NCBI GenBank assembly: GCA_964363455.1
Contig: CAYIIM010000002.1
Coordinates: 1 to 40,332 of the forward strand
Reading direction: 5' to 3'
Source of the DNA: an uncultured Candidatus Saccharibacteria bacterium
Lineage (GTDB): Bacteria; Patescibacteriota; Minisyncoccia; UBA6257; 2-01-FULL-56-20
Length of the DNA: 40,332 nt
The translations under genes and the position numbers were made by a program. Shown here in pieces: positions 1 through 40,332 of the stretch (positions are counted from its first letter, which is position 1; every line of letters begins with the position of its first letter). The notes under the pieces were generated by a model. It worked only from the letters and a program-made list of their open reading frames with translations, was not told where the DNA came from and made no database searches.

Positions 1-246
1 CCAAATCTTTTTGAAAAAAGACACCGAAATTGTCGAAAGCAGAAACCCTACGGTTGGCACCACGGCATTGGCAAATGGCTCCGGCAAATCCGCACCGAAG
101 AAGAAAATCACAATCACCCCATACGTCAAAACCGCAATCAAAATCCGCCGAAACCAACTCGTCTCCCAAGCCTTGTCCACCTCCACCCGCCGATTCCTCT
201 CTTTGATTTTCTCAAGCTCCGCTTTTAGTTCTTGAATCTCGTTCAT
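1..246 (-). CDS. small membrane protein (N-terminal coiled coil, then hydrophobic helices); 3-prime end runs off the window
   Basis: Absent from the ORF track because there is no stop in the window. ATG at 244-246 on the minus strand reads MNEIQELKAELEKIKERNRRVEVDKAWETSWFRRILIAVLTYGVIVIFFFGADLPEPFANAVVPTVGFLLSTISVSFFKKIW, open to position 1. It starts 2 nt after the fic stop. Confidence 0.55.
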   Translation of the reverse strand, partial: MNEIQELKAELEKIKERNRRVEVDKAWETSWFRRILIAVLTYGVIVIFFFGADLPEPFANAVVPTVGFLLSTISVSFFKKIW

Positions 247-248
247 AG

Positions 249-1400
249 TTATTTTTCACCGTCGCTAAACAAACTAACATACTTGCCATAGATATATGAC
301 TGGCCGTATTTTTTGTCCTTATCTTTTGGAGAAAGTATCTTCAGCTCTATAAACCGGTCAATGACAGCTTGCGCCCCGGCTCGAGTAAAACCTGTCCACT
401 CCTGCGCCACCGCAACATTTACCACCGGTTGACCATAAAGTCTTGGTAAAACCTTAACAGCGCTTTCAGATGCTCGCTTACCCAATGCCTGCACCTTTTC
501 CATGTCATTCTGGCGAAGAATCGTAATTTTGCCAACAATGTCGATGGCTTCATTTGCGATCTCAATTACTCCGTCTAAAAAGAAATCTATCCATGCATCT
601 ACCAATCCGTTGTGGTAACCAAATAATCTCTCGTAATACAACTGTTGGTGTTTCTTAAAATACGAAGAAAGAAAAAGTACGGGCTTTTCGAGAAATTTCT
701 CTTTCCACAAGTAGAATGTAATCAACATACGCCCTGTTCGGCCGTTTCCATCTAAGAATGGATGGATGGTTTCAAGTTGCGCATGCAAAAGCCCTGCTTT
801 GATAACAGTTAGCGTAGCGTCCTTGCTGTGCATGTAGTTCTCAAGATCCGTAAGCGCTTTTTGCATATCTTCTACTGGTGGCGGGACAAACCTCGCGTTA
901 TCAGGTCGAGTGCCACCAATCCAGTTTTGAGATTTTCGAAATTCGCCAGGATCAGAAAAATGCGTGGCTCGCGCTTTATGCATAAGTTTTTCGTGCAATT
1001 CTCGTATGAACCGTAAAGTCAGCGGGAAGTCGTCTGCCACGACACGCTTCATGCCATAATTAAGTGCCCGAATGTAATGCAAAATATCATCCACGTCTTC
1101 AGGTATGTTGGCATTTACTTTTACCTCCGCCTCGATAGCATCAATCATAGTTGCCATCGTTCCTTCAATTTGGCTGGAAGACGCCGCATCTTTACGCAGA
1201 TACATAAGCAAGAAAAAATCCGAGTCTGGTAATAGCTTCGTAATGCCATCCAACTTCCCAAGAAGCCTTGTTGCTTCATCATTTTTCCTGAGAATTTCCG
1301 GACTAAAATCAAAGCCTGCCTTTAGCGGAAAAGGATTTGGAATAAAGGCTTTAAAGCCTTTTGGTTGTTGTTTATAGGTACCAATTTCTAATTTTCTCAT
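249..1400 (-). CDS. fic: Fic family protein (AMPylase-type, class II with an intramolecular inhibitory helix)
   Basis: ORF 249..1454 trimmed to the ATG at 1398-1400 (MRKLEIGTYKQQ). Carries the Fic motif HPFLDGNGRTGR, the upstream inhibitory motif SSQIEG ([ST]xxxE[GN]), and a winged-helix-like C-terminal tail. Confidence 0.9.
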   Translation of the reverse strand: MRKLEIGTYKQQPKGFKAFIPNPFPLKAGFDFSPEILRKNDEATRLLGKLDGITKLLPDSDFFLLMYLRKDAASSSQIEGTMATMIDAIEAEVKVNANIPEDVDDILHYIRALNYGMKRVVADDFPLTLRFIRELHEKLMHKARATHFSDPGEFRKSQNWIGGTRPDNARFVPPPVEDMQKALTDLENYMHSKDATLTVIKAGLLHAQLETIHPFLDGNGRTGRMLITFYLWKEKFLEKPVLFLSSYFKKHQQLYYERLFGYHNGLVDAWIDFFLDGVIEIANEAIDIVGKITILRQNDMEKVQALGKRASESAVKVLPRLYGQPVVNVAVAQEWTGFTRAGAQAVIDRFIELKILSPKDKDKKYGQSYIYGKYVSLFSDGEK

Positions 1401-1424
1401 AGTTTGTTTACATCTATTTATGAA

Positions 1425-1476
1425 TGTATACAAAGTATATAGGTTTGTATACAACTAGTCAAGCAATGTATACAAA
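1425..1476 (-). promoter_or_regulatory. fic promoter (-35 TTGACT 1457-1462, 17-bp spacer, -10 TATACT 1434-1439) overlaid by three TGTATACAA operator-like palindromes
   Basis: TGTATACAA starts at 1425, 1446 and 1467, exactly 21 bp apart. The middle copy is the full 10-bp palindrome TTGTATACAA. Confidence 0.6.
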
Positions 1477-1579
1477 GCCCACCCAAATCTTTTCTATTCG
1501 CATAAACGTGAAAAATAGTAAAAAAACGTCAATTTTCACGCTTTTGGCCATAGTTTTCACTTCAACTCCTTGATCTCGT

Positions 1580-2008
1580 TCATTTTTCAAATTCATTTAA
1601 CATTTCATCAACCTCGGTAAGTTCCTCGTCGCAACCCGGAAACTTAATCGTGGTTATGGTACTGTCTAAGTAAATCTTGTAGGTAGTAGAAACGTCTATC
1701 ACTTGACCTCCTTCGCATTCCTTGCCGATAACACCAGAGTTTCTAATAGCTTCAACAAATCTCTCAACATTCTCCGCTCCGATATTTTTCTCCCCAGCAT
1801 CCTTCCCTTCAACCACAAACACTCCATTTGAATAAAGATAAATATGTTGACCACATTCATCCCCGCTCTCACACGGCCCCCAACCCGAAGATTTTTCGAA
1901 AATCAGCGTGGCACTAGAGTAGTCAACTTTCAGCCCACCGCCGGCAACAAACAGATAAGCCCCGATGGATACCACAACCACCAACCCAACAACAAGTGTT
2001 TTATTCAT
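1580..2008 (-). CDS. hypothetical exported or membrane-anchored protein
   Basis: 142-aa ORF with an N-terminal hydrophobic helix (LVVGLVVVVSIGAYLFVAGG) and several Cys residues. No family recognised. Confidence 0.6.
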   Translation of the reverse strand: MNKTLVVGLVVVVSIGAYLFVAGGGLKVDYSSATLIFEKSSGWGPCESGDECGQHIYLYSNGVFVVEGKDAGEKNIGAENVERFVEAIRNSGVIGKECEGGQVIDVSTTYKIYLDSTITTIKFPGCDEELTEVDEMLNEFEK

Positions 2009-2047
2009 AGGTTTAATATACCAATATTTACCTATAAAATATAACTA

Positions 2048-2078
2048 TTGACATACATAAACCGCAAGGTATTATAAT
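2048..2078 (+). promoter_or_regulatory. consensus-like sigma70 promoter with no protein gene downstream
   Basis: TTGACA at 2048-2053, a 16-nt spacer, then TATTAT at 2070-2075, which overlaps TATAAT at 2073-2078. Confidence 0.4.
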
Positions 2079-2097
2079 AGCATCACTATGAAAAAGA

Positions 2098-2137
2098 CCC
2101 TTGTGAGGTTCCGTCCTCACCGGGGGCTTTTTCTTTT
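2098..2137. terminator. bidirectional rho-independent terminator
   Basis: Stem CCCTTGTGAGG / CCTCACCGGGG (6 bp + mismatch + 4 bp), followed by GCTTTTTCTTTTT on the plus strand and TCTTTTT on the minus strand. Confidence 0.65.
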
Positions 2138-2637
2138 TAAGGTCTATACTGCATTTTAGATTTCTGGGTATCAAGATACACGATTGGAATATTCAACTTT
2201 CTTAGTAAGAAAGAACATCGATTACTTGGAGAAATTAGGGATTGGAACACACTTTTATCTTTGAGAAACTTTACCAAACTAGCATAATCACCAACGCTCG
2301 CAACGATAACTGCTTGATCAAAATTTTTTTCATAATAATCAACCGCGACTTTCAAAACAAGATCGGCATCACAATTTCCTTTTATCTTTCCAGCTCCATC
2401 ATAAGTAACTTCTTTATAAACTTAAACATAACCCATCTCTTGGAGTTTGGTATATAAATCTTTACTATCCGGAACTAAACCGATAAAAATATAAGCCGTC
2501 TTGATGCCGTATTTATCATGAAGCCATTTCCTAAAACGCCGGCAATCCAAATTCCAACCCAGCTCTTTTGTCCCTTTGTGCAAATTCGCTCCGTCAATGT
2601 AGGCAAAATTGTTCTCCTTTTTATCTAAATTAGACAT
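2137..2637 (-). pseudogene. NYN (LabA-like, PIN-related) domain protein interrupted by one in-frame TAA
   Basis: ORFs 2422..2637 and 2137..2355 are in the same frame (501 nt = 167 codons). Read through the TAA at 2422-2424, the sequence is ...LQEMGYV*VYKEVTYDGAGKIKGNCDADLVLKVAVDYYEK..., a continuous NYN-like sequence. Confidence 0.65.
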
Positions 2638-2642
2638 GTTAT

Positions 2643-3227
2643 CTAATTACTAATCTCCAAAACCGCCGCTAAGACGCTTGGTAATTCAAAACAGTGATCG
2701 TCTCCGCCGCTGAAGTGTCCCTGGGCATTTTCAATCACAATCTTCGCCCCCAACTGATCCCGAAAATCATCCTGATTATCAAGCGGCACAAACGGATCGT
2801 TGTCCGAAAAAATCGCCACGGACTTTGGTAAATGCGACTTCACTCTGACTAAATCCAGCGGCGCCCCCAGCCAATGTTTATCGGTTGCCTGCACATCCGC
2901 ATCATCTTCCAATCCCGTTAGTCTTTTGAAAAATCCCGCCACAAAAACGGCGGCTCCGACTTGCTGCCCTTCGGGCAGGGATTCCAAATACCGTGCAATT
3001 GTCTGGCACCCCATACTATGCCCCACAAAAAAAGTGTCCGTGTCCGCCTCTCCCACCGCCCCAGCCAAGGCCGGCACCCAATTAAAAATCCGCGGACTCT
3101 TCGTCTCCGGTAGTTGCGGCACGAACACCTGAAATCCTTTGGCCTCCAACTCCTTTTTGAGCCACGGAAACCACCCCTCCTCCGGGTGCCCATCCCAACC
3201 GTGAACAATAAAAACCCGTTTTGCCAT
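2643..3227 (-). CDS. alpha/beta serine hydrolase, YdeN/RBBP9 family
   Basis: RVFIVHGWDGHPEEGWFPWLKKEL N-terminus, GHSMG nucleophile elbow, SDNDPFVP and GHF as candidate Asp and His of the triad. 194 aa. Confidence 0.85.
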   Translation of the reverse strand: MAKRVFIVHGWDGHPEEGWFPWLKKELEAKGFQVFVPQLPETKSPRIFNWVPALAGAVGEADTDTFFVGHSMGCQTIARYLESLPEGQQVGAAVFVAGFFKRLTGLEDDADVQATDKHWLGAPLDLVRVKSHLPKSVAIFSDNDPFVPLDNQDDFRDQLGAKIVIENAQGHFSGGDDHCFELPSVLAAVLEISN

Positions 3228-3267
3228 ATGGGTTAAATATATCTCAAAACCGATTGGCTATCAAAAC

Positions 3268-3678
3268 CTACTTCACCTTTTTATACATTCTCAAAAACAA
3301 CCACTCCATCCCCTGCTGAACTAAAATTGCCACGACAACGACAAAAAACTGCAACGCCTGATCCATCTCTCCACGTAAAAATAAGTAAATCCCAATTGGG
3401 ATCACGTAGTAGAAAAGGATTTCTAAAATCCGATTTTTCTGACCCTTAACCAACTTCTCCTCAATCAACCTTGCGGCGTAGTAAAAGAGGAAAACAAAAA
3501 CCAAAAAGATCGCCGCAAAAAACAAGCTCGGAACAATTAAAAGTAAATTATCTTTCGCAAAATCCACCACCATCATCACAATCGTCTCAATGGCGTACTG
3601 TGTAAACAAAAAATAAAACGCCCCGATCAAAAACGCCGGAATCAGTAAAAACTTATGCGCCACTCTGACTTCATCCAT
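3268..3678 (-). CDS. hypothetical integral membrane protein
   Basis: 136-aa ORF with about 4 hydrophobic helices. No recognisable family. Confidence 0.6.
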   Translation of the reverse strand: MDEVRVAHKFLLIPAFLIGAFYFLFTQYAIETIVMMVVDFAKDNLLLIVPSLFFAAIFLVFVFLFYYAARLIEEKLVKGQKNRILEILFYYVIPIGIYLFLRGEMDQALQFFVVVVAILVQQGMEWLFLRMYKKVK

Positions 3679-3706
3679 CCGTTGAATATATCACTAAACC
3701 AAAAAA

Positions 3707-4306
3707 CTAATTCGAAGCTCCTCCTACACCTTTTACGCCTCCTCCGCTTGGCAAAGTCACTTCAATAATTTTTCCCTTAACAAAATCTGCTCGCAAAGTC
3801 TTTCCTACCGACGGTGTCGCCGTCATCGGTTCATCCGCGCCCCTATCCGCGTAATTCGCAATCACCCCTCCGCCAGAAATTTGCACATTCTGCGGCGCCA
3901 CTCGATCCCCGAGTAAAAGCGCATTGGTTCCTTCATAACTTCCGTCTTCATTAATCGTCGCCGCTACGTAATAAAAAGTTCCTGTTCCGCCTGGCTCTTG
4001 TTTGATCAACACTCCCGCGTCTTCATCGCCATCACCATCAATATCGCCATAAACCGGTTCGCCAAAAATCTCGGTCGCGATAATCGTCGCCGAACCTTCT
4101 TCAATCGGCATCTCCGATCGGCCATTAGTTAAAGTAATCGTCACCCCCTCCACTTCATAGCTGGCGTTAAGCGGATCCGCCGCCGCCACTTCTTCGGTTT
4201 TATCTTTTCGATAAAGCTTTTCTATCTCCGGTTCAAACTGCGAAAAAAACCAAATCCCGCCGACCAAAACCGCCACTATTAATAAAAATAATAAGAATTT
4301 AGACAT
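3707..4306 (-). CDS. hypothetical secreted or anchored protein
   Basis: 199-aa ORF with an N-terminal TM or signal (FLLFLLIVAVLVGGIWFF) and an Asp/Gly-rich DIDGDGDEDAG segment. Confidence 0.6.
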   Translation of the reverse strand: MSKFLLFLLIVAVLVGGIWFFSQFEPEIEKLYRKDKTEEVAAADPLNASYEVEGVTITLTNGRSEMPIEEGSATIIATEIFGEPVYGDIDGDGDEDAGVLIKQEPGGTGTFYYVAATINEDGSYEGTNALLLGDRVAPQNVQISGGGVIANYADRGADEPMTATPSVGKTLRADFVKGKIIEVTLPSGGGVKGVGGASN

Positions 4307-4339
4307 ACCTATATATTAAAACTATCACTTTAATAAAGC

Positions 4340-4381
4340 AAAAAAAAGAATGGGCCAAGTACAATCAAGTACAGGGCCCAT
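4340..4381 (-). terminator. rho-independent terminator
   Basis: Stem ATGGGCC / GGCCCAT (4350-4381), followed on the minus strand by TCTTTTTTTT. Lies just downstream of the 4404 stop. Confidence 0.65.
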
Positions 4382-4403
4382 GCGTGAATCACGTCTTTTG
4401 GAT

Positions 4404-4871
4404 CTAGACTACTTCTACAGCGACCTCGCCGCTACGCACTTCCGGAAACCGTTCGGCGAAACGTATCGGCGACGCCGACACAACCAACGTCTCCGGATCC
4501 TGGAAAATACCCACGATCTTCTGAGGGAGATTCGCTCCCCCCTTAAGAAGAAAATGAAAATGCGACTCAAGTGAGATCGCGCTTAAATCCGGATCATCAC
4601 TCAGAATCAGAATGTGATTGCGCGGCCAATCACTTTGATCAACCAAGGCGAAAGCGAAATGCAAGTTAAGATCTCGCGGTGATTCGGCGGCCACTATCAC
4701 CAAGTGGGTTTCCGGCCGAGCCTTTTCATCTCTTAGATCAAAATAAAAAGCTTTGTCCGCCTGAGCCGGCGTGGCCGCTGAAACCACCTCGATTCCAGCC
4801 GCTTCAAGATCTGCCACCAAAAAAGAGGAAAATCCTGGATCTCGATCAAGGCAAATTACTTTCTTCTTCAT
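4404..4871 (-). CDS. hypothetical protein (possible CheY-like or pseudo-receiver fold, weak)
   Basis: ORF 4404..5153 trimmed to the ATG at 4869-4871 (MKKKVICLDRDPGF), which is preceded by GGAGGG 7 nt upstream. The longer version would overlap the plus-strand gene at 5086. Confidence 0.55.
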   Translation of the reverse strand: MKKKVICLDRDPGFSSFLVADLEAAGIEVVSAATPAQADKAFYFDLRDEKARPETHLVIVAAESPRDLNLHFAFALVDQSDWPRNHILILSDDPDLSAISLESHFHFLLKGGANLPQKIVGIFQDPETLVVSASPIRFAERFPEVRSGEVAVEVV

Positions 4872-5085
4872 GAACCAACCCTCCAAAAAAACGTGAAATG
4901 TTATTGGCTCAGCCAAACCCCCTGTCTGACCGAACGTAAAGAAAATTCTATTAGTATATACCCATTCTGTCAACCAGGCAGTGACCAGGCCTGAATTTGC
5001 TACAATAAATACACGTGCCCCGTTAGACATTAACCAAACTGATAAGTCATAAAAAAATCTTCCAAGCAACCAAAGTAATATAAAC

Positions 5086-5640
5086 ATGAACACTGACACT
5101 GAAAAAATGTCTAATGGGGTGAACAAAAAATACATCCTCTCCTTCGTCGGCATCCTAGTTCTATCTGGAATCTTTCTAATCGCTTCTAAAAATCCTCCCC
5201 CACCCGAGATTAACGAACTAGATGGCTGGCAAACCTACATCAGCAACGAACTCGGCCTGGAATTCCAGTATCCCGAAAACTTTTTTTATCAAACCCCTGC
5301 CACTCTCACTCTCGACTGCCAGACCGCCGCTCTTCCCGGCAACTGCCCCGAAGTAAAAAATGAAAATTTTACCTCTCAAAACAAAGCTTCAATCGGCGGC
5401 AAAACTTACTGCGTCCAAATCGAAGCTGATGCCGCCGCCGGGTCTAGATATGATAAATCAAACTTTAATATCCAAAACGATCAAGGCTGCTTCGCCCTTG
5501 AACTCGTCGTCCGCACCACCAACTGCGGAGTCTATGGCGAACCAGAAAATCCTGATTATCAAAACTGCGAAAAAGAAAACGCCGCCAAACCCGCGACTTT
5601 TGGAAAAATCCTCGACACCTTCAAGAACCTCGCTCCATAA
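5086..5640 (+). CDS. hypothetical secreted or anchored protein
   Basis: 184-aa ORF with an N-terminal TM (ILSFVGILVLSGIFLIAS) and several Cys residues. Followed by a terminator. Confidence 0.6.
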   Translation: MNTDTEKMSNGVNKKYILSFVGILVLSGIFLIASKNPPPPEINELDGWQTYISNELGLEFQYPENFFYQTPATLTLDCQTAALPGNCPEVKNENFTSQNKASIGGKTYCVQIEADAAAGSRYDKSNFNIQNDQGCFALELVVRTTNCGVYGEPENPDYQNCEKENAAKPATFGKILDTFKNLAP

Positions 5641-5662
5641 TTCAATTCGAAAAAATAAAACA

Positions 5663-5688
5663 CCGCTTACCCTCGAAAGAGTAAGCGG
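5663..5688. terminator. bidirectional terminator hairpin between convergent genes
   Basis: CCGCTTAC - 10-nt loop - GTAAGCGG, flanked by A-rich and T-rich sequence. Confidence 0.55.
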
Positions 5689-5689
5689 C

Positions 5690-6604
5690 TTATTGCACGA
5701 GCTCCCTGGCCCGTTTCTTTTCTTCATCTTCAAGAAACTTCACCGTCCTTCTAGCCCGGCGTTTTCTTTGAATCTCGTCAGTCACACCGTCAAGCCAACG
5801 AACTGGCCAAATCGGAATTGGCTTTTTGAATTGCGCCGGATCATACACATCGCCCGTCACAAATAGGGTTTTCAGAATTACCCGCGTACGAGTCATCCAG
5901 TCAAAAAGAGCATCTCCGGAAATTCCCTCGTTACAACCGTCGATAGCATGATGACCAAGGTGATGACCATATCGCCTTGTCCAAAACTTGCCCCAACGTG
6001 GATGGTTAATCTTCGGCAACCACCAGCTCAGCGGCAAGTGATAGATGTAGTGAAAAACTTCGTAAAGCGTCAGAGAAATCGCCAATGACCCGTACCCCGC
6101 AAAAAACCACGGGAAAAATGGCAGCAACCACTCAAGCAGACATAAAATCGGAGTCAGTACCCCGGCAAACACTAGCAGTGAGTACCACGGAAAAATTGAC
6201 GCCTCTTTTTGCTCCTCTCGTGTGATTGGGTAATCGTTAACCAACACCAAAATCCCTCGCCCACTTCCGTCGTTCATTTTCGTAACCGAGATCCGCGTTA
6301 GTGGATGATGGATTTTATGATGAGCCTCATAAAGCGATCCCAAAAAAGGAATCACTTCTTTGTGGAGAATATATCGATGAAATATCTTCTCCAAAAGACT
6401 ATTCCCCACCCAACCTATCACGATCGTCACGAAGAACTTCGCTCCAAACCATGCTAAGCTTCTTGAAACCTGCGCATCCCAAACCGATTTGGGAGCCACA
6501 AAGTAGAAAGCTGAGTAAATTACAGTCAGACTCAGAACAACTGTTATTGCAAAGATTGGCCCGGAGAATCCCGTGGCCACTTTGTCTTTAGAAACCTTAG
6601 ACAT
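5690..6604 (-). CDS. membrane di-iron fatty-acid hydroxylase/desaturase superfamily protein (His-box)
   Basis: His boxes HHKIHH, HYIYH and HHLGHH within a polytopic membrane ORF. Start trimmed to the ATG at 6602-6604 (MSKVSKDK). Confidence 0.6.
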   Translation of the reverse strand: MSKVSKDKVATGFSGPIFAITVVLSLTVIYSAFYFVAPKSVWDAQVSRSLAWFGAKFFVTIVIGWVGNSLLEKIFHRYILHKEVIPFLGSLYEAHHKIHHPLTRISVTKMNDGSGRGILVLVNDYPITREEQKEASIFPWYSLLVFAGVLTPILCLLEWLLPFFPWFFAGYGSLAISLTLYEVFHYIYHLPLSWWLPKINHPRWGKFWTRRYGHHLGHHAIDGCNEGISGDALFDWMTRTRVILKTLFVTGDVYDPAQFKKPIPIWPVRWLDGVTDEIQRKRRARRTVKFLEDEEKKRARELVQ

Positions 6605-6701
6605 GAGGCCGCCTCTCTGGGTTGAAAACCACCAATGGTAACGGAAAATCAAATTGCTAAAAGTAAATATACCACTTTCCCTTCTAGCTTCCTAATTAAA
6701 A

Positions 6702-7607
6702 CTAATCAAAAATATTAATCAAAAACTCATCAATATCCCGCTGAGGCAGGTCGTAGAAAAATTTCCCTTCGTCGTGCAGTTTCGTCGCCAGCGCCACGCC
6801 CACAAATCGCCAGTGCCACGGCTCAAATTGATAGTAGGCGTTATTCGGCGGATACGAAAGCACAAATCCATACTTGTGCGCATTGTCCTGCAACCACTTA
6901 TACGCCTTCGTCTCTTCAAACCCATCAAAAATCGCTTTGATCTCAGGCGTTGTAAAATCAACCGTCGTCCCAAGCTGATGCTCTGAATAGCCTTGATCCG
7001 CGGAAAATTGATTCGCTCCCGAGCCAAAAACCACTTTGTACCCCTGCTTCACAATCGCCTGCTCGCCAAACGATCGATATCCCGAAACCAACTCCAAGCC
7101 AATCCCATCTTTCTCCGCCGCCACCAGCATTTTTTCAAAATACGGAAAAACATTCGCAAAAAGTTCCTCCGGCCGATCTTTTTTCATTAAATATTTCGTC
7201 GGCACCTCAACAACCTGCTCCGGCGCATAATGCTCGCTAAGAAAATAAACCTTGGAATATTTCTGAAGCAATTCTTTATCCGTCCGCTGAAGTTTTTGAA
7301 GTACGCCCACCGTTCCGGTCAGTTCGCCCACCGCCCCCGAAAGACCCTGAACCTGATTGCCTAAAATCGTCGTTTTGGTTTTCTCTTCTTGAAGCGCTCC
7401 TGAAAGCTGCGCCTTGTCTCCTCGAAGCACCGCCAAATTTTTGTCCTTGATATTAAGCGCTAACTCCAGCCCGCTTACTCTTTCCTTTAATAATTTATTC
7501 CGCTCACTCAACTCCCACCCGCTGTAGCCAAGGTAAATCAAACCCATCGCGATCACAACCACGGCCCCCATCAATACCAGGTGTTCTTTTTTAAACCCGA
7601 GCCTCAT
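6702..7607 (-). CDS. M15 family D-alanyl-D-alanine carboxypeptidase (VanY-like) with N-terminal TM and coiled coil
   Basis: SGYRSFGEQ, SEHQLGTTVDF and EPWHWRF motifs (zinc ligands of the VanY/M15B type). Confidence 0.85.
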   Translation of the reverse strand: MRLGFKKEHLVLMGAVVVIAMGLIYLGYSGWELSERNKLLKERVSGLELALNIKDKNLAVLRGDKAQLSGALQEEKTKTTILGNQVQGLSGAVGELTGTVGVLQKLQRTDKELLQKYSKVYFLSEHYAPEQVVEVPTKYLMKKDRPEELFANVFPYFEKMLVAAEKDGIGLELVSGYRSFGEQAIVKQGYKVVFGSGANQFSADQGYSEHQLGTTVDFTTPEIKAIFDGFEETKAYKWLQDNAHKYGFVLSYPPNNAYYQFEPWHWRFVGVALATKLHDEGKFFYDLPQRDIDEFLINIFD

Positions 7608-7627
7608 AAATTTATTTTAGCACACCC

Positions 7628-8560
7628 CTACTCTATCTTTTCCTTTAAAATCTCCTTTGCTTCTGCCGCATTCAACTGCGCTACATTATACATCGCGAAA
7701 ATTAGTACGAACGCCGCAAAATATTGTGACGGCGCTAAGAATTTTTCGTAAACAAAAATATCAATCAAAACCGCCACCAAAGGGAAAGCCAACTCCAAAA
7801 TCGTTGCCACCTTCACCTGAGTGTGTTTCAAACCCTTGTAGTAAATCCAAAGCGCCACCATCCCAGTTGAAAGCGCGATCACTAAAAATCTCAAATACTG
7901 CCCACCACTCGGCGCGTTGAGCTCTGCGCTCACCCCCATCGCGTAAACAAACACTCCTGCCAAAACCGTTGTAATCCAAAACCGCAAACCCGTCACCAAG
8001 GTATTTGGTTGTTTAAAAAGCGTAAAGCGCGAAAACGCCGTCGAAGATCCCCAAGCAAAGGCCGCTCCGAGCGCAAAAAGCGCCGCGATGATCGTATCTC
8101 CCCCGGTTTTCAAATTCACGATTCCATTTTCAAATGTCATAAAAAAAGCCGCTAAAAACGCCAATGCCGCCCACATAAAATATTTTCGCGTCACCGTTTC
8201 TTTGAGCAATATCGCCGCCATCGCTACCGCAAAAATCGGCTGAAGTTTTTGAATTAAAAACACCACCGAAAAAGGAATGAATTGGGTTTTTAAAAGCGCA
8301 GTGGTAAACCAGAGTGTCCCCAACACCCCGCTTAAAATACTCACCCAAATAATCGCTCCCCACTCTTTTTTTGAAAACTTGATACTTTTTAAATATGGAA
8401 TCAAAAACGGCGCGATGATAATCGCTCCAAATAAATGCTCGTAAAAAACAATCACCATCGGCGGCAGAGAATACAAACTCCGCCGAATAATTCCGTCGAT
8501 CCCCCAAAGCACCGCCGCTAGAGCAATTAAATAAGGGCCAAATTTAAGGGCTTTGTTCAT
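7628..8560 (-). CDS. EamA/DMT family transporter
   Basis: 310 aa with about 10 TM helices in two EamA-like halves. Confidence 0.8.
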   Translation of the reverse strand: MNKALKFGPYLIALAAVLWGIDGIIRRSLYSLPPMVIVFYEHLFGAIIIAPFLIPYLKSIKFSKKEWGAIIWVSILSGVLGTLWFTTALLKTQFIPFSVVFLIQKLQPIFAVAMAAILLKETVTRKYFMWAALAFLAAFFMTFENGIVNLKTGGDTIIAALFALGAAFAWGSSTAFSRFTLFKQPNTLVTGLRFWITTVLAGVFVYAMGVSAELNAPSGGQYLRFLVIALSTGMVALWIYYKGLKHTQVKVATILELAFPLVAVLIDIFVYEKFLAPSQYFAAFVLIFAMYNVAQLNAAEAKEILKEKIE

Positions 8561-8572
8561 ATAAAAACTAAT

Positions 8573-8854
8573 CTACCCCTCCACCACCACTTCCCCTGAA
8601 AAAATTTCTTGCAATTGATATAAAGCGTCAAAACCATTTTGTTTAACCCATTGCGAAGATGTTTCAGTCGAAGCATCCGCTTCCGCCTTAGAATTAAACT
8701 TTAAAACCGAAACGATCATCTCCTCTTCTGTTTTAAGAACATTATAACTAACAAATCCTGCCATCTTCGAAACCACTAGTAGAAAAGAGTTTCGAGCGTT
8801 CTCAATTGATTTTTCAACATCCTCAGTCTTAAACTTTTTTATAACGATATACAT
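8573..8854 (-). CDS. hypothetical small protein (possibly an ABM-like ferredoxin fold)
   Basis: 93-aa ORF. The family call is a weak impression only. Confidence 0.45.
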   Translation of the reverse strand: MYIVIKKFKTEDVEKSIENARNSFLLVVSKMAGFVSYNVLKTEEEMIVSVLKFNSKAEADASTETSSQWVKQNGFDALYQLQEIFSGEVVVEG

Positions 8855-8872
8855 ATATATGTTTGGTTAAAT

Positions 8873-8986
8873 TTACTTCCGCTTCTTTTTCGCCGCCAAC
8901 ATTACTTTCTTAGCCGCCAACCGTTTCTTGGTTTTGCGCGACCGTGATTTTTGCGGCTTGCCAATTCCTGTGTTTCTTTTTGCCAT
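8873..8986 (-). CDS. possible 37-aa Lys/Arg-rich peptide
   Basis: Below the ORF-track cutoff. The ATG at 8984-8986 reads MAKRNTGIGKPQKSRSRKTKKRLAAKKVMLAAKKKRK, ending in TAA. No good SD. Confidence 0.3.
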   Translation of the reverse strand: MAKRNTGIGKPQKSRSRKTKKRLAAKKVMLAAKKKRK

Positions 8987-9130
8987 ATTTTTTTATTTAC
9001 CCACTCTCCGGCGGGTCTTGGTTAATTTTTACCCCGATCTTACATGTCAGGGTTCCCTTGAGTGTAGCAGAAAACAAAAAACTTCTCAATCTAGGAGTAA
9101 AATAAATTTTGATGTTAAAATTACAAAATA

Positions 9131-9916
9131 ATGCACATCTTTCTAAAAGAACTCGTGTCTTTCTTCCTCGCCAATCTACGAGCCAGTTATTTCGGCGCAT
9201 TTCTTCTGTCTTTATTTCTCTTAACCGAATTTATCCCCGTCCCTTTTATCAGCCGTTACGACTTTATTTTTCTCGCCGCCGTCGGTTTTCAAACCTGCGC
9301 CCTCTTGTTTCGATTCGAAACTTTCAAAGAATTTTCCGTTATCATCATTTTTCACATCCTCGCCACCGGGATGGAGTTATTTAAAACTAACCCCGCCGTC
9401 GGTTCCTGGGCTTATCCGGCTGTCGGGAGCGCCATCTTTACCCTCGGGACCGTTCCCCTCTTCACTGGCTTTCTCTATTCCGCTGTCGGCAGTTACATCT
9501 CCCGCGCCTTCATTTTTTTAAAACTTTCTTACGACCACTTTCCCGCCTACTTCCATCTTTGGATCATCGCGATTTTAATTTACCTTAATTTTTTCACCCA
9601 TCATTTTTTCTTTGACCTTCGCTATCTTTTGTTGATATACACTCTGATTATTTTTTGGAAAACCAAAGTCTATTTTGAAGTGTCAGAGAAACGCCGGAAT
9701 ATGCCTTTCCTTATGACCGCAATTTTAACCGCCATCTTTATTTGGGTCGCCGAAAACATCGGCACCTTCACCCGTGTCTGGCTCTACCCAAGTCAAATCG
9801 AATATTGGCGCCTTGTCTCCCTGAACAAAATCGGCTCGTGGTTCCTACTTCTAATCTTAAGCTTTGCGTTGGTTTCGATTATCTATCGAAATAAACTACA
9901 AAGTAGGAATTCCTAA
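9131..9916 (+). CDS. DUF817 family integral membrane protein
   Basis: The segments RYDFIFLAAVGFQ...FHILATGMELFKTNPAVGSWAYP...GTVPLFTGFLYSAVGSYISRAF match my recollection of DUF817. Confidence 0.75.
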   Translation: MHIFLKELVSFFLANLRASYFGAFLLSLFLLTEFIPVPFISRYDFIFLAAVGFQTCALLFRFETFKEFSVIIIFHILATGMELFKTNPAVGSWAYPAVGSAIFTLGTVPLFTGFLYSAVGSYISRAFIFLKLSYDHFPAYFHLWIIAILIYLNFFTHHFFFDLRYLLLIYTLIIFWKTKVYFEVSEKRRNMPFLMTAILTAIFIWVAENIGTFTRVWLYPSQIEYWRLVSLNKIGSWFLLLILSFALVSIIYRNKLQSRNS

Positions 9917-9973
9917 ACAAAATAAAAAGCCGCAGGCAAATGCCATTGGCTTTTATTCGAACGGAGTAACCCT

Positions 9974-10405
9974 TTAGAACAGACTCAAAAACTCGGCATC
10001 TGGCTCTATCCCGTGGACTCTCCGATATCTTTCAGCTTCATCACAGTTGAGAGCTTTGAGTGCCGCAGCTTCTCTGAAATGCAAAGGCACATGAGGGACG
10101 TTCACCCATCTGAGACGACCGTAATTTCCATGGTGACAATACACCTCCTCAACTTCAACCCTTCGGTCAGCTAAGGTCAAAGATTGCCACTGTGGAAGTT
10201 GAGGAAAACCGAAAGGTCCCACAAGGGGAAACCCACAGTTCTTGCAAACCATATGGCAGTAAGCCACCACAGTTTCGCAATTAGAGCAACGAGAAGCGCT
10301 GCAACCCTGTGAGTCATCGGGAATTTGCACTGCAAAAATAAAACTCTTCCCAACAGAGAAAACACGGCCTTCCTGTAGGCGTATATCTAGTTCTTGCTTA
10401 TCCAT
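9974..10405 (-). CDS. hypothetical Cys-rich (zinc-ribbon-like) protein
   Basis: ORF trimmed to the ATG at 10403-10405 (MDKQELDIRL), preceded by GGAAGGAG. Contains CSNCETVVAYCHMVCKNCGFP. Confidence 0.6.
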   Translation of the reverse strand: MDKQELDIRLQEGRVFSVGKSFIFAVQIPDDSQGCSASRCSNCETVVAYCHMVCKNCGFPLVGPFGFPQLPQWQSLTLADRRVEVEEVYCHHGNYGRLRWVNVPHVPLHFREAAALKALNCDEAERYRRVHGIEPDAEFLSLF

Positions 10406-10456
10406 TCCTAGCTCCTTCCGTATGATTGAAAAATAGTTAGCCAAACAACTAACCCC

Positions 10457-10485
10457 AAAATACTCCCAACACAAAAAAGTGTCAA
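10457..10485 (-). promoter_or_regulatory. promoter B (-35 TTGACA 10480-10485, 17-nt spacer, -10 TATTTT 10457-10462)
   Basis: Paralogous to promoter A at 11411-11439. The 19-nt block GAGTATTTTGGGGTTAGTT is identical in both. Confidence 0.55.
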
Positions 10486-10649
10486 TGCGAAACCTTCTTC
10501 CTCCCCCTTACCAAACCTATAATCCCGATAACAAACATTAAAAGCCCAAGCAACTGCCCACCAGGACTGTCGTCGTACCCACCAAAAATGAACAAAAATA
10601 CTCCGAACAATGCTAAGAAAATGAAAGAAGCTATTTTAATCTTGCTCAT
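10482..10649 (-). CDS. 55-aa two-TM small membrane protein
   Basis: Below the ORF-track cutoff. Reads MSKIKIASFIFLALFGVFLFIFGGYDDSPGGQLLGLLMFVIGIIGLVRGRKKVSH. Its ATG overlaps the upstream stop as ATGA (10646-10649). Confidence 0.5.
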   Translation of the reverse strand: MSKIKIASFIFLALFGVFLFIFGGYDDSPGGQLLGLLMFVIGIIGLVRGRKKVSH

Positions 10650-11068
10650 CTGGTCAGTTTTCTAAACCTTAGCTTGCTTAAGATATAGTGAATAATGAGG
10701 GCAAGTATCGTCCAGTAGAAAATAAAGTAGATAGCAATAAATGGCGGTGGCGGATCATCTTTTAAAAAATTAACTTGAGGTATCGCCAAAGGTCCGATCA
10801 AAACAACTTTGATGGGAAATATTATCGTGGATACGGTATTCTTCAAAGCAATTCCCGATTCTGATCCCGTTCTGAGCAAGGAATCAGGAGGTTGAGGGAA
10901 ACCTCCGAGACCGGTTGATCCCAAAAGTGAAGTGGTAATAAAAAGAAAAACAAACCCGCAAACGATGAAAAAAATAACAAATTTTTTCCTTGAAATATTC
11001 ATGTCCTCTGAATTATACGATCTTTTTCTATTTTTAAAAGCTCTTTTGTTTGAAAAAAGCCGCCTCAC
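10646..11068 (-). CDS. hypothetical membrane protein
   Basis: 140-aa ORF. The GTG start overlaps the upstream stop as GTGA. An alternative ATG at 11002 reads MNISRKKFVIFFIV. Hydrophobic N-terminal and C-terminal helices. Confidence 0.55.
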   Translation of the reverse strand: MRRLFSNKRAFKNRKRSYNSEDMNISRKKFVIFFIVCGFVFLFITTSLLGSTGLGGFPQPPDSLLRTGSESGIALKNTVSTIIFPIKVVLIGPLAIPQVNFLKDDPPPPFIAIYFIFYWTILALIIHYILSKLRFRKLTR

Positions 11069-11370
11069 CTTGATGGTTTAGCGGCCTTCAACTTGTAAAC
11101 TCGCATTGGCTTAGAATCGTCTCTGGGCCAGACAACGCCGTAACCGCGATCTTTCCACCATGCCTCTGCGAGGGATGTTATGTACCTCCTCCATTGGGCA
11201 ATACACTCGTGTACTTTTTCACGTTCCGTTGGGTGCATTACCTCGTACACGTCTTTCGAATCAACCCGATTTTCCCGAAGCCAAGCCATCCGCAATCTTC
11301 TGACGTAAGCTTCGTATTCAACGTTCAAAGCATTAACCTCAATCTGTATGGACGCATTCTTTCGCATTCT
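11065..11370 (-). CDS. hypothetical Arg/Trp-rich soluble protein
   Basis: ORF trimmed to the ATG at 11368-11370 (MRMRKNASIQ), preceded by GAGGGGAG. Confidence 0.55.
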   Translation of the reverse strand, partial: RMRKNASIQIEVNALNVEYEAYVRRLRMAWLRENRVDSKDVYEVMHPTEREKVHECIAQWRRYITSLAEAWWKDRGYGVVWPRDDSKPMRVYKLKAAKPSR

Positions 11371-11410
11371 CATCTCCCCTCTTGGAAAAATAACTAAGTT
11401 AACTAACCCC

Positions 11411-11439
11411 AAAATACTCTTGATGCCAATGAGTGTCAA
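11411..11439 (-). promoter_or_regulatory. promoter A (-35 TTGACA 11434-11439, 17-nt spacer, -10 TATTTT 11411-11416)
   Basis: Same module as promoter B: ATTGACACT...GAGTATTTTGGGGTTAGTT. Confidence 0.55.
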
Positions 11440-11519
11440 TAACTCTGCTCCTCTAGGCTTCTGACCTTCGAACCTTTTTCATTGCAAACAGGGCTTTTGT
11501 GCTTGTATAAACCCACTAG

Positions 11520-11948
11520 TTATTTAGCCGCTGGAAACTCAACCGTCCACTCAATACCATATTTGTCTCTTAACATACCGAAATACGTACCCCACATACT
11601 TTCACGCATCGGAACTTCTATTTGTCCTCCCACTGAGAGACCATTAAATATCGCGCCTGCTTCTTCCTTAGTCTCAGTACTCACCGAAATCTTACTTCGA
11701 TTTTCATTTTCATTCACCTTACCCATAAATGCCGGCACATCATTAGCCATCAACACGTTACTCTTACCGATCGGTAAAGTAATAAGCATAATTTTCTCTG
11801 CATCCGCGTCCGACACTGGAAACTCTGAACTTGCGAGATCTTTTAAGCGAATAACCTTTGTAAACTCACCCCCAAATACAGATTTATAAAAAGTAAACGC
11901 TTCGAGAGCATTACCGTTAAAGTTGATCCAAGGATTTATTGTGGCCAT
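11520..11948 (-). CDS. VOC (glyoxalase/PhnB-like) family protein
   Basis: The N-terminus MATINPWINFNGNALEAFTFYKSVFGG and the C-terminal MWGTYFGMLRDKYGIEWTV are typical of PhnB-like proteins. Confidence 0.8.
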   Translation of the reverse strand: MATINPWINFNGNALEAFTFYKSVFGGEFTKVIRLKDLASSEFPVSDADAEKIMLITLPIGKSNVLMANDVPAFMGKVNENENRSKISVSTETKEEAGAIFNGLSVGGQIEVPMRESMWGTYFGMLRDKYGIEWTVEFPAAK

Positions 11949-11978
11949 ATGATAATTATATCAGAAAGGTCGAACTGA

Positions 11979-12130
11979 TTTGCTCCCCGGGTAGGCAATC
12001 GAACAAAATTTCACTTCGCGAAATTTTCTAAAACCCAGCGGTTTTAGTATTTCCGCCACGGGGAAACTCCCGTTTTCCCGACCCCTGCCTACCGGCAGGC
12101 AGGCCTTTCCCCGTTCGAATCCTACCCGAG
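11979..12130. repeat. tRNA-Asn 3-prime-end fragments (one direct, one inverted) bounding a hairpin-rich core of about 105 nt
   Basis: Positions 11979-11995 are identical over 17 nt to 12517-12533, and the similarity continues to 12004. Positions 12113-12128 are the exact 16-nt reverse complement of 12526-12541. Confidence 0.7.
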
Positions 12131-12265
12131 AAACAAAAATGCCCGATTGCGTATCGAGTATTTTTGCTCTAGCTCCGAGGTTTATCGGCTATTCGAACTT
12201 GTATTATAGAACAAATGCTAGTAGAAAAGCACCGATTGATGGAACTCTCTAACAGCTCCTGAGGT

Positions 12266-12451
12266 TTAGGCGGCTTCGAACCTTGCCTTATTTTCGGCCA
12301 TCCATTTCACCTGTCCCTCTTTGCCGTGCTTAGGATCATTCACGACATCAGCATGAACCTGCATGTAATGAGGCATCAGTGCCTTCATCCACTCGTCGAA
12401 AGTCTCACCTTGCGCTGTCACATCACATAAATCGCATTTAAGTGTTTTCAT
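12266..12451 (-). CDS. small hypothetical protein (DUF1059-like impression)
   Basis: 61-aa ORF reading MKTLKCDLCDVTAQGETFDEWMKALMPHYMQVHADVV. Confidence 0.5.
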   Translation of the reverse strand: MKTLKCDLCDVTAQGETFDEWMKALMPHYMQVHADVVNDPKHGKEGQVKWMAENKARFEAA

Positions 12452-12463
12452 AATTGAAGTTTA

Positions 12464-12499
12464 ACAAAACACATTTCCCATAACAAGATGTGTGTTTTG
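12464..12499 (-). terminator. AT-rich hairpin downstream of the tRNA
   Basis: CAAAACACA / TGTGTTTTG stem of about 9 bp, then TTGTTAAAC on the minus strand. Weak U tract. Confidence 0.35.
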
Positions 12500-12520
12500 A
12501 ACCGACCTACGCTTATTTTG

Positions 12521-12815
12521 CTCCCCGGGTAGGATTCGAACCTACGACCTTATCCTTACGCTTATCCTCGTGTTACCACGGGCGCGGACTATATCATCAC
12601 CCTTATTGCAGGGGCAAGGCGCTTCGCCAATCATTGATATGACCAGCTACTCTCTTTCGAGATAGTCTCTACACCTTCCTCGCTTTCGCGAGGCTTGGCT
12701 CGGGATTCCCCTTTTTGAAAAGGGCTCCCCCGAATTCACCTTGTTTTTCAACCAAAATTACTTTTGCAGGCTGCCTATTTGACAGGGATCCGCTCTACCA
12801 CTGAGCTACCGGGGA
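12521..12815 (-). tRNA. tRNA-Asn(GUU) interrupted by a group I intron; CCA not encoded
   Basis: Exon 1 at 12815-12782 is TCCCCGGTAGCTCAGTGGTAGAGCGGATCCCTGT. Exon 2 at 12558-12521 is TAAGGATAAGGTCGTAGGTTCGAATCCTACCCGGGGAG. Joined, they form a 72-nt cloverleaf with anticodon loop CTGTTAA, a U1-A72 pair and G73. Confidence 0.8.
12559..12781 (-). ncRNA. group I intron (IC3-like, ORF-less, 223 nt) in the anticodon loop
   Basis: Core strings GGTGAATTCGG, CCCGAGCCAAGCC and GGAAGGTGTAGAGACTA resemble the Azoarcus and Anabaena tRNA introns. P1 forms as CTGT|C with GGCAG, giving U.G at the splice site. The terminal G is at 12559. Confidence 0.75.
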
Positions 12816-12850
12816 ATGCATTGACTAGTGTACCAAAACAGAATCCTTTT

Positions 12851-13660
12851 TCAAGCTTTGATATAGGGTTTGAGACTACTCAATAAATCCTGATGTAAAG
12901 CTCCATTCGTGATTACCATCCCCTTTTCTCTTTTAACATTTTCCTGATTATACAACAGTGGATCACCATACAAATCCGTCATCTCCCCACCCGCTTCGCG
13001 GATGATAATATCCGGCGCGCAAGTATCCCATTCTGAAGCTAAAGATCCGAAACTGAAATAAGTATCGAATTTACCAATCGCAATCAAGCCAACTTTGTAA
13101 GCAAAGCTCCCAACCGGCACAGAATCTTTTACTCCTAGCTCCTCTAAAATCTCAACTGTCCTAGTTGAAGTCAGTCCTGACCGGCTCACTAAAAAAGTTG
13201 CCTTTGAAAAGTCAATCGTACCAGAAACGTGAGCAGGTTTTATCTCTCCATCTCTTTCTTGAAAAAAAGCTCCGCCCCCTTTCTCGGCAAAAAATAATTG
13301 TTTAGAAAAAGGATTATAAACGACTCCCAATATTGACTCGGACTTCCTAGCCAATCCGACCACCACGGTAAATTCTCCCGACTTTGAAATAAAATCCTTC
13401 GTCCCATCCATCGGATCCACGATCCAAAGATATTCCGACTTCAGACGATCCATATTATCCACCGTCTCTTCCGAAAGAATCGGATAAGAAAAACTTTTGT
13501 TCAGCTCTTCTTTTATATACTTCTCCGCCGCAAAGTCCGCTTCCGTTACCGGGGTGTTGTTATCTTTTTCTTGCGTTGAATAATCCCGATCATAGAAATC
13601 AAGCAGAATTGCGCCAGCACCTTTGGCTATCTCAACTACTTTTTCCAAATCTTTACTCAT
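12851..13660 (-). CDS. inositol monophosphatase / CysQ-type 3'(2'),5'-bisphosphate nucleotidase family protein
   Basis: Motifs LSEE, WIVDPMDGTKDF and WDTCAPDIIIREAGG. ORF trimmed to the ATG at 13658-13660 (MSKDLEKVVEIAK). Confidence 0.85.
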   Translation of the reverse strand: MSKDLEKVVEIAKGAGAILLDFYDRDYSTQEKDNNTPVTEADFAAEKYIKEELNKSFSYPILSEETVDNMDRLKSEYLWIVDPMDGTKDFISKSGEFTVVVGLARKSESILGVVYNPFSKQLFFAEKGGGAFFQERDGEIKPAHVSGTIDFSKATFLVSRSGLTSTRTVEILEELGVKDSVPVGSFAYKVGLIAIGKFDTYFSFGSLASEWDTCAPDIIIREAGGEMTDLYGDPLLYNQENVKREKGMVITNGALHQDLLSSLKPYIKA

Positions 13661-13724
13661 ATCCTTCAAATATACACTAGCTAGCGAAACCAACCAAAAC
13701 CAAGATATAATAAAGGAAACTAAC

Positions 13725-14021
13725 ATGACCTTCCGTCTCAAAGCCGGCAACGAAAACCTCCAAAATGCGATGCGCAAAATCGGCTACCAGCCGATCGGGA
13801 TGAGCGACCGCGGCGAAATGAACTGCGTCCGCCCCGTGATGGGCGCTGACTATCCCCGCTTCCACGTTTACTCCAAAGAAGAAAACGGGGAAATTGTAAT
13901 CAACCTCCATCTCGACCAGCGCCGCCCCTCTTACGGCGGCGGTTCTCACGCCCACTCTGGCGACTACGACTCCGATGTTGTTCGAAACGAAGCCACAAGG
14001 ATCAGGTCGGTTTTGCGATAA
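13725..14021 (+). CDS. hypothetical protein
   Basis: ORF 13623..14021 trimmed to the ATG at 13725 (MTFRLKAGNENL), preceded by AAGGAAA. 98 aa. Confidence 0.55.
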   Translation: MTFRLKAGNENLQNAMRKIGYQPIGMSDRGEMNCVRPVMGADYPRFHVYSKEENGEIVINLHLDQRRPSYGGGSHAHSGDYDSDVVRNEATRIRSVLR

Positions 14022-14025
14022 ATTA

Positions 14026-14054
14026 TTGACAGAAATCTTAGTATCCAGTATAAA
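14026..14054 (+). promoter_or_regulatory. sigma70-like promoter
   Basis: TTGACA at 14026-14031, a 17-nt spacer, then TATAAA at 14049-14054. Lies upstream of the GTG-initiated ORF at 14088. Confidence 0.55.
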
Positions 14055-14087
14055 CTGAAATAGTAGGCCAAGAGAGGAGGTGACAAC

Positions 14088-14453
14088 GTGGCCAAAAAAA
14101 GAGTTTTCTTCTTAGGCAAAAACAGTGTCGGAAAAACAAATGTTTTCTGGACCGATCCAGGAGAAAGGTGGAAACCGAAAGTTGGAGACAAAATTCCAGG
14201 GAAAATAGGTGAAGGGTGGGTAGCCTCAGTATTCAACTCCGCAACCTGCGACTTCATCTCTATATTGGATGCTTTTATTGATATCTGCACCAGCAGAAGC
14301 GGCGGAGACATCTTCCAACATGTCGAAGCGTTGTTTCGAGCCGGTATAGAAGCGGCTAAGTTTGAAATTCCTGGCCGCACGAAATCTATTCGCCGCGTCA
14401 AAGAGAAAGTTCATCCCGGCCGATCCCCATCAAGTACCGGTCGAGATCACTAA
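14088..14453 (+). CDS. hypothetical protein
   Basis: 121-aa ORF with a GTG start preceded by GGAGG. It has its own promoter and a strong terminator. Confidence 0.6.
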   Translation: MAKKRVFFLGKNSVGKTNVFWTDPGERWKPKVGDKIPGKIGEGWVASVFNSATCDFISILDAFIDICTSRSGGDIFQHVEALFRAGIEAAKFEIPGRTKSIRRVKEKVHPGRSPSSTGRDH

Positions 14454-14479
14454 TCAAGTCCGATCACCAAAGTTCCCAG

Positions 14480-14515
14480 CCCCGTTCTCTTTCGAGAGAA
14501 CGGGGTGTTGTTTTA
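14480..14515 (+). terminator. rho-independent terminator
   Basis: CCCCGTTCTC - loop - GAGAACGGGG (10 bp), followed by TGTTGTTTT. Confidence 0.8.
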
Positions 14516-14525
14516 AAAATCTACT

Positions 14526-14562
14526 AAAATAAGTACGGCCGCCGAGTTTCCACTCGACGGCC
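14526..14562 (-). terminator. rho-independent terminator for the 14568 gene
   Basis: GGCCGCCGAGT / ACTCGACGGCC stem, followed on the minus strand by TACTTATTTT. Confidence 0.6.
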
Positions 14563-14567
14563 TTGTT

Positions 14568-14942
14568 TCAAAAAACGTTTTCTCTTTGTTCGCGAAGAAG
14601 TTGAGCACCCGTCCTCAGCCCAGAGACCTTATGAGATTTCCTCGGCTTCTTGGGCTCGAAAAAAGCCAACCGCTTCGCCGGCGAACTGCCTTGTTGGGAA
14701 TAAACTCGGTAGGTCGGTTTTGGTGGTGACGCTTGATTCGCCGAACCCATCAGTTTCTGAACCATCTCCCACGTCACTCGAAAAACTCTCCGATCCTTCT
14801 TCTTCACATCCTTAACCCACTCCGGATCCTTCCCTGGAAACTCGTCGTTCAATACCGTTGTCGCCGCCTCATTCATTGGCTCAATCAGCCACTGCGTCGG
14901 CTTCTTCTCGCCCTTGTCCTTCTTCTCTTTCCTATTCTCCAT
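14568..14942 (-). CDS. hypothetical Lys/Arg-rich protein
   Basis: 124-aa ORF. No family recognised. Confidence 0.5.
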   Translation of the reverse strand: MENRKEKKDKGEKKPTQWLIEPMNEAATTVLNDEFPGKDPEWVKDVKKKDRRVFRVTWEMVQKLMGSANQASPPKPTYRVYSQQGSSPAKRLAFFEPKKPRKSHKVSGLRTGAQLLREQRENVF

Positions 14943-15030
14943 AACCTCTCCTTTCGCTAAGCTGCTTTCAAAATACTAAATCCCCATCTCCGACTTCGCA
15001 AGTCCCCGGTTTCGTGGGAAAATTAGTCTC

Positions 15031-15801
15031 ATGAACTTCCTCCACAGCATCGCCCTCGGCGCCGTCGAAGGTATTACCGAATTTCTCCCCATCTCCTCCA
15101 CCGGCCACCTCATCCTCACCTCCCATATCTTAAAAATCCCGCAAACCGAATTTCTAAAAACTTTCCAAATCGCCATCCAACTCGGCGCCATCTTTTCAAT
15201 AATCGCCCTTTATTTCAAAACCCTCACTAAAAATCTCGAACTTATAAAAAAAATCCTCGTCGCCTTCCTCCCTACTGCCGTCATCGGCCTCACCTTTTAT
15301 AAAATCATAAAAAATTATTTATTTGAAAACGATTTTGTCATCATCATCTCCCTCTTTTTCGGCGGCGTCTTTTTGATTCTTTTCGAACGCTCTCACAAAG
15401 AAAAACCCGATGCCGTCGACAATCTTGAAAATATCTCCTACCAGCAATCCTTCAAAATCGGCCTTTTCCAATCCGTCGCTGTTATCCCCGGCGTCTCTCG
15501 CGCCGCCGCCACCATCCTCGGCGGACTTTCGCAAAACATCAAACGAAAAGTCATCGTGGAATTCTCTTTTCTTCTCGCTATTCCCACGATGCTCGCCGCC
15601 ACCGGTTTAGAACTTTTCAAAAACGCCCCCACTTTCACTCCCAATGAGTTTCAAATCCTAGTCGTCGGATTTATCACCGCTTTCTTCGTCGCGATTATCA
15701 CCATCAAGTTCTTATTGAAATTCATCCAAGAGCACAACTTTACCCCTTTCGGCATCTACCGCATCTTCGCCTCCCTAATTTTCTTAATGCTTCTTTTTTA
15801 A
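15031..15801 (+). CDS. uppP: undecaprenyl-diphosphate phosphatase
   Basis: GAVEGITEFLPISSTGHL N-terminal motif, PGVSRAAATI motif, polytopic, 256 aa. Confidence 0.93.
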   Translation: MNFLHSIALGAVEGITEFLPISSTGHLILTSHILKIPQTEFLKTFQIAIQLGAIFSIIALYFKTLTKNLELIKKILVAFLPTAVIGLTFYKIIKNYLFENDFVIIISLFFGGVFLILFERSHKEKPDAVDNLENISYQQSFKIGLFQSVAVIPGVSRAAATILGGLSQNIKRKVIVEFSFLLAIPTMLAATGLELFKNAPTFTPNEFQILVVGFITAFFVAIITIKFLLKFIQEHNFTPFGIYRIFASLIFLMLLF

Positions 15802-15895
15802 ATTTCCCCTCCCCATCCCCCAGCGAGGGATTTAGTTCTCTAGAATTAAACCCCGAGTACACTTATGGCTACTTTTCTAATATAATTAACAAGAA

Positions 15896-16603
15896 ATGTC
15901 CCGCTACCACAAATTTCTCCTATTAGCCGTTTTAGTCGTTTGGGTTTTGACTGCCATCAATCCTAAATTTCCTGAAGACTGGCTATTAGAAAATTATCTC
16001 GTTTTCTTTTTTGTCCCACTTATCATTATTCTCGGCCGCTGGTTCCGACTTTCTAATGTTTCATACACCCTAATCGCCATTTTTACCATTCTTCATCTTA
16101 TCGGCGCCCACTATACCTACGCCGAAGTCCCGTTTGGCTACACCCTCCAAGATTGGCTCGGCGCTTCAAGAAATATGTACGACAGATTAGTCCACTTCTC
16201 TTTCGGCTTTCTTTTGGCCTACCCCATCCGTGAAGTCTTTATGCGCCTTGCCAGGGTAAAAGGCCTCTGGGCCTTTTACCTACCGCTTGATGTCACTATG
16301 TCTTTTTCCGCCTTTTACGAACTCATTGAGTGGGTAGCGGCCTCAACCGCCAACTCCGCCGCTGGGATTGCTTTCTTAGGCGCCCAAGGCGACATTTGGG
16401 ATGCTCAAAAAGATATGCTTTCTGCCGGCATCGGCGCCGTTTTAGCCATGCTCATCGTCGCCGCCATTCATTGGAAGTACAACGAGGAATTCAGCTCCGA
16501 ATTCAAAGAGAGCTTTAAAATCCATAAAATGGACGAACCCTTGGATGAAGTTAAACTCCGAAAATTGATCGCCAAAAAAACTAGACTTACTAAACAAAAG
16601 TAA
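15896..16603 (+). CDS. DUF2238 (YjdF-like) membrane protein
   Basis: LSNVSYTLIAIFTILHLIGAHYTYAEVPFG and RNMYDRLVHFSFGFLLAYPIRE fit my recollection of DUF2238. Confidence 0.7.
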   Translation: MSRYHKFLLLAVLVVWVLTAINPKFPEDWLLENYLVFFFVPLIIILGRWFRLSNVSYTLIAIFTILHLIGAHYTYAEVPFGYTLQDWLGASRNMYDRLVHFSFGFLLAYPIREVFMRLARVKGLWAFYLPLDVTMSFSAFYELIEWVAASTANSAAGIAFLGAQGDIWDAQKDMLSAGIGAVLAMLIVAAIHWKYNEEFSSEFKESFKIHKMDEPLDEVKLRKLIAKKTRLTKQK

Positions 16604-16605
16604 AC

Positions 16606-17301
16606 ATGCGTCTTCACAAATTTTTCGTGAAAGCCGACCTCGGCGAAAAAAGCGTCTTCGTCGAAAACGAAGAATTGGTCAAACAAATCAAAAACGTTTT
16701 GCGCCTCAAAGTCGGCGACGAAGTAATTTTATCCGACGGCCGTCTTAACGAAGCCGTCGCCAAAATCACCACGCTGAACACTAAAAGTTTTTCCGCTTTC
16801 GTTTTAGACACTCGGACTAACGTAAACGAATCCAAAAATCACACCGTTCTCTACCTCTCAATTTTAAAACGGGAAAATTTTGAAATTGCCGTTCAAAAAG
16901 CCACTGAAGTTGGCATCAAAGAAATTATTCCAATCGTAAGTAAGCGCACGGTAAAGCTCGGCCTCAAAACCGATCGCTTAGAAAAAATCATTCAAGAAGC
17001 GGCCGAACAGTCCAACCGCGGCATCATCCCCCGCCTTCACGAAACGATCGAACTTGAAAAAGCCATCGTCGAGGCCAAACAAAATAATTTAAATATCTTC
17101 TTTCATCCCGTCGGCGGTCCCCTTCCTCCCACCAAAGACAAAAATCGCATCGGCATCTTCATCGGTCCCGAAGGCGGTTGGGACGAATCCGAAATCCTGC
17201 TCGCTAAAAATTACAACTTCGTCTTAGCTAAAATGTCTCCCCTCTCCTTCCGCGCCGAAACCGCTGCGGTGGTCGCCAGCTACATCGTTAATCAAAATTA
17301 A
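16606..17301 (+). CDS. rsmE: 16S rRNA (uracil1498-N3)-methyltransferase
   Basis: MRLHKFFV start, PUA-like N-terminus, KRENFEIAVQKATEVGIKEIIP, and C-terminal GPEGGW. Confidence 0.88.
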   Translation: MRLHKFFVKADLGEKSVFVENEELVKQIKNVLRLKVGDEVILSDGRLNEAVAKITTLNTKSFSAFVLDTRTNVNESKNHTVLYLSILKRENFEIAVQKATEVGIKEIIPIVSKRTVKLGLKTDRLEKIIQEAAEQSNRGIIPRLHETIELEKAIVEAKQNNLNIFFHPVGGPLPPTKDKNRIGIFIGPEGGWDESEILLAKNYNFVLAKMSPLSFRAETAAVVASYIVNQN

Positions 17302-17306
17302 ACATT

Positions 17307-17744
17307 ATGAAAAATCTCGACTTAAAGTTTATTAACTTCGCCAAAAAACACGCTATCGTTTTTTCCCGAATCGCCCTTTTTGTCGTTTACTTCTGGTTTG
17401 GCGCTCTAAAACTTTTCGGCACCAGTCCCGCTAACCCCCTTGTCGAAAATCTTCTCCAAAAAACCCTGCCTTTCATGACCTTCGATACCTTTATCATCCT
17501 TCTCGGAATCGGCGAAATGATTATTGGCCTGGCTTTCTTGATCAAAGGCTTCGAACGGCTCGCTATTCTCCTATTAATTCCGCATATGATCACCACCGCC
17601 ATGCCCCTTATCCTTCTCCCTTCTGTCGCCTGGCAATCCTTTCTCACTCCCACCCTTGAAGGCCAGTACATCATCAAAAATCTCCTCATCATCGCTTCAG
17701 CCCTTTTCATCGGCTCAAACTTAATCCCAAGAAAACAGTCATAA
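17307..17744 (+). CDS. small integral membrane protein (DoxX/YkgB-like, tentative)
   Basis: 145 aa with 4 hydrophobic helices. RIALFVVYFWFGALKLFG resembles DUF417/DoxX-type proteins. Confidence 0.6.
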   Translation: MKNLDLKFINFAKKHAIVFSRIALFVVYFWFGALKLFGTSPANPLVENLLQKTLPFMTFDTFIILLGIGEMIIGLAFLIKGFERLAILLLIPHMITTAMPLILLPSVAWQSFLTPTLEGQYIIKNLLIIASALFIGSNLIPRKQS

Positions 17745-17941
17745 TATTTTCACCTCAAATCCCGTGCTCCGTGTTTTATACTTCATGTTTCATGATTCAC
17801 GTTTCATGTTGAGGGGGATAACTAACCCTTCCAACCTAATTGAAAGAAGCGTACGATTAAATTAGGAATCCCAAGGATCAGTTTTAGTTTTTTATACTAT
17901 TGGAGTGAGTATAATACTTCTCCTACTCACCCCCGAAAAGG

Positions 17942-17972
17942 CGCGGCTCCCACACGAGGTCGCGTCTTTTTT
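17942..17972 (+). terminator. rho-independent terminator in the 304-nt gap before atpB
   Basis: CGCGGC - 11-nt loop - GTCGCG (one G.U pair), extended by A/T pairs, followed by TCTTTTTT. Confidence 0.6.
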
Positions 17973-18063
17973 CGTAGTTTTGAAAAACACGATCCGCTCT
18001 TCTCAAAAACCCTATAATCTGTTACAATAACGCCCGTCTAGATCCAATTTGCCCAAAAAATCA

Positions 18064-18816
18064 ATGCACGAAATATCTCTAAAAGCCGAAGAATTATTCC
18101 GTATTGGGAGCTTCCCCGTCACCAACGCCCTCCTTTTGTCTTTTGTCAGTCTTATCGTCCTAGTTTTATTCGGTCTTTTCATTCGAAAAGGCCTAAAAAT
18201 GATACCCGGCAAAATTCAAAGTATTTTTGAGGTTCTAATGGAACAAATCCTAAAACTTATGGATTCGGTCCTCGGCGACCGCCATATCTCAGAAAAATAC
18301 CTACCCCTAATTGCCACCATCTTCCTTTTTATAATGACCTCCAACTGGCTCGGCCTTTTCCCGTTTGTCGGACCCTTGGGATTAAATGTCGAGCACGGCG
18401 GAGAGCATGCTTTTATCCCTCTTTTCCGATCCCCTGCCGCCGACCTGAACTTCACTATGGGTTTAGCCATCGTGGCTCTAATTTCAATCAACCTACTCGG
18501 TGTTTTAGCAATTGGATTTAAAAAACACGCTGGAAAATTCTTCAACGTTCATAAACCTTTCCCAGTTATTTCTTTCGTCGGAATCCTTGAATTCCTCTCG
18601 GAATTTGTTAAAATAGTGTCGTTCTCGTTTAGGTTATTCGGGAACGTCTTCGCGGGCGAGGTCCTTCTACTAATAGTAGGGTTCCTAGTTCCCTACTTTG
18701 TTCCTCTCCCGTTTTTGTTTCTTGAGATCTTCGTCGGCTTTATCCAAGCCTTCATCTTTGGAATGTTAACCCTTGTCTTCGTCGCCATGTCTACGGCCAA
18801 AGACGGAGGTCACTAA
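18064..18816 (+). CDS. atpB: F0F1 ATP synthase subunit a
   Basis: Conserved LFGNVFAGE and R-containing helix (FSFRLFGN). The ATG at 18064 is preferred over the TTG at 18049. Confidence 0.93.
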   Translation: MHEISLKAEELFRIGSFPVTNALLLSFVSLIVLVLFGLFIRKGLKMIPGKIQSIFEVLMEQILKLMDSVLGDRHISEKYLPLIATIFLFIMTSNWLGLFPFVGPLGLNVEHGGEHAFIPLFRSPAADLNFTMGLAIVALISINLLGVLAIGFKKHAGKFFNVHKPFPVISFVGILEFLSEFVKIVSFSFRLFGNVFAGEVLLLIVGFLVPYFVPLPFLFLEIFVGFIQAFIFGMLTLVFVAMSTAKDGGH

Positions 18817-18877
18817 TTAAAAAATCAATTCCTGAAAATAAAAGTCGAAAAAAAACAAACATCAAAAAAATAATATT

Positions 18878-19144
18878 ATGACACCAGACGTTGTCAGCAC
18901 TGCCGTAAGTGGTGGTATGAGTCCAGAAACAATGAAGTTACTGGCAATCGCAATTGTGATGGGATTAGGCACTGTCTGCCCAGCCATCGCTATCGCTATG
19001 ATCGGCTCCAAGGGCGCCGATGCTATCGGACGAAACCCGGAAGCCGCGCCAAAGGTTCAAACCGCGATGATCTTGGCTATCGCTTTCGCTGAAGCCATTG
19101 CTATCTACGCGCTCGTTGTTTCTCTCATCTTAAAGTTCGTCTAA
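18878..19144 (+). CDS. atpE: F0F1 ATP synthase subunit c
   Basis: Two-helix hairpin with GRNPEA loop and AFAEAIAIYALVV, which carries the carboxylate Glu. Confidence 0.93.
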   Translation: MTPDVVSTAVSGGMSPETMKLLAIAIVMGLGTVCPAIAIAMIGSKGADAIGRNPEAAPKVQTAMILAIAFAEAIAIYALVVSLILKFV

Positions 19145-19145
19145 A

Positions 19146-19169
19146 ACTGCCGAAGATAAGTTCGGCAGT
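19146..19169 (+). promoter_or_regulatory. intercistronic stem-loop directly after atpE
   Basis: ACTGCCGAA - GATAAG - TTCGGCAGT, a perfect 9-bp stem with only a short T run after it. Confidence 0.6.
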
Positions 19170-19187
19170 TTGTGCAAGCAGAATCAA

Positions 19188-19691
19188 ATGCAAGAATTAG
19201 TTCATCAATTAGGAATCGACTGGAAACTTCTTTTATCCCAAGGAGTGAACTTTTTAATCTTGCTCACTGTTCTCACTTTTCTGGTCTACAAGCCACTCTC
19301 CAAACTAATGGAGGAGCGCCGGAAAAAAATTGAGTTTGGTTTGATGGGCGCCGAAGAAGCTGAAAGGCGACTAAAAGAAATCGATCAAGAAAAAGCCGAG
19401 AAACTCGCCGAAGCTGATCGGAACGCCCTTAAAGTCGTAGGCGAAGCCGAAAAAAGAGGCCGCAGCCGATTTGATGAAATCCTCAAAACCGCCGAAGGCA
19501 AAGCCGAAGAAGTGATGGCTGAAGCCGCCCGCGTCGCCGAACATAAAAAACAAGAAGAACTAAACCGCCTCACCGAAAAAGCCAACGCCCTTATTAAGGA
19601 AGCCATCATTAAAACCGTCGAGCTAGATCCAAAGCACATTGACGAAAAGTTGATCACTCAAGCCGCCCTGATTATTAAAGAAAAAGCATGA
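19188..19691 (+). CDS. atpF: F0F1 ATP synthase subunit b
   Basis: N-terminal TM followed by a long charged helix. The ATG at 19188 is preferred over the TTG at 19170. The stop overlaps the atpH start as ATGA. Confidence 0.85.
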   Translation: MQELVHQLGIDWKLLLSQGVNFLILLTVLTFLVYKPLSKLMEERRKKIEFGLMGAEEAERRLKEIDQEKAEKLAEADRNALKVVGEAEKRGRSRFDEILKTAEGKAEEVMAEAARVAEHKKQEELNRLTEKANALIKEAIIKTVELDPKHIDEKLITQAALIIKEKA

Positions 19692-20059
19692 AGTACTCCC
19701 CTCAAAACTACGCCCTAGCCCTCTCAAGTGTTTTGGCAAAATCTAAAGAAGACAAAACGGTTTTTTCGAATTTTTTGAAAGTAATCAAGAAAAACGGAGA
19801 TCAAAAAATTCTCCCAAAAATCCTGGATGCTTTTAAAAAGATCGAGATTAAAAAGAAAGGTGGCTCGCATATTAAGTTAGAATTTGCCCACGAACCCACC
19901 GAAGCCCAAATTAAATCCGTTACCAGAAAATTTAGCAGCCATGATTGGGTCGAAACATCTACAAATCCATCACTGGTAGCCGGAGTCAGAATCACTTTTG
20001 ACGAAGAACGCGAAATCGACAATTCCCTCGCAAGGAAATTAAATAAATTATTTAAATAA
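19688..20059 (+). CDS. atpH: F0F1 ATP synthase subunit delta (short, 123 aa)
   Basis: The C-terminal NPSLVAGVRITFDEEREIDNSLARKLNKL matches the delta/OSCP C-terminus. Position in the operon also fits. Confidence 0.8.
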   Translation: MKYSPQNYALALSSVLAKSKEDKTVFSNFLKVIKKNGDQKILPKILDAFKKIEIKKKGGSHIKLEFAHEPTEAQIKSVTRKFSSHDWVETSTNPSLVAGVRITFDEEREIDNSLARKLNKLFK

Positions 20060-20117
20060 AAGTTTCAAAGAAACTTCCAAAACTTTTCACTTTGAACTTT
20101 AAACTTTTAACTTCAGC

Positions 20118-21650
20118 ATGAGCTACGACATTATCGAAAAACTAAAAAAAGAAATCGAAGGTTTTAAGCACGACGTCACCACTGAAAACGTGGGGCTCAT
20201 TATCGAAGCTGCCGACGGTATTGCCAAGATCTCAGGCCTTTCAAATACCTTAAGCCAGGAAATTTTAATTATTGAAACCGAAAGCGGTGATGTTCCCGCT
20301 CTCGCCTCCAACCTCGAAGAAAGCTCCATCGGCGCTATTCTTTTGGGTGATTTTGAAAAAGTAAAAATCGGCCATCGCGTCCGCCAGACTGGCCAAGTTT
20401 TATCCATTAAAGTCGGGCCAGAAATTATCGGCCGCGTCGTCGATCCCCTTGGCCGCCCACTTGATGCTAAGGGTGTTATTTTTAAAGACGAAAAGAAAGC
20501 CGAAGACTACCCGCTTGAAAAAAAAGCGCCTTCGGTTATTGATCGCGAAGGCGTCCGCACACCAGTCCACACTGGCATTAAAGCCATTGACTCTATGATC
20601 CCCGTTGGTCGCGGCCAAAGAGAGCTCATCATCGGCGACCGTGGCACTGGCAAAACCGCCATCGCCATCGACGCCATCTTAAACCAGGGCAAAGACCCCG
20701 GCCGAACCCAAATGATCTGTGTCTATGTCGCCGTTGGCCAAAAAAATTCCAAAATTGCCAAAATCGTTAAAGTCCTCGAAGACGCCGGCGCGATGAAATA
20801 CACCGTAATTGTTTCCGCCCCGGCCTCCGCGCCTGCCGCTCTCCAATACCTCGCCCCTTTCGCTGGCTGCGCCATTGGTGAATATTTCATGGACCAAGGC
20901 CAAGATGCGCTCGTCATCTACGACGACCTTTCCAAACATGCTCAAAGTTACCGCGAATTATCGCTCCTTTTAAGACGTCCTCCGGGCCGCGAAGCTTATC
21001 CCGGTGACATTTTTTATCTCCACTCTCGCCTCTTGGAACGCGCTTCAAAACTTTCTAAAGAAAAAGGTGGCGGATCTTTAACCGCTCTTCCAATTATCGA
21101 AACCCAGTTGGGCGACGTCTCCGCCTACATCCCAACCAACGTCATCTCTATCACCGACGGCCAAATCTATTTAGAATCCAACCTCTTCAACCAAGGTCTC
21201 CGTCCAGCGGTTAACGTCGGTCTTTCGGTCTCTCGTGTTGGTTCCGCCGCTCAAACCAAAGCTATGAAAAAAGTAGCTGGCAAACTTCGCCTTGAGCTGG
21301 CCCAATTCAGAGAACTCCAGGCCTTCGTTCAGTTCGCATCGGATCTTGACGACAACACGAAAAAGAAAATCGAACGCGGTGAACGCCTCACTGAACTCCT
21401 CAAACAAAACGATCGCGAACCCGCCTCTTTCGAAAAAGAAGTGGTGGCGCTGTATGCCGGCATCAATGGCTACTTAGATGACGTTCCAAAAGATCGCATC
21501 AAAGAATTTGAAGCGAAATTTATCGATTTCCTAGAAAAAATGGGCAAAGAAAAAGTTTTAGGTGCGATTGAAAAATCTAACGAAATCAGCGAGGAAACTG
21601 AGAAAAATCTAAAGTCGGCCCTCGAAGAATTCAAACGGATCTTCGCATAA
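20118..21650 (+). CDS. atpA: F0F1 ATP synthase subunit alpha
   Basis: Walker A GDRGTGKT, 510 aa, typical alpha-subunit sequence throughout. Confidence 0.97.
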
Positions 21651-21681
21651 TTCATAATTCCTAATTCATTATTCAAACCCT

Positions 21682-22602
21682 ATGGAATCTCTCCAAGTCA
21701 CCAAAACTCGACGCAAAGCCGTTCAAAATGTCGGCCAAATCACCAAAGCTATGGAAGTGGTTTCGGCCACCAAGATGCGCCGCGCCCAGGAAGTGGCTCT
21801 AAATTCCCGCCCTTACGCCTTCGAAGCCATTCATTTACTTGAAAAACTTTCCAAAAACACGCCAACCCAAAACATCCTCACGACCGAGCGACCCGTCAAA
21901 AAAACTCTTTTGTTAATCGTCGCCTCCGACAAAGGCCTCACCGGCGCTTTTAATACTCAAGTCTTTCGCGCCACCGATCGCCTTTTGGAATCTGAGAATT
22001 TTGATAACGATAATTTAGTCGTCGTCGCAGTTGGTAAAAAAACTACCAACTATTGCCTTAAAAAGAAATTAAATATTATCAAAAGCTTCCAGGGGGTCGG
22101 AGATTTTGCTAAACCCGAAGAAGTGGCTCCTTTAACTGAAACTTTAATCAATGGTTTTAAAAACGGCGATTGGGACAAAGTCATCACCGTCTCAACCCAT
22201 TTTCGAACAGCCTTAAAACAAGAAACCCTAACCCGCCAAATTCTACCCGTTGATTTTGGAAAGATCCGAGAAACTATCAAGGAAATTGTCCCTGAGCATG
22301 GCCGCTACGCCGACATCGTTGAGAGCAAGGTAAAATCCGAAGAAGTAGAATACATCTTCGAACCCACGGCAAAAACTGTTGTCGAATTCCTTATCCCCCA
22401 TTTAGTTAAACTCCAAATTTATCACCTCGTCCTTGAAGCCAACGCCTCCGAACACTCCGCCCGTCGCGTCGCCATGAAAACCGCTTCTGATAACGCCAAA
22501 GATTTAGCCGACAGTCTCACCCTTGAATACAACAAAGCCCGGCAAGCCTCGATCACCCGAGAACTTATCGAAATAACGTCGACCCAAACTGCCCTTAACT
22601 AA
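21682..22602 (+). CDS. atpG: F0F1 ATP synthase subunit gamma
   Basis: N-terminal ITKAMEVVSATKMRRAQ and C-terminal YNKARQASITRELIEI. Confidence 0.93.
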   Translation: MESLQVTKTRRKAVQNVGQITKAMEVVSATKMRRAQEVALNSRPYAFEAIHLLEKLSKNTPTQNILTTERPVKKTLLLIVASDKGLTGAFNTQVFRATDRLLESENFDNDNLVVVAVGKKTTNYCLKKKLNIIKSFQGVGDFAKPEEVAPLTETLINGFKNGDWDKVITVSTHFRTALKQETLTRQILPVDFGKIRETIKEIVPEHGRYADIVESKVKSEEVEYIFEPTAKTVVEFLIPHLVKLQIYHLVLEANASEHSARRVAMKTASDNAKDLADSLTLEYNKARQASITRELIEITSTQTALN

Positions 22603-22645
22603 CCCCCCACCCCAAAATTTTTCCATGCGAAATAATAAACATATA

Positions 22646-24158
<1,513 letters not shown>

Positions 24159-24267
24159 CCTAATTTCTAATTATTTTAATTTCTAATCAAATCCCAACTC
24201 ATAAATCTCGACTATTTAAAATTTAGAGTAATTAGATCAATTAGTATATTTAGAATAATTTCCATAT

Positions 24268-24507
24268 ATGTTTACCAAAATCATCTCACTCAAGGGCATC
24301 GAATACGAAGGTGAAGTTAAATCTTTCAACGTCAAAACCGAAAGTGGCGAAATTACCATTCTTGACCACCATCGCCCCTTAATCACAATCTTGAAAAAAG
24401 GCGTGGCCGTTATTACCGGTGAGAAAAACGAAAAAAAAGAGATGTCGATCAATAGTGGTTTTTTGGAAATTGACGCCCACAACCACCTAAACGTCCTCAT
24501 CGACTAA
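24268..24507 (+). CDS. atpC: F0F1 ATP synthase subunit epsilon (79 aa, beta-sandwich domain only)
   Basis: GEITILDHHRPLITILKKGVAVI and SGFLEIDAHNHLNVL match the epsilon N-terminal domain. No C-terminal helical hairpin. Confidence 0.8.
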   Translation: MFTKIISLKGIEYEGEVKSFNVKTESGEITILDHHRPLITILKKGVAVITGEKNEKKEMSINSGFLEIDAHNHLNVLID

Positions 24508-24552
24508 CGCAATACTAACCTAAGGTAAATAGTCACCCTCAAAAAGCGGCCT

Positions 24553-24624
24553 GCCCCGTACTGAAATTCGGATCTGACCCCATTAGACCTTCCGAATTTC
24601 TAGTACCGGGGCTTTTTCTTTTTC
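24553..24624 (+). terminator. strong rho-independent terminator of the atp operon
   Basis: Arms of about 19 bp, CCCCGTACTGAAATTCGGA / TCCGAATTTCTAGTACCGGGG, followed by CTTTTTCTTTTTC. Confidence 0.8.
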
Positions 24625-24661
24625 TAGATAAAAAGCTAAAATATCATTACTATTAAAACCC

Positions 24662-25153
24662 ATGAGAAAGCACAGCCTTCCCGTTCTTATCATTATCTGC
24701 TCTTTAGCGATATCAGCCTTTCTGGTACTAAATTCTAGAGATAACGACGTACCCAATGAAGCCAATCTTCCTTATGAGCCTTACGTCCTTCTCGCTGAAA
24801 AAACACCTATCCCAGAAAACATTAGGGCCAAAATAAAATCGGCTGTAGAAAAATCTTTTGAGTATAACGAACCCGAGAATCTCTATGTTATGAAACTAGA
24901 AAGTATCGAGGAAATCTATCCAGTAAGAAATGAAAGTAATGGTTTAACTTATTACTACGCCAAAACCAACGTCAATCAAAATGAAGAAAAGGCAACTTAC
25001 TATTTTATGGTAGATGATTTTGGCGGATGCAAAACAACATCTCCCTGCGATCCCTTTACTAGTGAAGATTTTGATTCAGAACTAGCAACCGGTAACTACC
25101 GAGTCAAAGATATTGGCTCATCTAGAGATATGGAGGTAAAATCTAAAGATTAA
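24662..25153 (+). CDS. hypothetical secreted or anchored protein
   Basis: 163-aa ORF with an N-terminal hydrophobic signal (LPVLIIICSLAISAFLVL). Confidence 0.6.
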   Translation: MRKHSLPVLIIICSLAISAFLVLNSRDNDVPNEANLPYEPYVLLAEKTPIPENIRAKIKSAVEKSFEYNEPENLYVMKLESIEEIYPVRNESNGLTYYYAKTNVNQNEEKATYYFMVDDFGGCKTTSPCDPFTSEDFDSELATGNYRVKDIGSSRDMEVKSKD

Positions 25154-25158
25154 ACGCA

Positions 25159-26208
25159 ATGGAACTCCCCTTTTTAATCATCATTCTCGTTATCTTAGTC
25201 GTGGGCCTCGGGTTAATTTGGCAGCTTTTGAAATCTCAAAAAACCGACAAAGCTGAGGACAAATCTATGTTAATGCTCCAAAACCAGATCAACGAACTCA
25301 ATCGCACCTTAGACGCCAAGCTTGGAGAGTCCTCCAAAGTAATGCGCGAACAGTTTAATGAGTCCGCTAAAATTATCAAAGAAATCACCCAAGAACTCAC
25401 CAAAGTCGGTGAGGGCCAAAAGCAAGTTATGGGCGTCACTGATCAGCTCAAAAACCTCCAGGATGTCCTAAAAAACCCCAAGCAACGCGGGGTCTTAGGC
25501 GAGTACTACCTAAACACCGTCCTTGAAAACGTCCTTCCCCCTGGCACCTGGGCCGCTCAATACGAATTTAAAGACGGCACCAAAGTCGACGCCGTGATTT
25601 TTGTGAAAGACAAAATTATTCCTATTGATTCCAAATTCTCGCTGGAAAACTACAACCGGATTTTAGAAACTAACGATGAGGTTGAAAGAAAACGCCTCGA
25701 AGAATTATTCCGAGGCGACTTGAAAACCCGCATTGAAGAAACTTCTAAGTACATCAAACCCTCTGAAGGCACCTTGGAATTTGCCTTTATGTTTATCCCC
25801 TCGGAGGCCATTTACTACGACTTATTAGTAAACAAAATCGGGGCTGTCAAAGCCAACACGCGTGACCTAATCGAATACGCCATCAACGAGAAAAAAGTGA
25901 TCGTCGTCTCCCCCACCTCTTTCCTCGCCTATCTCCAAACCGTCCTTCAGGGACTGAAGGCCATGCAAATCGAAGAATCCGCCAAAGAAATCCGTAAACG
26001 CGTCGAAGAGCTTGGTCGGCATTTAATTTCCTATGAAAGCTATATGAAAAAGCTCGGCACTCATTTAGGTACCAGCGTTTCAATGTACAACTCCGCCTAC
26101 AAAGAACTCTCTAAGATCGACAAAGATGTTTTGCGTATCACCGGCACCGCCGTCGGCACCGAAGCCCAAGTCTTAGAAAAGCCCCGTGACCTTGAAGATG
26201 AGGATTGA
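25159..26208 (+). CDS. rmuC: DNA recombination protein RmuC
   Basis: N-terminal TM and coiled coil, then the RmuC core RGVLGEYYLNTVLENVLP...DAVIFVKDKIIPIDSKF...MFIPSEAIY. Confidence 0.9.
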   Translation: MELPFLIIILVILVVGLGLIWQLLKSQKTDKAEDKSMLMLQNQINELNRTLDAKLGESSKVMREQFNESAKIIKEITQELTKVGEGQKQVMGVTDQLKNLQDVLKNPKQRGVLGEYYLNTVLENVLPPGTWAAQYEFKDGTKVDAVIFVKDKIIPIDSKFSLENYNRILETNDEVERKRLEELFRGDLKTRIEETSKYIKPSEGTLEFAFMFIPSEAIYYDLLVNKIGAVKANTRDLIEYAINEKKVIVVSPTSFLAYLQTVLQGLKAMQIEESAKEIRKRVEELGRHLISYESYMKKLGTHLGTSVSMYNSAYKELSKIDKDVLRITGTAVGTEAQVLEKPRDLEDED

Positions 26209-26215
26209 TTACTTA

Positions 26216-26824
26216 TTAAAAAGAAAGATTGATTTTGCTTATAGGCTTCCTTGCTAGCTGACCATACACATATATAAATTTTAGTTCTCCGTTTTTATAC
26301 ACTTCCTCGATCTCACAATTTGCTAAGTTCCTTAGTTGTTCACGATTTATGCTCTTCGGCAGTCGCATACAAATATTTTCCGTAAAACCTTTTTGTAAGT
26401 ATTGAAAAAGCTTAGATGTATTGGGTGTAGTTTTTTCGATATCCGTCGCATGATCTTGTCCGTAAATTCCAGTAGTTGTCCATTCTACGTCAGTGTGGAC
26501 TACATCAATTTTCTTGGAACTCAAAGCGCGAAAAAGATTCTCTTCAAAGATATCTTCAGAAAAAAACTCTACATTTGATAAACCGGCGGATAAAATATTC
26601 TTTTTCGCAAATTCTATCCTCTTTGGATTTATATCTACAGCAAAAACTTTCGGAAAAACTTTTGCAAGCTCAATTGTTGTACTTCCAATGCCGCAACAAA
26701 CTTCAAGAATATTCACCAAGCCCACACACTCTCGCAACCTTTCAGCTACGTGCTTAGCCACAACAGGACTATTTGTAACTTTCAAACCATCCTCATCTCC
26801 AACTAAAAAATCCTCCTTATTCAT
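26216..26824 (-). CDS. class I SAM-dependent methyltransferase (TGS1/Methyltransf_15-like impression)
   Basis: SAM motif I ILEVCCGIGSTTIELA, followed by VFAVDINP. Confidence 0.75.
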   Translation of the reverse strand: MNKEDFLVGDEDGLKVTNSPVVAKHVAERLRECVGLVNILEVCCGIGSTTIELAKVFPKVFAVDINPKRIEFAKKNILSAGLSNVEFFSEDIFEENLFRALSSKKIDVVHTDVEWTTTGIYGQDHATDIEKTTPNTSKLFQYLQKGFTENICMRLPKSINREQLRNLANCEIEEVYKNGELKFIYVYGQLARKPISKINLSF

Positions 26825-26991
26825 ACCCTAACAACGATTGGTTTGTTATTTGATATTTGTGATTTGGAACTTCCTTCTTGCGCTTGCGCAAGAATGCTTG
26901 AGCTTGAAGAGATTGAGTAACCTAAAAACAATAAGCTCCAAGTAATAGAAGTGACGCAGCTCTTCAAACAACTTCGTCATTCTTTATTACT

Positions 26992-27273
26992 TCATCGACG
27001 ATCTTTCTCTGCTGGAACGCTACTCCATTTATAACCCTTCCCCAAGAGATATTCTTTAACTTCCTTACTCTTTCCTTCTCCCTCCATTCTCCTAATAGCT
27101 TCTAAATCCTCTCTGGAAACATTAAATAGAAAATCGCCAACATGAAGATCGTGAGATTTACGGACATCTTCAAAATTCTCAAACACTCCTCTCACTTCTC
27201 CGAAGTGATTATCGACAATCACATACACTAAAGCCTCAGTCTCTTTCTCTGGTTCCCTTTCAAATGATTTCAT
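26992..27273 (-). CDS. hypothetical acidic small protein
   Basis: 93-aa ORF between ftsZ and the methyltransferase. No family recognised. Confidence 0.5.
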   Translation of the reverse strand: MKSFEREPEKETEALVYVIVDNHFGEVRGVFENFEDVRKSHDLHVGDFLFNVSREDLEAIRRMEGEGKSKEVKEYLLGKGYKWSSVPAEKDRR

Positions 27274-27359
27274 AATACCTTGTTAAAAATAGTATATTAT
27301 TTACAACTCTTAGAATAATTAGGTTAATTAGACTAATTAGAACAATTTATTTTCCCGCT

Positions 27360-28610
27360 TTACTTCTTCTTCTTTCTCAAAAAAGTCGGTATATCCCAAA
27401 TATCAGTCTCTCGATCTTTCTTATTCTCCGCTGACCCTTCTTTAGTTTCACTCGCGTCGCTCTTAAGCGGCGACTTCCTTCCTAACTCTCCTTTTGGTTC
27501 ATTTTGTTTCTTCACCCCCTCATCGGTGTCGCCATAAACTCCCGTCGCTTTAAAATTTTCAAAAAAGTCCGCTTTTTTTTGCTGTTGCGCATAATTACTT
27601 TCGAAAAGCGAGTGTCCGGGCTGTGTGCCATTACTAAATCCCGTGGCAATCAAGGTTACTTTGACCTGATTGGGCTTCAGTTTCCGGTCATAATACGCTC
27701 CAAAAATAATCCGCGCGGAAGGATCCGCCACCTGCGCCACCACTTTAGCCGCATCATTAATCTCCGTCATCTTCATATCCCGCCCCCCTGAAATCCCCAA
27801 AATCACGCCTTTCGCCCCCTCGGCGCTTACTTCCAAAAGTGGTGAATTTAAGGCTTGGTTGACCGCTGCCACCGCTCGGTCCGGCCCGCTGGCGATCCCC
27901 ATCCCTACGATCGCCGAACCCGCGTCCTGGATCACATTCCGCATATCGGCAAAATCGACATTAATAATTCCTGGTGAAATAATGAGCTCCACAATGCCTG
28001 TAAGCGCGTTTTTCAAGACATCATCGATCACCACAAAAGCTTTTACAAGCGGGGTGTCCTTATCAATCACCGTAAAAATCCGATCGTTCGGCACCACAAT
28101 CACCACATCCACTTTATCCTTAATTTTAGAAAGTCCCTCGTGCGCAATCTTTTCTCTCTGGTTCCCTTCAAAAGCAAACGGCTTCGTCACAAAAGCCACC
28201 GTGAGCGCTCCGGTCTGCTTGGCCACCTCGGCGACAATCGGCGCTGCTCCCGTACCCGTCCCGCCACCAAAGCACGAGGCAATAAAAATTAAATCGGATC
28301 CGGCCAGCGCCTCGGCAATCTCAGATCGATTCTCCTCGGCCGCCTGCCTACCCAACTCAGGACTCATCCCCGTCCCCAAACCTCTAGTTAAATTTTTTCC
28401 GATATAAATTTTCTTTTTTGCCTGACAATGATCCAAATCTTGGTGATCGGTGTTAATTGCAATAAAATCTATTCCTCGAATCGAATCCTGACTCATTCTT
28501 GAGATCACATTCCCCCCTCCTCCGCCCACTCCCACGACTTTGATATTCGCGAGCGGCACGTAGTGCTTTTCGGGTTTTTCTCCGTTAAATTTTTTTATCT
28601 TTCTTTTCAT
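27360..28610 (-). CDS. ftsZ: cell division protein FtsZ
   Basis: GVGGGGGNVISRM and the tubulin signature GGGTGTGAAP. Charged C-terminal linker ending DIPTFLRKKKK. Confidence 0.97.
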   Translation of the reverse strand: MKRKIKKFNGEKPEKHYVPLANIKVVGVGGGGGNVISRMSQDSIRGIDFIAINTDHQDLDHCQAKKKIYIGKNLTRGLGTGMSPELGRQAAEENRSEIAEALAGSDLIFIASCFGGGTGTGAAPIVAEVAKQTGALTVAFVTKPFAFEGNQREKIAHEGLSKIKDKVDVVIVVPNDRIFTVIDKDTPLVKAFVVIDDVLKNALTGIVELIISPGIINVDFADMRNVIQDAGSAIVGMGIASGPDRAVAAVNQALNSPLLEVSAEGAKGVILGISGGRDMKMTEINDAAKVVAQVADPSARIIFGAYYDRKLKPNQVKVTLIATGFSNGTQPGHSLFESNYAQQQKKADFFENFKATGVYGDTDEGVKKQNEPKGELGRKSPLKSDASETKEGSAENKKDRETDIWDIPTFLRKKKK

Positions 28611-28613
28611 TAA

Positions 28614-29855
28614 TTATGGTTTGAAATAACTCCAGTATTTTTTTAGCTTTCCCAACACATCCATCGGTCCGCTCTCCCCTACCCATTTTTCCTGATCCGC
28701 TCCCCAAAGCACCAACCCTAAAGCATTAACATATTCCGGATCCTCTACATATTTCGCAAACTCAGCCGAATGCTTCAACCACTCTTCATCTTGATTCACT
28801 AGCCCCACTTGACTGAAAAGTTTCAACTCCTGCTTGGCTAATTCGGTAATACCCGGCATCTTTGACCCCCCACCCACCAAAACCACTCCTCCTGGCAACT
28901 TACCCGCCTTGCCCAATAACTTGAGCTCATTATTAACAAATTCAAAAATTTCCGCAAGCCGAGCCTCTATGATCTCCGCCACAAACCGCCTCGAAACCGA
29001 CCCTTGCGCATCGGGCCAAATCTTCTTAAGTTCAATCGTCTCCTTCGAACCTACATCTCGGGCTAGCGCATAACCATAATTCAATTTTAAATTCTCCGCC
29101 GCTTCGATTGGAATTTTCAACCCTACTGCAATGTCTTTTGTAATATTGCCTGCTCCCACCGGAAACTTGCCTAAATTTAAAAGCTTATTCTCCTCATACA
29201 CACTCACCCCCGTCGTCCCAAAACCAATATCCACTAAAACTGTTCCTAAATCTTTCTGAACCTTACTTAATACGGATCGGCTAGATGCCAGTGGCGTAAA
29301 AACTAACCCTCCAATTTCCCCGCCCACTAAATCAATTACCTTCATCAAACTTTTCACATGTGGCGTAAAAGCATCAACCACCAAAGTGTTAACCTCTAAT
29401 CGATTGCCGCTTAAGCCCATTGGATCAGCGATGTCTCCAATCCCGTCAATCATAAAATCCCTAGTCACCGTATGGACAATCGTCCGGTTGACTCCAAGAT
29501 TAATCGCCTGGCTGGCTCGAATCACTCGATCCACGTCATCCTTATAAATTTCATTGTCCGCTCTCGAAACGGCCACCACCCCTTTAGAACTCTGCACTTT
29601 CACCTGCGGGGTTCCGATATTAACATACACATTTTTTAAAGCTCCGCGACTTACCTTTTTAACTTCGTTCAAAGCCCGCCCAATCGCCTGCGATGCCTCG
29701 GTTAAATCAAAAATACTGCCTCGCTGGAAACCCAAAGAAGATTCTTTAAAAACCGCCCTTAAAACCGGCGCTCCCTTTCTCTTTTCGGCGATCGCTACCT
29801 TAATCGAAGAAGTGCCAAGATCAAGCCCTACAATAAAATTCTTACCCATTGCCAT
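28614..29855 (-). CDS. ftsA: cell division protein FtsA
   Basis: Actin-fold motifs GLDLGTSSIKV, DIGFGTTGVSVY and VLVGGGSKMPG. Lies immediately upstream of ftsZ. Confidence 0.95.
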   Translation of the reverse strand: MAMGKNFIVGLDLGTSSIKVAIAEKRKGAPVLRAVFKESSLGFQRGSIFDLTEASQAIGRALNEVKKVSRGALKNVYVNIGTPQVKVQSSKGVVAVSRADNEIYKDDVDRVIRASQAINLGVNRTIVHTVTRDFMIDGIGDIADPMGLSGNRLEVNTLVVDAFTPHVKSLMKVIDLVGGEIGGLVFTPLASSRSVLSKVQKDLGTVLVDIGFGTTGVSVYEENKLLNLGKFPVGAGNITKDIAVGLKIPIEAAENLKLNYGYALARDVGSKETIELKKIWPDAQGSVSRRFVAEIIEARLAEIFEFVNNELKLLGKAGKLPGGVVLVGGGSKMPGITELAKQELKLFSQVGLVNQDEEWLKHSAEFAKYVEDPEYVNALGLVLWGADQEKWVGESGPMDVLGKLKKYWSYFKP

Positions 29856-29866
29856 ATGCTTAAATG

Positions 29867-30292
29867 TTAAAAACCAAACCTCCGAAACACCCTTTTTTCC
29901 AGATTTTCCATCCTAATACTATCACCTTTCCGTTTGTGGTCATAGCCTAAAAGATGAAGAATGCCGTGCGTTAAAAGTCTTTCCAAACTCTCATTTTCCC
30001 GTCGGATATAATCCGGCGCTAAATAAACCTCACCGATCGGTTTTACCCGTTTTCGGTTTGAGTCCACTGCTGGCCAATCCTTTAGTTCAAAACTTAAAAC
30101 GTTAGTTGGTGTATCCTTCGCGCGAAACTTAAAATTCAAATTTCTAATTCGCTTGTCGCTTACAATAAAAACTTCGACTAATAATCCCTTGCGCTTTATA
30201 TATTTTAAAACTTTTTTCGAATTTAATAAAATCCTTTTTTCTAGCACTGTGTGCCTTTTGTTTAAAGCTTTGACCAAAATCTGATTTTCCAT
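29867..30292 (-). CDS. ybeY: rRNA maturation RNase YbeY
   Basis: Zinc motif HGILHLLGYDH. Confidence 0.93.
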   Translation of the reverse strand: MENQILVKALNKRHTVLEKRILLNSKKVLKYIKRKGLLVEVFIVSDKRIRNLNFKFRAKDTPTNVLSFELKDWPAVDSNRKRVKPIGEVYLAPDYIRRENESLERLLTHGILHLLGYDHKRKGDSIRMENLEKRVFRRFGF

Positions 30293-30303
30293 TCTTTCAT
30301 AAC

Positions 30304-30753
30304 TTATTTGGCCAGTTTTTTCTTGACCAATTCACTCACCAGCTTACCATCCGCCTGACCACCCAATTTTGCCATCACCGCTTTCATCGCCGTTCCAAAT
30401 TCCGTCTGGCCTTCCCCCACCACAGCTTCAACCGCTGCCACCACCTCCGCCTCGCTCGGGCCTTTGGGTAAATAAACGTCAAAAACCGCAATTTCTTTTT
30501 CTTCTTTCTCGGCTAAATCATTTCGCCCGCCGTCTTTAAACATCTGGATAGCTTCTTTTCTTTTTTTGTATTCTTTTCGAATAACACCTTCAACTTCCGC
30601 ATCTGTTAAATCCGGCGCCCCTCCTTTAGATTTTTTTTCAATTTCAAAATTATGAATCTGGGAAATCAAAAAACGCAAAACGCCAAGCGTGTTGGCGTCC
30701 TTATGGATCATGGCGGTCTTTAAATCGGCTTGAATTTTTTGGATTGTTGCCAT
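30304..30753 (-). CDS. GatB/YqeY domain-containing protein
   Basis: MATIQKIQADLKTAMIHKD...LRFLISQIHN and the YqeY-type C-terminus. Adjacent to rpsU, as in Firmicutes. Confidence 0.88.
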   Translation of the reverse strand: MATIQKIQADLKTAMIHKDANTLGVLRFLISQIHNFEIEKKSKGGAPDLTDAEVEGVIRKEYKKRKEAIQMFKDGGRNDLAEKEEKEIAVFDVYLPKGPSEAEVVAAVEAVVGEGQTEFGTAMKAVMAKLGGQADGKLVSELVKKKLAK

Positions 30754-30755
30754 TT

Positions 30756-30968
30756 TTATGCCATCCCCATTTTTCGGAGTCGCACCATTTCTTTCTTCTT
30801 TGCGTCGCGATGAATCGCTGATAATCGAACTTTTCGCTTGTTGCTAGGGCGCGCCCTAAAACGCCTTTTTTTGGCTTCCTTTAAAACACCGCTCTGTTTG
30901 ATTTTTTTGGAGAAGCGAAACATAAGTGCGCTTCCGGACTCTCCGTCTTTTTTCGTAACTTTAACCAT
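30756..30968 (-). CDS. rpsU: 30S ribosomal protein S21
   Basis: FRFSKKIKQSGVLKEAKKRRFRARPSNKRK aligns with the S21 core (RRFKR..K.G.L.E.RKR.FYEKPS.KRK). 70 aa. Confidence 0.8.
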   Translation of the reverse strand: MVKVTKKDGESGSALMFRFSKKIKQSGVLKEAKKRRFRARPSNKRKVRLSAIHRDAKKKEMVRLRKMGMA

Positions 30969-31365
30969 TTATTTTTTTAATAATTTCGTCGAGTGATTCT
31001 TTTGGTGTATTTGATACCGCGCTTTGGACCGACCCCCCGCCGTCATTCAAAAATCTTGGAATAACGTGAATATGAACGTGGTCAATCTCCTGTCCGGCGG
31101 CTTTCTTTTGATTGATACCGATCGTGAAACCGTCAGGCTTAAGCGTTTTAAGTAGCTTATTCTCAACCGCCACCATCGCCTGAAGAAGAGGCCCATAACT
31201 CTCTTCTGCTAAGTCTAAGGTTGTCTCAGCGTGGCTCTTGGGAATCACCATCGTATGTCCAATCGCCCTTGGGTGAATATCAAGAAATGCCAAGGTTTTT
31301 TCATCCTCATAAATCACTTTCGCCGGAACCTCACCTTTGGCAATTGCACAAAACAAACAGTCCAT
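30961..31365 (-). CDS. HIT family (histidine triad) protein
   Basis: CLFCAI N-terminus and the histidine triad HVHIHVIPR. Confidence 0.92.
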   Translation of the reverse strand: MDCLFCAIAKGEVPAKVIYEDEKTLAFLDIHPRAIGHTMVIPKSHAETTLDLAEESYGPLLQAMVAVENKLLKTLKPDGFTIGINQKKAAGQEIDHVHIHVIPRFLNDGGGSVQSAVSNTPKESLDEIIKKING

Positions 31366-31370
31366 TTTGT

Positions 31371-32699
31371 CTACTTAACCTCGATTGGCTTATCCTTCAG
31401 CCGTTTCTGTATCTCGGACACCATTCTAGCTAAAATTACCGTTTCTTGCAAGCCCGTCCTCAAATCCCTCAAAATCACGCTCTCTTCATAAATTTCTTTT
31501 TGACCAAAAATAATCGCAAAGGCGCAACCCTGTTTATCAGCCACCTTAAGCTGAGCCTTTATCGATTCTTTCCCTAATGCCTCCGCCACCGTTACCCCAG
31601 CCTGCCGCAACTCTTCGATAATGTTCAAGGACTTCTTTTTCGCCAACTCTCCCACGTGAATAATAAAAACTTTTTTCGGAGTTCTAACTGGCAACTTTAT
31701 TTCCTGCGCCTTCATCACCTCAACTAATCTTTCAATGCCCGCTGCTCCCCCAACCGCCGGCATCGGCCGCCCGCCTAAAAATTCCATCAGATAGTCATAT
31801 CGCCCCCCGCCCGCTAAAGCTCCCGTACTCCCCTCGGCAAAAAATTCGAAAACAGTTTGGCTGTAATAATCCAGCCCCCTGACTAGTAAATTATCCATCG
31901 CATAAGGGATTCCCAACTCATCCATATACTCCAAAACCATCCGTAAGTGCCCTCGGCAATTCGAACAAATCTTATCCAAAAAATTCGGCGCTTTTTCCTT
32001 AAATTGGTGACACTCCTGGTTTTTACAATCCAAAAGCCGTAAAGGATTGTCCTTCAAACGGGCTTCACAATTTTTACAAATCTCCTTTTCGTACCGCTTA
32101 TAATAAGCCTGCAACTGTTTCTTATACCCCGGCCGGCAAACCTTGCAACCAATTGAATTAATCTTTAAATTCACCCCTTTAATCTTCAAGGCCTTTAAAA
32201 TTCGATCAAACATCAAAATCACCTGCGCATCATAAATCGCATCATTCACTCCCGCCAAAACTTCAAATCCCACCTGCGAAAACTGTCGGTACCGCCCCGC
32301 CTGAGGGTTTTCGTGCCGGAAAAAAGGCCCCATATAATAAAGCTTTTGAGGCTGACCCATCGAGCCCATCCCGTGCTCGGCATAGGCCCTTACAATCGCC
32401 GCTGTTCCTTCTGGCCTCAAAGCCAAGTTATCCCCTCCTTTGGTCTTTAAAACATACATCTCTTTTTGGATAATATCCGTCTCTCCGCCAATTGTCCGAT
32501 TAAAAAGATCCGCCGACTCTAAAATCGGCGTCTCAATTTTTCCAAAGTTATAAAATTCCGCCAGCTCTTTAACGGCTTTCTCGATTCTCTCAAGCCAGGG
32601 TTGTTCGTTTGGCAAAACATCGTGCATACCCTTAGGCGATTGAAAAACAAAACCGCTCGAACTAACCTTCTTTTTTGGAGATTCTTTCTTTGTCTTCAT
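31371..32699 (-). CDS. hisS: histidine--tRNA ligase
   Basis: Class II motifs GMHDVLP, LRPEGTA, FRHENPQAGRYRQF and GGGRYD. Confidence 0.96.
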   Translation of the reverse strand: MKTKKESPKKKVSSSGFVFQSPKGMHDVLPNEQPWLERIEKAVKELAEFYNFGKIETPILESADLFNRTIGGETDIIQKEMYVLKTKGGDNLALRPEGTAAIVRAYAEHGMGSMGQPQKLYYMGPFFRHENPQAGRYRQFSQVGFEVLAGVNDAIYDAQVILMFDRILKALKIKGVNLKINSIGCKVCRPGYKKQLQAYYKRYEKEICKNCEARLKDNPLRLLDCKNQECHQFKEKAPNFLDKICSNCRGHLRMVLEYMDELGIPYAMDNLLVRGLDYYSQTVFEFFAEGSTGALAGGGRYDYLMEFLGGRPMPAVGGAAGIERLVEVMKAQEIKLPVRTPKKVFIIHVGELAKKKSLNIIEELRQAGVTVAEALGKESIKAQLKVADKQGCAFAIIFGQKEIYEESVILRDLRTGLQETVILARMVSEIQKRLKDKPIEVK

Positions 32700-32721
32700 T
32701 TTTTAGAATTTTTTCAGTTCT

Positions 32722-33270
32722 TTAATAATTCGGTGCCGCAAAAGTTGTCAGACTCCCAATCGGCCACAATCTCACTCGAGCCAACCCAATCACCTCCTTA
32801 ATATCTAAAATCCCCCAGCTTCTTGAGTCAAAGCTCGCTGAGCGGTTGTCGCCCAAAACAAAATATTCTCCCTCTTTCAAAGTCACATCCGCCTTACCAC
32901 TGGTTTCCAAACCCGACTGGAGATAATACTCCTTCAACTCTAAACCACCCGCATTCTCATTGTTAAAAACCTTCACCCCTCCCCCTTCAATCACCACTCT
33001 CTCTCCAGGCAAACCGATCACTCTCTTAATAAAGAAAGTGGCCTCGTTATTAGGGTATTTAAAAACTACCACCTCGCCCCGCTCCGGTTCTCTAAATTTA
33101 TAAGTAATCTCATCCACGAGCAAATAGTCGCCATCAGAAAAATTAGGCTCCATACTTGCTCCACTCACTAAAAAAGGCTGAACCAGAAAAGTCCGAATCA
33201 AAAAAACCGACACAATCGCAATAAGCGCCACCTCTAAAACCTCTAAAACCGAAGAAAAAAAGCTTCGCAT
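32722..33270 (-). CDS. lepB: signal peptidase I
   Basis: SGASMEPN (catalytic Ser), KRVIGLPGE (Lys box), GDNRSASFDSR. Confidence 0.94.
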   Translation of the reverse strand: MRSFFSSVLEVLEVALIAIVSVFLIRTFLVQPFLVSGASMEPNFSDGDYLLVDEITYKFREPERGEVVVFKYPNNEATFFIKRVIGLPGERVVIEGGGVKVFNNENAGGLELKEYYLQSGLETSGKADVTLKEGEYFVLGDNRSASFDSRSWGILDIKEVIGLARVRLWPIGSLTTFAAPNY

Positions 33271-33318
33271 ATGTTAAATAATGAGAGTATTCTATAATAA
33301 AAGTTAATGACAAGCAAA

Positions 33319-33386
33319 CCAGGCAGTAGAAGTTCGACTTAAGAGTTAAAAGCCGCAAAGCGGCTTGTCGAACTTTCACTGCCTGG
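33319..33386 (+). promoter_or_regulatory. long hairpin in the lepB/pth divergent region (probable pth leader structure)
   Basis: 20-nt arms CCAGGCAGTAGAAGTTCGAC / GTCGAACTTTCACTGCCTGG with 1 mismatch and 1 G.T pair. They enclose the inner hairpin AAGCCGC-AAA-GCGGCTT. Confidence 0.6.
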
Positions 33387-33401
33387 CAAACCCTTACTCT
33401 T

Positions 33402-33971
33402 ATGAAAACTAGCGCCCCTCCCAAACCTAAATTCACGTATCCTAAAATAATCCTCAGCCTCGGCAATCCCGGCAAAGAATATTCGTCCACTTACCACAAC
33501 GCGGGCCATCTTTTCATCGACTATTTATTAAAAAAAAGTTATCTGAGCCAATCAACCCTTTCTAAACCCACCCCTAACCTCATCTGCTATAAATCTAAAA
33601 ACCAACTCATCTGCCAAAGCTTAACCTTTATGAACGTCTCAGGCCTCGCCCTCAAAGATGCTTTCAAAATTCATAAATTCAAACCCGAAGAAATCCTGAT
33701 TGTCCAAGACGACAGCGACATCTCACTTGGTTCCTATAAACTTTCCATCGACAAAAACTCCGCCGGCCATAAAGGCATCGAGTCCATCATCAAAACCCTC
33801 AGTTCTAAAAAATTCTGGCGACTTCGTATCGGCATTCGTCCATCAAAAGAAAAAGCCAGGGTCAAAGCTGAAAGTTTTGTCCTTAAAAAAATCAACCCCA
33901 CTAACAAAAAAATCCTCTACTCAATGTTCGCCGGTATCATCGAAAAAGTAATCGAAAAAGACACACCTTGA
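33402..33971 (+). CDS. pth: peptidyl-tRNA hydrolase
   Basis: GLGNPGKEYSSTYHNAGHLFID, QDDSDI, and AGHKGIESI in place of the usual GGHNG. Confidence 0.92.
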   Translation: MKTSAPPKPKFTYPKIILSLGNPGKEYSSTYHNAGHLFIDYLLKKSYLSQSTLSKPTPNLICYKSKNQLICQSLTFMNVSGLALKDAFKIHKFKPEEILIVQDDSDISLGSYKLSIDKNSAGHKGIESIIKTLSSKKFWRLRIGIRPSKEKARVKAESFVLKKINPTNKKILYSMFAGIIEKVIEKDTP

Positions 33972-35440
33972 CTCGTATCTTCAATACTCGTCGGTAAGAA
34001 ATTAATGTCCTTAAACTGACTATCTTTTCCTAATTTATCAACAAAACTTAAAACATCGTCCTGCGATCTCCCTCGACCACGTAAACTCAAACCTGTATTA
34101 AATCCAGCGAAGTTAAACTGAATTAAGGTCAATCCGCTTGATTCAAGTAAGTTAGTCACCTTCGTCAAAGCCATCGCTTTCGATTCAGCCGGCTTCCTAA
34201 TCGAACGTATGAGTGACACCGAGGTGTTAAAACGATCTGCTTCTTTTTTGAAAAAATCCACCTGCGCCACCTCTGTTGAACCAGCGCCTCCTAAAGAACT
34301 CTTTAAATCCCCCTCCATTTTAAGCAAAAGCAAGTAACTCCCTATAAAGATAACCATCACCACACCAAAGGAAAATCCCAAGAAAAACCGCCAGAAAGAC
34401 ATAAAACTCACAATCTGCTGCCGTCGAAACTCTTCCTTCATGCTCGCCCCTAGTAAACTCAGATTTTGATCCAACCTCCTCGGCATCTCGGCTCGAACCG
34501 CGCTTCCCAAGGAAGCAAACCACTCCACCTCAAGCGGTTTGTCAAACCGTAACTGAACCTCAGTCGCCGGTAAAGAGAAGTTTTCTTTAATAATATTTTT
34601 AATCTCCTGCTTTAAACCCAAACTCACCACTACCACTTCCGCCACTTTTTCCGACCAATGCTGGGTATAAAAATTCAAAACCTGCCTTAATTTAAGAGTA
34701 ATGAGTGATTTGAAATCCGCGATCGAAATCTCTTTTTTGTCTCCCCTGAGCTCGGCCCAAGTATTGTTGTATTCAAAATAAAGCTCGCCCTTCCGAATAA
34801 CCAAAAAGTTTAGACTCTCGTTATCGAGCACCAAAACCACATAGGACTTGTTATTGTCAAAACCAACGGCTTGCTGACGAATCAGTCTAGCCAAAGACAG
34901 GGCCTTCGGCTCCGCCGCAATCGGCAAAAATCCTGATTCTTTCAAAACTGATGAAATATCGTCAATTTGTTTCCGGCTGATAAAGGCCCCTAACAAATCC
35001 ACCTTCATGGCATTTTCATCTCTCCCAATCAATTGCCAACCCGTATAAGACTCTTCCGCCTTCAAAGGAGAGGTCATCTGCAAATTCAAAGTCGCCGCCT
35101 CTTCCAAGTTTTTCTCACTTATTAAAGGCAAACTAAACACTTGAGAGTACACTCCGGAAAAACTCAAAGACACCACTACTGAAATTTTTTTCTTGGCCTT
35201 TTCCGAAAGTGGGATCTGATTCTTAAGCCTTTTTAGAATCTCCAAAAACTGGCCGCGATCCGCTACCTGACCTCCCTTTAAAATCCCGCCGGGCACTTTG
35301 ATGCTTTCAAGTTTCCAAATCTTGCCGTTAAAATAGGCAAACCTGACAGCTGAATCAGATACCTCAAGCCCCCCCATTACCGGCCTCCCTTGGAGATAGT
35401 CAATAAACTTATAAAAATATTTTTTAGAATAATCACTCAT
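33917..35440 (-). CDS. type IV pilus assembly protein, PilM-like actin-fold domain fused to a TM and a PilN/PilO-like tail
   Basis: N-terminal GLEVSDSAVRFAYF... (PilM style), a single TM FLGFSFGVVMVIFIGSYLLLL near aa 345-370, then a tail of about 135 aa. Last gene of the pilus operon. Confidence 0.65.
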   Translation of the reverse strand: MSDYSKKYFYKFIDYLQGRPVMGGLEVSDSAVRFAYFNGKIWKLESIKVPGGILKGGQVADRGQFLEILKRLKNQIPLSEKAKKKISVVVSLSFSGVYSQVFSLPLISEKNLEEAATLNLQMTSPLKAEESYTGWQLIGRDENAMKVDLLGAFISRKQIDDISSVLKESGFLPIAAEPKALSLARLIRQQAVGFDNNKSYVVLVLDNESLNFLVIRKGELYFEYNNTWAELRGDKKEISIADFKSLITLKLRQVLNFYTQHWSEKVAEVVVVSLGLKQEIKNIIKENFSLPATEVQLRFDKPLEVEWFASLGSAVRAEMPRRLDQNLSLLGASMKEEFRRQQIVSFMSFWRFFLGFSFGVVMVIFIGSYLLLLKMEGDLKSSLGGAGSTEVAQVDFFKKEADRFNTSVSLIRSIRKPAESKAMALTKVTNLLESSGLTLIQFNFAGFNTGLSLRGRGRSQDDVLSFVDKLGKDSQFKDINFLPTSIEDTSQGVSFSITFSMIPANIE

Positions 35441-35453
35441 ACTTCAAATAGGT

Positions 35454-36041
35454 TTATCCACACGGTTGCCCAGGTCCCGGGACACAGACAACCCCTGATG
35501 TCAGTGACGATAAACTCACCAAGTCAACTTTTCCAAAAGGCCCCACTGAAACAATCGCAATAACTTCCCTTAATCTGCCACTTACCCTAGCAGAAGCATT
35601 TATTTGAACCTGGTAATCCGCAAGAGTCTCTCCAGGACACTGATCCCCTGTGTTCCAACTACATCCCCTATCAGTAGCGACATTCACGTCAAATGTTCCA
35701 ACTTGAAAAATATAAGACTGAGACGCCAAACTCGGATCTCTTGAAAGTTGAACCATCGCGTCATTAATCCCCGACATCGCCAGCCCCCAAGCCTGATTCG
35801 CCGCCTGAAATCCAAAACTTGAATTTATAAAACTCAGAACCAGAAAAAATAGGGTCGCCGCGATTAAAACCACCGTCCCCCCGACCAAAAGCACCAACGA
35901 CAACGCCGCTTGCCCTTCTAAATTTTCTCTGTGAAAACTTTGTCGATCCTGACCCACCTTTTTTTCTTTTCTAAAAATCCCTCTCACTCTTCTATTATAA
36001 CCTATCACCTGAAACCTACCACCTATTCTTATGGACTCCAA
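35454..36041 (-). CDS. PilX-N-like minor pilin or pilus-associated protein
   Basis: EGQAALSLVLLVGGTVVLIAATLFFLVLS resembles the PilX N-terminal segment. The start is uncertain, as only the far-upstream ATG is in frame. Confidence 0.5.
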   Translation of the reverse strand: MESIRIGGRFQVIGYNRRVRGIFRKEKKVGQDRQSFHRENLEGQAALSLVLLVGGTVVLIAATLFFLVLSFINSSFGFQAANQAWGLAMSGINDAMVQLSRDPSLASQSYIFQVGTFDVNVATDRGCSWNTGDQCPGETLADYQVQINASARVSGRLREVIAIVSVGPFGKVDLVSLSSLTSGVVCVPGPGQPCG

Positions 36042-36976
36042 TTAACCGCCACGTCCTCCACGATCGGCGACAACGTCTGGGAAGTGTTTGAAACCAAAAC
36101 TATCTTGTATCGAAAATACCTTTTGCCGTTAAAGTCCTCATTAAAACCTAATCTCGCTGAAAAAAGCTTATTATCCTGATCTTGGGAAGTTGTATTTGAT
36201 TTATATGGCCCCTTAAAATTCCATGGACCATTTGGCGTTGAACTAGCTGAAAAGTAAAACTTCACCTCCGTCCCGATAGGCAGATCGCCTCGCCACGAAA
36301 TCGAATTGAATTGAGCTCCGTCGTCAAGTCCGGTATCAAAAGTCGCGGACTCCAACCACCCCTGAGTTGAAGTTGCGTACCAATCCGTCGACACCTTAAA
36401 ACTCGAAGTACTGCTACCGCAATAATCCGATCCCAAAATCCCGTCTAATTGCTCACAGTTAAAACTTATCCACCCCACCACTGGATTCCAAGCCCACTGC
36501 TCAAAATCACTCGGCGGCATTTCGCTTCCAGGTACTCTCGCCTCAATAAGTGTCCGAAAAGGTAAAGTAGCGTCATAAAACCCAATCCAGCCAATCACGT
36601 TATTCCAAGCGTAATTACTCAAAGCGCCATGGCCGTTATTAGCCACGCCGTAAGTATGTCCAGTGCATCCGGTAGGATGACTATTACAATCCAAATACAC
36701 CGGCCCCAACGAAGAACTGGCTCTGCCTCTTATTTCTATGGAACTTACGCAAACCGACCCATTCTGTCCCCCACTGCACGGTATAACGTAATCACTATAA
36801 TTAAAATCAACCCACCCCAAAAAATCATTCCAAGCCCAATCCTCTCTTGAAGTACTCGTCACGTTATACTCAATTGCCGCCATTGTTCCAAAGGGATTAG
36901 AAAAAATCATCCCCATCAAAATAAACAGGATGGTCACTCCAACCCAAAACTCTATTCTTGAAAAAAATCTCTTCAT
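36029..36976 (-). CDS. TM-anchored pilus-operon protein with three WAWNxxxGWxxF repeats
   Basis: Repeats DWAWNDFLGWVDFN, NYAWNNVIGWIGFY and QWAWNPVVGWISFN, Cys-rich linkers, and a C-terminal beta-rich domain ending RYFRYKIVLVSNTSQTLSPIVEDVAVNWSP. Confidence 0.65.
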   Translation of the reverse strand: MKRFFSRIEFWVGVTILFILMGMIFSNPFGTMAAIEYNVTSTSREDWAWNDFLGWVDFNYSDYVIPCSGGQNGSVCVSSIEIRGRASSSLGPVYLDCNSHPTGCTGHTYGVANNGHGALSNYAWNNVIGWIGFYDATLPFRTLIEARVPGSEMPPSDFEQWAWNPVVGWISFNCEQLDGILGSDYCGSSTSSFKVSTDWYATSTQGWLESATFDTGLDDGAQFNSISWRGDLPIGTEVKFYFSASSTPNGPWNFKGPYKSNTTSQDQDNKLFSARLGFNEDFNGKRYFRYKIVLVSNTSQTLSPIVEDVAVNWSP

Positions 36977-36981
36977 TTTTT

Positions 36982-37632
36982 TTAGATGCCTTGAATCTTA
37001 AATACTCCGGGAGTGGAAGTGGCGTCGATAAAAGACGAGGTCGCAAACCCAACTGTCGAAGAAACCGGTCCCGTCACACCATCACCTAGCGACCAATCCG
37101 TCTGAATAGTTAATCGATTGCGAAATCGTGACACGAAGGTCGAAAAAGTTTTGGTCGCGTATTCCGGCGCCCAAGAATAACCAACCGTCACTTTCAAAAC
37201 CGAAGGATCAATTGGATCAACCCCACCGCACTCCACAATATCCTCCGCTTCTCCTTGAACTAAAGATGGAGTCCGGCAAACATTATCCAAGAAAAAAAAG
37301 CGATAATAAGTTGTTGTCGCAATCTGCATTGATTCATCGCCCGTATAAAGCAAAAATATTTCCGTACTTGTCGAAAGATGATATTGATTCGCCTCCCCCC
37401 TTAAAACCGCGCTCTCATCCAAATTATGCCAATCGTGTTCTGACCACAATCTGATGTTTTCCATTAATTCCCGAGCCCAAGACGCCCCTAATTTTGCCTC
37501 GTTGGTTTCAGTGTTGATTTTCAGTATTGGCGCCACCACCATCGCCGCTACCCCGATAAAAATCACTCCAAGCGCAATCGCTAAAATTAACTCGATTAGA
37601 GACTGACCTTTGTTTCTTTTAAGAAAAAACAT
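36982..37632 (-). CDS. prepilin-type N-terminal cleavage/methylation domain protein (pseudopilin)
   Basis: MFFLKRNKGQSLIELILAIALGVIFIGVAA has the canonical G|QSLIE signal with Glu5. Confidence 0.88.
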   Translation of the reverse strand: MFFLKRNKGQSLIELILAIALGVIFIGVAAMVVAPILKINTETNEAKLGASWARELMENIRLWSEHDWHNLDESAVLRGEANQYHLSTSTEIFLLYTGDESMQIATTTYYRFFFLDNVCRTPSLVQGEAEDIVECGGVDPIDPSVLKVTVGYSWAPEYATKTFSTFVSRFRNRLTIQTDWSLGDGVTGPVSSTVGFATSSFIDATSTPGVFKIQGI

Positions 37633-37642
37633 CCTCGGTAAA

Positions 37643-38293
37643 TTAATTAGATAAAACTCCCCCGTCGATCGTATAAGTTATCTGTCCCAATGGAGAAATA
37701 GAAATTGTAGAAGAAATACTAGGTTGGCTCTTTAGATATATCCTCGCCGCCGGAGAAAAACCGTGTATATCTTCTCCAGGTATCCCCGTGCTCTTCTCAA
37801 AAGAAAATAACCTCTCAGCAATCACTGAGTTACTATCATATTTCCCTTTATAAGGCTCAGGAAGGGTATAGTCACAAGGCCCAGGGAAAAAAGTAAATGC
37901 TCGATCAAAATCAATCCCATCTGGTAAGACAAAATATTCCTGAGCTACCCACTTACCAGACGCACCAATATCGTAAAACTGCAAAGCTATAGATGGACCC
38001 CCAACACAATCCGATGGAACGAGTCTCACTCGCCAATCACCGTAGATCCCTGATAGATTCTTCTGCGTCACACTGTTACTAATCGCCTGTTCAAAAATTG
38101 TTACAAATCTAATAACAACATTATCAAAATTTTCCCGACTTTTTTTCCCATAAAGATTCACCAACCCGATCGTACTTATAATCGCCACAAGCGCAATCAC
38201 AATCAAAAATTCCGTTAGCGTGAAACCCTTTCTGTTATTAAACCTGGATCTTGAATCTTGAATCATTTTGCCAATAAAACTTTTTTTTCTCAC
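37643..38293 (-). CDS. type IV pilin-like protein (prepilin signal)
   Basis: ...NNRKGFTLTEFLIVIALVAIIS has the canonical G|FTLTE signal. GTG start at 38293, with an alternative ATG at 38266. Confidence 0.88.
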   Translation of the reverse strand: MRKKSFIGKMIQDSRSRFNNRKGFTLTEFLIVIALVAIISTIGLVNLYGKKSRENFDNVVIRFVTIFEQAISNSVTQKNLSGIYGDWRVRLVPSDCVGGPSIALQFYDIGASGKWVAQEYFVLPDGIDFDRAFTFFPGPCDYTLPEPYKGKYDSNSVIAERLFSFEKSTGIPGEDIHGFSPAARIYLKSQPSISSTISISPLGQITYTIDGGVLSN

Positions 38294-38366
38294 TTCCTAC
38301 TGTGTCTCTTTTTTAATTTTGTATTTCAGAATTACGTTCCAAGTTTCACACTTCACGTTTCAAGAT

Positions 38367-39572
38367 TTAGAACTGCGAAGTTAGCTGATAAATCGGAATA
38401 ATAATCGAAAGCGCCACCATACCCACCAATAACCCCATCACAATCAACAAGGCCGGCTCCAAAAATGAAACTAGGGATTTCAACGCATCCTCCACGCGCG
38501 TTGTGTAAAAATCCGCCACCGTCACCAACACATCTTCCATATGCCCCGCTTTTTCGGAAATCGCAATCAAATTTGTTACTAATTTCGGGAAAACCATTTC
38601 GCGCTTAAAAGCCTCTCCGATCGTCAAGCCCTTAGTCAATCCCTCTTCTGTAATTCTCCTTAAACTAAATTTAAACTCATCCACTCCTACGGTATCCGCC
38701 GCGATGTTAAGAGTTTGTACAATCGGCAAACCCGCTTTCATTAAAGCGCTGGTCGTCGAAGCAAACCTCTGGATCGCCAACTCCTTTAACACACCCCGGA
38801 CAAATGGAAGTCTGGAAAAAATCCTCTTTCCTATTCTCCGGCCCGCTGTATTGACCATAAAAAAGTAGAGCCCAAATACCACCAACCCCAACCCTCCAAT
38901 CGCGAGGATTAAAATATTATCGTTCGCAAATAATCCGATCGCAAAAACCACCTTTGAAAAACTCGGCGGGTCGATCCCGCCATCATTAAAAACGTTCGCA
39001 ATCTTTGGCAAGGCAAATGTCACCAAAAAAATAAAAATCGTCATTGAGGTGATAAGCAAAATCGCCGGATAAATCAAAGCCGCTTTAATGCTGTTTCGAA
39101 GCGCCGCCTCTTTGGTTAAATTTTCACTCAACTCTTCAAAAGTTGACTGCAAACTTCCCGAAGCCTCCGCCGCTCGGACCAAACTTACAAACGCCGGAGG
39201 AAAAGTCTTAGGATACTTTTCAAATGCCACATAAAAAGGCTGGCCTCTTCCTAAGTTATCTCGAATCTCAAGAAGAAAATTCTTTAAAGCTGGCTTTTCA
39301 AAATCTTCAATTAAAATATTAATCGCCGAAAGCAAATCCGTCCCGACTCGAAGCATTAGGCCTAAATATTTCGTCAAAAATATCTTGTCGGTTAAATTTA
39401 TCTTCCCAAAAAAAATCCCCCCTTTTGCGCTGACATCTTTTAAAGGTTTAACTGTAATCGGCTTTAAATCCCGCGAGGCCAAATACTGAAGAGCTTGATT
39501 AAAATCATCCACCTCCAAATCCCCCTCGCTCATCTTTCCGTTTTTATCCGCCGCTAAATAATGAAAGAGCAT
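38367..39572 (-). CDS. pilC: type IV pilus / type II secretion platform protein (GspF/PilC family)
   Basis: Two GspF repeats and a typical N-terminus MLFHYLAADKNGKMSEG from the ATG at 39572. The ORF-track alternative is the GTG at 39602. Confidence 0.92.
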   Translation of the reverse strand: MLFHYLAADKNGKMSEGDLEVDDFNQALQYLASRDLKPITVKPLKDVSAKGGIFFGKINLTDKIFLTKYLGLMLRVGTDLLSAINILIEDFEKPALKNFLLEIRDNLGRGQPFYVAFEKYPKTFPPAFVSLVRAAEASGSLQSTFEELSENLTKEAALRNSIKAALIYPAILLITSMTIFIFLVTFALPKIANVFNDGGIDPPSFSKVVFAIGLFANDNILILAIGGLGLVVFGLYFFMVNTAGRRIGKRIFSRLPFVRGVLKELAIQRFASTTSALMKAGLPIVQTLNIAADTVGVDEFKFSLRRITEEGLTKGLTIGEAFKREMVFPKLVTNLIAISEKAGHMEDVLVTVADFYTTRVEDALKSLVSFLEPALLIVMGLLVGMVALSIIIPIYQLTSQF

Positions 39573-39609
39573 TTCTATATGATTATACCACACCAAAAAC
39601 ACGGATTTT

Positions 39610-39752
39610 GATAAACCAATTGCTTTATAGAAGCTCTCGGAGTCCCGACAGGATTGGTGTCGTCCAAGGACGACCTGTCGGGATGAGAGCGCAGGCGGAC
39701 ATTCACCGCTGGAGTGAATGGACCGCCGTTTCTATAAAGCAATTGGTTTATC
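39610..39752 (-). repeat. inverted-repeat-bounded GC-rich structured insert between pilB and pilC (element E2)
   Basis: Perfect 23-bp arms GATAAACCAATTGCTTTATAGAA (39610-39632) and its reverse complement (39730-39752). The core has stems CCCGACAGG...CCTGTCGGG, GTCGTCC/GGACGAC, GCTCTC/GAGAGC and GGCGGAC.TTCAC/GTGAA.GGACCGCC. Confidence 0.75.
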
Positions 39753-39755
39753 TCT

Positions 39756-40332
39756 CTACTCCCTAATCACCCGCAAAACCTCATCAATCGTCGTCATCGC
39801 CAGCTCCACCTTCGCCAAACCATCCTCAAACATCGTCTTCATCCCATTTTCCCGTGCCGCTTCCCTTAATTTTTCTAAACTAAAATCTTTACTGATAATT
39901 ATCCGTTTAATCGGCTCGTTAATGTCTAAAACTTCGTAAATGCCTAAACGCCCTCGATACCCCGTCATCCCACAGCTCGAACACCCTTTTCCTTTGTAAA
40001 AACTTTTTGGCATCTTTACCTTCGCCTGATCCAACCCCCCCTCCTTCAGTTGGTTGTGAATCACCTCTTTTATCGCCCCCTCTGGTTCGTAAGAATAAAT
40101 ACAGGTCTGACAGATTCTCCTAACCAAACGCTGAGCGATAATCACGTTCAAAACCGACACCGCTAAAAACGGCGGTACTTCCAAGTCGAAAAGCCGCGGG
40201 ACCACCGTCGGCGAATCATTGGTGTGAAGCGAAGACAAAAGTAGGTGACCAGTTAAGGCCGCCTGGACGGCAATACCAGCCGTCTCCGCATCCCGAATCT
40301 CACCCACCATAATAATATTCGGGTCCTGCCTT
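39756..40332 (-). CDS. pilB: type IV pilus assembly ATPase (GspE/PilB family), C-terminal part; 5-prime end outside the window
   Basis: The frame stays open to the window edge (...RQDPNIIMVGEIRDAETAGIAVQAALTGHLLLSSLHTND). C-terminal tetra-Cys CQTC...CSSC. Confidence 0.93.
   Translation of the reverse strand, partial: RQDPNIIMVGEIRDAETAGIAVQAALTGHLLLSSLHTNDSPTVVPRLFDLEVPPFLAVSVLNVIIAQRLVRRICQTCIYSYEPEGAIKEVIHNQLKEGGLDQAKVKMPKSFYKGKGCSSCGMTGYRGRLGIYEVLDINEPIKRIIISKDFSLEKLREAARENGMKTMFEDGLAKVELAMTTIDEVLRVIRE

Follow-up and report, generated by a model that had tools for sequence, protein, structure and literature searches.

Which tRNA gene, if any, is hidden in a stretch of DNA where a standard tRNA finder reports none, and could it still yield a tRNA? 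[quoted passage not shown] The note had also predicted that automated tools would miss the gene or mis-assign it, and they do both: default ARAGORN finds 0 tRNA genes in the 40-kb window, and its intron mode calls a tRNA-Thr. We conclude, with a probability of about 0.88, that the locus is a CPR (Patescibacteria) gene for tRNA-Asn(GUU) into which a 223-nt group I ribozyme without an open reading frame (ORF) is inserted, between U35 and U36.

The split gene and its chromosomal setting

Every tRNA half and intron element that the earlier note had listed was found in place on the minus strand; the exons, the intron with its helices and the flanking candidate signals are laid out in Table 1. CCA is absent from the encoded 3' exon. 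A promoter-like site ends 11 nt upstream of tRNA position 1 and might be the promoter of the split gene, in a region that holds two such sites against 1.1 expected from shuffled sequence. Downstream, an A/U-rich hairpin followed by GUU is a possible terminator by its predicted fold; the terminator scan downstream of the split gene called none, this hairpin included.

Table 1. Features of the split tRNA-Asn(GUU) locus. Positions in the fourth column are intron positions unless marked as window coordinates or tRNA positions; the fifth column gives the share of cells paired in alignment A1 (74 sequences).
Feature	Coordinates	Strand	Composition and basis	Cells paired	Comparative detail
Promoter-like site TTGAAA-16 nt-TACACT	12827..12854	minus	consensus scan, 9/12 matches; TG precedes the -10 hexamer		
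tRNA-Asn(GUU) 5' exon, tRNA positions 1-35	12782..12815	minus	acceptor, D arm, C32 U33 G34 U35 (TCCCCGG TA GCTC AGTGGTA GAGC G GATCC CTGT); exact sequence and ARAGORN		
Group I intron, 223 nt	12559..12781	minus	Rfam, covariation, folding, family consensus		
P1	12771..12785	minus	C32-U35 (window 12785-12782) and intron C1 (window 12781) with guide G7-G11 (window 12775-12771)	96.9%	splice-site U.G in 72/73
P2 hairpin	12753..12766	minus	16-20/25-29, GUAA loop; minimum-free-energy fold and covariation	96.7%	5/5 pairs covary
P3	12615..12743	minus	39-45/161-167; covariation	98.9%	5/7 pairs changed on both sides
P4-P5-P6-P6a domain	12673..12733	minus	P4 49-53/78-82; P5 58-61/71-74; P6 83-85/107-109; P6a 89-94/99-104	P4 99.5%; P5 63.5%; P6 99.1%; P6a 94.1%	P4, 4/5 pairs covary; P5, weak support, though predicted in the window's own fold; P6, almost invariant; P6a, 6/6 pairs covary
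P7	12586..12669	minus	G113 and 115-119 (window 12669-12663) with 191-196 (window 12591-12586); A114 bulged	100%	5/6 pairs invariant across 74 sequences
P7.1 and P7.2, between P7 and P3'	12627..12662	minus	P7.1 120-123/128-131, GAAA loop; P7.2 136-143/148-155	P7.1 67%; P7.2 84%	all pairs of both covary; each helix missing in a subset
P8 hairpin	12600..12613	minus	169-172/179-182; minimum-free-energy fold	59.7%	weak support
P9.0, P9 and terminal G223	12559..12585	minus	P9.0 197-198/221-222; P9 202-205/210-213, GUAA loop	P9.0 79%; P9 83%	P9.0, both pairs covary (AU, GC, CG and UA types); P9, 4/4 pairs covary
tRNA-Asn 3' exon, tRNA positions 36-73	12521..12558	minus	U36 A37 A38, GGATA, variable loop, T arm, acceptor, G73 (TAA GGATA AGGTC GTAGG TTCGAAT CCTAC CCGGGGA G)		
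A/U-rich hairpin then GUU, candidate terminator	12466..12498	minus	-12.4 kcal/mol, z -1.5		

The surroundings are those of an ordinary CPR (Patescibacteria) chromosome and not of a mobile element, with neighbouring genes for CysQ, UppP, a DUF2238 protein, an RNA methyltransferase, the F-type ATP synthase operon, RmuC, FtsZ, FtsA and HisRS. The upstream neighbour, a CysQ/inositol-monophosphatase protein, has best matches that are at most 52% identical, and its named matches come from the Parcubacteria group, Magasanikbacteria and Patescibacteria. Its closest relative (52% identical, Parcubacteria Athens0714_16) has a group I intron nearby, hosted by tRNA-fMet and not by tRNA-Asn; a second CysQ homologue locus (L235) reached through the same synteny search has no tRNA nearby. 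Proteins identical to those encoded in the window occur on contigs from the Hainich aquifer (groundwater well H51, 0.1-µm fraction), and the window is accordingly assigned to Hainich groundwater. The 399-bp interval from CysQ to the downstream 61-aa gene recurs in a replicate assembly (L237) with a sequence identical to that of the window, intron included; the replicate contigs come from metagenome assembly at a coverage of about 4x.

Class, fold and splice sites of the intron

The intervening sequence is a group I intron, as the earlier note had claimed. The Rfam model RF00028 (Intron_gpI) matches positions 12797-12566 on the minus strand over its full length (model positions 1-253) with a score of 57.8 bits (gathering score 50, E = 2.9e-12), and the scan of the whole 40-kb window gave no other match above the gathering score. 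The core strings that had suggested this class are present (GGTGAATTCGG, CCCGAGCCAAGCC and GGAAGGTGTAGAGACTA, then the hairpin TCTC-GAAA-GAGA), and the intron indeed lacks an ORF: there is no sense-strand ORF of 40 or more amino acids within the 223 nt and no homing endonuclease ORF (LAGLIDADG, GIY-YIG, HNH or similar).

Folding of the intron region (238 nt) gave a z-score of -3.37 relative to dinucleotide shuffles, and the minimum-free-energy fold recovers P1, P2, P4/P5, P6a, P7.1, P7.2, P8 and P9. Within P3 lie the P4-P6 domain, the 5' strand of P7, and P7.1 and P7.2; P6a is closed by a GAAA loop, and P7 would, by analogy with established group I introns, be the helix that binds guanosine. 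The core motifs match those of the classical tRNA introns of subgroup IC3, in which the junction from P7 to P3' is short; the window intron has 41 nt there, folded into two covarying hairpins, and IC3 is therefore at most a candidate subgroup for it. Subgroup IA introns, such as that of phage T4 td, have their P7.1 and P7.2 in the stretch that leads from the 5' strand of P7 to the 3' strand of P3. The likeness of the window intron to these is one of topological place, whereas its core motifs are those of tRNA introns (IC3-type).

We collected relatives by scanning for CTGT together with two conserved core strings, which returned 109 loci from IMG/VR and at least 120 from GTDB species genomes. 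Split tRNA genes with the intron at the same site (CUGU/intron...G/UAA), recognised by ARAGORN intron mode and our own exon matching, number at least about 90 among the 229 fetched loci, 73 of them non-redundant. These 73 homologues and the window sequence were aligned with MAFFT (alignment A1, 74 sequences), the hand-drawn structure of the window intron was mapped onto the alignment, and pairs were counted per cell. The named structure pairs 88.5% of the cells, compared with 68.2% for shuffled partners, and sliding the partners by 1-3 columns lowers the paired share to 33-46%. Both sides of the pair had changed in 958 cells against 327 expected, and none of 500 shuffles reached any of the five pairing measures. 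The support differs between helices (Table 1): P7.1 and P7.2 are present in about 50 of the 74 introns, and the low value of P8 probably reflects poor alignment of a region of variable length.

Covariation and conservation place both splice sites. At the 5' site the earlier note had proposed a P1 of CUGU/C with GGCAG that puts a U.G pair exactly at the point of cleavage; this helix was found, and among the sequences with letters at the respective positions C-G occurs in 74/74, U-A in 73/73, G-C in 73/73 and the U.G wobble in 72/73. The intron end had been put at a G, position 12559. That column is G in all 74 sequences, a covarying 2-bp P9.0 stands directly before it, and the UAA that follows it is likewise invariant.

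The ribozyme looks intact, since at 67 of the 69 columns conserved to 90% or more the window has the family consensus base. Of the two deviations, one, G197, is compensated by C222 in P9.0. The other, G55 in J4/5 (which reads GAG), replaces an A that occupies the first position in 93% of homologues, and the same variant is carried by a few homologues, for example L129. P10, the pairing of the 3' exon with the guide sequence, comprises on inspection of the window sequence no more than one or two weak pairs; some homologues (such as L030, L198, L212 and L229) show it plainly, as UUA with UAA.

The predicted spliced product, its host and other readings

Splicing of the precursor at these sites would leave a product that natural genes already encode. 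ARAGORN reads the in-silico spliced 72-mer as tRNA-Asn(gtt) with a normal cloverleaf and the loop CUGUUAA. A metagenome scan with the predicted spliced junction GAGCGGATCCCTGTTAAGGAT led to 72 contigs with uninterrupted tRNA-Asn(GUU) genes, two of which (L240 and L294) match the spliced product at 72/72 positions and a third (L245) at 71/71, the contig end cutting off one base; many more match at 69-71 of 72. L240 scores 70.7 bits with the Rfam tRNA model. These uninterrupted genes belong to other, related organisms; their flanks are not syntenic with the window. L240 comes from Hainich well H41 and L245 from well H51; identical exons with and without the intron thus co-occur in one aquifer, which fits mobility of the intron and does not prove it.

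The same comparison bears on two remarks of the earlier note about the tRNA body. It had treated the G27.A43 mismatch at the top of the anticodon stem as a blemish, and this does not hold: the mismatch is found in 72/72 uninterrupted metagenomic tRNA-Asn genes with this anticodon arm and is therefore a trait of the lineage rather than damage. The remark that U1-A72 and G73 suit a tRNA-Asn was borne out, in that the cleanly delimited intact tRNA-Asn genes of the fetched loci have the same bases, as do nearly all of the roughly 90 same-site loci listed. Exons, covariation and product together support the insertion between anticodon positions 35 and 36 of tRNA-Asn(GUU).

The nearest competing assignment comes from ARAGORN itself, which in intron mode reads the unspliced locus as tRNA-Thr(cgt) i(33,223), with the intron two bases further 5'. 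In that reading the host is tRNA-Thr(CGU), split as CU/GUC...AAG/CGUAA after loop position 2 instead of 4. It has some attractions: similar Thr or Asp calls are made on many homologues, and the seed alignment of Williams (K. P. Williams, bioRxiv 2020, doi 10.1101/2020.01.27.920355) contains, as 'Thr.2Ug', an intron whose P1, cuguc...GGCAG, is the same. The program's choice of site is arbitrary. With loop position 2 as with position 4, the 5' site is preceded by a U and the intron ends in G. What separates the two is P1, where the U of position 2 pairs with A and 72 of the 73 homologues have the U.G wobble at position 4, and P9.0, which covaries directly before G223 and not before G221. The Thr-type junction GGATCCCTCGTAAGGAT occurs in 0 of 310 fetched loci, and uninterrupted genes identical to the Asn-spliced product do exist. 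The tRNA body agrees. G73 is an identity element for AsnRS and G1-C72 for ThrRS; the window has U1-A72 and G73, while among the 43 tRNA-Thr genes of the fetched loci G1-C72 is found in 37, position 73 being mostly U or A (31 of 43 combine the two). A nearest-neighbour isotype test against 427 intact tRNAs from the fetched loci scored Arg, Asn and Thr alike; only the 1-72 pair and position 73 discriminate between isotypes, and the variable 3' ends given by ARAGORN made the table noisy. On these grounds we rejected the tRNA-Thr(CGU) host, which we regard as very unlikely.

Could the tRNA-Asn gene instead be a pseudogene, its intron a decayed relic that no longer splices, with another gene supplying tRNA-Asn? 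The weak P10 of the window copy and the one unusual base in J4/5 would suit such a history, and the window covers 40 kb of the genome. Of the two deviations among the 69 highly conserved core positions one is compensated, every core helix is intact, and the exons are identical to functional-looking uninterrupted genes, without decay of their own. CPR genomes are small and usually have one gene per tRNA, which also speaks against a substitute gene. In closed CPR genomes, moreover, intron-containing tRNAs were needed for a full amino-acid set (Lui et al. 2021, PMC8172020). We therefore judge a relic improbable. That tRNA-like halves and intron-like motifs came together by chance, or were joined in an assembly chimera, has in its favour only the low coverage of the metagenome assembly from which the sequence comes (about 4x in the replicate contigs), and is refuted by the Rfam E-value of 2.9e-12, by a product identical to natural tRNA genes, by 73 homologous split genes and by the identical sequence of an independent replicate assembly; its likelihood is practically nil.

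For the split tRNA-Asn(GUU) gene, then, the following course of events can be proposed. The gene would be transcribed as a single precursor, with the site about 11 nt upstream probably serving as its own promoter, and the intron would fold into a standard group I core (P3-P9 and P4-P6 domains) with two extra hairpins between P7 and P3'. P1 would form between C32-U35 of the anticodon loop and the internal guide sequence GGCAG, so that U35.G8 marks the point of cleavage. A free guanosine occupying P7 would attack after U35; G223, positioned by the 2-bp P9.0, would then take the same P7 pocket, and the freed 3'-OH of U35 would attack after G223. Joining of the exons would restore the loop CUGUUAA in a 72-nt tRNA-Asn(GUU), to which CCA would be added afterwards. 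We infer from sequence that the split tRNA-Asn is spliced, whether autocatalytically or with the help of proteins, and that the product is probably the working, and possibly the only, tRNA-Asn of the organism, of whose genome 40 kb were read.

Relatives, earlier descriptions and what the locus means

The earlier note had considered a tRNA-Asn host unusual. This view has to be given up: introns of this kind have already been described, computationally, in the preprint of Williams, which expanded the four classical bacterial tRNA intron settings to 21, and at least about 90 such loci are among the 229 that we fetched. The seed alignment of that work (a supplementary Stockholm file) includes Pam37.Asn.4Ug, Mba143.Tyr.4Ug and Wba81.Asp.4Ug. 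The window intron has the features of Asn.4Ug, namely a tRNA-Asn(GUU) host, insertion after the fourth loop base, U at -1 and a terminal G. It shares with Pam37 the arrangement CUGU/...g/UAA, the P3/P3' motifs GGGUG...AGCGCCC, the core strings GAGACUA and AUAGUCC, the extra hairpin or hairpins between P7 and P3' (a feature of several of the new classes, Pam37.Asn.4Ug included) and the 3' end AUAAG-N-G. The two differ in sequence and host organism, and in Pam37 the P2 region is longer and the insertion in P6 larger. Apart from Williams 2020, the papers on group I introns in tRNA-Asn that our literature search returned dealt with organelles and mitogenomes, and the search found no splicing experiment for the Asn.4Ug class. 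In the tRNAscan-SE 2.0 paper the only introns named are those of fMet and Ile2, and Lui et al. 2021 (PMC8172020) remark that tRNA genes of CPR bacteria are often concealed by group I introns.

Compared with the IC3 introns of Azoarcus tRNA-Ile(CAU) and Anabaena-Nostoc tRNA-Leu(UAA), the window intron is likewise an anticodon-loop intron without an ORF whose P1 is made from loop bases. The core strings AAUUCGG, CCGAGCCAAGC, GGUGUAGAGACUA and AUAGUCC are common to the window and Azoarcus (the Aol6.Ile2.5Ug row). The sites differ, Ile2 being split after loop position 5 (Azoarcus), Leu after 3 (Anabaena) and the window Asn after 4, and the 41 nt with two hairpins that lead from P7 to P3' in the window correspond to a junction of 2-3 nt in Azoarcus. 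The Azoarcus and Anabaena introns are self-splicing, as the window intron may be.

Closer in position are the Tyr.4Ug and Asp.4Ug classes (Williams 2020; here L132, L141, L144, L195 and L208), which have the same loop position and the CUGU/GCAG P1. They share both because the anticodon loops of Asn, Tyr, Asp and His tRNAs all begin C/U-U-G-U. [quoted passage not shown] At least six loci are tRNA-Tyr(GUA) genes interrupted at this very point, as CUGU/.../AAA. Related introns at one site in two tRNAs are compatible with mobility without being proof of it.

Among the matches listed, the closest relatives of the intron are found in Paceibacterota, Zambryskibacteria, Adlerbacteria and Saccharibacteria, and the closest BLAST matches are about 75% identical in parts. 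Together with the matches of the CysQ neighbour, these relatives identify the host as a CPR (Patescibacteria) bacterium. The hosts among the matches listed include Saccharibacteria, many lineages of Parcubacteria and Microgenomates, Omnitrophota, Elusimicrobia and Aminicenantes, and further Clostridia-type bins, Planctomycetes, Gammaproteobacteria and Burkholderiales. Split tRNA-Asn genes are also carried by many IMG/VR viral contigs, and these too would fit mobility, again without establishing it. It is conceivable, although we consider it rather doubtful, that this endonuclease-free family is still moving among CPR and other bacteria, possibly by way of tRNA genes borne on phages. The route might be reverse splicing into tRNAs whose loop starts with C-U-G-U (the queuosine family of Asn, Tyr, Asp and His).

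The locus leaves the current understanding of group I introns unchanged. It offers a clean, fully mapped example for a class known only from one computational preprint, and with 223 nt, no ORF and GNRA-capped helices it would make a convenient construct for testing Asn.4Ug in vitro. Its main interest lies in this clean example and in a pitfall of annotation. Because standard tRNA finders miss the gene, a CPR genome bin that carries it would seem to be without tRNA-Asn, and such seeming absence distorts what is inferred about the completeness of the bin and about auxotrophy.

Introns at the same site in IMG/VR contigs and in tRNA-Tyr

Within the IMG/VR scan, we found tRNA-Asn(GUU) genes split at the site used in the window in approximately 35 contigs, which are viral by collection membership. 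The introns in these contigs are about 190-235 nt long, mostly about 210 nt, and most are without the two hairpins that the window's intron has between the core helix strands P7 and P3'. Among the matches listed, related introns were also found to split tRNA-Tyr(GUA) at the identical loop position (CUGU/...G/AAA, slashes marking the intron boundaries), and the L141 tRNA-Tyr intron ranks in the top three BLAST hits for the window's intron. CUGU, the sequence recognised by P1, is common to the Asn, Tyr, Asp and His tRNAs.

Other homologues and surrounding features

One Asn.4Ug intron (tRNA-Asn host, insertion after the fourth loop base, U at -1 and terminal G), from Patescibacteria H43-bin091, is 352 nt long. 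Its core motif, GAGCCAAG...GAGACT, is present in two copies approximately 90 nt apart, which suggests that this intron is internally duplicated in part.

The nearest named relative of the CysQ/inositol-monophosphatase protein encoded upstream of the split tRNA gene is from Parcubacteria group bacterium Athens0714_16. Near it lies a group I intron (Rfam, 64.7 bits) hosted by an initiator-type tRNA-Met(CAU) gene. A tRNA cluster is adjoined by a free-standing ORF whose LAGLIDADG matches range from faint to weak.

A second promoter-like match, TTGCCC-18-TATAGT, falls within the intron in the window and overlaps GAUAUAGUCC, a conserved string of P7. Conserved ribozyme sequence almost certainly resembles a promoter here by chance. 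Across the contig, GC skew is strongly negative in all 2-kb windows (-0.11 to -0.37, mean about -0.24), for the block of plus-strand genes at 15-26 kb and the minus-strand blocks alike, a strand asymmetry that is unusually strong for a bacterial chromosome segment. The gene at the contig edge encodes a protein of the Fic/DOC family that carries a Fic_N domain at its N terminus.

Coordinates of features and loci
Feature	Locus	Interval	Strand
Promoter-like match	window	12588-12617	-
Negative GC skew	window	1-40332	
Fic/DOC-family gene	window	249-1454	-
Locus with 352-nt Asn.4Ug intron	L143	1501-1869	+
Intron/tRNA-Met	L233	5400-5830	-
ORF	L233	6185-6865	+
Split tRNA-Asn(GUU), IMG/VR	L006, L019, L027, L037, L053, L058, L061, L068, L070, L097 and others		
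Split tRNA-Tyr(GUA), Omnitrophota	L132, L141, L144, L195, L208		
Split tRNA-Tyr(GUA), Anaerolineae	L197		

Isotype assignment of Asn.4Ug introns

Many Asn.4Ug introns end in G-N-G, so that insertion after loop position 2 likewise gives U at -1 and G as the last intron base. Run in intron mode, ARAGORN assigns genes of this kind to Thr or Asp. Judging from these sequences, the isotype ambiguity of the class is systematic. The cuguc...GGCAG P1 of the Asn introns is also found in two Williams seed rows, Pgr210.Thr.2Ug and Wba81.Asp.4Ug; judged from P1, these published assignments may be worth re-checking.
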